64,000 nucleotides of DNA. Source: a virus. Taxonomy: Duplodnaviria; Caudoviricetes. A program made the translations under genes and the position numbers. Shown here piece after piece: positions 1 to 64,000 of the stretch. Numbering within the stretch: the first letter of the stretch is position 1; each line of letters opens with the position of its first letter. A model generated the notes under the pieces. The model searched no databases. It was not told the origin of the DNA and saw only the letters and a program-made list of their open reading frames with translations. Location: IMG/VR virus record IMGVR_UViG_3300020187_001966; one strand, written 5' to 3'.

Positions 1-29
1 GCCCGCCAAGATACAGGATAAGTATTAAT

Positions 30-104
30 ATGAATAAATGTCCTGAATGTAAATTTGAATTGGATCACAACGACTTTTGTCCAATTTGTAGAGTAAAAAG
101 ATAA
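30..104 (+). CDS. Tiny zinc-ribbon-like peptide (24 aa) within tRNA array
   Basis: Hand-translated MNKCPECKFELDHNDFCPICRVKR, two CxxC pairs; follows the 3' end of an upstream tRNA (gcccgcca at 1-8). Confidence 0.5.
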   Translation: MNKCPECKFELDHNDFCPICRVKR

Positions 105-105
105 C

Positions 106-127
106 GCCGCAATAGCTCAGTTGGTAG
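106..127 (+). pseudogene. 5' fragment of a tRNA (Thr-like) interrupted at the D loop
   Basis: GCCGCAATAGCTCAGTTGGTAG is a canonical tRNA 5' acceptor strand plus D arm, then breaks off into the HNH cassette; no matching 3' strand (TTGCGGC) seen. Confidence 0.7.
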
Positions 128-162
128 CTTGCTCAACTAATAGAGCAAATTTTGCTTAAAAG

Positions 163-170
163 CATAAATA
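163..170 (+). promoter_or_regulatory. T4-like late promoter for HNH gene
   Basis: CATAAATA upstream of AAGGAG RBS and ATG 196; preceded by hairpin TTGCTC-N8-GAGCAA (129-148). Confidence 0.55.
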
Positions 171-195
171 CTTTTGAGCAAATAAGGAGCCACTG

Positions 196-702
196 ATGTT
201 TAAGTGCGGTGAATGTAATAAAGAATATGCTACCCAAAGAGCGTTGAACGCACATATGGTAGCACATAAAGAAGGAAGTAGATATAGCGTTAGCAGAGCA
301 GGACCTATAAAAACATTTATATGTCTGCACTGTGGAAATGAAAATAAATGGTCACACTCGACTAAGAATAAATTTTGTAATTTAGAGTGCCAACATAGTT
401 TCCAACATAACGAATACGTTCGTGTTTGGAAGGAAACAGGTAAACTAAGCAAAGGACCAGTTAAACGGTACTTGGCAGAACAAGTAAGTGGTTGCTGGCA
501 ATGCGGAATTACTGAGTGGAACCAAAAGCCAATTGTGTTAGAATTAGAACACAAAGATGGCAATTCAGAAAATAACGCTGAAGATAACCTAAGTTTGTTA
601 TGTCCTAACTGTCATAGTCAGACATTAACATACAAGGGTAAGAATAAAGGAAACGGACGACATAGTAGAATGAAACGCTATTATGAAGGACAAAGTTTCT
701 AA
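196..702 (+). CDS. HNH homing endonuclease with N-terminal C2H2 zinc finger
   Basis: CGEC-x12-H-x3-H finger; C-terminal CWQC...LEHKDGNSENNAEDNLSLLCPNCH HNH motif. Confidence 0.9.
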   Translation: MFKCGECNKEYATQRALNAHMVAHKEGSRYSVSRAGPIKTFICLHCGNENKWSHSTKNKFCNLECQHSFQHNEYVRVWKETGKLSKGPVKRYLAEQVSGCWQCGITEWNQKPIVLELEHKDGNSENNAEDNLSLLCPNCHSQTLTYKGKNKGNGRHSRMKRYYEGQSF

Positions 703-777
703 GCTGATGTGGCCCAATGGTAAGGCAACTGATTTGTAATCAGTAGATTGGGAGTTCGATTCTCTCCATCAGCACCA
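703..777 (+). tRNA. tRNA-Thr(UGU)
   Basis: Acceptor GCTGATG/CATCAGC, anticodon arm ACTGA-TTTGTAA-TCAGT, TTCGA T loop, encoded CCA. Confidence 0.95.
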
Positions 778-818
778 TAATAAGCCGGTCGGGAGTTCAA
801 GTCTCTCAACAGGCACCA
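778..818 (+). pseudogene. 3' half of a tRNA (5' half deleted), possibly anticodon CAU
   Basis: Variable region, T arm GGGAG-TTCAAGT-CTCTC, acceptor 3' strand AACAGGC and ACCA present; no 5' strand GCCTGTT upstream. Confidence 0.75.
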
Positions 819-821
819 TAA

Positions 822-906
822 GCGGATGTGGTGGAATCGGTAGACACGCAGGTTTTAGGTACCTGTGCTTCACGGCGTGAGAGTTCGAGTCTCTCCATCC
901 GCACCA
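822..906 (+). tRNA. tRNA-Leu(UAG)
   Basis: GCGGATG/CATCCGC acceptor, CAGGT-TTTAGGT-ACCTG anticodon arm, type II variable arm, CCA. Confidence 0.95.
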
Positions 907-910
907 TAAT

Positions 911-985
911 GGTCCCTTCGTCTATCGGTTAGGACGCCAGGTTTTCAACCTGGAAAGAGGGGTTCAATTCCCCTAGGGACTGCCA
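911..985 (+). tRNA. tRNA-Glu(UUC)
   Basis: CCAGG-TTTTCAA-CCTGG anticodon arm, TTCAA T loop, CCA. Confidence 0.95.
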
Positions 986-990
986 AGTAA

Positions 991-1065
991 TGGGTCGTAG
1001 CATAATGGTAATGCACCGCTTTTTGGTAGCGTAGAGTATAGGTTCGAGTCCTATCGACCCAGCCA
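991..1065 (+). tRNA. tRNA-Gln(UUG)
   Basis: TGGGTCG/CGACCCA acceptor (U1-A72), loop TTTTGGT, CCA. Confidence 0.93.
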
Positions 1066-1084
1066 AATAATAGAAAGAAAAAAT

Positions 1085-1402
1085 ATGTTAACAGAAGATT
1101 TTAAAAGAAACTTTAGTTTTAATGGTTCCGCACCTAGAAGTCAATATTGGGGTACAATAGTAATTACGTTTCTTGCGGTAATTATAGTAACTCCGTTTGT
1201 TGAAAGTGGTAGCGCAATGGTACTTTTAATTAGTATGGTGGCACTGATTTCCTTACTGTGGGTTATGCTAGCAGTAACAGCTAAACGATGCCGTAATTGT
1301 GGATTAAATCCATGGTGGACCGCCGCAACATTGATTCCATTTATTGGATCAGTTGTTACTATTGTACTTGGTTGTCTATCAACTAAGGATTCAGAAGGAT
1401 AA
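1085..1402 (+). CDS. DUF805-like inner membrane protein
   Basis: FSFNGSAPRSQYW and KRCRNCGLNPWW motifs, three hydrophobic helices. Confidence 0.75.
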   Translation: MLTEDFKRNFSFNGSAPRSQYWGTIVITFLAVIIVTPFVESGSAMVLLISMVALISLLWVMLAVTAKRCRNCGLNPWWTAATLIPFIGSVVTIVLGCLSTKDSEG

Positions 1403-1406
1403 TAAA

Positions 1407-1610
1407 ATGAAAGAACAATTAGTAAAAGCAGCACGTATGCACGCCGAGGGTGAACTAGAACGTGCCAAAACAAACATCTTGGTATACATGAACCACGCAG
1501 TTGGTATTGGTGAACACAGCGATATTGTTGAAGCTATTCAAGAAGAACTTGATAAAATGGCATCAGCAACTGATCGTATTGAAATGCTAAACACTCACTT
1601 TTCTGAATGA
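1407..1610 (+). CDS. Conserved phage hypothetical protein
   Basis: Start moved to ATG 1407 after preceding stop; AVGIGEHSDIVEAI motif common in large phages. Confidence 0.7.
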   Translation: MKEQLVKAARMHAEGELERAKTNILVYMNHAVGIGEHSDIVEAIQEELDKMASATDRIEMLNTHFSE

Positions 1611-1658
1611 ACCTGAATCCCTTAAATAAGAACACAGTGGACAGGAGTATAAGGTCAG

Positions 1659-1892
1659 ATGTATAGCGTAGAAATGGATCATGATGAGATTACGATCACA
1701 ATCATGGACGATCACGGTAATTACTCTGACCTTATTATTAATAGTTTTGATGACATTGTCTATATTAGACAATTTGAAGATGATAAAAAAATACCACATG
1801 CTATAGCAATATCACCACAACAATGGGAAGAACTGATAGCATCATTTCAAAGCCATGAAGGCTTTTTTAAGACAGTTAACAGGAAAAAATAA
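1659..1892 (+). CDS. Hypothetical protein
   Basis: ORF coupled to next gene. Confidence 0.65.
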   Translation: MYSVEMDHDEITITIMDDHGNYSDLIINSFDDIVYIRQFEDDKKIPHAIAISPQQWEELIASFQSHEGFFKTVNRKK

Positions 1893-2713
1893 TGACAGCT
1901 AAGACTTTAATCTTTACTATTGGATTGACTGATGAAATAGATAACAATGGTGAATGGATTGTACAGTCAGAACATGAACAACCTGAATATCGTAAATCTT
2001 ATAATCTATACAAACAGAATCCAGAAGTGGAAAAAGCGTCACTTTCCTGGAAACTGAATATGGAAAATCCATTAGTTGTTAAATTAGTTGAACAATGGGA
2101 AAAGATTATCAGAAAACCACACCTTAAGATGATCAACACACGGCATAAGCCATTCCATTTTAATAAAGATTATTTGGATATGGATATGCTATTACAGCAT
2201 ATCTCGCTATTGCCTGACGAAGACATAATATCATTACCCAATAGTGAGTTAATGGATTATGGATTTGGAAAAAGAAACAGCACAAGTTGGGGAGCATTAG
2301 TATTGTTTATGGATAACATCTATAATCACAATAATATTAGCAATAGTTATATACATAGTCAAATTGATTATACACAAGAAAATAATGAATTAGCTATTGA
2401 GGAAGATTTTGATACTGTTAACAATAGAGTTTTAGAAATACCGTCAAATTTTTACTTAAACTTAAACTTAACTCAAAACAAAAATTCCACTGCTCCAACA
2501 ATATTTAAAAATCTATTCCATCATCAACAGAATATATTTGAAGAATATGAAGATGAACTAATTAAGTTAGGTTATGATAAAGAATCGTATACAAAACTTC
2601 TTACTAGTGAAGTATTATTAATTGGTGAGCCACAAGACTCGCCTACAACTCTTTACGAAACTTTTTCTAAATATCCAACAGTTTGTCGTACTAGCTTAAC
2701 CAAAGAGGAATAA
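1892..2713 (+). CDS. Hypothetical protein (273 aa)
   Basis: Long ORF, no recognised motif. Confidence 0.7.
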   Translation: MTAKTLIFTIGLTDEIDNNGEWIVQSEHEQPEYRKSYNLYKQNPEVEKASLSWKLNMENPLVVKLVEQWEKIIRKPHLKMINTRHKPFHFNKDYLDMDMLLQHISLLPDEDIISLPNSELMDYGFGKRNSTSWGALVLFMDNIYNHNNISNSYIHSQIDYTQENNELAIEEDFDTVNNRVLEIPSNFYLNLNLTQNKNSTAPTIFKNLFHHQQNIFEEYEDELIKLGYDKESYTKLLTSEVLLIGEPQDSPTTLYETFSKYPTVCRTSLTKEE

Positions 2714-2715
2714 CA

Positions 2716-2931
2716 ATGAAAATTATCGACTCATATACCAAAGAAGAAAAACTCAGCGTAATTATGCTACAAGACGAAGTCTTTAGTGTAGCATATTATG
2801 AAAATGATAAATGGGTAGGCGGTATTGAATATCCAAATAAACATATTAATTATGTCAAAGATGCGGCAAGTAATTGGATAGATGGCATTCTAACCAGAGA
2901 AACTATCCAAGAATACGGAAAAGTTTCTTAA
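2716..2931 (+). CDS. Hypothetical protein
   Basis: ORF with GAGGA RBS. Confidence 0.65.
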   Translation: MKIIDSYTKEEKLSVIMLQDEVFSVAYYENDKWVGGIEYPNKHINYVKDAASNWIDGILTRETIQEYGKVS

Positions 2932-2949
2932 ATTAATTCAAACTATTTT

Positions 2950-3040
2950 ATAACCTATTGAAAACACTGGAAACCTTTGTTCTGTTTTTTGTTGACTTCC
3001 TGATCTAGAACTGCTAGAACATTAGTATAAGTTAAACAAA
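2950..3040 (+). promoter_or_regulatory. Repeated early promoter module, copy 1 (degenerate hairpin)
   Basis: TAACCTATTGAAA + imperfect hairpin + TTGACT -35; related copies at 32580 and 50004. Confidence 0.6.
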
Positions 3041-3055
3041 AGCAAGGAATACAAA

Positions 3056-3442
3056 ATGGCAATGGTTAAAACAGTAGTAGATCCAGTAAAATCGTTTGAA
3101 GATTTGCAGGGACGAATTCTTTGCAAAGTATTAAAACTTGATGACTACGAACTTCGCTTCCACTTGACTGAAGATCACTATGTGCGTATGTATCATATGC
3201 AGGACTGCTGTGAAAGCGTATACATCGAAGACATTGTAGGCGACTTAGATGATCTTGTTGGAACTCCACTGCTGTTGGTTGAAGAAGTAAGCAACTACGA
3301 CGGCGAAAGCAAAGAATACAGTGAAAGCGAAACTTGGACCTACTACCGTTTTAGAACTATAAAAGGCTCAGTAGATATTCGCTGGTACGGTGAAAGCAAC
3401 GGATACTACAGTGAAAGCGTAGATATTAAAATCGTAGGTTGA
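3056..3442 (+). CDS. Conserved phage protein
   Basis: QDCCESVYIEDIVGDL and TWTYYRFRTIKGSVDIRWYGESNGYYSE motifs widespread in phages. Confidence 0.75.
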   Translation: MAMVKTVVDPVKSFEDLQGRILCKVLKLDDYELRFHLTEDHYVRMYHMQDCCESVYIEDIVGDLDDLVGTPLLLVEEVSNYDGESKEYSESETWTYYRFRTIKGSVDIRWYGESNGYYSESVDIKIVG

Positions 3443-3499
3443 CAACCAAGACGTCTTACTGTATAGTATTAGTATAAACAAAGCAAAAGGAATAACACA

Positions 3500-3784
3500 A
3501 TGGTAATGTTAAACACAGCAATCCAAGCAATCCAAAACAGTGATCGTGATGAACTAAATCAGATTATTGCAGCAGTTAAATTGCGTCAAACATTCCTTGC
3601 TCGTCAAGCATCACGTTCGTTTATGGTAGGTGACATTGTATCATTTACAGGACGCCGTAATGCTACAGTAACAGGGCGTGTTACCAAAGTTAATCAAAAG
3701 ACTGTAGTTGTACTTGATAACAACTCGTCTACACAGTGGAAAGTTACAGCATCAATGTTAACACCACTAAGCATAGGAGCCTAA
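3500..3784 (+). CDS. Hypothetical early protein (SH3-like C terminus)
   Basis: Preceded by TTGACA-type promoter (3439) and AAGGA RBS. Confidence 0.7.
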   Translation: MVMLNTAIQAIQNSDRDELNQIIAAVKLRQTFLARQASRSFMVGDIVSFTGRRNATVTGRVTKVNQKTVVVLDNNSSTQWKVTASMLTPLSIGA

Positions 3785-3788
3785 TCAG

Positions 3789-3998
3789 ATGTGGGCAATT
3801 GAAGCAAGAAATTTCGGTGAGAAAAAAGATTACTTTTATCAGTCTGGATTGACAATGAAAGAAGCTCACCGTATGATCGCAAAAATGTCAAACAGTGGCA
3901 ACTGGGCTAGCTGTCGTGCTTGGGATAAAGTAGCTGAGTGGAAGCAAGAAGAAGCTAACGAACGTATCCGTAAATTTGGTGGAAAGTTATCAGTATGA
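3789..3998 (+). CDS. Hypothetical protein
   Basis: GGAG RBS, overlaps next start. Confidence 0.65.
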   Translation: MWAIEARNFGEKKDYFYQSGLTMKEAHRMIAKMSNSGNWASCRAWDKVAEWKQEEANERIRKFGGKLSV

Positions 3999-4690
3999 AA
4001 AAGTCAGAAACAGTTTACAATGTGGATCAAGCCTTGCAATTGTCTGTATATGTTGATGATCAGCAAGGGTTTATTAAAAGTGGGTTTGGATTTTACGACA
4101 GTGATCGTGGAGAAGAAACTAAAGATAATAAAACTGCGATCTTTCAGTATATGAATGGCACAGTTGATATGCCAGAAATTACTGATCAGCAAAAAGAACG
4201 TGCTGTTGAAATACGTGAATATTTTAAAGGTACACTAGTAGCAAAGAAGCTCATGGGTACACTTAATAGTTTTGAAGACGGTGTTATTAAGTCAATAGGC
4301 AATAACGAAACCAATAGTTTTGGCATCAGTGTTATTGCTAGTTTACCCAACAGTTTACGTATTAGTAAAAAGCGTGATGACCTAGACACTTGGTTTGACG
4401 AACTACGTGACAAAAGTGAGTTTATTGGTAAACGTGGCGAACGTCTACGTTTTGGTGTATATGTTCGTGATGTAAAGTTTATCGCCAAATATGGAATTCA
4501 CTTGGTAACTTGTGTTGATAAAGATGACAACATTGTGAAGTTCTTCTTTAGTAAAGAACCTGATATCGCAGGATTGCTTGAAGGGCGTAACGTTATTCTT
4601 ACTGGTAAAGTAAAGCAACATGACGTCAGCAAGTTTAGTCAGTGTAAAGAAACTGTAATTAATTACGTAAGAGTAGAAGAAAGTGCTTGA
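3995..4690 (+). CDS. Hypothetical protein, possible C-terminal OB fold
   Basis: Beta-rich C terminus (VILTGKVKQH...TVINYV). Confidence 0.6.
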   Translation: MKKSETVYNVDQALQLSVYVDDQQGFIKSGFGFYDSDRGEETKDNKTAIFQYMNGTVDMPEITDQQKERAVEIREYFKGTLVAKKLMGTLNSFEDGVIKSIGNNETNSFGISVIASLPNSLRISKKRDDLDTWFDELRDKSEFIGKRGERLRFGVYVRDVKFIAKYGIHLVTCVDKDDNIVKFFFSKEPDIAGLLEGRNVILTGKVKQHDVSKFSQCKETVINYVRVEESA

Positions 4691-4750
4691 CTTATCGAAT
4701 ACTTGATGTTATTATGAATGTATAAACAGAGCAAATGGAGTGAGAAACAG

Positions 4751-5761
4751 ATGCAACAAGTAATAGTACATAACGGAACATACCGCAATATGCCAGTAAC
4801 TGACAAAGTCTTTAAGATGACTAAAGAATTTAAGGACGGAGCAACCGGCCCTTATATTACAGTATGTGGCAAAGAGCATAATGATATGCCAGATCGCAAT
4901 GTCCGTATTAATGTAAAAGGAACAACTTGCTTTTCATTAATGACAAATGGTGAAGTACAAACGCCAGAAAAAACTGAAACAGACGCAGAGATAATTGAAC
5001 GTCTGCGTGAACGTTTTCAAGTATTAGAAGATATGACATACGCATCATGTGATGGTGTTGTCCGTGGTATGGTTGTTACTGGTCCTCCAGGTGTAGGTAA
5101 ATCCTACGGTGTAGAGAAGGTAATGAATGAAGCGGAAATGATGAATAAAATGGGCGGGGGTACCACAGGTACTGGACGCAAATATGGAATGGAAAAAGGT
5201 GCCGCAAGTGCCATTGGTTTGTACAAGCTACTATTTGAATATGCCAACGAAGGCAGTGTGCTTGTACTAGATGACTGTGATAGTGTATTGTACGATGAGA
5301 CATCACTTAACTTGCTTAAAGCGGCACTAGACAGTAGCCCAAAGCGGTTCCTGAGCTGGCGTAGTGAAAGCCGTGTGCTTCACAACGAAGGCATTCCAGA
5401 CAAATTCGAGTTTAAAGGTTCGATTATCTTTATTACTAACCTCAAGTTTGAAAAGACACGTGGTAAGATTAAAGATCACCTAGACGCTATTATGTCACGG
5501 TGTCACTATTTGGACCTTACACTGGATACAATGCACGAAAAGTGGTTGCGTTGTAAGCAGATCGTCAGTGACGGTATGTTAACCGAATATAACTTTAGTG
5601 AGTCTGATCAATCAGATCTACTGGATTATATACACACTAACCGACTCAAGCTACGTGAAATGAGCTTGCGTATGGTACTCAAGATTGCCGATCTCAAGAA
5701 GATGAACGGCGATAAATGGAAGCGGTACGTAGAAATGACTTGTATGCGCCGTAATTCCTAA
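4751..5761 (+). CDS. AAA+-type P-loop ATPase
   Basis: Walker A GPPGVGKS, Walker B VLVLDD, SRC motif; start set at ATG 4751 after GGAG. Confidence 0.85.
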   Translation: MQQVIVHNGTYRNMPVTDKVFKMTKEFKDGATGPYITVCGKEHNDMPDRNVRINVKGTTCFSLMTNGEVQTPEKTETDAEIIERLRERFQVLEDMTYASCDGVVRGMVVTGPPGVGKSYGVEKVMNEAEMMNKMGGGTTGTGRKYGMEKGAASAIGLYKLLFEYANEGSVLVLDDCDSVLYDETSLNLLKAALDSSPKRFLSWRSESRVLHNEGIPDKFEFKGSIIFITNLKFEKTRGKIKDHLDAIMSRCHYLDLTLDTMHEKWLRCKQIVSDGMLTEYNFSESDQSDLLDYIHTNRLKLREMSLRMVLKIADLKKMNGDKWKRYVEMTCMRRNS

Positions 5762-5767
5762 TAGACA

Positions 5768-5860
5768 GTGCAATAGTAGACCTCCTCTGTCTGCGTCACT
5801 CTCACTCAACGCTATTGCACAAACTGGGGCTCGGTAAGACATCTTACCGAGCCTTCTTTA
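5768..5860 (+). ncRNA. Candidate small RNA with CU-rich anti-SD loop ending in intrinsic terminator
   Basis: Outer stem GTGCAATAG/CTATTGCAC, inner hairpin AGAC-CTCCTCT-GTCT, second arm with CACTCTCACTCA loop. Confidence 0.45.
5828..5860 (+). terminator. Rho-independent terminator
   Basis: 12-bp inverted repeat GGCTCGGTAAGA/TCTTACCGAGCC followed by TTCTTT. Confidence 0.8.
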
Positions 5861-5908
5861 TTATAAGTATTATTGACAACCCCCAACAAGTAGTGTAGTA
5901 TATTAAAT

Positions 5909-7363
5909 ATGAAATGTAAAATTATCCTTAAAGACGAGGTTAACTGTAAAGTTGAAGGCCTCGACTTACAAACTCGTCGTAAATGTGAACAGAAATTAAA
6001 GTTTATGTTACCATACGCCAGACATGTTCCTGCTTATAAACTAGGACGTTGGGATGGATGTGTTGGTTACTTTACTATGGGCGGTAATACATTTGTTAAT
6101 GCGCTTAGTCATATCATTCCAATACTACAAGAACAACGATACGAATTTGATATAGAAGACAATCGCAATACTTGGGATTTAAAGTTTTCAGAAATAACTG
6201 AAGAACATTTTGCTGACCGAGCATGGCCTGATAAACATCCAGCGGCAGGACAACCTGTTATACTACGTGACTATCAAGTAGGTATTATCAATAAGTTTAT
6301 TAATAATACACAAAGTATTCAAGAGATTGCTACAGGCGCTGGTAAGACATTAATGACAGCGGCTCTTAGTAATCTAATTGAGCCTTATGGACGCAGTATT
6401 GTTATTGTGCCAAACAAAGATTTGGTAACACAGACAGAATTAGATTACATCAACTTAGGTTTAGATGTAGGTGTGTACTTTGGTGACCGCAAAGACTTTG
6501 GTAAGACACACACCATTTGTACATGGCAAAGTTTAAACATCATGGAGAAACGTTTCCGTGATGGAGAACAAGATTGGGGACTGGATGAATTTTCTGAAGG
6601 TCTAGTATGTATTATGGTAGACGAAGTACACCAAGCAAAAGCTGACGTACTTAAAAAACTACTAACAGGTCCGTTCCGTAATGTACCTATCCGTTGGGGG
6701 TTAACTGGTACAATACCCAAAGCAGATTATGAGCGTTTGAGCTTGGAAGTAAGTTTGGGCGAAGTTGTGCATCAGTTAGCTGCAAGTGAACTACAAGACC
6801 AAGGTGTACTTGCGCAGTGTGACGTTAACATACTACAAATGCAAGACAGTGTGAGCTTTGGCAACTATCAGAGTGAACTAACATACTTGACAACTGATAA
6901 AAATCGTTTAGACTACTTAGGAGACCTTATTACTAATATGGCTGAAACAGGTAATACACTTGTATTGGTAGATAGAATTAAAGCAGGCGAAGGACTAATT
7001 GAACGCCTAGGTGAAGATGCTGTGTTTATTAGTGGTAGTATGAAATCAAAAGACAGGAAAGAAGAATATGATGAAGTTAGTGAAGCAAATAATAAAGTTA
7101 TCATCGCAACCTATGGAGTGGCTGCCGTGGGTATTAACATTCCTCGTATTTTTAACTTGGTTCTCTTGGAGCCTGGCAAGTCCTTTGTAAGAGTAATTCA
7201 AAGTATTGGACGTGGAATACGTAAAGCACAAGATAAAGACAGTGTACAAATTTGGGACATTACCAGTAGTGCTAAGTTTAGTAAACGCCACTTAACAGAA
7301 CGTAAAAAGTTCTACAAGGAAGCAAATTATCCGTTTAGGGTAGAGAAAGTAAATTATAAATGA
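5909..7363 (+). CDS. uvsW: SF2 DNA helicase, UvsW-like
   Basis: LRDYQ, ATGAGKT, DEVH, GLTGT, QSIGRGIR motifs; WDG N-terminal motif. Confidence 0.9.
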   Translation: MKCKIILKDEVNCKVEGLDLQTRRKCEQKLKFMLPYARHVPAYKLGRWDGCVGYFTMGGNTFVNALSHIIPILQEQRYEFDIEDNRNTWDLKFSEITEEHFADRAWPDKHPAAGQPVILRDYQVGIINKFINNTQSIQEIATGAGKTLMTAALSNLIEPYGRSIVIVPNKDLVTQTELDYINLGLDVGVYFGDRKDFGKTHTICTWQSLNIMEKRFRDGEQDWGLDEFSEGLVCIMVDEVHQAKADVLKKLLTGPFRNVPIRWGLTGTIPKADYERLSLEVSLGEVVHQLAASELQDQGVLAQCDVNILQMQDSVSFGNYQSELTYLTTDKNRLDYLGDLITNMAETGNTLVLVDRIKAGEGLIERLGEDAVFISGSMKSKDRKEEYDEVSEANNKVIIATYGVAAVGINIPRIFNLVLLEPGKSFVRVIQSIGRGIRKAQDKDSVQIWDITSSAKFSKRHLTERKKFYKEANYPFRVEKVNYK

Positions 7364-7860
7364 AAGTATTAACAGTAGAGAATCAAAGTTATGACTTAGA
7401 CTTTGTTCCAGAAGAAATAGAAGATATACGTTATTGTGTATTAGATTACAGCGACAAGGATAACGCAGATTATATATTTGTACCATTAGTATTTTTGGAA
7501 AGTTTTAGTTCTCCTGCCGCGGTGTTAAAAATAGGAAAACATACAGTTAGTGTACCACTAGACTGGCATATAATTGTATGTGATCCAATGGTAGGCGATC
7601 CAGAAGTATTGCCTATTACAAGTTTAAATGATCGTGGATTTAAGGCATTTTCGATTAATCCAATTAGTGGATTTATGCCTGAGTTTAACGAAGTAGAAAT
7701 AGTAAACATTTATCAAGATATGAAATGGTATTTTCCTAAATTAAAGTATGGACATATACTAGCAGTACCACTTGAAGACACAGTAAAACCACTGTGTGTT
7801 TACTTTGTAAAAGAAACAAATAAAATACCTGATGTACTGAGTACTGATGATTTATGGTAA
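7360..7860 (+). CDS. Conserved phage hypothetical protein
   Basis: Overlaps helicase stop; full-length ORF. Confidence 0.75.
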   Translation: MKVLTVENQSYDLDFVPEEIEDIRYCVLDYSDKDNADYIFVPLVFLESFSSPAAVLKIGKHTVSVPLDWHIIVCDPMVGDPEVLPITSLNDRGFKAFSINPISGFMPEFNEVEIVNIYQDMKWYFPKLKYGHILAVPLEDTVKPLCVYFVKETNKIPDVLSTDDLW

Positions 7861-7877
7861 TATCAAAGGAGAATTTA

Positions 7878-8054
7878 ATGACATTACACGAACAAATCGT
7901 AGAAGCATACGAAACATATACTAAAGAGCATGAACTATGGGAAGGCAAAAGCACTAAAGCGGCTGCTGGTAGAGCTCGTAAAGCACTAGGTGAGCTAGGT
8001 AAACTAACTAAAACTCGTCGTGCTGAAATCCAAGAACGTAAGAACTCCATGTAA
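7878..8054 (+). CDS. Small basic histone H1-like (Hc1-family-like) protein
   Basis: KAAAGRARKALGELGKLTKTRR motif; start at ATG 7878 after AAGGAG. Confidence 0.6.
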   Translation: MTLHEQIVEAYETYTKEHELWEGKSTKAAAGRARKALGELGKLTKTRRAEIQERKNSM

Positions 8055-8263
8055 TGAGTGGGCAAAGACGATGGCTTAAAGTTTGGAGTAGAACAGTTGG
8101 CATGCCAGCTGGACTTAATGACGACGATAAGCCAGAGTTTTTGCCTTTACGACACAACGATGTTATTAAAGCATTATGGTTCAGAACGTTCTGGATTGTC
8201 TTGCATATTTTAACATGTTGTGCTATAATAGCTGGTAATGGAAGGACACTTGGAATATGGTAG
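8054..8263 (+). CDS. Small membrane protein
   Basis: C-terminal hydrophobic helix; TAATG coupling. Confidence 0.65.
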   Translation: MSGQRRWLKVWSRTVGMPAGLNDDDKPEFLPLRHNDVIKALWFRTFWIVLHILTCCAIIAGNGRTLGIW

Positions 8264-8721
8264 GTAAACTTAGCATTGCTAACGAAATGCGAGCAATCGA
8301 TACTAAAAATCGTAATTGGTATAAAACACTTGATGATGAAGAACGTGTAAAGTACGACAAACAATTATGGATACAACAGCGTTGGGCAAGTAGTGTACAG
8401 GGCGGTAACGCAGCACAGTACCTAATTCTAGTTAATGACTATTCAAATGTAAACTTTAATCTACTAGCTAAACATCCAGAACTACAACTACAGTCTTTAC
8501 AAATTGCTGGTGTAGGAAAAGCACAAAAACATGATTGGATGCCGCCTGGTAAAAAAGGTAAAAAGAATAAACTAGCTGAATGGTTAGTAACACAGTATCC
8601 AGAATGTAATGATGATGAACTTGTAATTTTAGCACTAACAGGTGACAAGAAAGAGTTTCGTGATATGATGGAACAACAAGGTATGAAACCAAAAGAGATT
8701 AAAGAGTTGTTGAAAAAATGA
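8257..8721 (+). CDS. Putative clamp-loader small subunit (gp62-like)
   Basis: KHPELQ...GVGKAQKHDW motif, replication gene context. Confidence 0.45.
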   Translation: MVGKLSIANEMRAIDTKNRNWYKTLDDEERVKYDKQLWIQQRWASSVQGGNAAQYLILVNDYSNVNFNLLAKHPELQLQSLQIAGVGKAQKHDWMPPGKKGKKNKLAEWLVTQYPECNDDELVILALTGDKKEFRDMMEQQGMKPKEIKELLKK

Positions 8722-9371
8722 AGTGCGAGTATTGTGGCAAGGTTTTTAAGCGTGAAAGCACACTTATGTCACACATCTGTGAAAAGAAAAGAAGATGGTT
8801 ACAAAAAGAGTTTCCTGAAACTATAGCAGGATTCTTGGCATTTGATTTGTTTTATCGTTTGGGTATGCAAGGCAAGCCAAGAGAGTATACACAGTTTGTT
8901 GATAGTCAGTACTTTAGTGCGTTTGTAAAGTTTGGTAGTTATTGTATTAATACCAATGTTATTGACGCAGAAGCATACACACGTTGGTTAGTACGTAAGC
9001 AAGCAAAGCTCAAAGACTGGGCAACTGATAGAATGTATATGCTGTTCATTAGAGAACATCTAAAAAAAGAAACAGTTGATAGAGCATTAGAAAGATTTGT
9101 AGAACACGCAAGTAAGACGTCTTACTTTGATACGTTCTGGGAAAGTGCTGGTGGTTATGTTATCGCAGATTGGGCAGAGAGTGGAAAAATATCCCCCTGG
9201 ATTATTATTTGTAGTAAACGAGCTCAATCAGCACTAAACAATATGAATGAAGAATGTTTCAATCGTGTAGCAAATAGTATTGATGCTACTCATTGGGGTA
9301 GAAAAACACAACAACAACCACAAGATGTACAGTGGGTTAAAACAATAATAGACGGAGATAGTAATGCGTAA
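8718..9371 (+). CDS. Hypothetical protein with N-terminal zinc finger
   Basis: CEYC-x12-H-x-C motif. Confidence 0.7.
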   Translation: MKCEYCGKVFKRESTLMSHICEKKRRWLQKEFPETIAGFLAFDLFYRLGMQGKPREYTQFVDSQYFSAFVKFGSYCINTNVIDAEAYTRWLVRKQAKLKDWATDRMYMLFIREHLKKETVDRALERFVEHASKTSYFDTFWESAGGYVIADWAESGKISPWIIICSKRAQSALNNMNEECFNRVANSIDATHWGRKTQQQPQDVQWVKTIIDGDSNA

Positions 9372-9657
9372 GATGTATAATAACGTAATAGAGTTTTTTA
9401 AAGATAGTTATAAGTTTTCGCCGTTTGCGTTTTACTGCGAACTAGTTGAAGCCGTAATGCTGATTGGTGCTAGTGCGGTATTAACATATACAGTATTAGA
9501 TCCAGCAACCAAGATCTTTATTCCTATGTATTTGGTAGGCAGTATACTTGGTGTGATCAGTACATGGATTAGACGAGCAGGATTTGCTATTGTACTAACA
9601 ATATGGTTTGTTGTAATGAATAGTATCGCTATGGTACAGTTATTTTGGTTAGGGTAA
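9364..9657 (+). CDS. Small membrane protein
   Basis: Three hydrophobic segments. Confidence 0.65.
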   Translation: MRKMYNNVIEFFKDSYKFSPFAFYCELVEAVMLIGASAVLTYTVLDPATKIFIPMYLVGSILGVISTWIRRAGFAIVLTIWFVVMNSIAMVQLFWLG

Positions 9658-9660
9658 AGC

Positions 9661-10218
9661 ATGCCAGATATTGACTTAGACTTTGCTGACAGAAAACTAG
9701 CACTAAAACTAGTAAAACATGTACCAGCAAGATTAAAAAGCAAAAAACATAATACAGGTGTATATACACATCGTGTACCAGTAGATCCAGTTAATGGGCT
9801 TTGTACAATTGATCATAAAATGGCTGATGACAAAGGCTTTTTTAAACTAGACGTATTAAATGTCAGCATATATAAAGATGTAAGGGATAATGATCATCTG
9901 GAGCAACTAATGAATAAAGAGCCAGTGTGGCAATTACTAGAGCATACAGACTTTGTTGATAAAGTTTTTCATCTTTCAGGACATGAAAAATTACTAAAAC
10001 AATTACGTCCTACTACACTAGAGCAACTAGCGGCAACATTAGCAATTATACGTCCAGCTAAACGGCATTTAGCAAATCAAAGCTGGCAACGAATACTACA
10101 AGAAGTCTGGACTAAGCCAGTTGGTAACGAATACTACTTTAAGAAAAGTCACGCCCATTCTTACGCAATGGCGTGCATAGTACATATTAACTTAATATGT
10201 GAACAATTAGGATATTAA
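9661..10218 (+). CDS. Miniature DNA polymerase III alpha (DnaE)-like catalytic core
   Basis: PDIDLDF, KHNTGVY, FKLDVL, LAIIRP, FKKSHA.SYA motifs in DnaE order. Confidence 0.8.
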   Translation: MPDIDLDFADRKLALKLVKHVPARLKSKKHNTGVYTHRVPVDPVNGLCTIDHKMADDKGFFKLDVLNVSIYKDVRDNDHLEQLMNKEPVWQLLEHTDFVDKVFHLSGHEKLLKQLRPTTLEQLAATLAIIRPAKRHLANQSWQRILQEVWTKPVGNEYYFKKSHAHSYAMACIVHINLICEQLGY

Positions 10219-10219
10219 C

Positions 10220-10957
10220 ATGAACAGAGACATTTTTTTACACGATTTGAAGCATACCGGGTTTACAGTTCAGCGTGATGCTTTTGATATAGGCAAGATA
10301 AACGAACTTAATGAATTTGCTGAAACAATAAGACCTGAGCGAGGACACACTAAAGATAAAAAATGGATTGGATGGAATCAAGTAAAAGACATGGAAAACC
10401 CTAAGACTGACATTGACTGGGCATATTACTGGACTGAACAAGTTCAGCATCCAATAATCAATGAAATGAAAAACACACTAGGACAATACGCAGACGCAGC
10501 ATTCGGTGAACATAATTGGGTATGGCATGTGCAAGATTTTATTGTATTACATCCAGGTATGAATTTTTATCGTCCACATATTGATACACCTTATAGATTT
10601 CCAGAATTTCGATATAATCAAGAATTATTAGGTCTACAGTTTATGGTAATGATGTGTGATTTTAATGAACACAATGGAGCAACAGGGTACGTTCCAGGAA
10701 CTCACAACTATATATTTGATCCAAGAAGCATACAAGATGATAAAAGTTGGTATACATTCTATGCTGATAATTATCAACAGTACACAGCAAATGCTGGTAG
10801 TTTTGTAGCATGGCATCCGAGGCTACTACACAGTACCATGCCTAATAACAGCAATGAAATTAGACGAGCATTATTACTGCATGCGGCAGAAAAATCAACT
10901 AGTCGTAAACTAAGTGTAATTGATCCGCAAGTAAACAGTAATATTAGAACTACGTAA
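10220..10957 (+). CDS. PhyH-family 2OG-Fe(II) dioxygenase
   Basis: HID (HxD), GATGYVPGTH, WHPRLLHS...N.S...RR motifs. Confidence 0.85.
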   Translation: MNRDIFLHDLKHTGFTVQRDAFDIGKINELNEFAETIRPERGHTKDKKWIGWNQVKDMENPKTDIDWAYYWTEQVQHPIINEMKNTLGQYADAAFGEHNWVWHVQDFIVLHPGMNFYRPHIDTPYRFPEFRYNQELLGLQFMVMMCDFNEHNGATGYVPGTHNYIFDPRSIQDDKSWYTFYADNYQQYTANAGSFVAWHPRLLHSTMPNNSNEIRRALLLHAAEKSTSRKLSVIDPQVNSNIRTT

Positions 10958-11333
10958 CTTTACGTACTAACTGAATATTACGGCGTTTAATACGTTTCTG
11001 ACAAATGTTACTTAGGCTAATAGTTGGCCCATGTACTACTTGAAAGTCTTTAAGACTAAATGTAACCAGTGATGATCTATATTTGCTCCACTGACTTTTA
11101 AAAATAATGTTAATAGGGATCATTCTATTTGTCCCCCACCACCATTCTTCGCCTAGTTCAATAAATTCTTCTTTGTCTTTGTCATTTTTAATATTATCAA
11201 AACAATACATACTGGCCATCTGATGGTCCTGATTTTGCATTATTCCAACGTACTCGTTACCGCCGTACGAAACTAAAGTTAAGAACGGAAAATTTTCTAG
11301 TAGTTTTTGATATTTGTTTGGTATATGTGTCAT
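10950..11333 (-). CDS. Conserved phage hypothetical protein
   Basis: Only substantial ORF in interval; WWWGTNRMIPINI motif. Confidence 0.7.
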   Translation of the reverse strand: MTHIPNKYQKLLENFPFLTLVSYGGNEYVGIMQNQDHQMASMYCFDNIKNDKDKEEFIELGEEWWWGTNRMIPINIIFKSQWSKYRSSLVTFSLKDFQVVHGPTISLSNICQKRIKRRNIQLVRKVT

Positions 11334-11378
11334 TATTATTATTACTTATCACTATAAATAGTAGTGGAGATCCGAAAC

Positions 11379-12173
11379 ATGAATTATCAAAGCAAAGCAT
11401 ATAGTTACAACCAACGAAGTGAAATTGTTATACCAAATCGTAGAGGTACAACATATTATGGTTCACAAAATCATAAGCCATTAATTGCTTATGATGGGGT
11501 TACTAATGATTTTGAATTCTTTGTTATCGATAACAGTCGCAAACCAGTAAGTTTAGCTAATAAAACTTTTAAAGCAAGTGTGGTTAATAGAACAACCAAG
11601 ACTGCTATTATAACTAAAACTCTTGTTACACTTAGTACTGATACTGGTAGTGTATTAATGCGGTTAACTGAGTCCGATCTAGGTAAATTGTCTCCTGCGT
11701 TATATGATGTTACCATTACTTATACCGATAGTGAAGCAATGGTATTTGGACTATACAGTGACCAAAACGCACGGTTAACATATGTATTAGAAGTAAAAGC
11801 TACCACAGCTACCACTATTACCCCTAGTCAAGATGATGAAAGTTTAACTGGTGATACTGATACAACAAATAATTTTACTGGTACAGCCCAAAGTCAGAAT
11901 AGTGACGGCACAAATACTGTTGTAGCGTACACTACTAACTTTAGTGGCAAGTTTTATGCTGAAGGATCACTTGAACAAAGCCCAACAGAAGCAGTTGGCG
12001 ATTGGTTTACTATTCAGCTTAATCCAGGTGACGCAGAAGATTATTGGACATTTACTGGTGCCACTGGACTAGAGCCGTTTACATTTGATGGTATGTTTAT
12101 GTGGGTACGTTTCCGCTATGTTGCAGCAGTTGGCAACGAAGGAACACTTGACAAAGTGCTATATAGAAGTTAA
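11379..12173 (+). CDS. Putative virion structural protein (BppU-like N terminus)
   Basis: Late promoter TATAAATA at 11353-11360; Thr-rich beta-type sequence. Confidence 0.55.
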   Translation: MNYQSKAYSYNQRSEIVIPNRRGTTYYGSQNHKPLIAYDGVTNDFEFFVIDNSRKPVSLANKTFKASVVNRTTKTAIITKTLVTLSTDTGSVLMRLTESDLGKLSPALYDVTITYTDSEAMVFGLYSDQNARLTYVLEVKATTATTITPSQDDESLTGDTDTTNNFTGTAQSQNSDGTNTVVAYTTNFSGKFYAEGSLEQSPTEAVGDWFTIQLNPGDAEDYWTFTGATGLEPFTFDGMFMWVRFRYVAAVGNEGTLDKVLYRS

Positions 12174-12182
12174 ACTGCATAT

Positions 12183-13202
12183 ATGATAGTTTTAGATTTT
12201 GTACGCCAGAGCATTCCTGGTGGCTGGAAACAGTCCCCAAGTGGATGGACAAGTGGTAATTGTCCAATGTGCCATACTCGTGGACACAGTAGAGATACTC
12301 GTGGACGTGGCGGTATAATGTTCCAGGACGATAAAGTTCAATATAACTGTTTTAACTGTAATTACAAAACAGGTTGGAGCCCTGGTAACCGAATCAACAC
12401 AATGTTATCTGATTTACTAGTAGCGTTTGGCGCTGATCCAGCCCAAATACAACGAGTTAATTTTGAACTACTTAAAGAGAACGAAAAAGATCAAGTAGCA
12501 CAACAGTTTATTTCAACTACTGAACGTAAGGAAAAAGCTAAAATTACATGGCAACCTATGGAATTGCCAAAAAACGCAACTACCTTTGATAAATGGGATA
12601 CTGATACACTAACTCCAAGACAACTGGAAAGTTTTATAAAAGCAGTACAGTATGTTGAAGAGCGTGGAATGAGTTTCTATAATGGTTGGCAGTGGACACC
12701 AGAAAGCCATTTCAGAAATCGTATCATATTGCCGTTTAACTATAAAGGAAAAACAGTAGGATATACAGCACGTTGGGTAGGACAAACACCTGACAAAGCT
12801 ACACCAAAATACTATCATCAGATGCCCAAGAACTTTGTTTATAATCTAGACAAACAGCGTACTCATAAGTATACGATCGTTACTGAAGGTCAAATGGACG
12901 CATTGTTAGTAAATGGCATTGCTACTAGTGGCAATACACCAAGTAATGTACAGTGTGATATTATTGACGATCTAAAAAAAGAAGTTATAGTTGTGCCAGA
13001 CGCAGATAGCGCAGGCATGGACTTAGTTAAAACAGCTATTCGCAGAGGTTGGTCAGTCAGTTTTCCTCCATGGGAAAGCTGTAAAGATGCGGCAGATGCT
13101 GCTGTAAAATATGGTAGACTATTCACAGTGAGGAGCATTATAGACAGTGCAGAAACAAACACAACGAAGATCCAGCTACTTGCAAAATCCTATTGTAGAT
13201 GA
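12183..13202 (+). CDS. DNA primase
   Basis: Zn ribbon CPMC...CFNC, TOPRIM VTEGQMDA and PDAD...DAAD. Confidence 0.9.
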   Translation: MIVLDFVRQSIPGGWKQSPSGWTSGNCPMCHTRGHSRDTRGRGGIMFQDDKVQYNCFNCNYKTGWSPGNRINTMLSDLLVAFGADPAQIQRVNFELLKENEKDQVAQQFISTTERKEKAKITWQPMELPKNATTFDKWDTDTLTPRQLESFIKAVQYVEERGMSFYNGWQWTPESHFRNRIILPFNYKGKTVGYTARWVGQTPDKATPKYYHQMPKNFVYNLDKQRTHKYTIVTEGQMDALLVNGIATSGNTPSNVQCDIIDDLKKEVIVVPDADSAGMDLVKTAIRRGWSVSFPPWESCKDAADAAVKYGRLFTVRSIIDSAETNTTKIQLLAKSYCR

Positions 13203-13230
13203 TTACTTGCAAAATCCTATTGTAGATGAT
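13177..13230 (+). repeat. Perfect 27-bp tandem duplication across primase stop codon
   Basis: TACTTGCAAAATCCTATTGTAGATGAT x2. Confidence 0.95.
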
Positions 13231-13272
13231 TATAATATAAGAGATGAAAATTTTTGGAGACAAGTAGATAAG

Positions 13273-13500
13273 ATGAAACACATTAGCGCATATGCTGATT
13301 TACACAGTTATTGGACCAAGCATTTTGCTTGGATGCCAACCCGTAGTGATCACAGTGGTAAGTTTATCTGGTTGACAAATTACTGGGAATACGCTATAAC
13401 TATGGATATGCATGGTAAAGTGCCGCTCAAGGGTGACGCCTGGCGAATGATCTACACTCGAGAGGAATATATATTGAAGAAGCTAACAAATAATGAGTGA
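13273..13500 (+). CDS. Hypothetical protein
   Basis: WTKHFAWMP...GKFIWL motif; start set downstream of duplication. Confidence 0.6.
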   Translation: MKHISAYADLHSYWTKHFAWMPTRSDHSGKFIWLTNYWEYAITMDMHGKVPLKGDAWRMIYTREEYILKKLTNNE

Positions 13501-14878
13501 AGAGTACACAGAAGATTTACAAAAGTTATATCTAGAGTTTTTACTTGCTGACAAAGATTTGTTTGTACGCTGCAATGCGATTACAAACAGCAAATACTTT
13601 GTTCGTAAGTATCAGCCTGTTATGGACTTTATACAAGAACATGTAGATGGCTACGGCGATTTACCAACACATGAACAAATTAAAGCCAAAGTAAGAATTG
13701 AATTTGATGATGTAAGAGCAAAGATTACTGATGACCATAAAAAATGGTTTATGGATGAATACGAAAAGTTTTGTAGACACAAGGCACTTGAGGGTGCTAT
13801 CCTGGAAAGTGCTGATAAACTAGAACGACATGAATACGGAAGTGTTGAGCAACTAATTAAAGATGCTGTTGGTATTGGACTAGCAAAAGACTTTGGGCTT
13901 AACTACTGGGACGATCCAGCAGGACGTATACAAGCAATTAAAGACAATCGTGGACAAAACAGTACTGGATGGGAAAGCCTTGACAAGATACTATATGGTG
14001 GATTTAATCCAGGCGAACTAAACATCTTTGCTGGCGGATCCGGTAGTGGTAAGAGTTTGTTTATGCAAAACATGGCACTCAACTGGAGTTTAGCTGGCAA
14101 GAACGTAGTGTATGTAAGTTTAGAACTTAGTGAAGAACTATGTAGTATGCGTATTGATGCTATGGTTACTAACCAGAGTACTAAAGATGTTATGCGCAAT
14201 GCTGATGACACAGCACTTAAAGTACGTATGGCAAGCAAAAAAGCAGGCGTACTACAAATGATACAAATGCCTAACGGCGCAACTATTAATGATATCAAGG
14301 CATATATTAAAGAATATCAGATACAAAACGACATTAAAATTGATGGATTGTTTGTGGACTATTTGGATCTTATGATGCCTGTTAGCGTTAAAGTTAATCC
14401 AAGCGATCAGTTTATTAAAGACAAGTATGTAAGTGAAGAACTACGTAACTTAGCTATTGAGCTTAACATATTGTTTGTTACAGCGTCTCAGTTGAATCGT
14501 GGTGCTGTTGATGAAGTAGAGTTTGATCACAGTCACATTGCTGGTGGTATTAGTAAGATTAATACAGCAGACAACCTAATTGGTATCTTTAGCTCAAGAG
14601 CAATGCGTGAACGTGGCAGAGTACAGATACAGTTTATGAAAACACGTAGTAGTAGTGGTGTTGGATCTAAACTAGACTTGGGCTATGATATGAATACACT
14701 GCGTATTACAGACTTGGATGAAGATGAACAAGGTGAAGAAGGACAAGTAGCAAGCATCTATCAGAGCTTAAAGAATAAAGCAACTGTTAGCCCTGCTGGT
14801 ACTGAGTCAGCACAGCCTGATAATACCGCAGTGGAAAACGCCGCAAGATTACAAAATTTACTTAAACGAAGGGAATAG
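13493..14878 (+). CDS. Replicative DnaB-like helicase (gp41-like)
   Basis: STGWESLD, GGSGSGKS Walker A, VDYLDL, TASQLNR motifs. Confidence 0.92.
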   Translation: MSEEYTEDLQKLYLEFLLADKDLFVRCNAITNSKYFVRKYQPVMDFIQEHVDGYGDLPTHEQIKAKVRIEFDDVRAKITDDHKKWFMDEYEKFCRHKALEGAILESADKLERHEYGSVEQLIKDAVGIGLAKDFGLNYWDDPAGRIQAIKDNRGQNSTGWESLDKILYGGFNPGELNIFAGGSGSGKSLFMQNMALNWSLAGKNVVYVSLELSEELCSMRIDAMVTNQSTKDVMRNADDTALKVRMASKKAGVLQMIQMPNGATINDIKAYIKEYQIQNDIKIDGLFVDYLDLMMPVSVKVNPSDQFIKDKYVSEELRNLAIELNILFVTASQLNRGAVDEVEFDHSHIAGGISKINTADNLIGIFSSRAMRERGRVQIQFMKTRSSSGVGSKLDLGYDMNTLRITDLDEDEQGEEGQVASIYQSLKNKATVSPAGTESAQPDNTAVENAARLQNLLKRRE

Positions 14879-15068
14879 TTGTTAAAACATTGATGCCGTT
14901 GACCTTATATGTATCTATAATATGATGTACGAACAACGGGCGAAGATATTAGCCTGAATTGTTGCCCGCATCCCATAGCTGTATTAATTCTTATTGCCTA
15001 TGGATCCTAAGTTCACGATCAGGAAATGCAAAGTTGCTATAAGTACTATCCACCAATGTTTTAACAAC
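14878..15068 (-). ncRNA. Candidate 191-nt structured ncRNA
   Basis: 15-bp perfect terminal inverted repeat (extends to 18 bp with G-U), internal helices, 5' end placed just downstream of a minus-strand late promoter. Confidence 0.5.
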
Positions 15069-15070
15069 AA

Positions 15071-15082
15071 TATTTATAAATA
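15071..15082. promoter_or_regulatory. Bidirectional T4-like late promoter
   Basis: Palindrome TATTTATAAATA gives TATAAATA on both strands. Confidence 0.7.
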
Positions 15083-15090
15083 GTATTGAT

Positions 15091-15327
15091 ATGAAACGTA
15101 AAACGAGATCTATTTTAGAAGAAATTAATTCTATGTCACCAAAGCGTGACAGACGGCAACTTGTTGAAGCAAATGCTGAACAAGTAATTGCTACGGCAAT
15201 TAACTTAATTGAATTAATTAATGAGACATTTGATAATGAAACTGCGGCGGATTTGAATAAAAGATTAATTAATTCAATTCGCACCAAGGATCCTCGGAAG
15301 TTTAAAAGAGGGGTATCAAAGCTGTGA
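15091..15327 (+). CDS. Conserved phage hypothetical protein
   Basis: First ORF after late promoter. Confidence 0.7.
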   Translation: MKRKTRSILEEINSMSPKRDRRQLVEANAEQVIATAINLIELINETFDNETAADLNKRLINSIRTKDPRKFKRGVSKL

Positions 15328-16112
15328 AGATTAAAGACATACTAGGCGGAATGAGCAAACGCAAAATCCGTCGTGGAAGCCGCATCAAAAGATTAAGACA
15401 AGAAGATTTACATCTTAGAGAAGGCGGTAATGTATTCCCTGACAGTGTGGGCTTTGATCACAAACTAATACCTGGCATTATGAAATCAATTAATTCAGTA
15501 CTGGCAAAAACTGGTAGTACTGCTATACCAATTGGTAGTGGAGCAACTCCAACACCTGGTAAAGTAAGTGGTGACTTGGATATGATCGTAGATGTAGATC
15601 AGCTAAAACAACATTTTAATATGGAAGACGCTAAAGATGCTGACATCCGTAAAAAGCTACGTCAAGTATTTGACTTAGCAGGGTTTAACACAGGACAAAG
15701 TGGTACTAGTGTACACGTAGAAACACCAATTGGTGATAACACACACCAAGTAGACATTATGGTAGTACCAAATGCTGCTAATGCGGCACAATTCCATACA
15801 CATAATATTCCAAAAGGATCGCCGTTTAAAGGTGTTAACAAGCAACAGATGCTTAGTATTATTGCTAAAGGAAAAGGCATGTTATGGAGTAACTATGTTG
15901 GATTGTTTAAACGTTTACCAAACGGTAAAAAAGATCCAGATGGATTTATTACAAGTGACATTGATGAGATTGCTAAATTATTATTAGGCCCTAATGCCCA
16001 CAAACAAGACATGGGCAGTGTGGAAGCTATTGTAGCAGCATTGGGTAAAGAAGGCGAAGAGCTATTAGCAAATATCAGAGCTAACGATCCAAATTGGAAA
16101 GAACAAAGCTAA
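15324..16112 (+). CDS. Putative Pol-beta-superfamily nucleotidyltransferase
   Basis: IGSG-x8-SGDLDMIVD plus later QVDIM acidic motif. Confidence 0.55.
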   Translation: MKIKDILGGMSKRKIRRGSRIKRLRQEDLHLREGGNVFPDSVGFDHKLIPGIMKSINSVLAKTGSTAIPIGSGATPTPGKVSGDLDMIVDVDQLKQHFNMEDAKDADIRKKLRQVFDLAGFNTGQSGTSVHVETPIGDNTHQVDIMVVPNAANAAQFHTHNIPKGSPFKGVNKQQMLSIIAKGKGMLWSNYVGLFKRLPNGKKDPDGFITSDIDEIAKLLLGPNAHKQDMGSVEAIVAALGKEGEELLANIRANDPNWKEQS

Positions 16113-17185
16113 TGCGAGCAAACCAGTTTTTAACGGAAGCTAAAGTAGGGCGTGAATACCAGCACTTAGAAGATCTAGTATTTGCTGAAGGCAGTGCTGG
16201 TGCTCTTAGAGCGGCAAGTATACTACAACGACTTGGTCAAGATTCAAATGATGTAGCCATTAAATGGGACGGCAATCCTACTATCTATTGGGGCAGAGAA
16301 GCAGACGGAACGTTTGTACTAACTGGTAAAAATGGCTGGGGTAAAAATAAAACTACTAGCAGTGATGAATTAAAATCATTTGTTATGAGTACTGGTAAAG
16401 GCGAAGACTGGAGACAGGACTTTGCTAATAACATGGGTGATGTATTTGACATCATGCAACGTAATACACCAAACGATCTGCGTGGCTTTATATATGGTGA
16501 TTTATTATACTCACCAAGCAAACCATACGTATCAAACAACGACACATATCAATTTGAACCAAATAGTGTTCTATATACTATAGACGCTAACAGTGATCTT
16601 GGTAAAAGAGTTGGCGCAAGTAGTATTGGTATTGCGGCACACAGTATATACGGAGAGTTTGGCGACAAAACTGGCACTCCTATTAAAGATACAAAAAGAA
16701 TTAATACTAATGAAGTTGTAGTTATGGGTCAAACATATGTACCACATCAAGCTAGTGTAGATATTAGCAGTGTAGAAGACATTATAAAAGCAACTAATGC
16801 TAATGCTCAAGCAATTGACGGTTGGTTAACACCTGAACAGGGTCTTAGTAATAAAGGTAATATCATTTATACATATGTAAATCAAATGGTAAAACAAGGT
16901 AAATTAAAGCAATTACAAAGTGGTTTTTTCGACTGGTTAAAAACTAGTAAAGTAAGTGCTGGACAACAAGCAAAACTAATGGCTAGTGACAGTAATGGAT
17001 TAAATGCTATACTAGGATTAGTTGTACAAATTATGACAGTAAAAAATAATATTATTGATCAGCTAGACAATGCTCCAGCTGATGTAACAGCAACTACAAA
17101 AGGTGAAAGTGGTGGCGAAGGATATGTAGTAGGTAGAGATAAAATTAAACTTGTACCAAGACATCGCTGGACGCCAAACTTATAA
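16112..17185 (+). CDS. KxDG ligase-like (ATP-grasp covalent nucleotidyltransferase) protein, DUF6267-like
   Basis: AIKWDGNP, GDLLY, EGYVV...KLV motifs; TAATG-coupled start at 16112. Confidence 0.55.
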   Translation: MRANQFLTEAKVGREYQHLEDLVFAEGSAGALRAASILQRLGQDSNDVAIKWDGNPTIYWGREADGTFVLTGKNGWGKNKTTSSDELKSFVMSTGKGEDWRQDFANNMGDVFDIMQRNTPNDLRGFIYGDLLYSPSKPYVSNNDTYQFEPNSVLYTIDANSDLGKRVGASSIGIAAHSIYGEFGDKTGTPIKDTKRINTNEVVVMGQTYVPHQASVDISSVEDIIKATNANAQAIDGWLTPEQGLSNKGNIIYTYVNQMVKQGKLKQLQSGFFDWLKTSKVSAGQQAKLMASDSNGLNAILGLVVQIMTVKNNIIDQLDNAPADVTATTKGESGGEGYVVGRDKIKLVPRHRWTPNL

Positions 17186-17193
17186 ATACTACT

Positions 17194-17976
17194 ATGGAAC
17201 AATATACAGCAAAGCAATGGGCAGAAATCGAAGGCGGACATACTATGAGTGAGGCTAACGAACCAAAATTTGGGTTTGTTAATGATCTCAATGAAGCTAG
17301 TAAAATGTACAAAACTCGTCAACAACTTGAAACTGTTGATTTGAAAAACACTGCGGACTTTGCGTTCATGAACTTGCTAACAATGCATATAATGTCACAA
17401 AATCCAAGTACTAAACCTATGGCGCAAGATTATGCTAAAAGAACACTTGCTAGCGGTGGTAACTTTAAAAACTATCGTAGAGACGGCAATGATCTTTATC
17501 ACGCACTTCATAAAATATCAACTAAAACTGGTATCGATGCTTCTGAAAAAGCACAAGCAGCAAGAGTTGGTATACCAGAGCAACAGTTAAAAACATATTT
17601 AAGATCCATAGCTGCTGGGCAAAATCCCAAACAAGCTAGTGGATTATTCATGCGTCTTGAACGCAGTCTTGATATTAAAGAAGCTAATTATAAGTCTATT
17701 AGACGAATGGCAACTGGATGGCAAGGATTACAAGCAGGACAAAAACAATTAGCAGCAACTAAAATAATTCAATATTATAGAGCCAATGCTATACGTAGTG
17801 AACTGTATGAACCATTTAAACAATTTAGTAAAGCAGGCGGATTAATTAATCCAGATATTGCTAGCGCAGAGCCAAAAATTACTGCTAGAAAAATTGCGCA
17901 AAGAGCAGCTGTTGGTGCTGCAGCGTTCACTGGTGGATTTGCTGCTGGCAGAGCATTTGGAAGAAGTCTAGTTTAA
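17194..17976 (+). CDS. Late hypothetical (putative virion) protein
   Basis: Late promoter TATAAATA 17181-17188; hydrophobic Gly/Ala-rich C terminus. Confidence 0.6.
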   Translation: MEQYTAKQWAEIEGGHTMSEANEPKFGFVNDLNEASKMYKTRQQLETVDLKNTADFAFMNLLTMHIMSQNPSTKPMAQDYAKRTLASGGNFKNYRRDGNDLYHALHKISTKTGIDASEKAQAARVGIPEQQLKTYLRSIAAGQNPKQASGLFMRLERSLDIKEANYKSIRRMATGWQGLQAGQKQLAATKIIQYYRANAIRSELYEPFKQFSKAGGLINPDIASAEPKITARKIAQRAAVGAAAFTGGFAAGRAFGRSLV

Positions 17977-17984
17977 GGTGTCAT

Positions 17985-18392
17985 TTGATACAACAATACA
18001 TAGTCTATACACTAGTTGATATTACTGACAATAATAGTAAATCAAAAAATGTTATAGCATATAATCAAAAACAAAATTTTAATACACTTATTCAGCTAGC
18101 TGGCATGAGAAGCCAGCCAATATCTATTGCAGTTAAGTGCCTTGAAGCACAAGATGTAGTTGATTACCGCTTCGGTTCAGCGCATAAAGGACTACATCAT
18201 GTGTGGAAAATTGAATTTGCAGTAGAGCATGCCGACGTTTACATGTTAAACGATAATCCAGTACATTTCTTAGAAAATGATTTTGACGGCGTAGCATTTA
18301 CTCCTTATCTGACAGAAACCGCAAACTTTGTCACTAATACATTTGAGACTTATGACGAAAAACTATTAAACATATACTTTAAGAAAACGTAG
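17985..18392 (+). CDS. Hypothetical protein
   Basis: TTG start ORF. Confidence 0.65.
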   Translation: MIQQYIVYTLVDITDNNSKSKNVIAYNQKQNFNTLIQLAGMRSQPISIAVKCLEAQDVVDYRFGSAHKGLHHVWKIEFAVEHADVYMLNDNPVHFLENDFDGVAFTPYLTETANFVTNTFETYDEKLLNIYFKKT

Positions 18393-18395
18393 ACA

Positions 18396-18531
18396 TCAAT
18401 AAATAGTATTAAGAAAAAACTAAGGCACAAGACTACGGAGTTCGCCACAAGCCTCCGATATCAAAAGGCTACATAAAAGGCTACTGTTAACAAGGCACAA
18501 CGATGTGCTGAAGACACAGTTGAGAAGAATT
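18396..18531 (+). promoter_or_regulatory. Late promoter and long 5' leader with AAGGC repeats
   Basis: AATAAATA then AAGGCACAA x2, AAAAGGCTAC x2 and CGGAG/CTCCG hairpin. Confidence 0.45.
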
Positions 18532-18828
18532 ATGTCTATAGCTACAATTGGGACAACCCAGTTAGAGAAACAGAATTTAGAAGCTCACGTTGACCTGTGT
18601 GCTGAGAGGTATCGTGTCTTGGAAGAAAAAGTTAACAATATTGATACCCGCCTTAATAATATTGAAAAAAGTGTGACTTCCATGAGAGAAGAAGGCATCC
18701 GTGAATTCTCTAAAATGCGTGAAGAAATGATTAAAGCAAATGCCACAACAAATAAAATAATGATGGGAACTGGTGGTACAGTTCTTGCTGGTGTACTAAC
18801 ATTACTAGCAACATTATTAATGTCATAA
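18532..18828 (+). CDS. Coiled-coil protein with C-terminal TM helix
   Basis: LEAHVDLCAERY motif, heptads, hydrophobic C terminus; start at ATG 18532. Confidence 0.65.
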   Translation: MSIATIGTTQLEKQNLEAHVDLCAERYRVLEEKVNNIDTRLNNIEKSVTSMREEGIREFSKMREEMIKANATTNKIMMGTGGTVLAGVLTLLATLLMS

Positions 18829-18847
18829 AAATCTAATAAATAACTAT

Positions 18848-19135
18848 ATGAACTTAAACGAACTCACATCAGAAGAACCTGTTGTTGAAGCACAGCTAGT
18901 CTGGGCTCGCAAAGGTAATAAAATTGTTAGAAAATTTCGCTGTAGTGTGGGACAACGAAAAGGCAGAGTTGTGAGCGATCCATCACAATGTGCTAAACCC
19001 ATTGATATGAAGAAAAGAATGACTTTACGTAAAACTAAAGCAAAGATGGGTGCTAGAATAGCTAAAAAAGCACAGCGCACAAAACGTATGAATCCAGCAA
19101 GTAAAGCAATACAAAGGCTAAACAAGGTAAAGTAA
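18848..19135 (+). CDS. Basic late protein (putative head component)
   Basis: Very K/R-rich after an acidic N-terminal segment. Confidence 0.6.
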   Translation: MNLNELTSEEPVVEAQLVWARKGNKIVRKFRCSVGQRKGRVVSDPSQCAKPIDMKKRMTLRKTKAKMGARIAKKAQRTKRMNPASKAIQRLNKVK

Positions 19136-19136
19136 C

Positions 19137-20006
19137 ATGAAGATATTTGATATCATAAATGAGAATAGTAACAGATCTGATATAATTAGAAAAACAGCGG
19201 CTGATCTAAATATACCATTTGCGATAGCTATGGAACTTTTTAATAAAGAAAGTAGAACAGGTCAGTTTGATAAGAATGGTAACACTGTAGTCGGTGACAC
19301 GAATCGTACAAATAATGCATACGGAATGGCTCAAGTTAGATTACCAGCATTAAACGATGTTAATAGATTATATGGAACAAACTATTCATTAGATGATATA
19401 AAAAATGATGCAAATATAAATGCTAAGGTAGGATTATTGTATTTTAAAGCACAAGGTGATCATTATGGTGCAGCCAATTGGGAAGAACAACTTAGAGGAT
19501 ATAACGGTGGTCCTAGCGCAATTAAAGGTGATGTAGCATCAGCAAATAATTATGCACATGATGTTTGGAACAACGCAGTATTTAACCACGAAGGACCAGA
19601 TTCATTAGAGAATTTTAAATATAAAACATTAACAAATGAAGACAAAAAAACATGGATGAAGGACGGCGTTGAAATGTGCAGCAAAGACTGTTGTGGACAA
19701 CCTGTTACTGAATGTGAATGTGGTCCAGAATGTAAACATTGTGACTGTTACAAAGTTAATGAACGTTATAGTTTAGCTCAAGGCAGATCAGCTATGGGTA
19801 AATTTAATAGTGATCAAACAAATATGAATAAACGTATCAACAATAAAATGGCAGATACTAACCGAGAGCTTACAATTAAACAAACACAAATGAATAAAAA
19901 TGCCAATAGAGACGCAAGACGTCTTCCTACAGGTACACCAAATCGTGCGGCGTACGATAATATGCGTCAGGATTTGTTGAGAGGCAGAGGGATACAAAAC
20001 CAATGA
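19137..20006 (+). CDS. Lytic transglycosylase (SLT) domain protein with Cys-rich insert
   Basis: KES, AYGMAQV, GYNGG SLT motifs; CSKDCCGQPVTECECGPECKHCDC. Confidence 0.75.
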   Translation: MKIFDIINENSNRSDIIRKTAADLNIPFAIAMELFNKESRTGQFDKNGNTVVGDTNRTNNAYGMAQVRLPALNDVNRLYGTNYSLDDIKNDANINAKVGLLYFKAQGDHYGAANWEEQLRGYNGGPSAIKGDVASANNYAHDVWNNAVFNHEGPDSLENFKYKTLTNEDKKTWMKDGVEMCSKDCCGQPVTECECGPECKHCDCYKVNERYSLAQGRSAMGKFNSDQTNMNKRINNKMADTNRELTIKQTQMNKNANRDARRLPTGTPNRAAYDNMRQDLLRGRGIQNQ

Positions 20007-20230
20007 GAGCATTTGTAACCAAAGGTGGCTTTCCTACATTTATTAATAGTCGTGAAAGTGATTTTTTAGATAGTCATTTTACTGAAGACATTATACTAGA
20101 GCGTAAGTCATTAAATGAGCGTGATGCGTATATTGCGCAAAACTTAGTTGTACGTGGTGTACTAGATAAAGTAGTAGACAGTAAAACAACAGGTTATAAA
20201 CTTAACATTAACAAGTACGGTAAATTATAA
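20003..20230 (+). CDS. Hypothetical protein
   Basis: Coupled ORF. Confidence 0.65.
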   Translation: MRAFVTKGGFPTFINSRESDFLDSHFTEDIILERKSLNERDAYIAQNLVVRGVLDKVVDSKTTGYKLNINKYGKL

Positions 20231-20697
20231 TGACTAGATCTCTTAAAGACATTTTAACTGCGCAGGTTGAGGAAACATCTGCTATGCTTAACGAGGCTGC
20301 AGAAGCTGACGTTGATCTAAAAGTTGCTATGACACAAACTATAACAGAGCAATCAATTACAGTACAAAACTATCGCATTGACATTATCAGTGAGCAGTTT
20401 GCTGGTAGACAAAAAAACTTTTATAATGTAGTTGATGGCAACGAAGTAATACACAGTGACTTAGCATTGTTTGAAACAGCAATGGGTATTGTTAAAAAAT
20501 ATATCACTAATAAAACATCAGGAATTACAGAATTAGAAAAGTATGACCATGATTATAGTAATGCGCTATATGAAACTTGGGCACAACAATCTAGAGCAAA
20601 CAGAGGTGGTATCAATGAAGATATTGCCATTGCTAAAGCCAGTAGGGCGAAGCAAAAAGTACAAGAAGCAAAGCAAAGAATTTTATCACGTCTGTAA
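20230..20697 (+). CDS. Hypothetical protein
   Basis: TAATG-coupled ORF. Confidence 0.65.
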   Translation: MTRSLKDILTAQVEETSAMLNEAAEADVDLKVAMTQTITEQSITVQNYRIDIISEQFAGRQKNFYNVVDGNEVIHSDLALFETAMGIVKKYITNKTSGITELEKYDHDYSNALYETWAQQSRANRGGINEDIAIAKASRAKQKVQEAKQRILSRL

Positions 20698-20737
20698 CAG
20701 ATGTGTATAAATATAATAAACAACGGGGAATTATACA

Positions 20738-21586
20738 ATGTATTTAAACGATTTAAACTCAGCTGCCCACAACGTAGAAAAAATTAACAAAGTATTGGCT
20801 AACACATTTGGTCATAATGTTAATGTTTCTGAAATGAGCAGTGAATCATTAGGGCGTATGTTAAACGCAACTAATGCAAAGATTACAGCAATTAAAGAAA
20901 GCAACAGTGCTTATTGGGAAGATAAAACTTATAATAAATTAAGTTTAATTTCACACTCATTACGTACTTACATCAGTGAAGTTGCGCCAACACGTAACGA
21001 TGGTAAAAAGATGAAAACTAAAGTACGTGAATCAGCAGAACTAGAGCAAGCAGAAGTAATGCTAGCCGCACAAGAGTTAGTTGATGGACTACAAAAAATG
21101 GTTGAAGACTTAGCAGGAATGCAAGTACAAAAACTTATGCCAATTGTTGACGCAATGAAAGAACAACTAGGCTTTGAACAAGCAGAAGCATATAATGCTA
21201 GTGCTGAAGCGGCACTTGGTGGATTACTTGACTCTGCTAAATCAGCAAAAGGTGAATTAGAAAACGCAACACTTGTAGCACGTGGCGAGCAACCAGCACA
21301 AACAATGCCAACAGACATGGGTACAGATACCATGGACCTGGGCGACACAGATGAACTAGACATGGGTGACGAATTTGGTGGCGACGATGCTGCCGCTGGT
21401 GATGACAACCAACTTGGACGTGAGTTAAAAGGCGAAAGTGCTTTAGCAGACATGGAAAAAGGTGCGTTAGCTGAAAAAAAGTTTCTAGAGAGTAAAGACA
21501 AGCTCTTTAAAATGGTTGAAAGCGGCACTATGACACACGATCAGTTTATCAATATTATTAATGAACTGGACGCAGGTAACAAGTAA
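20738..21586 (+). CDS. Acidic helical late protein (possible prohead core/scaffold)
   Basis: Late promoter 20706-20713; D/E-rich low-complexity segment. Confidence 0.5.
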   Translation: MYLNDLNSAAHNVEKINKVLANTFGHNVNVSEMSSESLGRMLNATNAKITAIKESNSAYWEDKTYNKLSLISHSLRTYISEVAPTRNDGKKMKTKVRESAELEQAEVMLAAQELVDGLQKMVEDLAGMQVQKLMPIVDAMKEQLGFEQAEAYNASAEAALGGLLDSAKSAKGELENATLVARGEQPAQTMPTDMGTDTMDLGDTDELDMGDEFGGDDAAAGDDNQLGRELKGESALADMEKGALAEKKFLESKDKLFKMVESGTMTHDQFINIINELDAGNK

Positions 21587-21903
21587 TGTTAGTTAATGAA
21601 GTCATAATAACTGAAGGACAGGACTATGTCCTAAATGGTATCGAAGAATTAATTGTTCGATCTAAAGCACGTGGTATGACTTCAATTAAAACACCAGCAT
21701 TATTAGCTAAATTACAGTCTAGTGGATATTATTTAGAAATGAAATCACTAATCCGTATGTTAAACAGTATTTCTGCCGTTGGTAGTGCTAACAAACAAGA
21801 AGTAAAATTAGATTCAGCTCTCCCCACTGAAACTGATCCTACTGACGACACTGTTAGTAAAATGGCATCAAAACAACTGTCAAAGAAAGATAAGAAACTA
21901 TGA
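21586..21903 (+). CDS. Hypothetical late protein
   Basis: TAATG-coupled ORF. Confidence 0.65.
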   Translation: MLVNEVIITEGQDYVLNGIEELIVRSKARGMTSIKTPALLAKLQSSGYYLEMKSLIRMLNSISAVGSANKQEVKLDSALPTETDPTDDTVSKMASKQLSKKDKKL

Positions 21904-22244
21904 GTTATCAAGTAAGCGCACAGCAAGCAAGAACAACAGCAAGAAATGATTTAACAATCTTTGATGAAACATCAGCATTGATGCGTCAAGTTATAGTTGA
22001 TGCTAGTGCTGGCGCTTACCAAACAATAGTAGATGATGGAACTACAATGACAGAGAGTAACCCAACAGCAACCGCTGATGCCAAAGCATATTTTAATGTA
22101 TGGCAAGGAACTGACATTGCTGATGTTGCTAAAGTTGACCAAATGAAACAAGTTATTAGTTATTTTGAGAACTTGGGTTATACAATACAACGTCAGACAA
22201 ATACTACTACAAATACTACATTTAAATGGGTAATCAACTATTGA
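21900..22244 (+). CDS. Hypothetical virion protein
   Basis: Coupled ORF. Confidence 0.65.
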   Translation: MSYQVSAQQARTTARNDLTIFDETSALMRQVIVDASAGAYQTIVDDGTTMTESNPTATADAKAYFNVWQGTDIADVAKVDQMKQVISYFENLGYTIQRQTNTTTNTTFKWVINY

Positions 22245-22275
22245 CATTGTAGTTCATTAGTGCTATAGTCACTAT

Positions 22276-22941
22276 ATGTTAAAAATTACCACACCCTACC
22301 CGTATCAAGAATTTAAACGCAAAAGCGTAAACGGCAAACGTTTATACGAAAATCCGTATGGCGATCCTGTGCCCAGTGTTACTACTATCCTGAGTAAAAC
22401 AAAGGATATGACACACCTCAATGCTTGGAAAAAGCGTGTAGGTGAAAAGAAAGCACAACAAATTGTAACTGAAGCCGCTGGCGTAGGTTCAATAATGCAC
22501 GAAATGCTGGAAGCATGGAGCCTTAACCAAGAGTATACAGGTAAAACTATGCTACAAGCCAAGATGATGGCAGAGACCGTTATAAAAAACGTAGAAGCTG
22601 ACATTGACGAAGTTTGGGGTAGTGAAGTAAACTTGTGTTATCCAGGATTGTATGCTGGTACTACTGACTTAGTTGGCATGTACAAGGGGAAGCCTTGTAT
22701 TATGGATTTTAAACAAACCAATAAACCCAAAAAGCGTGAGTGGATTGACGACTACTTTATGCAAGCCGCCGCTTATGCGATGGCCCACAACGAAATATTT
22801 GAAACAAAGATTGAGCATGCCGCTATCTTTATGTGTAGTCGAGATTTAGACTGGCAGTTATTTGAAGTAGGCCCAGAAGAGTTCAAAGTTTGGGAAGAAA
22901 AGTGGGCCGGCAAGGTAGCAGAGTTTTATAACCTGTCATAA
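22276..22941 (+). CDS. PD-(D/E)xK exonuclease
   Basis: PSVTTIL, YAGTTDL, MDFKQT, YFMQAAAY motifs. Confidence 0.88.
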   Translation: MLKITTPYPYQEFKRKSVNGKRLYENPYGDPVPSVTTILSKTKDMTHLNAWKKRVGEKKAQQIVTEAAGVGSIMHEMLEAWSLNQEYTGKTMLQAKMMAETVIKNVEADIDEVWGSEVNLCYPGLYAGTTDLVGMYKGKPCIMDFKQTNKPKKREWIDDYFMQAAAYAMAHNEIFETKIEHAAIFMCSRDLDWQLFEVGPEEFKVWEEKWAGKVAEFYNLS

Positions 22942-22964
22942 ATACATTATAGAGGAACAGATCA

Positions 22965-23624
22965 ATGGCAGACACACGTATTAGTAAAATTAAAGTAAGG
23001 CAAGGCAACTTCGCAGATTTGCCCTTGCTTGATCCAGGTGAAGTAGGATACGCAACAGACAATCAAAGGTTGTTTATCGGAAACACTACTATTAGTGTAG
23101 GCACAGGTAATGGCGTAATCACAGCATTTGTTGTACCAAGTACATTAACTACAAACGGCGTAGTAGGAGTATTTGATGACGGTTCACAAGTTAATCCTGC
23201 TGATTATAGTATTGTTGGAACTACACTAACGTTTGCTACTGCTCCAACTGGTGCTATTACTGCCAACTTTAATGGTGAGATTAGCATGGAACGTTACGCA
23301 ACGATTCCAAACAGCCTTTCTCTAGCTGCAAATGGAAATAATGTAGTAACTGGCTTTAGTATTGATACCACACTATACAATATCGCTATCATTGATTATA
23401 CATTAGAAAGTACTAATGGTGTACGTGTTGGCCAAATCAGAATGGCAACAGACATTAGTGCTTCAACAAGCGCAATTGATGATAATTATACCGAAACCGC
23501 AACAGTAGATGTGACCTTTAGTGCAGATATTAGCGTAGCAAACACACTACGTTTAATGTACACTGATGGCGCTAATACTATAACGAAATTTAAATATACA
23601 TATCAACTTTGGAACAGCAATTAA
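22965..23624 (+). CDS. Tail-associated protein (Mtd/hyaluronidase-like N terminus)
   Basis: KIKVRQG...L.PGEVGYATD..RLFIG N-terminal motif. Confidence 0.6.
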   Translation: MADTRISKIKVRQGNFADLPLLDPGEVGYATDNQRLFIGNTTISVGTGNGVITAFVVPSTLTTNGVVGVFDDGSQVNPADYSIVGTTLTFATAPTGAITANFNGEISMERYATIPNSLSLAANGNNVVTGFSIDTTLYNIAIIDYTLESTNGVRVGQIRMATDISASTSAIDDNYTETATVDVTFSADISVANTLRLMYTDGANTITKFKYTYQLWNSN

Positions 23625-24061
23625 ATAATCAAGCCTGGTATGAGTCACCTAGCAAGCGTTTAAGTATGTGGCGTGACTTCCGTAATGGCTTGGATCAAAC
23701 AAATACACTTGATGTAAGTAAGACTGTAGTACAGTGGTGGCAAAGTGCTCCATTGGTTAACATATCTATTGATCCTGTTAACCCAGAACAGTGGCCAACA
23801 CCTTGGGAAATGTTACATCAAGGAAACTTTTGTCAAAATAGTGTCGCATTAGGAATGGCATATACTATCTATTATGCCAATCCAAACATACAAAATGAGC
23901 TACTGTATGTAACATGTATTGGTAAAAGTTTTCAGCGTCTATGTGCGCTGATCGATAATAAACACCTGCTTAACTTTGATCACGGTAGTATAAGTACATT
24001 ACCCACTGAAGATATATGTTCTGTTTCCTACAGAACTAAAATAAAAAACATAATAAAATAA
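23609..24061 (+). CDS. Conserved phage hypothetical protein
   Basis: WPTPWEML...C motif. Confidence 0.65.
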   Translation: MEQQLNNQAWYESPSKRLSMWRDFRNGLDQTNTLDVSKTVVQWWQSAPLVNISIDPVNPEQWPTPWEMLHQGNFCQNSVALGMAYTIYYANPNIQNELLYVTCIGKSFQRLCALIDNKHLLNFDHGSISTLPTEDICSVSYRTKIKNIIK

Positions 24062-24124
24062 CAAATATACCCCGAACTACGATGATTCGGCACTAACATG
24101 ATATACTATAAGGACGAAAACAGT

Positions 24125-26425
24125 ATGAGCAATATTCAAGTAACAAAAAGAGATGGAAGTAAAGAGGCAATTGACCTCGAAAAGCTACATAAAGTAGCTT
24201 TTTATGCCTGTGAAGGTATTAATGGAGTTAGTCCTAGTCAAGTTGAGATGAAGAGTAACTTACATTTTTATAATGGTATTACAACTGATGACATCCAAGA
24301 AACACTTATTAAAAGTGCTTCAGAGTTAATTGAAGAAGATGCCCCAAACTATCAATGGGTAGCAGGGCGCCTTATTGTGTATCATTTGCGCAAACAAGTA
24401 TACGATAGCTTTGAACCTTGGCATATCTTAAAACTAATTACTCGTAATGTAGATGAAGGATGGTATGACCCAGCGTTGCTCACTGAATATACTGCTTCAG
24501 AATGGGACGAACTTAATGATTATATTAAACACGACCGTGATCAAGACTTTACATATGCCGCTATGGAACAATGGCGTGGCAAGTATCTTGTACAAAACCG
24601 TGTTACAGGTGAAAAACTAGAAACACCACAAATGGCATATATGCTAATTGCAGCGACATTATTTGGTAGTTATGACAAAGAAACAAGATTAAAATGGGTT
24701 AAGGATTATTACGATGCCATTAGTACTTTCGATATCAGTTTACCTACTCCTGTTATGGCAGGCGTGCGTACTCCGCAGAGACAATTTAGTTCGTGCGTTC
24801 TTATTGAAACTGGCGATAGTCTCGATAGCATTAACGCAACTACTAGTAGTATTGTCAAATACGTATCACAAAAAGCAGGAATTGGTATTGGAGCAGGAAG
24901 TATACGGGCTCTCGGCTCCCCCATACGTCGAGGTGACGCATATCATACCGGGGTCGTTCCTTTCTTTAAAATGTTCCAGTCTGCTACCAGATCATGTAGC
25001 CAAGGCGGCGTGCGAAACGGAGCAGCAACATTATATTACCCGATTTGGCATCTCGAAGCAGAAGATCTACTAGTACTTAAAAACAACAAAGGTATTGAAG
25101 ATAATCGTGTACGTCAAATGGACTACGGTGTACAGTTTAACAAACTAATGTATGAGCGTTTAATTACTGGCGGAGACATTACCTTATTCTCACCTAGTGA
25201 TGTACCAGGACTATACGAAGCATTCTTTGCTGACCAAGACGAGTTTAAACGTTTATATGAAACAGCAGAGCGTAATACAAGACTACGTAAGAAGACAATA
25301 CCAGCACTTGAGTTGTTTAGTCACTTTATGGGAGAACGCAAAGATACTGGACGCATTTACTTACAAAATGTTGACCATTCTAACGAGCATGGTTCGTTCA
25401 AAGCAGATATGGCACCTATTAAACAAAGTAACTTGTGTTGTGAGATTAATTTACCTACAAAACCACTTAATGACTTTAATGATCCAGATGGTGAGATTGC
25501 CTTATGTACACTAAGTGCTGTTAATTGGGGCAATGTACGTAAGCCAAGTGACTTTATCCGTATTGGTAAACTAGCAGTACGTGGGCTTGATGCTCTACTC
25601 AGTTATCAGAACTATCCAGTAATTGCGGCAGAAATGGCAACCATGGGTAGACGACCATTAGGTGTAGGTATTATTAACTTGGCATACTGGATGGCACGAA
25701 ACAATATGACATACAGTGAGCCTAATCTAGAAATGATTGATGAGTATGCTGAAGCATGGAGTTACAGTTTAATTAAAGCAAGCGCAGACCTAGCACAAGA
25801 GCAAGGCGCATGTTTGTGGAATGACCAAACAAAATATAGTGATGGTATCCTACCTATTGACACATATAAGAAAGATGTTGATGAACTAGTAGCACACAAA
25901 GAACGTATGCCATGGAAAGAACTAAGAGTACAATTAGCTAAAACAGGTATCCGTAACTCAACACTAATGGCTCTTATGCCTGCTGAAACGTCAGCACAAA
26001 TTAGTAATGCGACAAACGGTATTGAACCACCACGTAGTTTAGTAAGTATTAAACAATCAAAACATGGTGTACTAAAGCAAGTTGTGCCTGGTATCCATCA
26101 TCTCAAAAACAAGTATGAACTACTATGGGATCAGACATCACCAGAAGGATACTTACAGATTATGGCAGTGTTACAAAAATATATCGATCAAGGTATTAGT
26201 GTAAACACAAGTTATAATCCACAGCACTTCCCAGATGAGAAGATTCCAATGAGTAGTATGCTACAACATCTAATGATGTTCTACAAATATGGCGGCAAGC
26301 AGTTGTATTATTTTAACACATATGACGGAGCCGGCGAAATAGATATTGACAAACTGGAACAATCAAGTATAGTGGAAGATAATATAACAATTGAAGACGA
26401 TGAATGCGAAAGCTGTGTAATATAA
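24125..26425 (+). CDS. nrdA: Ribonucleoside-diphosphate reductase class Ia alpha subunit
   Basis: ATP cone (VTKRDG), FSSCVL, SNLCCEI, LMPAETS, C-terminal CESC. Confidence 0.97.
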   Translation: MSNIQVTKRDGSKEAIDLEKLHKVAFYACEGINGVSPSQVEMKSNLHFYNGITTDDIQETLIKSASELIEEDAPNYQWVAGRLIVYHLRKQVYDSFEPWHILKLITRNVDEGWYDPALLTEYTASEWDELNDYIKHDRDQDFTYAAMEQWRGKYLVQNRVTGEKLETPQMAYMLIAATLFGSYDKETRLKWVKDYYDAISTFDISLPTPVMAGVRTPQRQFSSCVLIETGDSLDSINATTSSIVKYVSQKAGIGIGAGSIRALGSPIRRGDAYHTGVVPFFKMFQSATRSCSQGGVRNGAATLYYPIWHLEAEDLLVLKNNKGIEDNRVRQMDYGVQFNKLMYERLITGGDITLFSPSDVPGLYEAFFADQDEFKRLYETAERNTRLRKKTIPALELFSHFMGERKDTGRIYLQNVDHSNEHGSFKADMAPIKQSNLCCEINLPTKPLNDFNDPDGEIALCTLSAVNWGNVRKPSDFIRIGKLAVRGLDALLSYQNYPVIAAEMATMGRRPLGVGIINLAYWMARNNMTYSEPNLEMIDEYAEAWSYSLIKASADLAQEQGACLWNDQTKYSDGILPIDTYKKDVDELVAHKERMPWKELRVQLAKTGIRNSTLMALMPAETSAQISNATNGIEPPRSLVSIKQSKHGVLKQVVPGIHHLKNKYELLWDQTSPEGYLQIMAVLQKYIDQGISVNTSYNPQHFPDEKIPMSSMLQHLMMFYKYGGKQLYYFNTYDGAGEIDIDKLEQSSIVEDNITIEDDECESCVI

Positions 26426-26438
26426 AGAGAGAGATTGA

Positions 26439-27566
26439 ATGAGTGTTTTTGACGTAACTAACAAAGGTAGCCAAACAAATAACTTGGCATTCCTTGATCC
26501 ATCAGGAGGAGTAACAATTCAACGTTACGATACAATGAAGTATCCTAGCTTTGATAAGTTTACAGACAAACAACTAGGATTCTTCTGGCGTCCAGAAGAA
26601 GTTGATACATATCGTGATGGGAAAGACTTTAAACAGTTGACGGACCATGAGCAACATATCTTTACAAGTAATCTTAAAAGACAGATCTTGTTGGATAGTG
26701 TACAAGGGCGTGGACCAGTGGAATCGTTTGGTAGCATTGTAAGTTTACCAGAACTAGAGAACTGGATTATTACCTGGACATTTAGTGAAACAATCCACAG
26801 TCGTAGTTACACACATATTATTCGTAATGTGTATAATGACCCAAGCGTTATCTTTGATCAACTTATGGATATTCCAGAGATCATTGAATGTGCTGGAGAT
26901 ATCTCCAAGTACTATGACGATCTAATTGAAGGCGCTAGTTACTACAATCTACTAGGTGAAGGCGTACACACAGTTAATGGCAAAAAAGTTGTAGTTGATC
27001 TGTATGAACTTAAAAAGAAACTATGGTTAGCACTAATGAGTGTTAACATTCTTGAAGGTGTTCGCTTCTACGTTTCATTCGCATGTAGTTGGGCATTTGC
27101 TGAACTTAAAAAGATGGAAGGCAATGCTAAGATTATTAAGTTTATTGCTCGTGATGAGAACCTACATTTAGGATCAACACAGCTATTACTTAAAACACTC
27201 AAGAAAGACGATCCAGTGTTTGAACAGATTGCTCGAGAAACAGAAGAAGAATGTATCAAGATGTTTACTGATGCTGTAGATCAGGAAAAAGCCTGGGCGG
27301 ACTATTTGTTTAAAGACGGTAGTATGCTTGGCTTAAACAAAGAGCTACTAAGTCAGTACATTGAACACATTGCCATGAAGCGTATGGGCAATGCTGGTCT
27401 TCCTAAAATTTACAATCAAGCTAGTAACCCATTGCCTTGGACAAAGAAATGGATCGCTGGTGGAGATGTACAAGTAGCACCACAGGAAACAGAGATTACA
27501 AGTTATATTAACGGTGGCACAAAGCAAGATGTTACCCAAGATACATTTAAAGGATTTAGTTTATGA
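26439..27566 (+). CDS. nrdB: Ribonucleoside-diphosphate reductase class Ia beta subunit
   Basis: FFWRPEE, ETIHSRSY, LEGVRFY, RDENLH, VAPQETE. Confidence 0.97.
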   Translation: MSVFDVTNKGSQTNNLAFLDPSGGVTIQRYDTMKYPSFDKFTDKQLGFFWRPEEVDTYRDGKDFKQLTDHEQHIFTSNLKRQILLDSVQGRGPVESFGSIVSLPELENWIITWTFSETIHSRSYTHIIRNVYNDPSVIFDQLMDIPEIIECAGDISKYYDDLIEGASYYNLLGEGVHTVNGKKVVVDLYELKKKLWLALMSVNILEGVRFYVSFACSWAFAELKKMEGNAKIIKFIARDENLHLGSTQLLLKTLKKDDPVFEQIARETEEECIKMFTDAVDQEKAWADYLFKDGSMLGLNKELLSQYIEHIAMKRMGNAGLPKIYNQASNPLPWTKKWIAGGDVQVAPQETEITSYINGGTKQDVTQDTFKGFSL

Positions 27567-27841
27567 TTACAGTATACAGCAAAAACTTATGCGGTTACTG
27601 TGACATGGCTAAGGATTATTTAAAAAAGAACGGATTCGAGTTTGAGGAGATCAATGTCGAGTCTGTTCCAGAAGCACGTGAGTTTCTAATTACAGAAGGT
27701 CACAGAACAATGCCACAAATTTATCATGATGGCAAATTATTAGTAGAAGGCGGCGGTATGGCGTTAGTAAGATTACAACCCGAAACTGTACGTGAACTTA
27801 TTGGAGAAGTAAAACTAAATGTTAAAGATTTCAAACTTTAA
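27563..27841 (+). CDS. Glutaredoxin
   Basis: CGYC, RTMPQI, GG motifs downstream of nrdB. Confidence 0.9.
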   Translation: MITVYSKNLCGYCDMAKDYLKKNGFEFEEINVESVPEAREFLITEGHRTMPQIYHDGKLLVEGGGMALVRLQPETVRELIGEVKLNVKDFKL

Positions 27842-28148
27842 AAAAGGCGATGTAATGACTGTTAAATGTAGCACTGGCGAAGAAGTCGTTGCTAGATTTG
27901 ATTCAGAAGACGACAACGCATTAAATGTAGTAAAGCCAACAGTGCTTACAATTAACCCACAAGATGGTAAAGCAATGCTTATTCCTTGGATTATGAGTAT
28001 TGATACAAAAAGCAATGATCCAGTGTTTATTGGCAAAGCGCAAGTTGTAGCAATTACAAAAACTGAAAAGAACTTAGCTGACGGATATATGCAGAGTACA
28101 ACTGGTATTACGACAGCAACAGCGGCAGAAAGTAGTCTGCTTATCTAA
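27819..28148 (+). CDS. Hypothetical protein (Sm/LSm-like fold possible)
   Basis: TVKCSTGEEVVARF...P motif. Confidence 0.55.
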   Translation: MLKISNFKKGDVMTVKCSTGEEVVARFDSEDDNALNVVKPTVLTINPQDGKAMLIPWIMSIDTKSNDPVFIGKAQVVAITKTEKNLADGYMQSTTGITTATAAESSLLI

Positions 28149-28159
28149 TAAATACGTGT

Positions 28160-28459
28160 ATGAACTTTGTACACAGAAATAATGACAAGAGACTATGTGG
28201 AGCCTCAACTAGAGCTATAGTTAATAATGTCAGAGTAAACGGACAATTTATTAGTACAGAGGGCGACCCCAACAGTCATGGTGGGGGCGTTCTTCAAGCT
28301 ACTGCGACTAGTGGTAGAACTCGTGCTGGCGGTAAACCTATCATCATTTTAAATGACCCCTCATCAGCAGACAGCTATTGCGGACGACCAGGTTATGGTC
28401 CTGAACACTGTGGACCATCAGCGACAAGCGCAAGCGGCGATGTAAGAGCCGGAGGGTAA
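28160..28459 (+). CDS. PAAR-like spike tip protein
   Basis: HRNNDKRLCGA, VRVNGQ, HGGG, GSGDV-like ends; late promoter upstream. Confidence 0.75.
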   Translation: MNFVHRNNDKRLCGASTRAIVNNVRVNGQFISTEGDPNSHGGGVLQATATSGRTRAGGKPIIILNDPSSADSYCGRPGYGPEHCGPSATSASGDVRAGG

Positions 28460-28460
28460 C

Positions 28461-31013
28461 ATGGCAGACTTTACTGATTTTAAAAATGGCTTACAAAATG
28501 CCAATGACTATCTTGATACTAAACATCATTTAAGTGGTACCACTGCTTTAGGTAATAGTAACTTACGAGCAGTAGCACAAGCAGAGTATAGTTTTACATT
28601 ACGTGAACTGTTATGTGGTGTACTAGGCGGCAATGGTATAAAACTTCCAAACATTCAGATTTGTATGAGCGCAAACATTAATGCGCTACTGGGTATTCCA
28701 GCATTACAGGGCGAGCTATATGATGCGTTATCACAATTAGATGGCGCAATGAACGACTTTATGGATCACACTAAGTTAGATAGTATACTTGGACGTCTTA
28801 ATGGTGTATTGGCAGAAGCACAAAATGTTGCTAACATGATTAACTTTTGTAGCGCACCAGTAGATCCAATCGCTATTCCAAATATGTTAGAACGAGCAAT
28901 GGGCAGTTTCCTTGGTGCTGGTAAAAATTTAATTGATCAAATTGGTAGCATTGTACCTGGTCAAGTGTGTGCTTGTATAGGAACAGGCGGCTTTAACGGT
29001 AACGTGTTTAATGGTGGTATACTAGGAAATATTGCTAATAATATTGATGCTATTAATGCTGGATCACTTGGACAAAGTGTAATTGATAGTATACGTAACG
29101 ATATCGAAGGTGTTGCTGGTGGTATTAAAAACTTAATTAGCTTTGAAAATAATATTAATGGATCATACAGTTTAGGCGGAAGCCAATTTGCTACTCCTGA
29201 CCCAAGTTGTAATAGTGGTGTTGGTGTTATGCATAACCCACAAAACGGAAGTGTTGCTAGTAATGCTAGGTTAGCTTCAAGTATGAAAGGTTTATATGAC
29301 AAACTTGCTGGTTACCCAGTTACATATAGACCAGGAACTTCGCTTGGTGGGTCAAATGGATCTGTACCAATTAGCGCAAGTAACTTGTCACAACAAGAAT
29401 CAGATCCAATTGAATACGAAAACATTTTCAAACTATTGTTTGATGATGACTTCCTGACATTATTAGATCAAGCAGATGATCCACAAAGTAATGTAGACAA
29501 TCAAATACCAGTATACGATTATTGTGGTACAATTATTGGTTATACTACACAGGTAGTACAACGTGAAGATGATAAGAGTTTAGGTAGCGATCCTACAGCA
29601 CCCAACAGTCCTGGCTACTTGGCAGGCGGATTAAGTACCAGTGATGGAAATACAGCTACGGATAATCCAACAGTAGCAAGTGGTTCTATTTCAGTACAAA
29701 GCGGCGGTGGTGCTAATGTTTATTTGGTTAATAGTGAAGCTGCACAGTTAGCACTACAAACAAATACAAATGATTTAGTAGTAAGAACAGACATCTTAAC
29801 TATATTTGCCCGTTTAGATACAGCATCATTTAACTTTGGTACAATGTCAGACTATCAACAAAGTAGTGTAACATTTACAGCATTTGGAAAAAACGTTAAT
29901 GAATTGTCTGGTACAGGATTTGTAGCAAAAGATGGCGCAGTTGCTATAGCAAGGTCAATTAATGGTACTAATAATGAAATAACAGTTATTAATGGCAGTG
30001 GCGCTGGTGGCAATCCTACTATTGGTTTAGCTGATAACACAATTATACCAGGACAAGGTTCAATTACTATACCAGTTGGTAGCTCTACTCAACGATCAAC
30101 ACCAGCTAATAGTGGTATGTTACGCTACAACAACACAACTAATGAAGTAGAAGCATATTATGCTAGTACAAATAGTTGGAGAGATATAGCAACAATTGAT
30201 GATATCAATGCTCAAAGTAATATTTTTGTTAACATAGGTACTGGTGTAGAAGTATACAAACAAAAAAATGTCAGTAATGAACAAGAATTCAGAAAAATTA
30301 ATGTTAGTGGTGCTCTTAGTGTTGTACAAAATACTAGTGACATCACTATTAGTGATACACTAACTGCTAGTAATTTAGGTACTGGAGCAGAGATATTTAA
30401 ATCAAGAGTAACAAATGATTTACAATTCAGAAAACTAAAATCGTCCAACAATAGTGTAACGATTACTGAAAACGCTAATGATATTGATTTAACTATACCA
30501 GGTGTAGGAAATACAACCTTAACAACTACTGATGTAACATCAACACCAGCATTGTTTAATGGATTGGTACTTAGCCCTGGTACTAACAAAACTTGGTTCT
30601 TTAAGATTTATGTACTGGCTGGGCAAGCTCAAACTAATCGAGCTTGGCAGATACAAGGCGTAGTACAAGATATTAATGATGCAGATAGTTTTGTTGGCGC
30701 AGTTAGCCGTATAGACTACCAGCGTAATACTGGAGATGCAGAAGCATTTATAACACCTTGGAACGCAACTACCGCATACTCAACTGGTGATCAAGTTGAA
30801 CATGACTTAATTATATACCAAGCAATTAATAATATTTCTGCTAACACTCCAAGTTCTTATACAAGTCCAGATACTAATTATAGTGATTGGACTGTGATTG
30901 ACGCAGGATGGAACGCTACTGTAGCGATCTTTAATAATCAACTATCAATAAGAGTACGTGGAGACACAAGCACTGTAAACTGGAGTGTTAAACTAGAATA
31001 CGTTGAATTATAA
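28461..31013 (+). CDS. Large tail/baseplate-fiber protein with CBM5/12-like module
   Basis: G/N/T/S-rich, GMLRYN fiber motif, WNATTAYSTGDQV motif. Confidence 0.65.
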   Translation: MADFTDFKNGLQNANDYLDTKHHLSGTTALGNSNLRAVAQAEYSFTLRELLCGVLGGNGIKLPNIQICMSANINALLGIPALQGELYDALSQLDGAMNDFMDHTKLDSILGRLNGVLAEAQNVANMINFCSAPVDPIAIPNMLERAMGSFLGAGKNLIDQIGSIVPGQVCACIGTGGFNGNVFNGGILGNIANNIDAINAGSLGQSVIDSIRNDIEGVAGGIKNLISFENNINGSYSLGGSQFATPDPSCNSGVGVMHNPQNGSVASNARLASSMKGLYDKLAGYPVTYRPGTSLGGSNGSVPISASNLSQQESDPIEYENIFKLLFDDDFLTLLDQADDPQSNVDNQIPVYDYCGTIIGYTTQVVQREDDKSLGSDPTAPNSPGYLAGGLSTSDGNTATDNPTVASGSISVQSGGGANVYLVNSEAAQLALQTNTNDLVVRTDILTIFARLDTASFNFGTMSDYQQSSVTFTAFGKNVNELSGTGFVAKDGAVAIARSINGTNNEITVINGSGAGGNPTIGLADNTIIPGQGSITIPVGSSTQRSTPANSGMLRYNNTTNEVEAYYASTNSWRDIATIDDINAQSNIFVNIGTGVEVYKQKNVSNEQEFRKINVSGALSVVQNTSDITISDTLTASNLGTGAEIFKSRVTNDLQFRKLKSSNNSVTITENANDIDLTIPGVGNTTLTTTDVTSTPALFNGLVLSPGTNKTWFFKIYVLAGQAQTNRAWQIQGVVQDINDADSFVGAVSRIDYQRNTGDAEAFITPWNATTAYSTGDQVEHDLIIYQAINNISANTPSSYTSPDTNYSDWTVIDAGWNATVAIFNNQLSIRVRGDTSTVNWSVKLEYVEL

Positions 31014-31125
31014 ATAATACTGAAGAAAACACTTGACAAATAAGTCGTTTTGCCGTATATTATGTGAAGTAATAGGTTATGGTAAGACGTCATGGCACAA
31101 AACACTATAACTTAACTATAGGCAA

Positions 31126-31431
31126 ATGAAAGGCAAAAAAATGAGATCGAAAGATACTGGAGACGGGCGCAAAATTATGGCAAAGGTCGAAGTACCCTTG
31201 GGGGTAGACGACATAACATTATACGCATTAAGATACCTCGATGAGATTGGAGATAACGATCCACGAGAAACTGTATTATCAAGCACAAAAAGAGAAATAT
31301 TTGGATTTGCGAAAAGAGCATTGTTCTTATACGGCGCAAATGAACCAAAACACTATGTAACAAACAAACTTAACGGACAAGTAAAAGTAGTTCGTAAAAT
31401 TGTAGAATATAAATTTCCAGAGTGTGATTAA
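31126..31431 (+). CDS. Hypothetical protein
   Basis: Downstream of TTGACA promoter at 31035. Confidence 0.6.
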   Translation: MKGKKMRSKDTGDGRKIMAKVEVPLGVDDITLYALRYLDEIGDNDPRETVLSSTKREIFGFAKRALFLYGANEPKHYVTNKLNGQVKVVRKIVEYKFPECD

Positions 31432-31661
31432 TGAGTAATGTAATAAACTTCAATCTAGAGAGAGCAGTGCGTAAAAGCGGATTGCATCGAGCAGAATGTA
31501 AACAAATGATTGAAGACGGATTTGATCCACTGGTTCCAAATGATGTAGAAGAATACGGTGACTGGTTTTCAGTAACTGGTAATTTCCATCAGGAACACAA
31601 TTGGACAGATGAAGCAATACATATGTTGCTTACTGAAATTTTAGCTCAAGACCCAGAATAA
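31431..31661 (+). CDS. Hypothetical protein
   Basis: TAATG-coupled ORF. Confidence 0.6.
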   Translation: MSNVINFNLERAVRKSGLHRAECKQMIEDGFDPLVPNDVEEYGDWFSVTGNFHQEHNWTDEAIHMLLTEILAQDPE

Positions 31662-31690
31662 ATACATAAAACAAAGAAGTGGACTAAAAC

Positions 31691-32221
31691 TTGAGCGATA
31701 CCCTGGTTTTGAATGCAGACGCACAACCTGTTAGTTTCTTACCATTAAGTGTGGTACAATGGAAAGAAGCAGTAATGTATATGTACCATGATAAATGCAC
31801 AGTGCTTGACTGGTATGACGATTGGATTGTCCGATCTCCCAGTTGGGAAACAAAAGTGCCAGCAGTTATTATGCTGAAAGATTTTAAGCACAAAACACGT
31901 AGGCCCCGATTTAGCAAAAATAATTTGTTTTTGCGAGATTTATATGAGTGTGGCTACTGTGGCGAAAGACATCTGAAAAGTGAACTTACAATGGACCATG
32001 TCCGACCTGTATCAAAAGGCGGCAAGACATCCTGGGTCAATTGTATTACCGCATGTAAGCCTTGTAACTGGAGTAAAAGTGATAAAGTAGGACCAAATTG
32101 GCGTCCGCTATATAAGCCTTACCAACCAGGATACTATGAACTTGTACGCAAACGTAAGCAATTAGATTTTGCTGTACGACATCCAAGCTGGTATCAGTGG
32201 CTTGATTTAGAAGATACTTAA
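31691..32221 (+). CDS. HNH endonuclease (McrA/HNH_5-like)
   Basis: TLVLNAD, LRDLYECGYC, TMDHVRP..KGGKTSW.NCITAC..CN..K. Confidence 0.9.
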   Translation: MSDTLVLNADAQPVSFLPLSVVQWKEAVMYMYHDKCTVLDWYDDWIVRSPSWETKVPAVIMLKDFKHKTRRPRFSKNNLFLRDLYECGYCGERHLKSELTMDHVRPVSKGGKTSWVNCITACKPCNWSKSDKVGPNWRPLYKPYQPGYYELVRKRKQLDFAVRHPSWYQWLDLEDT

Positions 32222-32323
32222 AAACTTCTTGACAACTTATAACATTTATGTTAATATATTGAAGTTGTGTGACTGTTCACACACCGGGAGACATAACCCG
32301 TAAAACCTAAAAGGAGATAAACT

Positions 32324-32554
32324 ATGGATATTCTTAAAAAGATTAAAGGATGGGCTGCTGGCCTAACAGACTTGGGACTTTCAATTGTAGCACTACTGCT
32401 AGTTGTTGAAGTACTAGGATTAGGAGCGATTCCGTTCTTCCCAGAAACAAGTGTAGTAAGCAACGTATCAGCGATGCTAGGCACACTAAGCGCAGAAGGC
32501 CTAATGGGCTTGATTGCTATCTGGGTACTATATGCTATTTGGAATAGAAAATAG
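32324..32554 (+). CDS. Small membrane protein
   Basis: Two hydrophobic helices; AAGGAG RBS; leader with two short hairpins. Confidence 0.7.
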   Translation: MDILKKIKGWAAGLTDLGLSIVALLLVVEVLGLGAIPFFPETSVVSNVSAMLGTLSAEGLMGLIAIWVLYAIWNRK

Positions 32555-32579
32555 ACAGGATTTAATTTAAAAAAAATTA

Positions 32580-32660
32580 TAACCTATTGAAAACGCAGGA
32601 AACTTTTCCTGCGTTTTTGCTTGACACCAAGACGTTTTGGTGCTATAGTCGTAGTATGAT
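32580..32660 (+). promoter_or_regulatory. Repeated early promoter module, copy 2
   Basis: TAACCTATTGAAA + 13-bp inverted repeat + TTGACA-CCAAGACGTTTTGGTGC-TATAGT. Confidence 0.7.
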
Positions 32661-32679
32661 AACAAACAAGGAAACAAAA

Positions 32680-33009
32680 ATGATGCTTACAGGTTACACA
32701 GAACAAAAAGTTATTGAAAACTTTGCTGACGCATATTTAGATGGAGATGTAGTTCGTTGGGTATCCAATGACCGTGTTCCATTTCTTGATATGGTAACTG
32801 ACTTTGCAACATTAGGTTTGATTGCTGATTTTCAAGTTGAAATTTCTGAAAACACTCGTAAGATTGAACAGACATCATTCTTAAAAGAGTACATGATTTC
32901 ACAAGCTAACCGTTCAGAAGAACAAAAGAACGAAGAGCGTATGATGGCGCAAGCAGCATTTGGTCCAGATACTAAAGTTGTTAACGTAATTACAGGAGAA
33001 GTTTTATAA
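32680..33009 (+). CDS. Hypothetical early protein
   Basis: Start after AAGGA RBS; AAFGPDTKVVNVITG motif. Confidence 0.65.
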   Translation: MMLTGYTEQKVIENFADAYLDGDVVRWVSNDRVPFLDMVTDFATLGLIADFQVEISENTRKIEQTSFLKEYMISQANRSEEQKNEERMMAQAAFGPDTKVVNVITGEVL

Positions 33010-33320
33010 TGTATAATATGGAAACTGCACTAGTTGACTATATCAACGCTCAACGCAAAGAAGCTGAAGAGTTTTCAAAGCAACCTGGTTGTTGGATGGG
33101 TATGATTCCTGCGGCAACTGAAACTGAGTATTGGAATGATCGTGTTCCTTCAGGTACTCTTAAAGAATATAACCGTATTCAACTTGTAGAAGATGCGTAC
33201 TATATTACTGCTGATTATGTCAGTAAAAGTTATGCCCGTTCTTTAGACTTTGCTAATTGGAAAGATAGTGCTATTGAACGTCACATTGAAAATATTTGTA
33301 GAGAAAAGGAAGCTGCGTAA
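33009..33320 (+). CDS. Hypothetical early protein
   Basis: Coupled ORF. Confidence 0.65.
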   Translation: MYNMETALVDYINAQRKEAEEFSKQPGCWMGMIPAATETEYWNDRVPSGTLKEYNRIQLVEDAYYITADYVSKSYARSLDFANWKDSAIERHIENICREKEAA

Positions 33321-33574
33321 TGACTATTGAATCACAACTACCAATTGATGTACTCAATAAAATTGAGAACGTATATGATGATGTACACGGCGGGCCATAT
33401 GATCGTGGTGGCGCTGACAGTTATTATGGACGATCTTTTGATCCACATTACTGGCCTCAAGGTACACAAAAAGGTGCTCGTGTTGAAATGAAAGACATGA
33501 CTCCACTGGAAATTACTGCCTATACCAAAGGCTTTAATGATAATGAAGACGCAGGTATGTTTAAGGAATGGTAA
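33320..33574 (+). CDS. Hypothetical early protein
   Basis: HGGPYDRGGADSYYGR motif. Confidence 0.7.
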   Translation: MTIESQLPIDVLNKIENVYDDVHGGPYDRGGADSYYGRSFDPHYWPQGTQKGARVEMKDMTPLEITAYTKGFNDNEDAGMFKEW

Positions 33575-33632
33575 TTAATGCTTGACATTTGTAGTTTTAA
33601 TCTATATATTATTTAAGTAAGGAGTGTTTATT

Positions 33633-33857
33633 ATGGCTACATTTGAAATTGAAACAATTGAATACAACAGACACGGAAGTGTTAAAAAAGAATGTGAACT
33701 ATTTGGTAGTAAAAAAGAAGCTATCAATCATATGAGAAAGAAAATTAAAGATCGTCATGGCTTACTACAACGAGGTGAGATTAAAGACGGCGAAGTTAAA
33801 CTTCTCGATGACCGAGGAACTGTCCGACAGAAAATTAAATTTGGACAGATTATATAA
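33633..33857 (+). CDS. Hypothetical protein
   Basis: AAGGAG RBS and promoter upstream. Confidence 0.6.
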   Translation: MATFEIETIEYNRHGSVKKECELFGSKKEAINHMRKKIKDRHGLLQRGEIKDGEVKLLDDRGTVRQKIKFGQII

Positions 33858-33881
33858 ACTCTTATACATGAGGCAAAGAGT

Positions 33882-34376
33882 ATGAAAAAACTTATTATGG
33901 CAGTTATGATGTTTTTCGCATTTACTCCAGTATCATCAGCAACAGACTTTAAGCTAATTGAAGAATTTCCTGAAGTACGCTGTATGGCATTAAACATCTA
34001 CTACGAAGCACGAGGAAGTAATTTAGCAGACAGAGCAGGTGTTGCTGATGTAGTTCTTAATCGTGTAAACGATATACGTTATCCCGATACAATCTGCGAA
34101 GTAGTCAAGCAGGGGTTACAAGATGATAACGGTAACATGCGCCGTAACAAGTGCCAATTTAGTTGGTACTGTGACGGCAAAGCAGATAACCCACAAAACC
34201 AAGATCTTTGGGTAGATGCTCAAACTCTTGCGTGGAACGTAGTTCAAAACGGCAAGCACCGTGGACTAACAGAAGGCGCAACACACTACCACGCTACATA
34301 TGTACAGCCTAATTGGGCGTCATCCTTACAGCTAGTAGGACGTATTGGTGCGCATATTTTTTATCGTTGGGAATGA
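33882..34376 (+). CDS. Cell wall hydrolase (SleB/Hydrolase_2 family)
   Basis: Signal peptide, CMALNIYYEARG, VVLNRV, CQFSWYCDG, GATHYHA. Confidence 0.92.
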   Translation: MKKLIMAVMMFFAFTPVSSATDFKLIEEFPEVRCMALNIYYEARGSNLADRAGVADVVLNRVNDIRYPDTICEVVKQGLQDDNGNMRRNKCQFSWYCDGKADNPQNQDLWVDAQTLAWNVVQNGKHRGLTEGATHYHATYVQPNWASSLQLVGRIGAHIFYRWE

Positions 34377-34394
34377 AAATACATAAATATATGT

Positions 34395-35090
34395 ATGAAA
34401 ATTAACGAAGTAATAAATCAACCACTTGAAGAAGGTCCAAACGACCCTCATATTTTTAAAGCAGTGTTTATGGCCGGTGGCCCAGGTTCTGGAAAGTCTT
34501 ATGTGGCTAGAAAGATGCTTGGATCTAGCGGCCTTAAATCTGTTAATAGTGATGAGATTTATGAATATTTGGCGCAGAAACAAGATATGGATCTTGGAGA
34601 TCCAGAAGTTGTTGGTAGTCAAGCAGGTCAAGAAGTACGTGATAAAGCCAAAGAGCTTACACAGAAAAGACGTACTCAATATTTAGATGGTCGTCTAGGT
34701 CTTGTTATTGATGGTACAGGCAAAGATGTTGCTAAAGTACAAAAAGATAGTAATGCGCTAAAGTCATTGGGATACGAAACAATGATGGTGTATGTAAACA
34801 CAAGTGAAGAAGTAGCACAAGAACGTAATAAGCAACGTGCTAGAAGTATTCCAGCTGAAATGGTTTCCAAAATGTGGAACCAAGTTCAACAAAATCTAAT
34901 GCAGTTTCAGCAAGTTTTTGGCGCCGCTGATTTCCATGTAGTTGATAACAGCGGGGGTCAAGAAAACCCAGCTCGTGAACAGAACTTTAATCAAGTATTC
35001 AAAAACGTACAAAAGTTTTTAACAACGCCGCCTAACGATCGGCGTGCGCAAAAATGGTTGGCTGCCCAAAAGCCTAATCAGGAACAATAA
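34395..35090 (+). CDS. P-loop kinase, zeta-toxin/AAA_33-like
   Basis: FMAGGPGSGKS, VNSD, VIDGTG, ERNKQR motifs. Confidence 0.8.
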   Translation: MKINEVINQPLEEGPNDPHIFKAVFMAGGPGSGKSYVARKMLGSSGLKSVNSDEIYEYLAQKQDMDLGDPEVVGSQAGQEVRDKAKELTQKRRTQYLDGRLGLVIDGTGKDVAKVQKDSNALKSLGYETMMVYVNTSEEVAQERNKQRARSIPAEMVSKMWNQVQQNLMQFQQVFGAADFHVVDNSGGQENPAREQNFNQVFKNVQKFLTTPPNDRRAQKWLAAQKPNQEQ

Positions 35091-35091
35091 A

Positions 35092-35439
35092 ATGTACGAT
35101 TATAAATGTTTAACAATGCGAGTTATTGACGGCAGTACGATAGATGCTGAAATCGATCTTGGCTTTAATGTATTAGTACGACAACGTATTAAACTTCATG
35201 GAGTAAATGCTCCTGATATTAAAAGCTCTGATCCAAAAGAAAAAGAACGTGCGCAAAAAGCACGTAATCGACTAGCAGAGCTAGTTGGAAAAGAATTTTA
35301 CTGTCATACAATTATGAATAAGCGTGGCAAGGCTGGTAGAACTCTTGGACATGTCCATATTATGGACGCTAATGAAAACCGTATTGACGTAAATCAGATT
35401 CTTATAAACGAAGGCCTAGCCACTCGGTACGGAGATTAA
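35092..35439 (+). CDS. SNase/thermonuclease-like nuclease
   Basis: RVIDGSTID...DLGF, RIKLHGVNAPD, GKAGRTLG, VNQILINEGLA. Confidence 0.8.
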   Translation: MYDYKCLTMRVIDGSTIDAEIDLGFNVLVRQRIKLHGVNAPDIKSSDPKEKERAQKARNRLAELVGKEFYCHTIMNKRGKAGRTLGHVHIMDANENRIDVNQILINEGLATRYGD

Positions 35440-35442
35440 ATC

Positions 35443-37449
35443 ATGTTATTTGGTATTTTAACTTTATTAGTCGCACTAACTATCAGTGGAGTTGCGATTT
35501 ACTATAGTGTAGCAGGGCTAGTTGCTATATTTGCAGCAGCAAGTATTCCTATTATTATAATGGGCGGCGCACTAGAAATTGGCAAACTAGTGGCGGCTGT
35601 ATGGTTACACAAATATTGGGATCGAGCAGCCTGGTGGTTGAGAGTATATCTTAGTATAGCAGTACTAGTACTGATGTTTATTACAAGCATGGGTATCTTT
35701 GGATTCTTATCTAAAGCACATATTGAACAAACTGCCGCCGCTAATGAACAAGTGGCAACACTGGAAAGATTTGATGCGGAGATTGGCAGAGAACAAGAGA
35801 TTATTACTAGAGCTAATGAACGTATTGCCAAAGGAGAAGCTGATGCTGACAAAGAAGATGTTGGTATACAAGAAAAAATAGATAAAGAACAACAACGTAT
35901 TGATGGCGCATATACAAGACGTCAACCTAGCATACAAGAGCAACTTGATATTATTAGTGCCGCTGAACTAGCACTTGATGGAAGAGTTGCTGTATTTTCA
36001 GATGAAATAGCTAGCTTAGATACAGAAATAGTAAGATTAAATGGATTAATATCAGAGCTTAGAACACAGTTATCCAATACAAGTGTAGCAAGTGTAGAGG
36101 AACAAATACAGCCTTATAGAGATCAAATTACACAACTTGATAATGATATTACTAGACTAGACACCCAAGCGGCAGATTATGAAGCTCGTATTAGTGAACT
36201 AGTACCAGACTATAGTGCAGTTGATACACTAAAAGCACAAATTACAGCAATTGAGGAATCAATTGTTATTACCACAAACAAACTACAAAGTACAGAACGT
36301 GCTAAAATACAAGAAGGTCAGGCAGTAATTGGTGTTACTAGTGACGGACTATTTGGCAGTAATACAACTCGTGCGCTAAATGCTTGGGTAACAGCACAGC
36401 AAGAACGCATCGCACAATTACAATCACAAGAGACAGAACTAAGATCACAAGCACAATTAGTTATTAGTTCAGAGCGTGAACGTTTAACTGGCTTAGTTAC
36501 AGGGCTACGAGGATCACAAACAGAAAGTGTACAAGCACGTAAGCAAGGACTATTAGATACAATTGATCGTATTAGAAATGATGCGTCAAGTAGTTTACAA
36601 ACACAACGTGATAACATACAAACAAAAATTACTATAGTACTTGATACAGACATACCTGCTGTTAGAGAGCAACGTAAACTAGCACAGGATAGTATTACTG
36701 ATTTACGTAACTCACCAGATCGTAAAATTGAAAATGCGCAAGCAGAAATGGCTAGACTACGTGAACTAGCAGAAGCAGAGATTTTACAGTCACAAAGTGT
36801 TATTGAAAGATTACGTGCTGAAATTCAGATAGGCGATGATGTAGATTTAGATACATTAACTGACGCACAGTTAGCTAGAATTAAAACAGCAAACGATAAT
36901 ATTGACCGTATTACAAATGAAAAGTTTGCGCTACAAGCAGAAGCTAGAAAGCTAGAAGCAGAAGTAGGACCTGTTAAGTATTTGGCAGAGTTTATATACG
37001 AGGATGCTGATCGCACTACACTAGAAGATGCAGTACGTTGGGTAATACTCATTATTATATTTGTGTTTGATCCATTAGCAGTTGCACTACTAATTGCAGC
37101 ACAGTATATATTTGAATGGCGTAGAGCAGATCGAGGATTGCCGCCAAGAGATCCGCCACCAGTAAAAAAGCCTAAGCCTGTAGTTGAACCAATAGTGGAA
37201 GAAAAGCAGGAAAGCATACTACCAGAATTACAAGAAGTTACTAACAACACAGTAAAGACTCCTATGGCAAAAGTTGTTAAACCTAAGCCAGATAATAAAA
37301 AGGTTGACAAACCGCTATATGACCCGTATACTGATACAAGACCAACAAGTAAATTAAGCCCTAGTGAACGTAACGCAAGAACTGTCATATGGCCTGATGA
37401 TTATGATGGAAAGTTGGCTCCACCTAAACCATATAAAGAGGATGAGTAA
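35443..37449 (+). CDS. Membrane-anchored long coiled-coil protein with PG-binding-like insert
   Basis: Three N-terminal TMs, heptad repeats, DGLFGSNT motif, VGPVKYLAE, FDPLAV TM. Confidence 0.75.
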   Translation: MLFGILTLLVALTISGVAIYYSVAGLVAIFAAASIPIIIMGGALEIGKLVAAVWLHKYWDRAAWWLRVYLSIAVLVLMFITSMGIFGFLSKAHIEQTAAANEQVATLERFDAEIGREQEIITRANERIAKGEADADKEDVGIQEKIDKEQQRIDGAYTRRQPSIQEQLDIISAAELALDGRVAVFSDEIASLDTEIVRLNGLISELRTQLSNTSVASVEEQIQPYRDQITQLDNDITRLDTQAADYEARISELVPDYSAVDTLKAQITAIEESIVITTNKLQSTERAKIQEGQAVIGVTSDGLFGSNTTRALNAWVTAQQERIAQLQSQETELRSQAQLVISSERERLTGLVTGLRGSQTESVQARKQGLLDTIDRIRNDASSSLQTQRDNIQTKITIVLDTDIPAVREQRKLAQDSITDLRNSPDRKIENAQAEMARLRELAEAEILQSQSVIERLRAEIQIGDDVDLDTLTDAQLARIKTANDNIDRITNEKFALQAEARKLEAEVGPVKYLAEFIYEDADRTTLEDAVRWVILIIIFVFDPLAVALLIAAQYIFEWRRADRGLPPRDPPPVKKPKPVVEPIVEEKQESILPELQEVTNNTVKTPMAKVVKPKPDNKKVDKPLYDPYTDTRPTSKLSPSERNARTVIWPDDYDGKLAPPKPYKEDE

Positions 37450-37455
37450 ACCCCA

Positions 37456-37872
37456 ATGAGGGAAAACAGTATATACCACATATCACCGCCAGACATGAAG
37501 TTATTAGATGCTGGTCCAGTTGTCACAGTTTTATCTAATAATAGTAAATTTTTAGATGACATTGAACGAGTACATGAAGCAATGTACAAAAGTGTACCTG
37601 TTGTAATTTATAATGCTAATGGACCAATTAATGATAACAACATAGCCTGGCTAATTAGTACAATGAGACTTAGTGACAATGTTTTTGTAGATTTGGACAC
37701 TGTTACACAAACTGAATTAGTAGCAAGTATACTAAACGAATCTAACACAATTTACTTTAGTAAAGAAGATCGTCAGTCTGATATATTAAAACTATTTAAT
37801 ATACGGAAAGAATATACAGTATATAGTGATACTGATGAATATATGATGATGATTACAAATGAATACATATAA
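37456..37872 (+). CDS. Hypothetical protein
   Basis: Full ORF. Confidence 0.65.
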   Translation: MRENSIYHISPPDMKLLDAGPVVTVLSNNSKFLDDIERVHEAMYKSVPVVIYNANGPINDNNIAWLISTMRLSDNVFVDLDTVTQTELVASILNESNTIYFSKEDRQSDILKLFNIRKEYTVYSDTDEYMMMITNEYI

Positions 37873-37910
37873 AGGAGAAAGTATGATTACCAAACAATAT
37901 ATAGGCCCAA

Positions 37911-38444
37911 ATGAAAAAATTTAGCAAACCAGAACCTAAAACACCTATTAACGGACAAATACGTTACAGTGAGTTAAGAGTAGTTGACGATCAAGGTCAA
38001 CTTGGAGTTATGCATAAGTCAAAAGCACTAAAAATTGCTGAGAGTAGAGGATTAGATTTAGTAGTAATAACTGAATCTGCCAAACCTCCTATCGCTAAGA
38101 TTTTAGATGCTAATAAATATCTCTACGAACAAAAGCGGCGTGAAAAAGATCTAGCCAAACGGCAACGTGAAAGCCGTATTGAAGTAAAAGAGATACAGTT
38201 TAAACCTAATATTGGTGATCATGATTTTGACACTAAACTAAAAAATATTGAAAAATTCCTTAGTAAAGGAAATAAAGTAAAACTAATGGTGCGTTTTAGA
38301 GGCCGAGAAAACGCAAATAAACAGGTAGGATTTGAGATACTTGCTCGTGTAGTAGATACACTTGAGGAAGTTGAATGGGATTCAAAGCCTAGTTTAAATG
38401 GTAATCGGCTAATAGGAATATTAAAACGAGGAAAAAATGGATAG
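37911..38444 (+). CDS. infC: Translation initiation factor IF-3
   Basis: INGQIR, LDLVVI...PPIAKILD..KY.YE, KEIQFKPNIGDHDF, FRGRE. Confidence 0.93.
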   Translation: MKKFSKPEPKTPINGQIRYSELRVVDDQGQLGVMHKSKALKIAESRGLDLVVITESAKPPIAKILDANKYLYEQKRREKDLAKRQRESRIEVKEIQFKPNIGDHDFDTKLKNIEKFLSKGNKVKLMVRFRGRENANKQVGFEILARVVDTLEEVEWDSKPSLNGNRLIGILKRGKNG

Positions 38445-38685
38445 AGATAATAGAAAACCAAGAAGACGAGAACAAAAAGAAAATAGAGGACTACAAGTAG
38501 ACGTACACAATAACGACATAGCTCGTGCGCTACGTAAACTAAAGAAAATGGTAAACAATGAAGGCTTGCTTAAAGAGCTTCGTGACCGTGAATATTTTGA
38601 GAAGCCAAGTCTAAAGCGTAAAAAGGCTAAAGCAGCGGCACGTAAACGCTGGCTAAAAGAACAACAAAAAAACTCCAATAGATAG
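38437..38685 (+). CDS. rpsU: Ribosomal protein bS21
   Basis: ALRKLKK...LKELRDREYFEKPSLKRK. Confidence 0.92.
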   Translation: MDRDNRKPRRREQKENRGLQVDVHNNDIARALRKLKKMVNNEGLLKELRDREYFEKPSLKRKKAKAAARKRWLKEQQKNSNR

Positions 38686-38850
38686 CTTGACAATCAGTAC
38701 CGTATGTACTATATTAGTATTACGATAAGAAATGCCACTCAATGCGCTAGTCGTCAAGTGAGCAAGATAAGAAATACATATACAGAACTACGGGTTGCTA
38801 CGAAATAAGCACGTGGTGGGCGATAGTTAGCCTACCGACACATAAATAAC

Positions 38851-38910
38851 TGTGGATGCCAATTATGGGTCCACAAAATACATCTTGCTTAATAAAGGAG
38901 ATATAAGATG
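38851..38910 (+). promoter_or_regulatory. ROSE-like RNA thermometer in hsp20 leader
   Basis: ATCTTGCTT pairs with AAGGAGAT with bulged G; upstream hairpin TGTGGA/TCCACA; late promoter CATAAATA 38841. Confidence 0.7.
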
Positions 38911-39342
38911 AATAGATTAACAACGATTGACTTGAATAAACTTACCCCTCACAGTGTTGGCTTAGAACGAATGTTTAACGACATGTTTAAGTACACTGAA
39001 CATCCACAAAATGCTGGGTACCCACCATACAATATTGTACAAGAGAAAAACCGTTTCCAAATTGAGATGGCATTAGCTGGTGTACGTATGGATGATATAG
39101 ATATTGAAGTCGCAGATGGTGAATTAACTATTACACATGACCCGGTTGAAGTTGAACCAAATGAATCAGTACGCTGGGTACATCGTGGAATTGCGCAACG
39201 TAAATTTAAGCGCAGTTTTACACTCGCTGATGATGTAGTGGTACAGGGTGCGAGGATGGAGAACGGCATGCTATATGTAGAGCTTGAACGTATCATTCCA
39301 GAAGAAAAGAAACCCAGAAAAATAGAAATTTCAGCAGTATAA
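38908..39342 (+). CDS. Small heat shock protein Hsp20 (IbpA-like)
   Basis: GYPPYNI, IEMALAG, HRGIAQRKF.RSFTLAD, ENGML. Confidence 0.95.
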   Translation: MNRLTTIDLNKLTPHSVGLERMFNDMFKYTEHPQNAGYPPYNIVQEKNRFQIEMALAGVRMDDIDIEVADGELTITHDPVEVEPNESVRWVHRGIAQRKFKRSFTLADDVVVQGARMENGMLYVELERIIPEEKKPRKIEISAV

Positions 39343-39396
39343 AACTATAACACTAGGGGCGGTTAACGCCGCCCCACATAACAATTAGGTAAAGCA

Positions 39397-39696
39397 ATGA
39401 GTACAGAACTAGCATCTAAGATCGACACATCATGGATTTTCGCACATCCAAAAAAATACAAAGTTATTTTACTAAATGATGATCTAACTCCAATGGATTT
39501 TGTTATAGAAATTCTTATTGGTATTTTTAATAAATCAGAATCTGAAGCTCATCAAATTACACTAGCAGTACACAATACAGGTTCAGGTATTGCGGGTATT
39601 TTTAATTATGAAGTTGCTGAACAGAAATCACATGAAGCTACAACTATTAGTCGTAGTGCTGGGTTTCCATTAACTCTTAAAGTAGAGGAAGAATAA
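39397..39696 (+). CDS. clpS: ATP-dependent Clp protease adaptor ClpS
   Basis: [28 protein letters not shown]. Confidence 0.93.
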
Positions 39697-39697
39697 T

Positions 39698-40846
39698 ATG
39701 AGAATTGAAAATGAAGTACTGTTGGACTACAGCGATGTCTTGATTCGTCCAAAGCGTAGCACATTAGGCTCACGCAAAGAAGTAAACTTAGAACGTGAAT
39801 TTACATTCCGTAATTATAACAAACAAGACATTATGTCTGGAGAATATGATTGGAAAGGTGTTCCAATTATGGCAAGCAACATGGATGGTGTTGGTACATT
39901 TGAAATGGCAGACAAACTTGCTGAAGGCAACATCTTTACATGTCTAGTTAAAACATATAGTGAACAAGATTTAATCAAATACTTTACATCTGATTTACCT
40001 GAGCGTAGTGACTATGTTGCTATGAGTATTGGTATTCAGGATCGTGACTTAAACAAATTTGAAAAAGTTTATACAGTATGTAAAGAAAATTTAAAATACG
40101 TTTGTATTGATGTGGCAAACGGATACAGTCAACGTTTTGTGGAGTTTGTGGGAGAATTTAAATTCCGCTTTCCTAAAGTAGTAATTATTGCTGGTAATGT
40201 GGTTACGGCAGATCAAACGCAAGAGTTAATACTAAATGGAGCAGACATAGTTAAAGTTGGTATTGGACCAGGTAGTGTATGTACCACTCGTATTCAAACT
40301 GGTGTGGGATATCCACAGCTCAGTGCCGTTATTGAGTGCGCTGATGCCGCTCATGGCCTTGGTGGTCATATTATTGCTGACGGTGGGTGTACCTGTCCTG
40401 GCGATATTGCTAAGGCTTTTGCGGGCGGGGCCGACTTTGTAATGCTAGGCGGTATGCTTGCTGGACACGATGAAGGTGGTGGTGACGTAATTACCCGATA
40501 CTATGAAACTAGTGAACTAGAATATCAAGTTGGCGAGCATTTGGCCAATTGTGTACATAAAGTAGAAGAAAAACAATTCATAAAGTTCTACGGAATGAGC
40601 AGTGATGCGGCAAACACTAAACACTTTGGCGGACTTAAAGAGTATCGTTCAAGTGAAGGACGTGAAGTGCTTGTGCCTTATCGTGGTGAAATTGCTAGAA
40701 CTGTGCAAAACATTCTGGGCGGCGTTCGCAGTACATGTACATACGTTGGTGCCAATACACTAAAGCAACTGAGTAAATGTACAACATTTATTCGTGTAAA
40801 CAACCAGTTTAATAAAACGTATGAGTCTACTACCACCAAGTTATAG
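39698..40846 (+). CDS. guaC: GMP reductase
   Basis: [47 protein letters not shown]. Confidence 0.95.
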
Positions 40847-40850
40847 TAGC

Positions 40851-40903
40851 TGCGCAATAACGCACAGTTGCGTTAAACGCATATCGAGTCTACGCAAAAT
40901 GCA
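40851..40903 (+). promoter_or_regulatory. Putative LysR-type operator array
   Basis: TGCG-N6-CGCA (40851), TGCGTTAAACGCA (40869) and TACGCAAAATGCA (40891): two T-N11-A boxes 22 bp apart. Confidence 0.45.
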
Positions 40904-40934
40904 GTAGTAAATCACTGAAATCCATGTTAAATAT

Positions 40935-41020
40935 AAGTGTGAACACAAAATAGTGTTTACACTTTTTTTATGAAATGACACCCTGAAAAGACGGGGGGTA
41001 TTGCTTTCCTCAAGCATTTT
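40935..41020 (+). ncRNA. Structured leader / candidate sRNA of micro-protein operon
   Basis: 12-bp hairpin + U-run, GC hairpin, and TGCTT-TCCTC-AAGCA hairpin with anti-SD-like loop. Confidence 0.35.
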
Positions 41021-41044
41021 AAAACTTAATCAAGGAAAAACAAA

Positions 41045-41224
41045 ATGTTTAACGACACATTCAACGGTCTTGTAAGTTTACTTGGAAATCCACTTCCAAC
41101 ACGGAAGTTCGAAAAAGAGATGCTTACATACGCAAAAACAGAATACGGAAAAGATTGGCAGTTTGCTTATCAATATATGCTAGATCATTCAGGTTCAGCA
41201 CCTAACATGGGAGTACATCTCTAA
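41045..41224 (+). CDS. Small protein (59 aa), first gene of coupled operon
   Basis: Hand-translated MFNDTFNG...YAKTEYGKDWQFAYQYML...; AAGGA RBS; TAATG coupling to next gene. Confidence 0.75.
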   Translation: MFNDTFNGLVSLLGNPLPTRKFEKEMLTYAKTEYGKDWQFAYQYMLDHSGSAPNMGVHL

Positions 41225-41481
41225 TGGCACATTATGTAATAGAAGCGTCAAGTTGGATTCAAGATGCAATCGAAGGATTCAATGACTTACGTAGAGCAAT
41301 GAAACTACGTGCAGAACGTAAAGCATCATACAAACAAACTTATAAAGAACTTAGCAAGTTAAACGACTATGAACTAAACGACATCGGCATTTGCCGTGGC
41401 GACATTAGAAACATTGCACGTGGTGATAGAACAATCAAACGTGGTATCGAAGTTAACGAAAACTTGAGAGGATCTATATAA
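41224..41481 (+). CDS. DUF1127 (YjiS-like) small protein
   Basis: TYKELSKLNDYELNDIGICRGDI. Confidence 0.88.
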   Translation: MAHYVIEASSWIQDAIEGFNDLRRAMKLRAERKASYKQTYKELSKLNDYELNDIGICRGDIRNIARGDRTIKRGIEVNENLRGSI

Positions 41482-41678
41482 TGACTGTAGCAACAATGAA
41501 ATCAAACACATGGGGAATTACATGTAAAACATGTGCCATTCTTTCAAAAGCAATTGTAGCAACTGGAATGTTTTTATGGGCATTTGGTGAGTCAGCTGGA
41601 AGAGCAAGAGCAGCAAGTGAATTATACCGTCAAGGGTATGTAGAAGAAGCAAGAAGATTAATGACGGAGAATAATTAA
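41481..41678 (+). CDS. Small protein
   Basis: Coupled; [20 protein letters not shown]. Confidence 0.7.
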
Positions 41679-41899
41679 TGACTGGTGATATAGCAACGTT
41701 TGGCGCAATGATTGGCGCAGGGTTAGCAACAATTGGAATGGGCGGAGCAGCCATTGGTGTTGGAATGATTGTAGGTAGTGTACTTAAAGTAATGCCTAAG
41801 AAAAGTGACACAGGCACAATGTTTGTTGGTGTAGCATTTGCGGAAGCATTAGGAATATTTGCATTCTTAGTAGCACTGCTATTAATGTTTGCTGTCTAA
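41678..41899 (+). CDS. atpE: ATP synthase subunit c-like protein with divergent polar loop
   Basis: [18 protein letters not shown] and [25 protein letters not shown]; RNP/RQP loop absent. Confidence 0.85.
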
Positions 41900-42120
41900 T
41901 GGTAGGTGATCAGCACATTGAAATATCAGCACAGGTAGTGCAGAAGTTAGGTTTCTATATGTTTGTAATTATGACTTCACTTATGGTAATATGTATAGCT
42001 TTTGGTTTCTATGCTGTTATTCAAAAATTTAACGAACCAAACTGGAAAGAAGTATGTATCGCAAAAGGCGGTGTGCCAGTACAATTAGAAAAGTCTTACT
42101 TCGACTGCAAAAAGATGTAA
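41899..42120 (+). CDS. Small membrane protein
   Basis: One TM, C-x14-C pair (CIAKGG...FDC). Confidence 0.65.
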   Translation: MVGDQHIEISAQVVQKLGFYMFVIMTSLMVICIAFGFYAVIQKFNEPNWKEVCIAKGGVPVQLEKSYFDCKKM

Positions 42121-42136
42121 CAAAGAGGAATATAAT

Positions 42137-42271
42137 ATGTTTACAAGATTTATGAAACTAATGGAATACAGAAGTTACTGTATGAGTATCAAGCAACTAC
42201 GAGACATGGGTATGAATGATAAAGCCAATGAAATCTCAGAGTTTAAACATAACATGTATAAAACAAGTTAA
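42137..42271 (+). CDS. Small protein (44 aa)
   Basis: Hand-translated MFTRFMKLMEYRSYCMSIKQLRDMG...; GAGGA RBS. Confidence 0.6.
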   Translation: MFTRFMKLMEYRSYCMSIKQLRDMGMNDKANEISEFKHNMYKTS

Positions 42272-42333
42272 TGTTAGATCCAGATCACACATACACAAAG
42301 CCAAAAGGCGAGAAGAAAAAAGGCGGTAAGTAA
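42271..42333 (+). CDS. Micro-ORF (20 aa, basic)
   Basis: TAATG-coupled MLDPDHTYTKPKGEKKKGGK before terminator. Confidence 0.4.
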   Translation: MLDPDHTYTKPKGEKKKGGK

Positions 42334-42351
42334 GCCGCAGTACAACAGAGT

Positions 42352-42375
42352 AAAGCACCACAAGGTGCTTTTTTC
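42352..42375 (+). terminator. Rho-independent terminator
   Basis: AAAGCACC-ACAA-GGTGCTTT + T-run. Confidence 0.75.
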
Positions 42376-42426
42376 TTGACTAATTAACTATCAGTGCTAT
42401 AAATATAGTTAACACACGGAGGCTAT

Positions 42427-42645
42427 ATGCAACATTCTATTGAGGATCTTCTAAGAAGACTTGAAGTAATGAAAGACAAAGCTATTCTGTTACATCGAGT
42501 TCGTAATGAGTTTAGTGAAATATCATATAAAGATTATGACAAAGCAGCTTGTCAAAATATTATAGATGATATACAAGCAATGGCATTGGGCATTGCGAAT
42601 GATAAAGAAGGTACTGATATTATTACTGAGATGGAATATAAATGA
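42427..42645 (+). CDS. Hypothetical protein
   Basis: GGAGG RBS, late promoter upstream. Confidence 0.7.
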   Translation: MQHSIEDLLRRLEVMKDKAILLHRVRNEFSEISYKDYDKAACQNIIDDIQAMALGIANDKEGTDIITEMEYK

Positions 42646-43196
42646 ACTTATCAGGTGATTTTTTAATCAGCATTCCAGCTGTAAATACTGGAACATTTAA
42701 TCGCAGTGTTGTTCTTATGAATAAGCACACTGGCGATGGAGCGTCTGGTTGGATAGTTAATAAACAATTAGATGATAAAATAACACAACGTTTACGCAAA
42801 GGTATGAATCTTACTCGTGACATACCATTATACTTTGGTGGTCCAGTAGACGTAAACAATGCTGTTGTTATACACAGTAATGATTTAAAATTACCTAGTA
42901 CAAGAAAACTTAATGATACACTAAGCATCACAAAAGACAAGAGTATTGTCAACGTAATGAACATTGGACAATTTCCTGAATACTGGAGAGTAATTGTTGG
43001 TAGAAGTTCATGGGGAGCAGGACAACTAGAAAGCGAAATACTTGGCAGCCGTACAAATGGCATTGGTACTTGGATGTCAATAGACTATACTGATCAGTTA
43101 ATGTGGCAAACAATGCCAAGTAATCAGTGGGAACGCAGTATTGAACTAAGTGCCACACAATTGACTAATAATATTTTAAAAATACCAAATATGTAA
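42642..43196 (+). CDS. YqgE/AlgH (DUF179) family protein
   Basis: F.RSVVL, G..GWIVNK, LYFGGPV, GRSSWGAGQLESEI. Confidence 0.88.
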   Translation: MNLSGDFLISIPAVNTGTFNRSVVLMNKHTGDGASGWIVNKQLDDKITQRLRKGMNLTRDIPLYFGGPVDVNNAVVIHSNDLKLPSTRKLNDTLSITKDKSIVNVMNIGQFPEYWRVIVGRSSWGAGQLESEILGSRTNGIGTWMSIDYTDQLMWQTMPSNQWERSIELSATQLTNNILKIPNM

Positions 43197-43254
43197 TTAT
43201 GTTAGCGCCAGCGTCAACACAAATGTGTAAATACGATGTGGCAAGGAGATACAT

Positions 43255-43455
43255 ATGTGTTCACCAGAATTGCGTAAAGAAGCTAATAGACTAAACTGGA
43301 TGATTAAAGGTCAACTTATTGACTCGTCCGAATCAGACTCCACAGTTGAAAGAATTTATCATTCATATTTTCAAAGACTTTGGAATAACAACGAGAACTA
43401 CCTTCATGAAGAAGGCTTTACCCAAGCGTGGGAGCAGCAATATGGTAGCCAATAG
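43255..43455 (+). CDS. Hypothetical protein
   Basis: AAGGAG RBS. Confidence 0.65.
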   Translation: MCSPELRKEANRLNWMIKGQLIDSSESDSTVERIYHSYFQRLWNNNENYLHEEGFTQAWEQQYGSQ

Positions 43456-43660
43456 AATAACAGAGCTAACTGAAGATGAACTAACATTTATGGAAGATTT
43501 ATTACTAACTGAGTTTAGTAAAGAAGCTGAAAAAGCAAAAACTTGGAAATCAAAAAACCATTACCAACTCCCACATGGAAAACAAAATAGAATACTAAGT
43601 TGTCTAAGCGCAGTTAGAAGTCAAAAACAACTTAAAAAGACATTAGCCACTAAGTGGTAA
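43442..43660 (+). CDS. Hypothetical protein
   Basis: Start reset to ATG 43442 (longer ORF overlaps the upstream gene). Confidence 0.55.
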   Translation: MVANRITELTEDELTFMEDLLLTEFSKEAEKAKTWKSKNHYQLPHGKQNRILSCLSAVRSQKQLKKTLATKW

Positions 43661-43661
43661 T

Positions 43662-43761
43662 TGGCTCTGGGGGTAGGATTCGAACCTACACGATAAATAT
43701 TTTGCGAACATCTACCACACGATAAACAGTCGTGCGTGTCTACCACTTTCACCACCCCAGA
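43662..43761 (-). tRNA. Non-canonical type II tRNA, anticodon GUU (Asn), 10-bp variable arm
   Basis: Reverse complement: TCTGGGG/CCCCAGA acceptor, G73, CCA; D arm GTG-AAAGTGGTAGA-CAC; CACGA-CTGTTTA-TCGTG; V arm GGTAGATGTT-CGCAA-AATATTTATC; GTAGG-TTCGAAT-CCTAC. Confidence 0.9.
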
Positions 43762-43768
43762 TCAATTT

Positions 43769-44611
43769 TTAGGCGGCTTTGTCTAAACTTTGTAGTTTAT
43801 CCAGTGCGGCAATCATACGTGTCATGCCAATGCCACCACCTACTCTTTGGAAGAAGTCAAACTTGAGGAACTCTTCTAGTTCTGCTTCTACACGTTCTTT
43901 ACCAAACAATTTAAACAGCAGCTCAGCATAGTCTCCGTCTACAATACTGTGGAATGTATCACGCATCATATCAACATCACAACTACGTTCTGCTGATCCA
44001 ATAGTTTCCATACCACCTAAGATAACATCCATCTTCTTAGCAGTATTGCCATCATCGTTACGTGCCATGTTCCAGAAAGGTGATGTTAGTTCTGGGAAGT
44101 CTGTAATTAAACAACTACCAAAGTTCATATCCATTGCTAATTCGTGTTGTGCGTCCATTTCAGTTGATTGACTTACACCAAAGTGTTTTTGCCAGTCGCT
44201 GTATGTTTTTTCTGTTAGTGGGTCAAAGCCCAAGTAATCACATAGTTCAATTTCCATCTTTTTAAGATCATCTACATCGCCCGGCATCTCAAACTCAAAC
44301 ATTGGGAAGATAATGTCGTGTCTGCCTGGTATAGCGTTTGGTTCCTGTCTATAGGACGTTGACACACAAAAAAAGCCCTTACTATCGGGCTTGCTTAATA
44401 ATTCATGTTCTAACCACATCTGGCCTGTTTGCGGTAATGGCCAAACCTGGTCTGCGTAATTGTATGTTGCTACATTGAACGGATCTTCACATGCGGCAAG
44501 TATGCTTAGTCTATTTTGGGTATGTACTTCTAAGAAGCCTTTGTCCAAAAAAAATGACCTTAAAAGGCCAACTGTGTCTGTAAATTTTTGTGGGTTTATG
44601 AGTTGCGTCAT
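43769..44611 (-). CDS. Class IIb aaRS catalytic-core-only protein, AsnRS-like
   Basis: Motif 1 LRSFFLDKGFLEVHT, LPQTGQMWLE, motif 2 YRQE...RH..FPMFEFE, ITDFP...PFW.M, METIGSAER, motif 3 GGGIGMTRM; no N-terminal OB domain. Confidence 0.85.
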   Translation of the reverse strand: MTQLINPQKFTDTVGLLRSFFLDKGFLEVHTQNRLSILAACEDPFNVATYNYADQVWPLPQTGQMWLEHELLSKPDSKGFFCVSTSYRQEPNAIPGRHDIIFPMFEFEMPGDVDDLKKMEIELCDYLGFDPLTEKTYSDWQKHFGVSQSTEMDAQHELAMDMNFGSCLITDFPELTSPFWNMARNDDGNTAKKMDVILGGMETIGSAERSCDVDMMRDTFHSIVDGDYAELLFKLFGKERVEAELEEFLKFDFFQRVGGGIGMTRMIAALDKLQSLDKAA

Positions 44612-44712
44612 CTTTTTTTCCTTTTCTGAAATTCAGCCTAAAAAAAATTAGCTCAAAAAAATTTGAGTGTGTTTTTTCTATCCAGTCTATTTAGTCTTTT
44701 CTATAATAAGGC

Positions 44713-44743
44713 TTGACATCCTCTTGTGTTTAGTATATAAATA
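44713..44743 (+). promoter_or_regulatory. Composite sigma70 / late promoter of tmRNA
   Basis: TTGACA-N17-TATAAA overlapping TATAAATA. Confidence 0.7.
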
Positions 44744-44747
44744 GACT

Positions 44748-45090
44748 GTAACGTTGAAGTGATTTGACGACTATACTGGACCCGGGGGCGGTACCCGGCG
44801 ACTCCACCATAAACACATTAGGTTTGAAATATAACCTCTCTTTCCCGAGATGATAACTCGATATAGAGGACCTAGAAATAGGGTAAAGAATAAGAGTGCT
44901 AGTGTGTTTTTGATGGGGTCGAAATAGGATCGACAGGTAGGATAGATGAGTGGAGTTACCGGGATATAAGCGCCGTTACCGCGAATAAACTTTCTAAATG
45001 CAAACGCAAATAGAGCGCCAGAAATGGCTTTAGCTGCCTAATTAGGTAAGTGGGGGTTTGTAACGCACCTAGCAACAGAAGCGTTACACT
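44748..45090 (+). ncRNA. ssrA: Two-piece (circularly permuted) tmRNA, tag ANANRAPEMALAA
   Basis: Acceptor piece ends CCGGGGGCGGTACCCGGCGACTCCACCA (44809); coding piece starts GGGGTCGAAATAGGATCGAC (44915); G3-U70 pair; tag 45000-45041. Confidence 0.92.
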
Positions 45091-45144
45091 ATGACGGCTG
45101 AAACATAGGTTAAAGTACAGCCAACACAAAAGGAAACCTAATTA

Positions 45145-46224
45145 ATGAAATTATTAAAACTATTTTCCGCAACATTATTAATGTTGGGGTCTTTAGCTGT
45201 GTCAGCACAAGCAGATGCACCTAAGGATAACATCACGGTCGGATTTATTTACGTCGGACCAACTGGTGACCACGGATGGACATACCGTCACGATATTGGT
45301 CGTCAGCAAGTAGAAGAAGCATACGGCGACAGAGTAACAACACGATTTGTTGAAAGTGTAGCAGAAGGTGCTGACGCTGAACGTGTAATGACACAAATGG
45401 CACTACAGGGCGCAGACATTATTTTTGCGACATCATTTGGATATATGGATCCAATAATGAACGTAGCAAAGAAGTTTCCAAACGTAAAGTTTGAACATGC
45501 TACAGGTTATAAATCATCTGACAACGTTGCTAACTATGGTTTGAAACTATACCAAGCAAGACACGTACAAGGTGTTGTAGCAGGTATGATGACAAAAACA
45601 AACAAAATTTGTTATATTGCTTCATTCCCAATTCCAGAAGTTATGCGTGAGATTAACACGTTCTTCTTGGGTGCACGTAAGTACAATCCAGATGTAGAAC
45701 TATCAATTGCGTGGGTTTACACATGGTATGATCCAGGTAAAGAAAAAGATGCGGCAACAGCATTGATTGACCAAGGTTGTGACATTGTAGCACAGCATAC
45801 TGACTCACCTGCTCCACTACAATCAGCAGAACAAGCAGGCGTACTTGGATTTGGACAAGCAAGTGATCAAATGAAGTTTGCTCCTAACGCACAATTGACA
45901 GCAACTATTGACAATTGGGGTCCTTACTATATTAAGAAAGTAGGACAAGTACTAGACGGTACATGGGAAACAGGCGATTACTTTGGACACATGAACGAAG
46001 ACGCTGTACAAATGGCACCGTTTGCTAACATGCCAGCTGACGTACAAGCAGAAGCACAGCGTGTAAAAGATGCTATTAGCGCAGGTGAGTTATTTGGATT
46101 TACAGGTCCAATTAACAAGCAAGACGGAACAGTGTTCCTGAAAGAAGGCGAAGTAGCAACTAGACAGCAACTAGACACTATGATGTTCTATGTCGAAGGC
46201 ATTACATCAAAGGTACCTGGTTAA
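45145..46224 (+). CDS. BMP-family ABC substrate-binding protein (purine nucleoside type)
   Basis: Signal peptide, GFIYVGP.GDHGWTY.HD.GR, IFATSFGY, WYDP.KE..AA..LID.G. Confidence 0.93.
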   Translation: MKLLKLFSATLLMLGSLAVSAQADAPKDNITVGFIYVGPTGDHGWTYRHDIGRQQVEEAYGDRVTTRFVESVAEGADAERVMTQMALQGADIIFATSFGYMDPIMNVAKKFPNVKFEHATGYKSSDNVANYGLKLYQARHVQGVVAGMMTKTNKICYIASFPIPEVMREINTFFLGARKYNPDVELSIAWVYTWYDPGKEKDAATALIDQGCDIVAQHTDSPAPLQSAEQAGVLGFGQASDQMKFAPNAQLTATIDNWGPYYIKKVGQVLDGTWETGDYFGHMNEDAVQMAPFANMPADVQAEAQRVKDAISAGELFGFTGPINKQDGTVFLKEGEVATRQQLDTMMFYVEGITSKVPG

Positions 46225-47084
46225 TGATTCCAGTAATTGATTTACAAGCATCAGACGCTTTAGATCGCATTGACGAAGCCTACACAACAGTAGGCTTCGC
46301 AGTGTTTACAAATGCGTTAACTGAAACACATCAACAAGACATCAAGTCTTGGCAAGAACAAATGAAAGCATTCTTTGAACTGCCAATGGATAAAAAACAA
46401 AGTTATCCTTATAACGCAGATACTAACTTGGGTTATAGCATGGTAGGCGACGAAAACGTTGATCCTACAGCACCAAAAGATATCAAAGAAAGTTTTAACT
46501 ACAACAATACACGTATGCCAGAAGACCTTTGGCCTACAGAATTACCAGAGTTTAAAGCAACAGCCTTACAAAGTATTGACATTGCAGATAAACTTACTAT
46601 GAAAATATTATCTAAGTTTGATACTATTTTAGATAGTGGAACTACACTAGTAGATTCACATTTACAACCATTTAACACAACAAGAGTTATTCACTATCCA
46701 GCATATACTGGACCAGTACAAGATAAACAAATGCGTATAGGAGAACACAGTGACTACGGCACTATTACATTACTATGGCAGATTAATGATGTTCCTGGGC
46801 TTCAAGTCCAAGATCTCAAAGAAGAGTGGCACCCGGTCCCGTATGCGGATGATGGAGTAGTTGTTAACATTGGTGACTTACTACAGCGTTGGACTAACGA
46901 TTATTTTAAAAGTACTAAACATCGTGTAGTTAACAGTCATATACATCAACAAAGATATTCGATGCCACACTTTGTAGACCCAACACCCGGCACAATAGTA
47001 CAAAACTTACGTGACGAACAATCAAAATATGAGCCCATTGAGTCAAAAGAATATTTGATGTGGCGTCTAGCACAGAGTTATTAA
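46224..47084 (+). CDS. IPNS/PcbC-like 2OG-Fe(II) oxygenase
   Basis: IPVIDL, HYP, GEHSDYGTITLL, VNIGDLLQRWTND..KST.HRV, RYS.P.F. Confidence 0.92.
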   Translation: MIPVIDLQASDALDRIDEAYTTVGFAVFTNALTETHQQDIKSWQEQMKAFFELPMDKKQSYPYNADTNLGYSMVGDENVDPTAPKDIKESFNYNNTRMPEDLWPTELPEFKATALQSIDIADKLTMKILSKFDTILDSGTTLVDSHLQPFNTTRVIHYPAYTGPVQDKQMRIGEHSDYGTITLLWQINDVPGLQVQDLKEEWHPVPYADDGVVVNIGDLLQRWTNDYFKSTKHRVVNSHIHQQRYSMPHFVDPTPGTIVQNLRDEQSKYEPIESKEYLMWRLAQSY

Positions 47085-47085
47085 A

Positions 47086-47601
47086 ATGAAACAATACATA
47101 ACAAGTTACCAAAACTTTCCAATTGATGGAATTGATTATAAGGATGTAGCAAGTTTATGCGCATCACAAGATGGTTACGCAGAAGCAAATAACTTTATAT
47201 ACAGTAACTTACTAAAATATTGTCCTGTAGATAAAATTATTGGTATTGATGCTCGTGGATTTATATTTGCTAGTGTGTTTGCTCATCGTACAAGAGGCCC
47301 ACTAGTACTAGCACGGAAACCTGGTAAACTTCCTGGTAAGATAGCTGAAAAAGAATACGATTTAGAATACGGAACAAATAAATTACAAATACAAGCAGAT
47401 AGTATTGAAGCAGGAGACCGTTGCCTTATTATTGATGACTTAATGGCAACTGGTGGCACAATGTGCGCAGTATTGGATTTAGTACAAGAATTAAATGCTT
47501 TTACTGTGGCAGTAGCAACTGTTATTGACCTACCTAAATTAGGTGGAAGCGACTTAGTAAAAGCTCGTGGTATACCATTTTACACAGGTGTTGAATACTA
47601 A
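47086..47601 (+). CDS. apt: Adenine phosphoribosyltransferase
   Basis: FPIDGIDYKD, GIDARGF, RKPGKLPG, YDLEYG, IIDDLMATGGT. Confidence 0.92.
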   Translation: MKQYITSYQNFPIDGIDYKDVASLCASQDGYAEANNFIYSNLLKYCPVDKIIGIDARGFIFASVFAHRTRGPLVLARKPGKLPGKIAEKEYDLEYGTNKLQIQADSIEAGDRCLIIDDLMATGGTMCAVLDLVQELNAFTVAVATVIDLPKLGGSDLVKARGIPFYTGVEY

Positions 47602-48212
47602 TGCAACACAATACACATGGATTTGAGATAGAAGAAAACGAACATGATGTTGTTGATAAAGACTATCCAGAAATTAAAGCAAGAGTAGAACAAACTGAAT
47701 GGGTAGTAAAATTAAAAAACCAAGCAGGTGAAGAATGGAAAACAAAATGTACAGATCACTATGCTTGGAAAGCTGCAGAATATATTATGGAATTGGAGAA
47801 GCAACTAATGGTATTTAGAACAGGCGCAGACTTATTTGAAGTAGGTGACTTTACAAGTCACGCAGGAAATAAACTAGCATGGAAGATTGAGTGCGATGCT
47901 ATACGCCCAGAGTGGTGGGACGGATTAGCACGTATGATTATGGATTATCAAACAGAACCTTTTAGTAAGGTAGTTGGTATTCCACGTGGCGGAATGGCAT
48001 TAGCACACGCTATGGAAAAATATGTAACACCAGGCGATCATCCTTGGATGGTTGTGGATGATGTATATACTACAGGTACAAGTTTTAGAGAATTCTGTAC
48101 AGACAATCAAACAATGTTTGCATACAAGTGGTGCGCATTTGCTCGTAAGCCTATTGAAGGCAATGAGTCACATGACGTAAGAGCATTGTTTACTATGCCA
48201 CAAAGTACTTGA
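47601..48212 (+). CDS. Type I PRTase-like (PyrE-like) domain with N-terminal extension
   Basis: LFEVGDFTSHAG, GIPRGG, PRPP loop VVDDVYTTGTS. Confidence 0.75.
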   Translation: MQHNTHGFEIEENEHDVVDKDYPEIKARVEQTEWVVKLKNQAGEEWKTKCTDHYAWKAAEYIMELEKQLMVFRTGADLFEVGDFTSHAGNKLAWKIECDAIRPEWWDGLARMIMDYQTEPFSKVVGIPRGGMALAHAMEKYVTPGDHPWMVVDDVYTTGTSFREFCTDNQTMFAYKWCAFARKPIEGNESHDVRALFTMPQST

Positions 48213-48270
48213 CACATACTAAATACCACGCTATAATATAGCATACACACACACAGAAAAGGAGAACATT

Positions 48271-48627
48271 ATGTTCGATACAAAACAAATGACAGACATG
48301 GCTGAAAAATTCAGCGAGATCTATAAAAACACTGGACTAGATCCAGCAAAATTTACTGAAGCATTCAGTAAAATGACACCCCCAACTATGCCAACAATCA
48401 AGTCAAACAAAAATGGCTATGAGATCCGTACCAAAGTACTGGAGATGGCACAAAACAATGTATGGCAAGACTACCATGCCAAATGGGGAGCGTTTGAACA
48501 AACAGTAAAACGTGATAAGGATACTGGCGAAGTTGTGACAACTGTTACAATGCCAGAAGTACCAGGTGCTGATGCTGTACTGGAAGCAGCAGACAAGTTT
48601 TACAACTTTGTAAACGGTAAACGATAA
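48271..48627 (+). CDS. Conserved phage hypothetical protein
   Basis: KNGYEIRTKVLEMA...VLEAADKFYNFV motif; AAGGAG RBS. Confidence 0.75.
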   Translation: MFDTKQMTDMAEKFSEIYKNTGLDPAKFTEAFSKMTPPTMPTIKSNKNGYEIRTKVLEMAQNNVWQDYHAKWGAFEQTVKRDKDTGEVVTTVTMPEVPGADAVLEAADKFYNFVNGKR

Positions 48628-48736
48628 TAACTTAGAGTAGCAGCTGCTACACTTTAACGCACGCCATCGCTATTAATTTATGTGCCTTGGCGTGCTATAT
48701 ATATATATTATATACTGACACAGAAAGGTCAACAAA

Positions 48737-49027
48737 ATGAGAGAATGGGTATTTAATTGCTGGAATGTAGTAATGGATCACGAAAGTAATCCACTAAGTA
48801 ATATTCCGGACTTTAGTACACGCCATATGATTATGCAAGTATTAGCATGGATGTGGTGTATCGTATTTGCCATCATCGTAGGTAGCATGTGGGCTGGCGT
48901 TATTAGTATGCTTCTACACGTATTACTACTCGCTGCAATCGCAATTACAGTAGCAACGTTTGAAACAGCCAAGCGTAAGCCAAATGTATTTGGTGCTTAT
49001 AATGGTCGAGCAAATGGTGGCGGATAA
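48737..49027 (+). CDS. Conserved small membrane protein
   Basis: NPLSNIPD..TRHMIMQVLAWMW motif, two TMs. Confidence 0.75.
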   Translation: MREWVFNCWNVVMDHESNPLSNIPDFSTRHMIMQVLAWMWCIVFAIIVGSMWAGVISMLLHVLLLAAIAITVATFETAKRKPNVFGAYNGRANGGG

Positions 49028-49030
49028 CAG

Positions 49031-49048
49031 TGTTACATAAATGTAACA
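49031..49048. promoter_or_regulatory. Palindromic operator upstream of porin promoter
   Basis: TGTTACAT-AA-ATGTAACA, about 27 bp upstream of TTGACA (49076). Confidence 0.5.
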
Positions 49049-49188
49049 AGTACGACACTATTTTGCTTAATATCGTTGACAATATAGTATCCTGTGTTAT
49101 ATTAAGATAAGTAAATACACACACAAAAATTTACAATAAAAAAAGGGCACCACTAAGGTGCCCTAAGTTACGAAAGAGAATTATAATT

Positions 49189-49986
49189 ATGAAAAATACA
49201 ATCTTATCAATTGTAGCTGTATTTAGTACAGCAGGCTACGCAATGGCTGAAGAAGTTGCAGTAGCTAATCCAGTTACTTTAACTGGTGAAATCAAAACTA
49301 CAATCGCAGAAACAGCGGCTGACAAATACGGCGCAACAACAACATTTGGTTTAGATGTTGGTGTAACTGGCATCGCATTTGGTGGTCTAGATTTTGCTAC
49401 TGGAGCAGATGACAAACTAGCATTAGACGAATGGCATATTGGTGCTAACTTAGGTTTAGCAACTGTATCATACGGCGACCAAGGCAACAACTGGATTGGT
49501 GCTGAAGGCGAACAAACTATCGCAGATCCAGCAATGGGCGATAGTTTAAAAGTATCAGTTGGTGATGCAACAGTAGCACTAGGTATGACAGATGCAACAG
49601 CAGATGTAACAGACTTGTCAAACGTACAAGCAACATACACAATGGGCGTAGCAGATGACCTATCACTAACAGGCGCAGTTGACTATAACCTAGACAGTGA
49701 AACAACTATCCTTGGTGCAAGCCTAGGCGGTATTGACTTGGGTGTTGCAACGGCAAGTGGCGCATTTACATACGGACTAGACTCAGAAGCATGGGGATAC
49801 GAAGGTGTAGTAGCAACTGGCGGACTAACAGCATACATTAACGGTGACAACGTAGACGCACTACAAAACATCGGTGGTGGATATGATATGACTATCGCAA
49901 GCGGACTTGAGCTTGGTGCTGGAGTATCATATAACATGAACAGTGAAGAGTTCAAACCAAGTGTATCAGCATCATTTAGTTTCTAA
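49189..49986 (+). CDS. Alphaproteobacterial-type porin
   Basis: Signal peptide, alternating beta strands, acidic composition, C-terminal VSASFSF. Confidence 0.82.
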   Translation: MKNTILSIVAVFSTAGYAMAEEVAVANPVTLTGEIKTTIAETAADKYGATTTFGLDVGVTGIAFGGLDFATGADDKLALDEWHIGANLGLATVSYGDQGNNWIGAEGEQTIADPAMGDSLKVSVGDATVALGMTDATADVTDLSNVQATYTMGVADDLSLTGAVDYNLDSETTILGASLGGIDLGVATASGAFTYGLDSEAWGYEGVVATGGLTAYINGDNVDALQNIGGGYDMTIASGLELGAGVSYNMNSEEFKPSVSASFSF

Positions 49987-50003
49987 AAACTAAAAAAAAA
50001 TTA

Positions 50004-50075
50004 CAACCTATTGAAAGCGAAGGATTTTTTCCTTCGCTTTTTGCTTGACTCCAAGACGTTTTGGTGCTATATTAA
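50004..50075 (+). promoter_or_regulatory. Repeated early promoter module, copy 3
   Basis: CAACCTATTGAAA + 11-bp inverted repeat + TTGACT-CCAAGACGTTTTGGTGC-TATATT. Confidence 0.7.
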
Positions 50076-50106
50076 GTGTATAAGTTAAACAAAACGGAGA
50101 AGCATA

Positions 50107-50268
50107 ATGCAACTCAAAGGCGCAATGACTGTTTTAAATCGCAGAGTTCAGTTTTATGGTAAAACATTTGATTGGTTAATTGAAGCAATGGATCAAGGCA
50201 TGGATGAAAACATGACAGTTACACAAGCATATAAAGTTTATAAACGTAATCAACGTAGATATACTTGA
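50107..50268 (+). CDS. Small hypothetical protein (53 aa)
   Basis: Hand-translated MQLKGAMTVLNRR...; GGAG RBS after promoter module. Confidence 0.65.
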   Translation: MQLKGAMTVLNRRVQFYGKTFDWLIEAMDQGMDENMTVTQAYKVYKRNQRRYT

Positions 50269-50324
50269 CAATTAACGTGATAAGTACTATATTATAAGTG
50301 TAACCAATTAAAAGGACTAATGTT

Positions 50325-50516
50325 ATGGACATGGAAACAACACAAGGACTATTTGCAGTGGGTATCGGAATTGTACTCTTCGGAATGGGTTACTGGAAGG
50401 GCAATCAAACTGGTTTGCAAAACGCTGTAGAAGCATTATTTAAAATGGGTGTTCTTGCTGTTGATGAAAATGACCAAGTAGTAGCAGGTCCTAAAATTAA
50501 TAAGTTCAAAATGTAA
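50325..50516 (+). CDS. Small membrane protein
   Basis: N-terminal TM. Confidence 0.65.
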   Translation: MDMETTQGLFAVGIGIVLFGMGYWKGNQTGLQNAVEALFKMGVLAVDENDQVVAGPKINKFKM

Positions 50517-50568
50517 TACCTAATGACAAGAATTGATAGATAAGAAGTAAAACACAAAATTTATTATT

Positions 50569-50600
50569 AAAATGCTCTAGTGGAAACACTAGAGCATTTT
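50569..50600. terminator. Bidirectional intrinsic terminator
   Basis: 14-bp stem AAAATGCTCTAGTG-GAAA-CACTAGAGCATTTT. Confidence 0.85.
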
Positions 50601-50647
50601 TCTTGCGACCAATAAATATTGGTGAGTGAGAAAAGGACACACAATTA

Positions 50648-50992
50648 ATGGAAAATATAATATTTGGATTAGCAATGACTGCTCATTTAGGTCTTGCTGG
50701 TGAGTATAATGAAATACACCCACATGTACGTTATGAAAATGATAATGTAATTGCTGGAGCATTTGTAAATAGTATAGACAATATATCATTATATGCAGGT
50801 AGACGATTTGAACACGATAACTTTGGATTTGAATTGACAGCCACAACTGGATATCTTAGTTTAATAGTTCCCCAAGTACGTGGCACATACGATGTACATA
50901 ATAATGTAAGATTGTTTGTCGGAAATGCTGTTGAAAAAATACAAGGCAAAATTAAACCAGGAGCAGTTGTTGGTATCGAGCTATTATACTAA
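50648..50992 (+). CDS. Small beta-barrel-like protein, paralog 1
   Basis: AHLGLAG.YN..HPHVR, alternating beta pattern, C-terminal GIELLY. Confidence 0.65.
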   Translation: MENIIFGLAMTAHLGLAGEYNEIHPHVRYENDNVIAGAFVNSIDNISLYAGRRFEHDNFGFELTATTGYLSLIVPQVRGTYDVHNNVRLFVGNAVEKIQGKIKPGAVVGIELLY

Positions 50993-51014
50993 ATATAGTT
51001 GGAGACAACATTAC

Positions 51015-51500
51015 ATGAAAATACAACACGTAATTGGCATGTTATCCCTTACTTGGTTAAGTATGTTAGTACCAAGTACGGCGGCTGCCGACTTAACACA
51101 CAGTTTTAAAAACCCTAGTTTTAGTGGCATTGGGTATAGTGCCCACGTACTTAGTATTGAGCAATTGGGATTCAATAGACAAAAAGATATTGATGATGAA
51201 GCTCAACGTGAAGCTGATCGTATTGAGCGTGAACTTGAAAACACTACTCTCAATAAATTTATTAAAAACTTAGAATCAAGAATCTATGCTACACTGAGTA
51301 AACAAATGGTGGACAATATGTTTGCTGCTTGTGGTGAAGAAGGACAACCGGATTGTGCTAATAGTGGAACGACTGAAGTTGAAGGTGCTACTATTTCTTG
51401 GACCAAGGATGAGGCATCTGGCAGTATTACACTAATTATTGACGGCGCCGATGGTTATACAGAAATAACTATTCCAGGATCTGGGGAGTTTAACTTTTGA
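51015..51500 (+). CDS. csgF: Curli assembly protein CsgF-like
   Basis: Signal peptide then DLTHSFKNPSFSG; start reset to ATG 51015. Confidence 0.82.
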   Translation: MKIQHVIGMLSLTWLSMLVPSTAAADLTHSFKNPSFSGIGYSAHVLSIEQLGFNRQKDIDDEAQREADRIERELENTTLNKFIKNLESRIYATLSKQMVDNMFAACGEEGQPDCANSGTTEVEGATISWTKDEASGSITLIIDGADGYTEITIPGSGEFNF

Positions 51501-52315
51501 AGCTAATAACAACAATAATACTTACTGTATTTCTGGCTGGGTGTAGTAATTACAATCCAAAATTACCTAAACCATTACAACGTCCAGCAAACTTACAGGA
51601 AAACCCACTAGTAACAGAACTGAATCAGTTAAAGCCATTAAATGGTCCTGTTATGACTGTTGGAGTATATAGCTTTACAGATAAAACTGGACAACGTAAG
51701 CCAGCAGACAATATTGCTAACTTATCTAGCGCAGTAACACAGGGTGCTGAAGTTTGGGTAATAGATGCGTTGCTACAAGCAGGCGAAGGCACTTGGTTTG
51801 AGGTTGTGGAACGTGTAGGCATGGATAACGTTATTAAAGAACGTCAGTTAATACGTAACACAAGGCAAAATTATGAAGCAGAAGACGCTACCCCACTTCC
51901 GCCAATGAAGTTTGCTGGTATATTAGTTGAGGGTGGCATTGTAGGCTACGATTCAAATATTACCACAGGCGGAGCAGGTGCTAGATACTTTGGTCTTGGA
52001 TCAGCCGCAGAGTATCGTATTGATACAGTAACAGTTAGTATGCGATTAGTTAGCGTAAGCAGCGGCCGTGTATTGGTGAGTGTAGCCGCAGAAAAATCTA
52101 TTGCTAGTTATCGCACAGCTGGAGATGTATTTAAGTTTTTAGACCTTGGCACTAAAGCATTGGAAGTTGAAAGTGGTTACAGCGTAAACGAGCCAGTAAA
52201 CTATGCTGTAAGGGAAGCTATTGAAGCAGTAGTGATAGAAATTATATGTCAAGGTGTTGAATTGGGCTTATGGCAATGGGAAGAAAGCGAATCTCATCTA
52301 GAAGGTGAGCATTAA
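51497..52315 (+). CDS. csgG: Curli secretion channel CsgG-like lipoprotein
   Basis: Lipobox LAGC, VYSFTDKTGQRKP, SSAVTQGA, WFEVVER.G.DN..KERQLIR, EPVNYAVR.AIE.AV. Confidence 0.93.
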   Translation: MKLITTIILTVFLAGCSNYNPKLPKPLQRPANLQENPLVTELNQLKPLNGPVMTVGVYSFTDKTGQRKPADNIANLSSAVTQGAEVWVIDALLQAGEGTWFEVVERVGMDNVIKERQLIRNTRQNYEAEDATPLPPMKFAGILVEGGIVGYDSNITTGGAGARYFGLGSAAEYRIDTVTVSMRLVSVSSGRVLVSVAAEKSIASYRTAGDVFKFLDLGTKALEVESGYSVNEPVNYAVREAIEAVVIEIICQGVELGLWQWEESESHLEGEH

Positions 52316-52321
52316 CTTAAA

Positions 52322-52462
52322 ATGAAATGGATTTTAATATCATTAGCAGTTATAATAGGTGGTATAGTATATCATACATTACAATCACGTAGTCAAATAT
52401 TTTGGCAACAAGTTGGCCCCAATACAGATAAGGCGTTAAATCCAGATACCCATAATAACTAA
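52322..52462 (+). CDS. Small membrane peptide (46 aa)
   Basis: Hand-translated MKWILISLAVIIGGIVYHTLQ... Confidence 0.5.
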   Translation: MKWILISLAVIIGGIVYHTLQSRSQIFWQQVGPNTDKALNPDTHNN

Positions 52463-52530
52463 TATACTTTAGTATATCTGCCCAATTTCACCCACATTTC
52501 ACTAAATATAAGTGTGAGAGTGAGATCTAT

Positions 52531-53298
52531 ATGCAGAAAAAATTATTAAGTAGTGCCATAATGGCAATAGTGTTTACAACATTAGCATCGTTATCAGTAA
52601 TGGCTAATGAAATATATATAACACAAATTGGGGATAGTCTAGATTTAGATATCACTCAAGACGGACAAAACAACGAATTTGGAGACAGCACTACAGACGC
52701 TGGGCTCTATGGCGATAATATGGTGTTTAGTATAACACAAACTGGTGATACAAACACTATTGACGCAATTATTGCTGGTGACAGTTATACAGGTACCTGG
52801 GTGTTTACTGGAAATAGTAACAATGTTGACCTATTATGTGACAGCACAGCAACAATTGGTGGTGGCAATTGTGATAATGTAACATTAAATATTACTACAA
52901 CAGGTGATGACAACAACTATGACTTTAAGATTGGTGAAACTACTGATGGCGGTGATGCCACTGTTAACTTTACAATTGATGGTGATGACAACCTGATACA
53001 AATGGACTTGGATGGAACTGATGCTAATGTTACTGTAGAAATTGACAACAGCGCATCAACAGCAAGTGGATCAACAATTACAAGCGCAACTGATACTAAC
53101 CTAAGTACTAATTCTCCAGGTAACATTATTGATTTAAATATTGATGGTAATGGTGATACTTTAGGACACACTGTAACATTAGATATAACAGGTGGTGGTA
53201 GTGTATATACTATTACACAAAGTGGTATCTACGATAACCTAGTAGATATAACTTCAACTGGGGACGGTAACACAGTTGATATTACACAATCCGATTAA
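52531..53298 (+). CDS. Curlin-repeat-like secreted protein
   Basis: Signal peptide, NEIYITQIGD, repeated Q-x-G-x-x-N units. Confidence 0.8.
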   Translation: MQKKLLSSAIMAIVFTTLASLSVMANEIYITQIGDSLDLDITQDGQNNEFGDSTTDAGLYGDNMVFSITQTGDTNTIDAIIAGDSYTGTWVFTGNSNNVDLLCDSTATIGGGNCDNVTLNITTTGDDNNYDFKIGETTDGGDATVNFTIDGDDNLIQMDLDGTDANVTVEIDNSASTASGSTITSATDTNLSTNSPGNIIDLNIDGNGDTLGHTVTLDITGGGSVYTITQSGIYDNLVDITSTGDGNTVDITQSD

Positions 53299-54406
53299 AC
53301 TTATATGTATAATATTTGTTGCTCTAGCATACGTAAGTATAGCTAGGGCAACTCCTATTGGAGCGGTTGCTGAATCTTCTGGCACAAGTACAATTAAACG
53401 TGATAAAGAAGCATACACTGGCGAAGTAGGTCTTGGCTTACAAATGAACGATAATATTGCTACTGGTAAAGGTAAATTGCGTTTAGACTTTGTAGACGAT
53501 ACTAGAGTAGATGTTACTGAAAATAGTCGTATGACTATTGATGAGTTTATATACGATCCAGCTAGTGGAACAGGTGCTCTTAGTATGAAAGCAACACTAG
53601 GCGCAGTACGTTATGCTAGTGGACAAATAGCAAAGAATTCAAGACAACGAGTAAACATAAGAACGCCAAGTGCTAAAGTTACAGTGCGTGGTACAGACTT
53701 TATGATGATTGTAGATGAGATAGGCGGCAGTATGATAACACTATTGCCCAGTTGTGATGAAAGTGGATTATGTGTAACTGGTGAGATTAGTGTTGAGAGC
53801 GATGTGGGAATGGTTATTATGAATCAAGCATTCCAAACTACTATAGTTTCACACAGTGGTGCTGTTCCAAAGCCAGGAGTTGTACTAGACTTACCAGAAA
53901 ATATGCTTACAGCAATGTTAATTGTACGTAAAGTATCACCTTACACAGAAGAGATAATAAAACAAAAACCACCTACTGATATATTAGACATTGACTTTTT
54001 AGAGTTTGACGAACTAGACAGTGATCCATTAGTTGATGGTATTAAAAATATTTGGGTAACTGATTTAGATAACACAACTTACCTAAATTCAGAGTTTATA
54101 GATCAATTGGAAAAACAACTTGCTGAAATACTATCAAAATGGTTTGATAGTCTAGGAACACAAAATGTAGAGTTTTTTCAGGATAAGTTTTTTGGATTAG
54201 ATCCAGATACAAATATATTTTATGATGAGGAATATCCTTATTTTGTAGTAAGTCGCAAAGAAGGAGATCAACATTTCTTTCAATTAAATTTAAGCCAAAG
54301 TCACAGCTACAATGTAGACTTTGTTCAAGGAGGGTTTTATGAATACGGTTTTAAAGTGGGTGTTGGTTCCTCTAACAGTATTGTTATCAATCAAAACAAC
54401 TACTAG
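53276..54406 (+). CDS. FecR-domain protein
   Basis: Signal/TM, TGKG...F.DDT, GAVRYASG, IRTP.A...VRGTDF. Confidence 0.85.
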   Translation: MILHNPIKLICIIFVALAYVSIARATPIGAVAESSGTSTIKRDKEAYTGEVGLGLQMNDNIATGKGKLRLDFVDDTRVDVTENSRMTIDEFIYDPASGTGALSMKATLGAVRYASGQIAKNSRQRVNIRTPSAKVTVRGTDFMMIVDEIGGSMITLLPSCDESGLCVTGEISVESDVGMVIMNQAFQTTIVSHSGAVPKPGVVLDLPENMLTAMLIVRKVSPYTEEIIKQKPPTDILDIDFLEFDELDSDPLVDGIKNIWVTDLDNTTYLNSEFIDQLEKQLAEILSKWFDSLGTQNVEFFQDKFFGLDPDTNIFYDEEYPYFVVSRKEGDQHFFQLNLSQSHSYNVDFVQGGFYEYGFKVGVGSSNSIVINQNNY

Positions 54407-55193
54407 TTGGGCAAATGAAATATGGATTAGACAAGTTGGTGATAATATAGATATGACTATCACTCAAGATGGCGCTAACAATAAGATAACTGGTTCGGGC
54501 GGTAAAGCTCAAGTAAGTGGTAACAACACAAGCACTACATATGCGCAAACAGGTGACAATAATCAAGTGTGGGCGTGGATGAGTTCTGGTAATGGAATAA
54601 ACAATGTGTCGCAAATAGGCGATAACAACTCAGCAAGTTTAGATTGCCATGGTAATAATTGTGTTATTGATATTGAACAAAATGGCAACTATAACTATGC
54701 ATATGCCGAACTAGGCAATGGTGGTGATTATAATCAAACTATTATTGTTGATCAAGATGGTAATTACAACTTTGCAAAAGTAGAAGCAAACGGTGATGAT
54801 AATACTATTACTGTAGACCAAGATGGTAACAATCATATAGTACATGGGTATGGCAACACACCAATAACTGGTGATAGAAATAACATTACACTTGTACAAG
54901 ATGGATCACAATACAATCAAGCTCAGGCGAAGGTTGTTGGAAATGATAATACAATAGATGGATATCAAGGTGGACAATATAACTTTGGTAGACTGGTACT
55001 AACGGGTAACGACCATGATGTGACGAGTTCACAGGAAGGTACTGGATCTCATAGTATGACTTTAGACCTCACCAATGGTGGTGGGGCGTATACTGTAAAT
55101 ACAACACAAGACAGCACAACTAATCAATCATACAGTTTAACAGGGATCTGTACAAACACAATAGGATGCGCTATTAGCGTAACACAAAATTAA
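54339..55193 (+). CDS. Curlin-repeat protein (CsgA/CsgB-like)
   Basis: About 22-aa repeats such as IEQNGNYNYA / VDQDGNYNFA / VDQDGNNHIV; start ATG 54339. Confidence 0.85.
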   Translation: MNTVLKWVLVPLTVLLSIKTTTSWANEIWIRQVGDNIDMTITQDGANNKITGSGGKAQVSGNNTSTTYAQTGDNNQVWAWMSSGNGINNVSQIGDNNSASLDCHGNNCVIDIEQNGNYNYAYAELGNGGDYNQTIIVDQDGNYNFAKVEANGDDNTITVDQDGNNHIVHGYGNTPITGDRNNITLVQDGSQYNQAQAKVVGNDNTIDGYQGGQYNFGRLVLTGNDHDVTSSQEGTGSHSMTLDLTNGGGAYTVNTTQDSTTNQSYSLTGICTNTIGCAISVTQN

Positions 55194-55538
55194 ATGGAAA
55201 TATTATATGGAATAGCATTATCAGCACACTTGGGGTTAGCTGGTGATTACAACTTATCACACCCACACGTTAGACTACAAGACAATCAATTTATTACAGG
55301 TATATATGTTAACAGTATGAATGATATCAGTGTATATGGTGGTGTGAAGTTTGATTATGACAATTTTTGGGTAGAGGGCGCACTAGTTACTGGATACAAT
55401 AACAGTAATATTAGTCCATACATTAGAGTAGGCAAAGAAATTTATCAAGACAATAGTGTATTCGTCGCACCAGCTTTGGAATCATTTGGAGAAAACAATA
55501 TCGGTATAGTTATTGGAATTGAATTTTTAAGTAAATAA
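55194..55538 (+). CDS. Small beta-barrel-like protein, paralog 2
   Basis: Clear paralog of 50648-50992 (AHLGLAGDYNLSHPHVR...GIEF). Confidence 0.65.
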   Translation: MEILYGIALSAHLGLAGDYNLSHPHVRLQDNQFITGIYVNSMNDISVYGGVKFDYDNFWVEGALVTGYNNSNISPYIRVGKEIYQDNSVFVAPALESFGENNIGIVIGIEFLSK

Positions 55539-55568
55539 ACTTACTACAGATCCAGTGAGAGGGGCAAA

Positions 55569-55667
55569 ATGTCGCATAACCAAAATCCCATGGACCCAAC
55601 AGACTGGCTATGGCTGTGTATAATGCTCGCAGCCATATGTACGTTTTGTATATGGGTGTTTATATAA
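55569..55667 (+). CDS. Micro membrane peptide (32 aa)
   Basis: Hand-translated MSHNQNPMDPTDWLWLCIMLAAICTFCIWVFI. Confidence 0.45.
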   Translation: MSHNQNPMDPTDWLWLCIMLAAICTFCIWVFI

Positions 55668-55701
55668 TAAATACTGGGAGAAAATATAAGGATGATAAAT
55701 T

Positions 55702-55956
55702 ATGGCACTGCCAAACTACGAACTAACAATACCATCTACAGAACAAAAGATATCTTACAGGCCCTTTCTTGCAGAAGAGCAAAAGGTATTATTAGAAACA
55801 TTAACTATTTCAATAGAGTCTCAAAACCCATTACAGATGTTTAACGCAATTGTTAATACTATTGATGCTTGTGTTACTTCTGATATTGAAGTGTCTCAAC
55901 TTTCAAAGTCTGATTTAAAATATATATTCACTCAAATTAAATCAAAGTCAGCATGA
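55702..55956 (+). CDS. T4 gp26-like baseplate hub protein, N-terminal fragment
   Basis: YELTIPST.QKISYRPFL..E.K.LL...DLKYIFTQIKSKS then stop. Confidence 0.65.
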   Translation: MALPNYELTIPSTEQKISYRPFLAEEQKVLLETLTISIESQNPLQMFNAIVNTIDACVTSDIEVSQLSKSDLKYIFTQIKSKSA

Positions 55957-56150
55957 CAACACGATTGAACGATACACCCAACAGCAGAAAATTGACCGCA
56001 GACGAAGAATTGCTAAAGTTAGAAAAAGTTTACATTCATCGTCACCGGCCAGGCAAGAAGATAAATCGTCCAAAGTATTGTCCAGTAGTGGAATTTATAC
56101 CAGGGGTTAAGAACCCAGACTATTATCAAAAGCCAATAAAGCCGTCATAG
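55953..56150 (+). CDS. Hypothetical protein
   Basis: Overlapping start. Confidence 0.5.
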   Translation: MTTRLNDTPNSRKLTADEELLKLEKVYIHRHRPGKKINRPKYCPVVEFIPGVKNPDYYQKPIKPS

Positions 56151-56210
56151 AAAAGAATACAAGAAATGCTGAAATGGAACACATTAAAGCAAAACTAATG
56201 AGGAAAAAAC

Positions 56211-56615
56211 ATGAATACTAAATTTAGTATAGGTGTTGTAATTACAATAGTACTACAAGTTAGTGCGTTTGTATGGTGGACAGCACAACAAGCACAGACA
56301 ATTAGTCAACTCGAATCAGAGATGGCAGAACTTACAGCAAGAACAGAAGTTGAAAAAGAAGTTACATTAATTAACGATGTAAAGCAGTTACGTAAGGATT
56401 TAGATGACCTTAAAGCAAAAACACTTGACGGTATTTTAGAGATTGATAACATGCGTATTAGTGAAGACAATAGACTAGGTGAATATATTGACCGTAGATT
56501 GGCAGACCTAATTGGTGAATTACAAACTACATTCACAACACATGAGGTTTGGATAGACGAGCTTGAATTAGTAGATGACGAAATAAAAACACAGTTATCA
56601 GACCACCAGCATTAA
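56211..56615 (+). CDS. TM plus coiled-coil protein
   Basis: N-terminal hydrophobic helix, heptads. Confidence 0.7.
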   Translation: MNTKFSIGVVITIVLQVSAFVWWTAQQAQTISQLESEMAELTARTEVEKEVTLINDVKQLRKDLDDLKAKTLDGILEIDNMRISEDNRLGEYIDRRLADLIGELQTTFTTHEVWIDELELVDDEIKTQLSDHQH

Positions 56616-56624
56616 GGATTAATT

Positions 56625-58667
56625 ATGCGTAAGATATTATTCTCTCCAATATGGAGTGTGCTTGTACTACTACTTCTTACTTGGGTGTATAGTAGTAACC
56701 CAGTATTTCTAGATAGTTTAAGGTTGAGATACTTTGACCAACTAATAGTAAATCAAGAGCCAATTGAAAATAACATATACACTGTTAACATAGACGAAGC
56801 AAGTTTAGAAGAAAAAGGACAATGGCCCTGGCCACGTGGAGACTATAGTGAGTTAATTATAGACTTATATGACCGTGGTGCTGGCTTAGTTGTGTTTAAT
56901 GTACTAATGGCTGAAACTGATCGAGCAGGAGAGGATCAAGATTTAGCATTAACAATGCAACAGTTACCAGTTATCCTAAACATGCTGGGCGCAGATGAGA
57001 ATAAAAACGAAGCAATTAATCCTGGTGCTACTATTGTTAATAGTGACTTTATGTACCTTATACCCAGCCGTGAAGGTGTTATAGCAAACGTACCAGACAT
57101 AGAATTTTCATCAGTTGGCAGTGGCATCGTAGATACATTCCCAGAAGCTGATGGTGTAACAAGACGTATGCCAATGGTTATAGAAAGCCAAGGCACACTT
57201 TATCCAAGTGTTACAATGGAAGTATTACGAGTTATTGCTGGAGATCCTAGTTTTCAGATTAAGTTAAATGAATTTGGTGTTGACAAACTACGCATACCAC
57301 AGTTTGGTATTATACAAACAGATGGACTTGGGCGTGTTTGGATTGACTGGAGTCAAAAGAATAAAAGTTATAGCACAACAAACTTACCAGACGACTTTGA
57401 TGGCGGCATAGTATTTGTTGGCCCAACAGCGGCAGGTGTTTCACAGCCAGTAGCAACAGCGGCGGGCAGTATATACCCACACGAAATACATGCCACTATA
57501 CTTGGCACAGTGTTTAACAAAAGTAATATTGAACGACCTGCTTGGGCTTTTGATGCTGAAATGTTAGGCTTCTTATTAGTAGGACTTTTTGTTATTGTAC
57601 TAGCACGTTGGACTTATGCTGGCATTATAGTATTTGTAGTCGCAGTAGGTGGTTCAATATTTTATAGCATATATAGTTTTAATAACTATAACTATTTGAT
57701 TGATGGCGCTACATCTAGTGCCTTTTTAATACTAGTGGGCATGACTAGGTATATAGTTAAATTTGTAGATGAATTCCTACAAAAACAAGAAATTAAGAAA
57801 CAGTTTGGCGGATACGCATCACCTACAGTTGTTAAACTACTACAAGAAAATCCAGCACTCATTAAAGATGGTGTAAAGAAAGAAGTTAGTATCGTGTTTA
57901 GTGACTTGCGTGGCTTTACTCCACTAGGTGAGAGTTTTGGTGACGATGTAAAAGGCCTAACTAAAATAATGAATGGCTACATGGATAGTATTACACAGCC
58001 TGTATTAGACAGTGATGGAATGATTATTAAGTATATAGGCGATGCTAGTATGCACATACACAATGCGCCTATAGATGATCGTCACCATCCAAGAACCGCA
58101 GTACAATGTGGATTAGATATGTTAGCGGCAGTGGATAAATTTAATGAAGAAGTTATTATTCCACAAGGTAGACCAGCAGTAGGCATGGGCGCAGGTATCA
58201 ATACAGGACTTGGTTATATTGGTGAGATGGGATCAACAGCTAGACACAGTTATGATGTTTTGGGAGACGCAGTAAGTACTGCCGCACGTATTGAATCAAA
58301 ATGTAAAGAGTACGGATGTTTACTACTAGTAGGCGATGCTACATACCAAACAACTAAGTCAGACTTCTTTTACTTAAAGATAGATGACTTAGCAGTTAAA
58401 GGCAAGAGTGTTGGTGTTGGTATATGGACAGTATTAGATCAGAAGCGTCCAGCTTGGCGTAAAGCACAAAAGAAACACCAAGATATGTATGAAGACTATC
58501 TGGCGCAAAGATTTGATGACGCAATAGACAAGTGTAAGATGTTACATGATCACTTTGACGGACAAATGGCTGGCTACTATGATATGTGGATTGAGCGTTG
58601 TGAATTCCAAAAGACACAAGACTTACCTAAAGATTGGAATGGCGTGTTTTTTGCCCAAACCAAGTAA
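56625..58667 (+). CDS. CHASE2-domain class III adenylate/guanylate cyclase
   Basis: GQWPWPR CHASE2 motif, three TMs, FSDLRGFT, IKYIGDA, GIGI-like GAGINTG, YDVLGDAV..AARIES. Confidence 0.93.
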   Translation: MRKILFSPIWSVLVLLLLTWVYSSNPVFLDSLRLRYFDQLIVNQEPIENNIYTVNIDEASLEEKGQWPWPRGDYSELIIDLYDRGAGLVVFNVLMAETDRAGEDQDLALTMQQLPVILNMLGADENKNEAINPGATIVNSDFMYLIPSREGVIANVPDIEFSSVGSGIVDTFPEADGVTRRMPMVIESQGTLYPSVTMEVLRVIAGDPSFQIKLNEFGVDKLRIPQFGIIQTDGLGRVWIDWSQKNKSYSTTNLPDDFDGGIVFVGPTAAGVSQPVATAAGSIYPHEIHATILGTVFNKSNIERPAWAFDAEMLGFLLVGLFVIVLARWTYAGIIVFVVAVGGSIFYSIYSFNNYNYLIDGATSSAFLILVGMTRYIVKFVDEFLQKQEIKKQFGGYASPTVVKLLQENPALIKDGVKKEVSIVFSDLRGFTPLGESFGDDVKGLTKIMNGYMDSITQPVLDSDGMIIKYIGDASMHIHNAPIDDRHHPRTAVQCGLDMLAAVDKFNEEVIIPQGRPAVGMGAGINTGLGYIGEMGSTARHSYDVLGDAVSTAARIESKCKEYGCLLLVGDATYQTTKSDFFYLKIDDLAVKGKSVGVGIWTVLDQKRPAWRKAQKKHQDMYEDYLAQRFDDAIDKCKMLHDHFDGQMAGYYDMWIERCEFQKTQDLPKDWNGVFFAQTK

Positions 58668-58721
58668 CTTTTTGTAGCAACTTCTAAATAAATAAAACTA
58701 TAGTTATTTGTGAGAGGATAC

Positions 58722-59207
58722 ATGATGCAGAATAATGAATATGACGTAGTCGTAATTAAAGTAGTGGATGGCGATACAGTAGACGTAGATATTGATCTAG
58801 GGTTTGGTGTTTGTTTAAAAGACGAGCGTGTGAGAATTATGGGCATTGATACGCCCGAGTCACGCACCAGTGATAGAGTAGAAGATTTGTTTGGCGAAGC
58901 AGCTAAAGCAAGACTTAAAGAACTTATGAAACACGGCGGCAAACTTATTACTACAGAAGATAAGCATGGCGAAGACATGAAGGGTAAGTTTGGGCGTATC
59001 CTTGGAGACTTTAAAGTAGACTACAATGGTGAGATGAAAAAAGTTACTGAGATCATGGAAGCAGAAGGACATTGCGTTCCTTACTTTGGTGGAAGTAAAG
59101 AAGAAACACAAGCCGCACACCAAGTAAACCGTGTACGTTTGCTAAACGAAGGTATTGTAACTCAAGAAGCATACGATGCCGCAGTTGAGAAGATGAAAAA
59201 TAAGTGA
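58722..59207 (+). CDS. SNase/thermonuclease-like nuclease, paralog 2
   Basis: VVDGDTVDVDIDLGF, RIMGIDTPES, GKFGRILG. Confidence 0.85.
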   Translation: MMQNNEYDVVVIKVVDGDTVDVDIDLGFGVCLKDERVRIMGIDTPESRTSDRVEDLFGEAAKARLKELMKHGGKLITTEDKHGEDMKGKFGRILGDFKVDYNGEMKKVTEIMEAEGHCVPYFGGSKEETQAAHQVNRVRLLNEGIVTQEAYDAAVEKMKNK

Positions 59208-59308
59208 TTAAAAAACTAGGTATACTAGCGTTTGCATTTTTCTTTATAAAGGGGCTAATTTGGTTAGCCCTTTTATACTTTGGTGCTACATGGCTAATAC
59301 CAGGATAA
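59204..59308 (+). CDS. Micro membrane peptide (34 aa)
   Basis: GTG start overlapping upstream stop; MIKKLGILAFAFFFIKGLIWL... Confidence 0.55.
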   Translation: MIKKLGILAFAFFFIKGLIWLALLYFGATWLIPG

Positions 59309-59651
59309 AGTAAGTGGTATAGTGTGCTATTTGATCTATAGTAGCATACTTCCAATACTTTTTATTTCTATGTGTAACTTTATTACGTTCTGCTATCCAA
59401 TGTTTAGTATAGTCGATAATAAAATGTAACACAAAATCTAGTAAGGCAAGCCATAGTGCCTTGCCAACACCTACTAGCAGTAGTGCTACAAAAAATGTTA
59501 GCACTGCATGGTGCGAACAATGTATCCATAGTCTAGGTTTAGTTAATTGTGTCTTTGTTCCGTGTTTATCATCAGTAAGTTCAGCCTGAAGGAATAAATC
59601 TGCTATGGCATGTTTTACTGTTAGTAGGAAAAAGAATGTTAGTGCTGTCAT
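59286..59651 (-). CDS. DUF3307-like membrane protein
   Basis: KHAIADLFLQ, HCSHH, HFIIDYTK, DQIAH. Confidence 0.8.
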   Translation of the reverse strand: MTALTFFFLLTVKHAIADLFLQAELTDDKHGTKTQLTKPRLWIHCSHHAVLTFFVALLLVGVGKALWLALLDFVLHFIIDYTKHWIAERNKVTHRNKKYWKYATIDQIAHYTTYFILVLAM

Positions 59652-60013
59652 TTATTTTGTTCTTCTTTATATATTTTTTTAAGATCTTCTAGTGAGTGTA
59701 ATTTTTCATTATCAGTTTCACTAAGTCCAGCTTCTTTAATTATTTCACGAAGTTCAGCAATCTTGTTTTGGTTTATCTCTTGTTGTTCTTTTAATGTTAA
59801 AACTACATTTAGTTTTTGGTTAAGACGGATTAGATCGTTATCTAACATACGTATACGATCAATTAGCCCAATAAGAACACCTTGTGCTTGTCCAATAACT
59901 GGGTCGATAGTTTCTGTTACCCATTTCCAGATAAAGAATATGAAATATCCAAGGCCCATAGCGGCAACAATAGGAAACCCATATTGACTAATTAATTCAG
60001 CAATATTTCCCAT
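59648..60013 (-). CDS. TM plus coiled-coil protein, paralog A2
   Basis: GFPIVAA.G.GYF...LIDRIR.LDNDLIR. Confidence 0.75.
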   Translation of the reverse strand: MGNIAELISQYGFPIVAAMGLGYFIFFIWKWVTETIDPVIGQAQGVLIGLIDRIRMLDNDLIRLNQKLNVVLTLKEQQEINQNKIAELREIIKEAGLSETDNEKLHSLEDLKKIYKEEQNK

Positions 60014-60591
60014 TACATCTCCCTACAATTACCAAAGTGATAACGTTTCATATTGTGTCCTTGTTTACCTTGTTTACCACAATGTGGGCAAGTTACAATA
60101 GGTTTGGCAGCACGAGCCGCCGCCAACTTAGCTTTAACTTCAGGACGATTCAACGCCTCTGTCACCGCAGCTTGGTGTGCTTCAGTCTTTGGACGAACCC
60201 CACAAGCATTGGAATTACCTATTAGTTTTGGATTTGGTTTACCTAACTTACTTTTAGAAATGTTTTGTCTATGCTCGTCTGTTTTAGACACACCTTTTTT
60301 GGCACCTACATTAGATCCTACTACCCAAGGTTTGCTCATGCCTTTATGTGCTTCGCTAATTTTGCGCTTATGCTCTTCACTTTTTGGCATTGACATTAGT
60401 TCATACATAATTTCATCATGTCCTATTAATCCAGCTAACCCCTTCCACGCAAGTTTATCTTGAGTTCTACCATATGTTTCGTATAGTTCTCGATGTGCTT
60501 GTGCGTGTTCTTCTACAGTTAGTTCTATTAAGTTAGCTGGATCATCAGACCCGCCAGCATGTTTTGGAATAATATGATGTTTATGTTTCAT
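60013..60591 (-). CDS. HNH homing endonuclease with NUMOD3-like repeats
   Basis: HHIIPKHAGGSDD..NLIELTVEEH..AH; KSEEHKRKISE; C-terminal CPHC...HFGNC. Confidence 0.9.
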   Translation of the reverse strand: MKHKHHIIPKHAGGSDDPANLIELTVEEHAQAHRELYETYGRTQDKLAWKGLAGLIGHDEIMYELMSMPKSEEHKRKISEAHKGMSKPWVVGSNVGAKKGVSKTDEHRQNISKSKLGKPNPKLIGNSNACGVRPKTEAHQAAVTEALNRPEVKAKLAAARAAKPIVTCPHCGKQGKQGHNMKRYHFGNCREM

Positions 60592-60635
60592 ACACTTATT
60601 TATCTTTTTACTTTGTCTGGCAGTGGTGTTGGATG

Positions 60636-60803
60636 TTATGCTATATCGTCTCTATCTTCACCAATTTTGGTAAGCCATCCATTTTCGTTAACACGAAAAA
60701 TGTCGCCTGGTTTATACAAGCCTTTATCCATTACTTCTGTGGGAGTATCGCCAACAACAGTAAAACTATCGCCTGCTTGGTTAATTGTGTAATCTACCCA
60801 CAT
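60636..60803 (-). CDS. Small protein (55 aa), paralog B2
   Basis: Hand-translated MWVDYTINQ...YKPGDIFRVNENGWLTKIGE. Confidence 0.65.
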   Translation of the reverse strand: MWVDYTINQAGDSFTVVGDTPTEVMDKGLYKPGDIFRVNENGWLTKIGEDRDDIA

Positions 60804-60805
60804 CA

Positions 60806-60973
60806 TTATTGTTCACCGATTAGTTCAAAGTAACCATTGGGTCCTACACGATATGTATCTCCAATTTTTAGTTCTACGTCATCAATAACAAAAAATTTGT
60901 CATCAGGGTCTTTGTCTTTAAGAATACGAAATCCGTTTTGAAATTTCATTAGTAATAGGTCTTTCCACATCAT
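60806..60973 (-). CDS. Small protein (55 aa), paralog B1
   Basis: Hand-translated MMWKDLLL...LKIGDTYRVGPNGYFELIGEQ. Confidence 0.65.
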   Translation of the reverse strand: MMWKDLLLMKFQNGFRILKDKDPDDKFFVIDDVELKIGDTYRVGPNGYFELIGEQ

Positions 60974-61251
60974 TAGTCTTTCCTTGCGTCATTTTTGCCA
61001 TCAGCCCGTGCAATCCTATCCACGTCTGGTCGCAACCCTAGAGCATTACTCATTAGTGTATCAATACGTATGACATCATGATTCATTGTTTGTACACGAT
61101 TGTCTAGGCCCATAATGATACCCTTTAAACCATTGACACTTCCAGTAACACCTGCTAGTATAAACTTCAATGTTAAAAACACAAAGTAACCAGCAGCTAG
61201 TGCGCCAACGATTGGAAACCCTACCTCTGCAATTAGTCCGAATATTTCCAT
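60973..61251 (-). CDS. TM plus coiled-coil protein, paralog A1
   Basis: GFPIVGA.AAGYF...LDNRV..MNHDVIRID. Confidence 0.75.
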   Translation of the reverse strand: MEIFGLIAEVGFPIVGALAAGYFVFLTLKFILAGVTGSVNGLKGIIMGLDNRVQTMNHDVIRIDTLMSNALGLRPDVDRIARADGKNDARKD

Positions 61252-61312
61252 TCCATTTCACCCTCACAGTTAAATGCTACTGTTATTTATGAAAGAAAGT
61301 ATTAAATAAAGT

Positions 61313-61423
61313 ATGAGCGAGAAAACTCCAAATACGCCTACGCCCACACCGTCTGATGACCCGTGTGATGATGTTACTGGCACAGATCTTTCTAAATGGT
61401 GTAAGAAAACACTTGACAAGTAA
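61313..61423 (+). CDS. Micro-ORF (36 aa, Pro/Thr-rich)
   Basis: Hand-translated; late-promoter-like TTAAATA upstream. Confidence 0.4.
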   Translation: MSEKTPNTPTPTPSDDPCDDVTGTDLSKWCKKTLDK

Positions 61424-61467
61424 TACGTCTTACTATATACTATGGTAGTAAACAAGGAGAAATTCAT

Positions 61468-61620
61468 ATGTCATTACCAAAGAAGCTACCCGCAAACTTT
61501 ATAGAAACGTATTATGAAAATTGTAAAGAGCGTGAACTTTATAAAGACCCTATATTAACTAAAGAACAATACTGGGAAATTTGGATTAAAATGACAGAAC
61601 ATGAGGAATCAAGAAAATGA
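61468..61620 (+). CDS. Small hypothetical protein (50 aa)
   Basis: TTGACA promoter at 61413 and AAGGAG RBS. Confidence 0.6.
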   Translation: MSLPKKLPANFIETYYENCKERELYKDPILTKEQYWEIWIKMTEHEESRK

Positions 61621-62132
61621 ATAAACTAATTATTGCAGGAATTATTGCCCTATTTGCGACAACCGCAAATGCTAACAGCTACAGAGTACAAGGAAAAATT
61701 ATTGAAATTGTACCAGTATATACAAAAGTAAATCAACAGACACCAGTAGAAAAATGTCGTGATATTGAAGTACCAATTTATGGACGCACTGGCGGCAATG
61801 CTGGTGAAGGTGCCTTGGGTGGTATGATTATCGGCGGTGTACTAGGTAAAGTACTGGGCGGTAACGACGGAGGTGCTGCAGCTGGTGCTATCCTTGGTGG
61901 TGTTGTAGGCGCTAATAATTCACAAGGACAACGTCGAATTACTGGATATCGTACAGAGTATCAGTGTACTACAACTTATCGTAATTCTTCTAAGTCAATT
62001 ATTAACGAGTACGACATTGTATATCGTGTAGATGGCCAACGAATCACTGTACGAGTTAATCGTGCTGTTGGGCAAAATGCTTATGTTGGACAACGTAAAG
62101 ATTTCCGTGTAAATTATCAACTTTTAAATTGA
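61617..62132 (+). CDS. Glycine-zipper 2TM secreted protein (YcfJ-like)
   Basis: Signal peptide, GALGGMIIGGVLG..LGG.DG.AAAGAILGGVVG, YDIVY. Confidence 0.85.
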   Translation: MNKLIIAGIIALFATTANANSYRVQGKIIEIVPVYTKVNQQTPVEKCRDIEVPIYGRTGGNAGEGALGGMIIGGVLGKVLGGNDGGAAAGAILGGVVGANNSQGQRRITGYRTEYQCTTTYRNSSKSIINEYDIVYRVDGQRITVRVNRAVGQNAYVGQRKDFRVNYQLLN

Positions 62133-62189
62133 CATCTGTGTCAATATACGCTATAACGTAAGAAACAATAATTTACGCTGGAGAGTAAT

Positions 62190-62420
62190 ATGAATAACAA
62201 AGTTGTATATGCGAATGAAGCTACTATCACTAGTACACGTACTGGTACAGAAGTTGTAGCTGAGATTGATAACTTTAAATTTGAACAATACTTGGATGCC
62301 TTTATTGCCACTAACAAAATACCAATGCGTTGGAATGGCAAAGTATATGTAGGTAATGTTAGTGGTATGGAATTTACAACAGATGGCCCAAAAGAGTCTG
62401 TAAAGTTTAATCGGAGGTAA
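62190..62420 (+). CDS. Conserved phage hypothetical protein
   Basis: GGAG RBS after promoter. Confidence 0.7.
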   Translation: MNNKVVYANEATITSTRTGTEVVAEIDNFKFEQYLDAFIATNKIPMRWNGKVYVGNVSGMEFTTDGPKESVKFNRR

Positions 62421-62424
62421 TAGT

Positions 62425-62775
62425 ATGACAATGCATTTAGTTGGTCCACATATGACCACAACAAAGTATAATCGTAAACAGAAAAAGCCTAATGCTAAAC
62501 TAACAAAAGCACACGCTGAACATGAGAAATGGCTCAAGTCAATAGGTGTTGGTAAAACAAAAGCTCGTAATACAAATACTATTCCAGACTATTCAACCAA
62601 GGATACAGTTGAACTCAGCAATAAGGTTGCTGGACATGGGCCTGCTCGAGAAAGTATGACCTACAGTGGAGAGCGTCAGTTAGTTGGTATTGCTACAATG
62701 CACAAAAGTAATATGGTTCCTATCTTCGCCGATAGGAAAGAAGACGCCAAAGATATAGCGAGTATGAGACGATAA
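62425..62775 (+). CDS. Conserved phage hypothetical protein
   Basis: GIATMHKSNMVPIF motif. Confidence 0.75.
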   Translation: MTMHLVGPHMTTTKYNRKQKKPNAKLTKAHAEHEKWLKSIGVGKTKARNTNTIPDYSTKDTVELSNKVAGHGPARESMTYSGERQLVGIATMHKSNMVPIFADRKEDAKDIASMRR

Positions 62776-63321
62776 ATGATTAGACCAGGTATACATGCTA
62801 CTATTGATTTAGAAACACTTGACACCCTACCTAGTGCTACAGTACTAAGTGTAGGCGGTGTTAAGTTTCGTCCAGACAGTAGTGATGATCCATATGATAG
62901 ATTTTACATGAAAATCTTAGTTGATGATCAAGACAAATTAGGTCGTACTGCTAGTGACGATACAGTTGAATGGTGGGGCAAACAAGACCCTGTCGCAATG
63001 AATGAAGCATTTGATCAAACTGGTGCTGTCACAGTTACAGAGTTCTTAGCCGCACTTAATAAATGGATTGTTGGTGTAGATACATTTTGGGGTCAAGGCT
63101 ATGGCTTTGATTATACCATACTTGAGAATATGTATCGTGCTAGTGGACGTAATGTGCCTTGGTACTTCTGGCAAGTATTGGACTCACGTACATTAATACA
63201 AATGTTACGTGAAGATCCACGTAAGCAATTTCAAACAAACTTACATAAAGCAGATGATGATGCTTATTATCAATCAAAAGCAATTCAGATTGCACTAAAA
63301 GATCTAGGAGTATTTAGATGA
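62776..63321 (+). CDS. DEDD 3'-5' exonuclease (Rv2179c/exo VIII-like)
   Basis: IDLETL, WGQGYGFD..IL, DSRTL, H.A.DDA. Confidence 0.85.
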   Translation: MIRPGIHATIDLETLDTLPSATVLSVGGVKFRPDSSDDPYDRFYMKILVDDQDKLGRTASDDTVEWWGKQDPVAMNEAFDQTGAVTVTEFLAALNKWIVGVDTFWGQGYGFDYTILENMYRASGRNVPWYFWQVLDSRTLIQMLREDPRKQFQTNLHKADDDAYYQSKAIQIALKDLGVFR

Positions 63322-63488
63322 TAAGATGGTATGATTATGTAGCTAGCATATGCTTGGCATATTCCATCTTATTTAAATTTTTTAACATACCTGTTATTGA
63401 CGCAGTACTAGCATATGGATTATGGGTAGGCTGGAGAGATTATTATTGTGAATATAGAAAACAAATGGAGAACAACACATGGCATTAG
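63318..63488 (+). CDS. Small membrane protein (56 aa)
   Basis: Hand-translated [15 protein letters not shown]... Confidence 0.6.
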
Positions 63489-64000
63489 TGCCCATCGTAA
63501 TTGATAAAACAAGTGCAGGTGAACGTAGTTATGATATCTACAGTCGCTTGTTAAAAGACCGTGTAGTAATGCTTAATGGTCAAGTAGAAGACTATATGGC
63601 TAATTTAATTGTAAGTCAGTTATTGTTTCTGGAAAGTGAAAATCCAGATGCTGACATTACATTGTATATTAACAGCCCTGGTGGTGTTATTACTAGTGGC
63701 ATGAGCATTTATGATACAATGCAGTACATTAAACCAGACGTAGTAACAGTTGTAAACGGTCAAGCATGTAGTATGGGAAGTTTCCTAGCACAGGCTGGAG
63801 CAACTGGTAAGCGTATGGTATTACCAAATAGTCGTACAATGATCCATCAACCAAGCGGTGGTGCCAGAGGCATGCAAAGTGATATTGAGATCCAGTACAA
63901 AGAGATTACACACATGAAAAAACAGTTGACAAATCTGTATGTTAAGCATAATACTAGTGGTAAGACATATGAAGATTTTGAACGTGACATGGATCGTGAT
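63479..64000 (+). CDS. clpP: ATP-dependent Clp protease proteolytic subunit (runs off window)
   Basis: Hand-translated MALVPIV...[32 protein letters not shown]. Confidence 0.95.

What the first reader, a model, noticed from the sequence alone, without database searches (positions are those of the whole stretch)
43662..43761. Chimeric 100-nt type II tRNA: Asn anticodon, Leu/Ser-type body, U37
Seen: a perfect 7-bp acceptor with U1-A72 and discriminator G73 plus encoded CCA; a 3-bp D stem with large loop (GTG-AAAGTGGTAGA-CAC) like type II tRNAs; anticodon loop CU-GUU-UA; a 25-nt variable region folding into a 10-bp stem (7 Watson-Crick, 3 G-U). Known: canonical tRNA-Asn is type I with A37 (t6A); U1-A72 is the bacterial GatCAB determinant; long V arms are SerRS/LeuRS-type determinants, and G73 plus a long arm is SerRS-like. 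Inference: the intact pairing argues for selection rather than decay. The tRNA could be Asn-charged by the neighbouring enzyme, could be Ser-charged by host SerRS and so mistranslate AAC/AAU codons, or could evade host anticodon nucleases or t6A-dependent recognition.
Basis: partly seen in the sequence, partly recalled or inferred. Interest (0 to 1): 0.85.

Follow-up and report, generated by a model that had tools for sequence, protein, structure and literature searches.

The report
Phage asparagine tRNA with long arm
A marine phage carries a real asparagine tRNA built on a leucine-tRNA-like body with a long extra arm; it always sits just after a shortened synthetase-like gene, which in bacteria behaves as a pyrimidine-synthesis enzyme, so why the two are coupled is an open and testable question.

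Summary
Window 43662-43761 (-) is a 100-nt tRNA (Rfam 47 bits) with anticodon GUU, U37, U1-A72, G73, encoded CCA, a 3-bp Leu-like D stem and a 10-bp variable-arm hairpin.

It is not decay or a sequencing error. I collected 93 distinct homologues. All keep GUU, U1-A72 and G73. Every stem covaries. The arm is always a hairpin of 2-12 bp. Position 37 is U (62), A (25) or C (6).

The tRNA is the 3' half of a near-obligate cassette with a 280-aa AsnRS-like core:
- ligase to tRNA: 76 of 80 loci, plus one cut by a contig end
- tRNA to ligase: 114 of 114 loci
- also present in Prochlorococcus phages P-SSM2, P-SSM5 and P-SSM7

Two results cut against the "private synthetase/tRNA pair" reading. First, a separate lineage of long-armed tRNA-Asn occurs in over 500 enterobacterial phage records that lack the enzyme. 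Second, cellular relatives of the enzyme mostly coexist with a normal AsnRS. They sit beside pyrD or pyrE-pyrF in 10 of 20 loci, and their genomes lack PyrB (30 of 32).

Best reading: an Asn-identity tRNA loaded by the host route. The reason for the coupling is unresolved. This scan has flagged the same cassette on other genomes. I found no paper describing it.

The parts
43662..43761 (-). Type II tRNA-Asn(GUU), 100 nt including encoded CCA
   Evidence: Rfam RF00005 47.1 bits. Cloverleaf MFE, z -2.9. Family model R1 107.9 bits.
43723..43729 (-). Anticodon loop C32-U33-G34-U35-U36-U37-A38; the anticodon GUU lies at 43725-43727
   Evidence: Infernal alignment. GUU is invariant in 93 of 93 homologues; position 37 is U/A/C.
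43690..43717 (-). Variable region, 28 nt. The hairpin at 43692-43716 has a 10-bp stem and loop CGCAA.
   Evidence: Family range is 13-39 nt, always a hairpin.
43662..43664 (-). Encoded 3' CCA, preceded by discriminator G73 at 43665
   Evidence: Sequence. CCA is encoded in 90 of 93 homologues and G73 is present in 93 of 93.
43769..44611 (-). 280-aa AsnRS-derived class IIb catalytic core without an anticodon-binding domain; the 5' gene of the cassette
   Evidence: PF00152 E 7.6e-17. AF2 model pLDDT 96. Nearest folds are AsnRS and archaeal/eukaryotic AspRS cores, TM about 0.75. Profile against PDB: AsnRS 4e-15, above AspRS, AS-AR and EpmA.
44703..44732 (-). Weak sigma-70-like promoter match upstream of the cassette (possible shared promoter)
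   Evidence: Consensus scan only; 1 site found against 3.8 expected. Not evidence of function.

Best explanation
The 100-nt gene is a genuine, selected tRNA. It carries the full bacterial asparagine identity set (anticodon GUU, G73, U1-A72, encoded CCA) on a tRNA-Leu-like type II body.

It is the downstream half of a two-gene cassette: an AsnRS-derived core, 7 nt of spacer, then the tRNA. The cassette moves as a unit among marine T4-like phages.

Most likely mechanism:
1. The tRNA is transcribed with the enzyme gene and cut out by host processing enzymes.
2. It is loaded by the host's own asparagine route. That is a non-discriminating AspRS reading GUU and G73, followed by GatCAB reading U1-A72, or AsnRS where the host has one.
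3. It reads AAC/AAU codons.

The long arm is an inherited structural feature of variable length, not a Ser or Leu identity mark. U37 is a common lineage variant.

The neighbouring enzyme is probably not the tRNA's synthetase. Its cellular relatives behave as an enzyme at the dihydroorotate step of pyrimidine synthesis.

Shown here: the gene, its conservation and covariation, the cassette linkage, and the cellular context of the enzyme family. Inferred: co-transcription, charging route, ribosomal use, and the reason for the linkage.
For: Real tRNA.

Selection: 24 consensus pairs, 16 with double compensatory changes. The variable arm folds in every one of the 38 distinct sequences, with several pair types at each level.

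Identity marks, in 93 distinct sequences: U1-A72 93 of 93, G73 93 of 93, GUU 93 of 93, CCA 90 of 93. Pairs 2:71 and 3:70 vary.

U1-A72 fits GatCAB hosts:
- Only 4 of 201 sampled genomes of the class of G006 (an Alphaproteobacteria MAG) have an AsnRS over the cut-off.
- The window carries an alpha-type permuted tmRNA.
- The enterobacterial-phage long-armed tRNA-Asn, whose hosts have AsnRS, has G1-C72 instead.

A long arm is compatible with tRNA-Asn without the enzyme: CC31, T5-like Stitch and Phapecoctavirus nepoznato have 83-85-nt tRNA-Asn(GUU). There are 637 matching phage records, 549 near full length. Only 9 phage records hold the enzyme.

The enzyme is probably not a synthetase:
- Carriers have a full AsnRS in 35 of 55 genomes.
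- PyrB is over the cut-off in 2 of 32 carriers, against 14 of 14 controls and 121 of 151 Flavobacteriales. Fisher p = 1.7e-7 for 1/13 against 121/150.
- PyrE is present in 26-31 of 32 carriers.
- The gene lies next to pyrD in 8 and next to a pyrE-pyrF fusion in 2 of 20 cellular loci, across Bacteroidota, Alphaproteobacteria, Myxococcota and Chlamydiae.
- Enzymes with and without the tRNA share active-site residues and show no group-specific indels.
Against: A host-charged translation tRNA does not explain the near-obligate linkage in both directions. Of 80 ligase loci, 76 hold the complete tRNA and one holds a copy cut by a contig end. All 114 tRNA loci with enough flank hold the ligase.

The tRNA found beside the P-SSM2 ligase is this one; only a 6.8-kb stretch of that genome was scanned. 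From memory, P-SSM2 encodes a single tRNA. If so, its host has a similar base composition, which makes a codon-supply motive weak.

A pyrimidine at position 37 (68 of 93) rules out t6A. C33 occurs in 3 sequences and non-canonical 32/38 in 5. This is unusual for an efficient decoder and hints at relaxed ribosomal constraint.

Expression, processing and charging are not shown. Only assembled contigs from RNA libraries cover the locus.

The host of this contig is inferred, not known. The absence of AsnRS in Prochlorococcus is from memory only.
Confidence: 0.4

Rival explanations
1. Private (orthogonal) pair. The anticodon-domain-less AsnRS-like enzyme itself attaches Asn to this tRNA. It recognises the acceptor end (U1-A72, G73) and perhaps the long arm instead of the anticodon. 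This would give AsnRS-less hosts a direct Asn-tRNA route during infection.
For: The cassette is near-obligate, with a 7-nt spacer on the same strand. All class II motifs and an AsnRS-type pocket motif (Q-x-x-Q-x-x-L-E rather than the AspRS K) are conserved. The nearest folds and profiles are AsnRS. Likely hosts lack AsnRS. The tRNA beside the P-SSM2 ligase is this one.
Against: Relatives 42-60% identical, with the same conserved residues and no distinguishing indel, work in cells without any dedicated tRNA. They mostly coexist with a normal AsnRS and sit in pyrimidine gene neighbourhoods. The protein is very acidic (median pI 4.7, net charge -19). Long-armed tRNA-Asn occurs without the enzyme in other phages. 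Megaphage homologues sit with ordinary type I tRNA-Asn elsewhere in the genome.
Confidence: 0.2
2. Metabolic tRNA. The tRNA serves the enzyme rather than the ribosome. For example, in hosts that make Asn only on tRNA, it could act as a scaffold on which host ND-AspRS and GatCAB make Asn that feeds an Asn-using, dihydroorotate-forming enzyme. Alternatively it could be a direct substrate or cofactor of that enzyme.
For: The linkage is obligate in both directions. The marks read by AspRS and GatCAB (GUU, G73, U1-A72) are invariant, whereas ribosome-critical loop positions 32, 33, 37 and 38 drift. The enzyme has an AsnRS-like, amide-type pocket. Its family is tied to pyrD and pyrE-pyrF and to loss of PyrB and PyrC. 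One cellular locus has the enzyme followed by a type I tRNA-Asn (L172). The window places the cassette beside nucleotide-salvage genes.
Against: The proposed chemistry (Asn as pyrimidine precursor, tRNA as Asn source) is my inference and has no precedent that I know of. Cellular enzymes need no dedicated tRNA. One L172-type adjacency among about 65 loci could be chance (roughly 7% by my estimate). Whether the hosts lack free Asn was not tested.
Confidence: 0.2
3. Defence evasion. The odd features (pyrimidine 37, long arm) make a replacement tRNA-Asn that host tRNA-cutting defences cannot recognise. The tRNA still works as tRNA-Asn. This reading can be combined with the best explanation.
For: Phage tRNAs with anticodon-loop substitutions that resist host nucleases are documented (PMC10264068, PMC11555353; cited). 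Long-armed tRNA-Asn recurs in at least two unrelated phage lineages, which suggests a shared selective pressure.
Against: Position 37 is not fixed (A in 25 of 93), and the enterobacterial lineage keeps the canonical CUGUUAA loop. No Asn-specific nuclease is known in the likely hosts. This reading does not explain the linkage to the enzyme.
Confidence: 0.1
4. Mistranslation. Host SerRS (or LeuRS) charges the long-armed, G73 tRNA, so AAC/AAU codons are read as Ser (or Leu).
For: A long variable arm plus G73 resembles the bacterial tRNA-Ser identity set (established knowledge, recalled). The body is Leu-like.
Against: Pair 2:71 varies (C-G 76, U-A 10, G-C 6). Pair 1:72 is U-A, not G-C. Pair 11:24 is U-A. 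G73 in place of A73 blocks bacterial LeuRS (recalled knowledge). Arm length ranges from 2 to 12 bp, which does not fit an arm-measuring enzyme. Proteome-wide Asn-to-Ser change would harm the phage's own proteins.
Confidence: 0.03
5. Cis-acting RNA only. The tRNA-shaped element serves mainly as a processing or stability signal at the 3' end of the enzyme's mRNA and is not aminoacylated.
For: The 7-nt spacing and obligate position 3' of the ORF.
Against: GUU, G73, U1-A72 and the encoded CCA are invariant, and the T and D loops are canonical. That is more than a processing signal needs.
Confidence: 0.05

Closest known systems
Bacterial type I tRNA-Asn (e.g. E. coli asnT/U/V/W)
   Same: Anticodon GUU, discriminator G73, U1-A72, C32/U33/A38, 7/5 acceptor/T architecture.
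   Different: The variable region is a 13-39-nt hairpin instead of 5 nt. The D stem is 3 bp and the D loop is Leu-like. Position 37 is U in this copy (U or C in 68 of 93 homologues), so t6A37 is impossible.
Long-armed tRNA-Asn of enterobacterial phages (CC31, T5-like Epseptimavirus, Phapecoctavirus, Karam- and Slopekvirus)
   Same: Phage-encoded; GUU, G73, encoded CCA; a short variable-arm hairpin, often with a GNRA loop; annotated simply as tRNA-Asn.
   Different: A separate sequence lineage (model R1 gives only 40 bits). It has G1-C72, the canonical CUGUUAA loop with A37 and a different D arm. It lies inside tRNA clusters, and these phages have no AsnRS-like gene.
Bacterial or phage tRNA-Leu (type II)
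   Same: D arm nearly identical to the window's own tRNA-Leu(UAG) at 822-906. The same one unpaired base before and two after the variable hairpin. tRNA-Leu genes are the best non-family hits of the family model, 53-65 bits.
   Different: G73 instead of A73, U1-A72 instead of G1-C72, and anticodon GUU.
Long-armed tRNAs with non-Leu/Ser/Tyr anticodons: nematode nev-tRNAs and bacterial allo-tRNAs (recalled from the literature, not checked here)
   Same: A type II body carrying an anticodon of another amino-acid family.
   Different: Those are charged according to their body (Leu or Ser). Allo-tRNAs have 8/4 or 9/3 acceptor/T stems. This tRNA is 7/5 and carries the acceptor-end marks of its anticodon's amino acid.
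AsnRS catalytic domain, archaeal asparagine synthetase AS-AR (PDB 3P8T) and EpmA, as comparators for the partner enzyme
   Same: Class IIb core. AS-AR and EpmA are likewise core-only paralogues with non-tRNA-charging roles. The pocket motif is AsnRS-like.
   Different: 17-21% identity to any solved structure. It falls far below every curated family cut-off. The cellular context points to pyrimidine synthesis, which is not known for any of these.
tRNA-dependent asparagine formation (ND-AspRS plus GatCAB)
   Same: The tRNA keeps the marks this pathway reads (GUU/G73 for AspRS, U1-A72 for GatCAB). Likely hosts lack AsnRS.
   Different: No phage gat or aspS genes were seen. Whether a type II tRNA is accepted by this pathway is untested.

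Membership tests
tRNA (Rfam RF00005) | Cloverleaf scoring above the curated gathering score | tested here: met
   47.1 bits against 29, full-length match 1-71.
Type II (long variable arm) tRNA | Variable region longer than 10 nt that forms a stem-loop, with a 3-bp D stem | tested here: met
   28-nt region with a 10-bp stem. Family range 13-39 nt, always a hairpin.
Type II (long variable arm) tRNA | In bacteria the anticodon belongs to Leu, Ser, Tyr or Sec | tested here: not met
   GUU (Asn) in 93 of 93 homologues.
Bacterial tRNA-Asn | Anticodon GUU, G73 and U1-A72 | tested here: met
   All three are invariant in 93 distinct homologues.
Bacterial tRNA-Asn | Type I body and A37 (the t6A site) | tested here: not met
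   Long arm. U37 in this copy; U (62), A (25), C (6) across the family.
Bacterial tRNA-Asn | Charged with Asn, directly or via Asp-tRNA and GatCAB | not testable with these tools
   Needs aminoacylation assays or tRNA-seq.
tRNA-Ser (SerRS substrate) | Conserved G2:C71 and C11:G24 together with the long arm and G73 (E. coli identity set, recalled) | tested here: not met
   Pair 2:71 is C-G, U-A or G-C. Pair 11:24 is U-A in the window.
tRNA-Leu | Discriminator A73 (recalled identity rule) | tested here: not met
   G73 in 93 of 93. The D arm is Leu-like.
allo-tRNA | 8/4 or 9/3 acceptor/T-stem geometry (recalled) | tested here: not met
   7-bp acceptor and 5-bp T stem.
Asparaginyl-tRNA synthetase (partner gene) | N-terminal anticodon-binding OB domain, and a score above the asnS family cut-off | tested here: not met
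   Only profile positions 29-300 of the PF00152 core are matched. TIGR00457 gives 29 bits against a cut-off of 342.6.
Asparaginyl-tRNA synthetase (partner gene) | Class IIb catalytic fold with an AsnRS-type pocket motif | tested here: met
   Foldseek TM 0.72-0.78 to AsnRS cores. The profile aligns Q..Q..LE with the AsnRS QSSQLYLE.
Archaeal asparagine synthetase AS-AR (partner gene) | Membership by curated model NF005055 | tested here: not met
   23.9 bits against a cut-off of 389. PDB profile hit to 3P8T is only 1.2e-7, weaker than to AsnRS.

The most novel reading that the evidence does not exclude
The tRNA is a metabolic partner of the enzyme, not (or not only) a translation adaptor. The AsnRS-derived core would be a new enzyme that forms dihydroorotate and replaces PyrB and PyrC. 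In hosts that make asparagine only on tRNA, the phage would then bring a dedicated long-armed tRNA-Asn, on which host AspRS and GatCAB build the Asn the enzyme uses. That would be tRNA-dependent feeding of nucleotide synthesis. A weaker version is that the pair is a natural anticodon-blind orthogonal synthetase/tRNA system.
Probability: 0.2. Interest if true: 0.9.

Novelty: new variant of a known kind. Interest (0 to 1): 0.68.

Why it matters
Textbooks restrict long-armed bacterial tRNAs to Leu, Ser, Tyr and Sec. Here an Asn-identity tRNA of that build is conserved in hundreds of abundant ocean phages, and a second lineage occurs in hundreds of enterobacterial phages. The tRNA class rule is therefore broken routinely in viruses.

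Standard tools mislabel the marine form: ARAGORN calls it Asp, Gly, Glu or Stop. Phage tRNA censuses and codon-usage studies will therefore miscount it.

The strict coupling to an AsnRS-derived enzyme is the more important puzzle. The enzyme's cellular relatives look like a missing early pyrimidine enzyme. If so, either a new enzyme-tRNA relationship exists, or a very abundant phage metabolic gene has been misannotated as 'tRNA ligase' since 2005. Either answer is directly testable, because P-SSM2, P-SSM5 and P-SSM7 and their Prochlorococcus hosts are in culture.

Tried and rejected
- Sequencing error or pseudogene: rejected, given 93 distinct covarying homologues.
- Expression: four marine metatranscriptome runs hold the locus, but only as assembled contigs. 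Transcription, ends and processing cannot be read. No verdict.
- Literature: eight of the nine searches run concerned the tRNA and the enzyme, and eight papers were read. I found only a table row 'tRNA ligase, T4-GC 194' (PMC3037559). Nothing describes a long-armed tRNA-Asn or the cassette.
- Profile-based locus search with alignment A2 failed because no stretch was conserved enough.
- Antisense T4-type late promoter inside the conserved UAUUUA of the arm: considered from the sequence and dropped, because the motif does not match consistently across variants.
- Enzyme elements specific to tRNA-linked copies: none found. There are no indels, only scattered substitutions.
- Enzyme as replacement AsnRS in cells: rejected, because 35 of 55 carriers have a full AsnRS.
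- Enzyme as AsnA analogue: AsnA is absent in 5 of 5 carriers and AsnB present in 3 of 5. This neither supports nor excludes the idea, and the pyrimidine signal overtook it.
- Residue-level comparison with AS-AR was not possible, because the tool prints only the top alignments.
- Whether Prochlorococcus or SAR11 genomes specifically lack AsnRS or Asn synthetases could not be tested, because no named handles were available.
- No protein-RNA docking tool was available, and I did not spend the protein-protein complex job.

Full report
**1. The observation**

The minus strand of window 43662-43761 reads as a complete tRNA. Its parts are:
- a 7-bp acceptor stem with U1-A72
- D stem GUG/CAC with an 11-nt loop
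- anticodon stem CACGA/UCGUG with loop C-U-G-U-U-U-A
- a 28-nt variable region holding a 10-bp hairpin (7 Watson-Crick pairs, 3 G-U) with loop CGCAA
- T arm GUAGG-UUCGAAU-CCUAC
- discriminator G73 and an encoded CCA

Rfam's tRNA model scores it 47.1 bits against a gathering score of 29. It places the 25-nt insert in the variable region and GUU at the anticodon. The minimum-energy fold is this cloverleaf, with z = -2.9 and 0 of 200 shuffles as stable. ARAGORN finds the same coordinates but calls it Asp(atc), because it mis-registers the anticodon arm. In related loci it calls the same gene Asp, Gly, Glu, Ile or Stop, or misses it altogether.

**2. Surroundings**

The window is an IMG/VR viral contig of 65 kb, about 19% complete. 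Seven nucleotides upstream on the same strand ends a 280-aa ORF (43769-44611). It consists only of a class II D/K/N synthetase catalytic core (PF00152) and falls far below every curated AsnRS, AspRS or AsnA family cut-off. On the other side lie an alpha-type permuted tmRNA and a nucleotide-salvage block: a BMP binding protein, a 2OG oxygenase and adenine phosphoribosyltransferase. Permuted tmRNA and curli genes are described for pelagimyophages and the OM43 phage Melnitz (PMC9004378, PMC7029224). I therefore infer that the host is a streamlined marine proteobacterium. That is inference only.

**3. A conserved family**

The enzyme gene recovers at least 596 IMG/VR loci, more than 8000 clusters at 90% identity and 685 clusters at 50% identity.

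A covariance model built from 38 distinct tRNAs finds the long-armed tRNA just downstream of the enzyme gene, on the same strand. It is complete in 76 of the 80 best loci and cut by the contig end in one more. Three loci (two distinct sequences) lack it.

The same pair is present in the cultured Prochlorococcus phages P-SSM2, P-SSM5 and P-SSM7, where it is annotated 'tRNA ligase' plus 'tRNA-Asn'.

Searching from the tRNA side with a sequence pattern gave 118 loci. In 112 the enzyme lies roughly 1-100 nt upstream, in 2 it lies about 330 nt upstream, and 4 have too little flank to judge. The linkage is therefore near-obligate in both directions, while the flanking genes differ from locus to locus.

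**4. Anatomy across 93 distinct sequences**

| Feature | Count or range |
|---|---|
| U1-A72 | 93 of 93 |
| G73 | 93 of 93 |
| GUU anticodon | 93 of 93 |
| Encoded CCA | 90 of 93 |
| Position 37 | U 62, A 25, C 6 |
| C33 | 3 sequences |
| U32/C38 | 5 sequences |
| Variable region | 13-39 nt, bimodal (13-17 and 27-39 nt) |

- Pairs 2:71 and 3:70 vary with compensation.
- The variable region always folds into a hairpin of 2-12 bp. Short arms often end in GNRA loops.
- RNAalifold finds double compensatory changes in 16 of 24 consensus pairs.
- Each level of the variable stem shows several pair types.
- The window's 10-bp arm and U37 are thus common states of a variable family. They are neither errors nor unique features.

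**5. Origin of the body**

The D arm almost matches the phage's own tRNA-Leu(UAG) at 822-906, and the unpaired bases flanking the variable hairpin are the same. tRNA-Leu genes are the best non-family hits of the model at 53-65 bits, against 44-50 bits for ordinary tRNA-Asn. The molecule looks like a tRNA-Leu body refitted with the Asn anticodon and acceptor end.

**6. Long-armed tRNA-Asn without the enzyme**

Coliphage CC31, the T5-like Salmonella phage Stitch and the Phapecoctavirus nepoznato each carry an 83-85-nt tRNA-Asn(GUU). It has a 3-4-bp variable stem with a GAAA loop, G73, G1-C72 and the canonical CUGUUAA loop.

BLAST finds this lineage in 637 phage records, 549 of them near full length. 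Only nine phage records contain the enzyme. Two conclusions follow:
- A long arm on tRNA-Asn is a recurrent phage design and does not need the enzyme.
- Where the host has AsnRS, pair 1:72 is G-C. The marine lineage keeps U-A, the known GatCAB mark.

Of 201 sampled genomes in the class of an alphaproteobacterial carrier, only 4 have an AsnRS over the cut-off.

**7. What the partner enzyme is**

A confident model (pLDDT 96) is closest to AsnRS and to archaeal/eukaryotic AspRS cores. The family profile ranks AsnRS (4e-15) above AspRS (2e-13), AS-AR (1e-7) and EpmA (1e-4). It aligns a Q..Q..L-E motif with the AsnRS QSSQLYLE rather than with the AspRS lysine.

The family also occurs in cells, at 42-60% identity. 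Carriers include Weeksellaceae/Moheibacter, Chitinophagales, Aureispira, Alphaproteobacteria, Myxococcota, Chlamydiae, Dependentiae, CPR bacteria and DPANN archaea. None of about 65 such loci has the long-armed tRNA. One (L172) has an ordinary tRNA-Asn 250 nt downstream.

Tests on the carrier genomes:
- **AsnRS.** A full-length AsnRS is present in 35 of 55 carriers, so the paralogue is not their AsnRS.
- **PyrB.** It is present in 14 of 14 control genomes and in 121 of 151 Flavobacteriales, where the paralogue occurs in 1 of 151. Fisher p = 1.7e-7.
- **PyrC.** The multi-type dihydroorotase passes in 3 of 32.
- **PyrE.** PyrE is present in 26-31 of 32.
- **Neighbourhood.** In 20 cellular loci examined, the gene lies directly beside dihydroorotate dehydrogenase in 8 and beside a pyrE-pyrF fusion in 2. 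These span four phyla.

Enzymes from tRNA-linked and cellular loci share all conserved active-site residues and have no distinguishing indels. Both groups are very acidic.

The most economical reading is that the family works at the dihydroorotate step of pyrimidine synthesis. The phage copy would then be a nucleotide-supply gene rather than a synthetase. The exact reaction is unknown. An Asn-type pocket makes 'Asn plus CO2 plus ATP gives dihydroorotate' conceivable, but that is my speculation.

**8. Synthesis**

Firm conclusions:
- The tRNA is real and under purifying selection.
- It carries Asn identity marks on a Leu-like type II body.
- In marine phages it is locked to an AsnRS-derived gene.

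Likely: it is loaded by the host route that reads GUU, G73 and U1-A72, and it decodes Asn codons.

Unexplained:
- Why is the linkage so strict?
- Why do positions 33 and 37, which matter on the ribosome, drift while GUU, G73 and U1-A72 never do?

These two facts keep two bolder readings alive: a private anticodon-blind pair, and a 'metabolic tRNA' that serves the enzyme. Serine or leucine mischarging is unlikely, because 2:71 varies, 1:72 is U-A, position 73 is G and arm length is unconstrained.

**9. Novelty and earlier work**

GenBank has annotated these genes for years as 'tRNA-Asn' and 'tRNA ligase'. The only mention I found in papers is a table row (PMC3037559). Other agents of this scan have flagged the same cassette on several other genomes. 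Here I re-tested two of their leads, the enterobacterial long-armed tRNA-Asn and the pyrimidine gap. Both held.

Noticed in passing
window 44688-45090 (+): Phage-encoded two-piece (permuted) alpha-type tmRNA: Rfam alpha_tmRNA 127 bits, tag ANANRAPEMALAA. It is transcribed divergently from the cassette. Its conserved acceptor and T-arm parts reach very high depth in RNA-library contigs, probably from host tmRNAs.
   Followed up: partly
L003 (NC_006883.2, P-SSM2) 2886-2973 (-), i.e. record about 162082-162169: The GenBank tRNA-Asn feature of P-SSM2 (164094-164179) lies about 2 kb from the real gene. The coordinates fit the sister record GU071092 instead. ARAGORN and the family model place the tRNA directly after the 'tRNA ligase' gene.
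   Followed up: yes
L146:2449-3816 (+), Chitinophagales chromosome: In this genome the AsnRS-like gene is flanked by pyrD upstream and by a 456-aa Amidohydro_3 protein downstream. That protein belongs to the dihydroorotase/hydantoinase superfamily and is a candidate second component of an alternative dihydroorotate route.
   Followed up: no
Carrier genomes G211, G215, G218-G220, G223, G224, G227, G228, G230, G008 and others: PyrE lies in open frames of about 453-545 aa. In L147 and L141 these are PyrE-PyrF (OMP decarboxylase) fusions resembling eukaryotic UMP synthase.
   Followed up: partly
L172:2521-2592 (+): A high-GC cellular MAG has an ordinary 72-nt tRNA-Asn(GUU) 250 nt downstream of its AsnRS-like paralogue, in the same order and on the same strand as the phage cassette. 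This may be chance, or it may be the ancestral arrangement.
   Followed up: partly
L099-L105, L116 (MAGs labelled Flavobacteriaceae, Legionellales, Neomarinimicrobiota, Poseidoniia, Pacearchaeota): Marine MAG contigs whose enzyme is 61-81% identical to the window's. Six of the eight hold the full cassette (L099-L102, L105, L116). They look like phage contigs binned into cellular genomes. L101 has the longest tRNA seen in the model searches (107 nt).
   Followed up: partly
L048:1407-1500, L049:2950-3043, L053:2864-2957: ARAGORN reports 94-nt tRNA-Ile(UAU) genes in the tRNA clusters that follow the cassette in some contigs. This may be a second unusually long phage tRNA.
   Followed up: no
window 47601-48212 (+): A 203-aa ORF at the end of the salvage operon has no Pfam or NCBIfam match at E 0.01.
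   Followed up: partly
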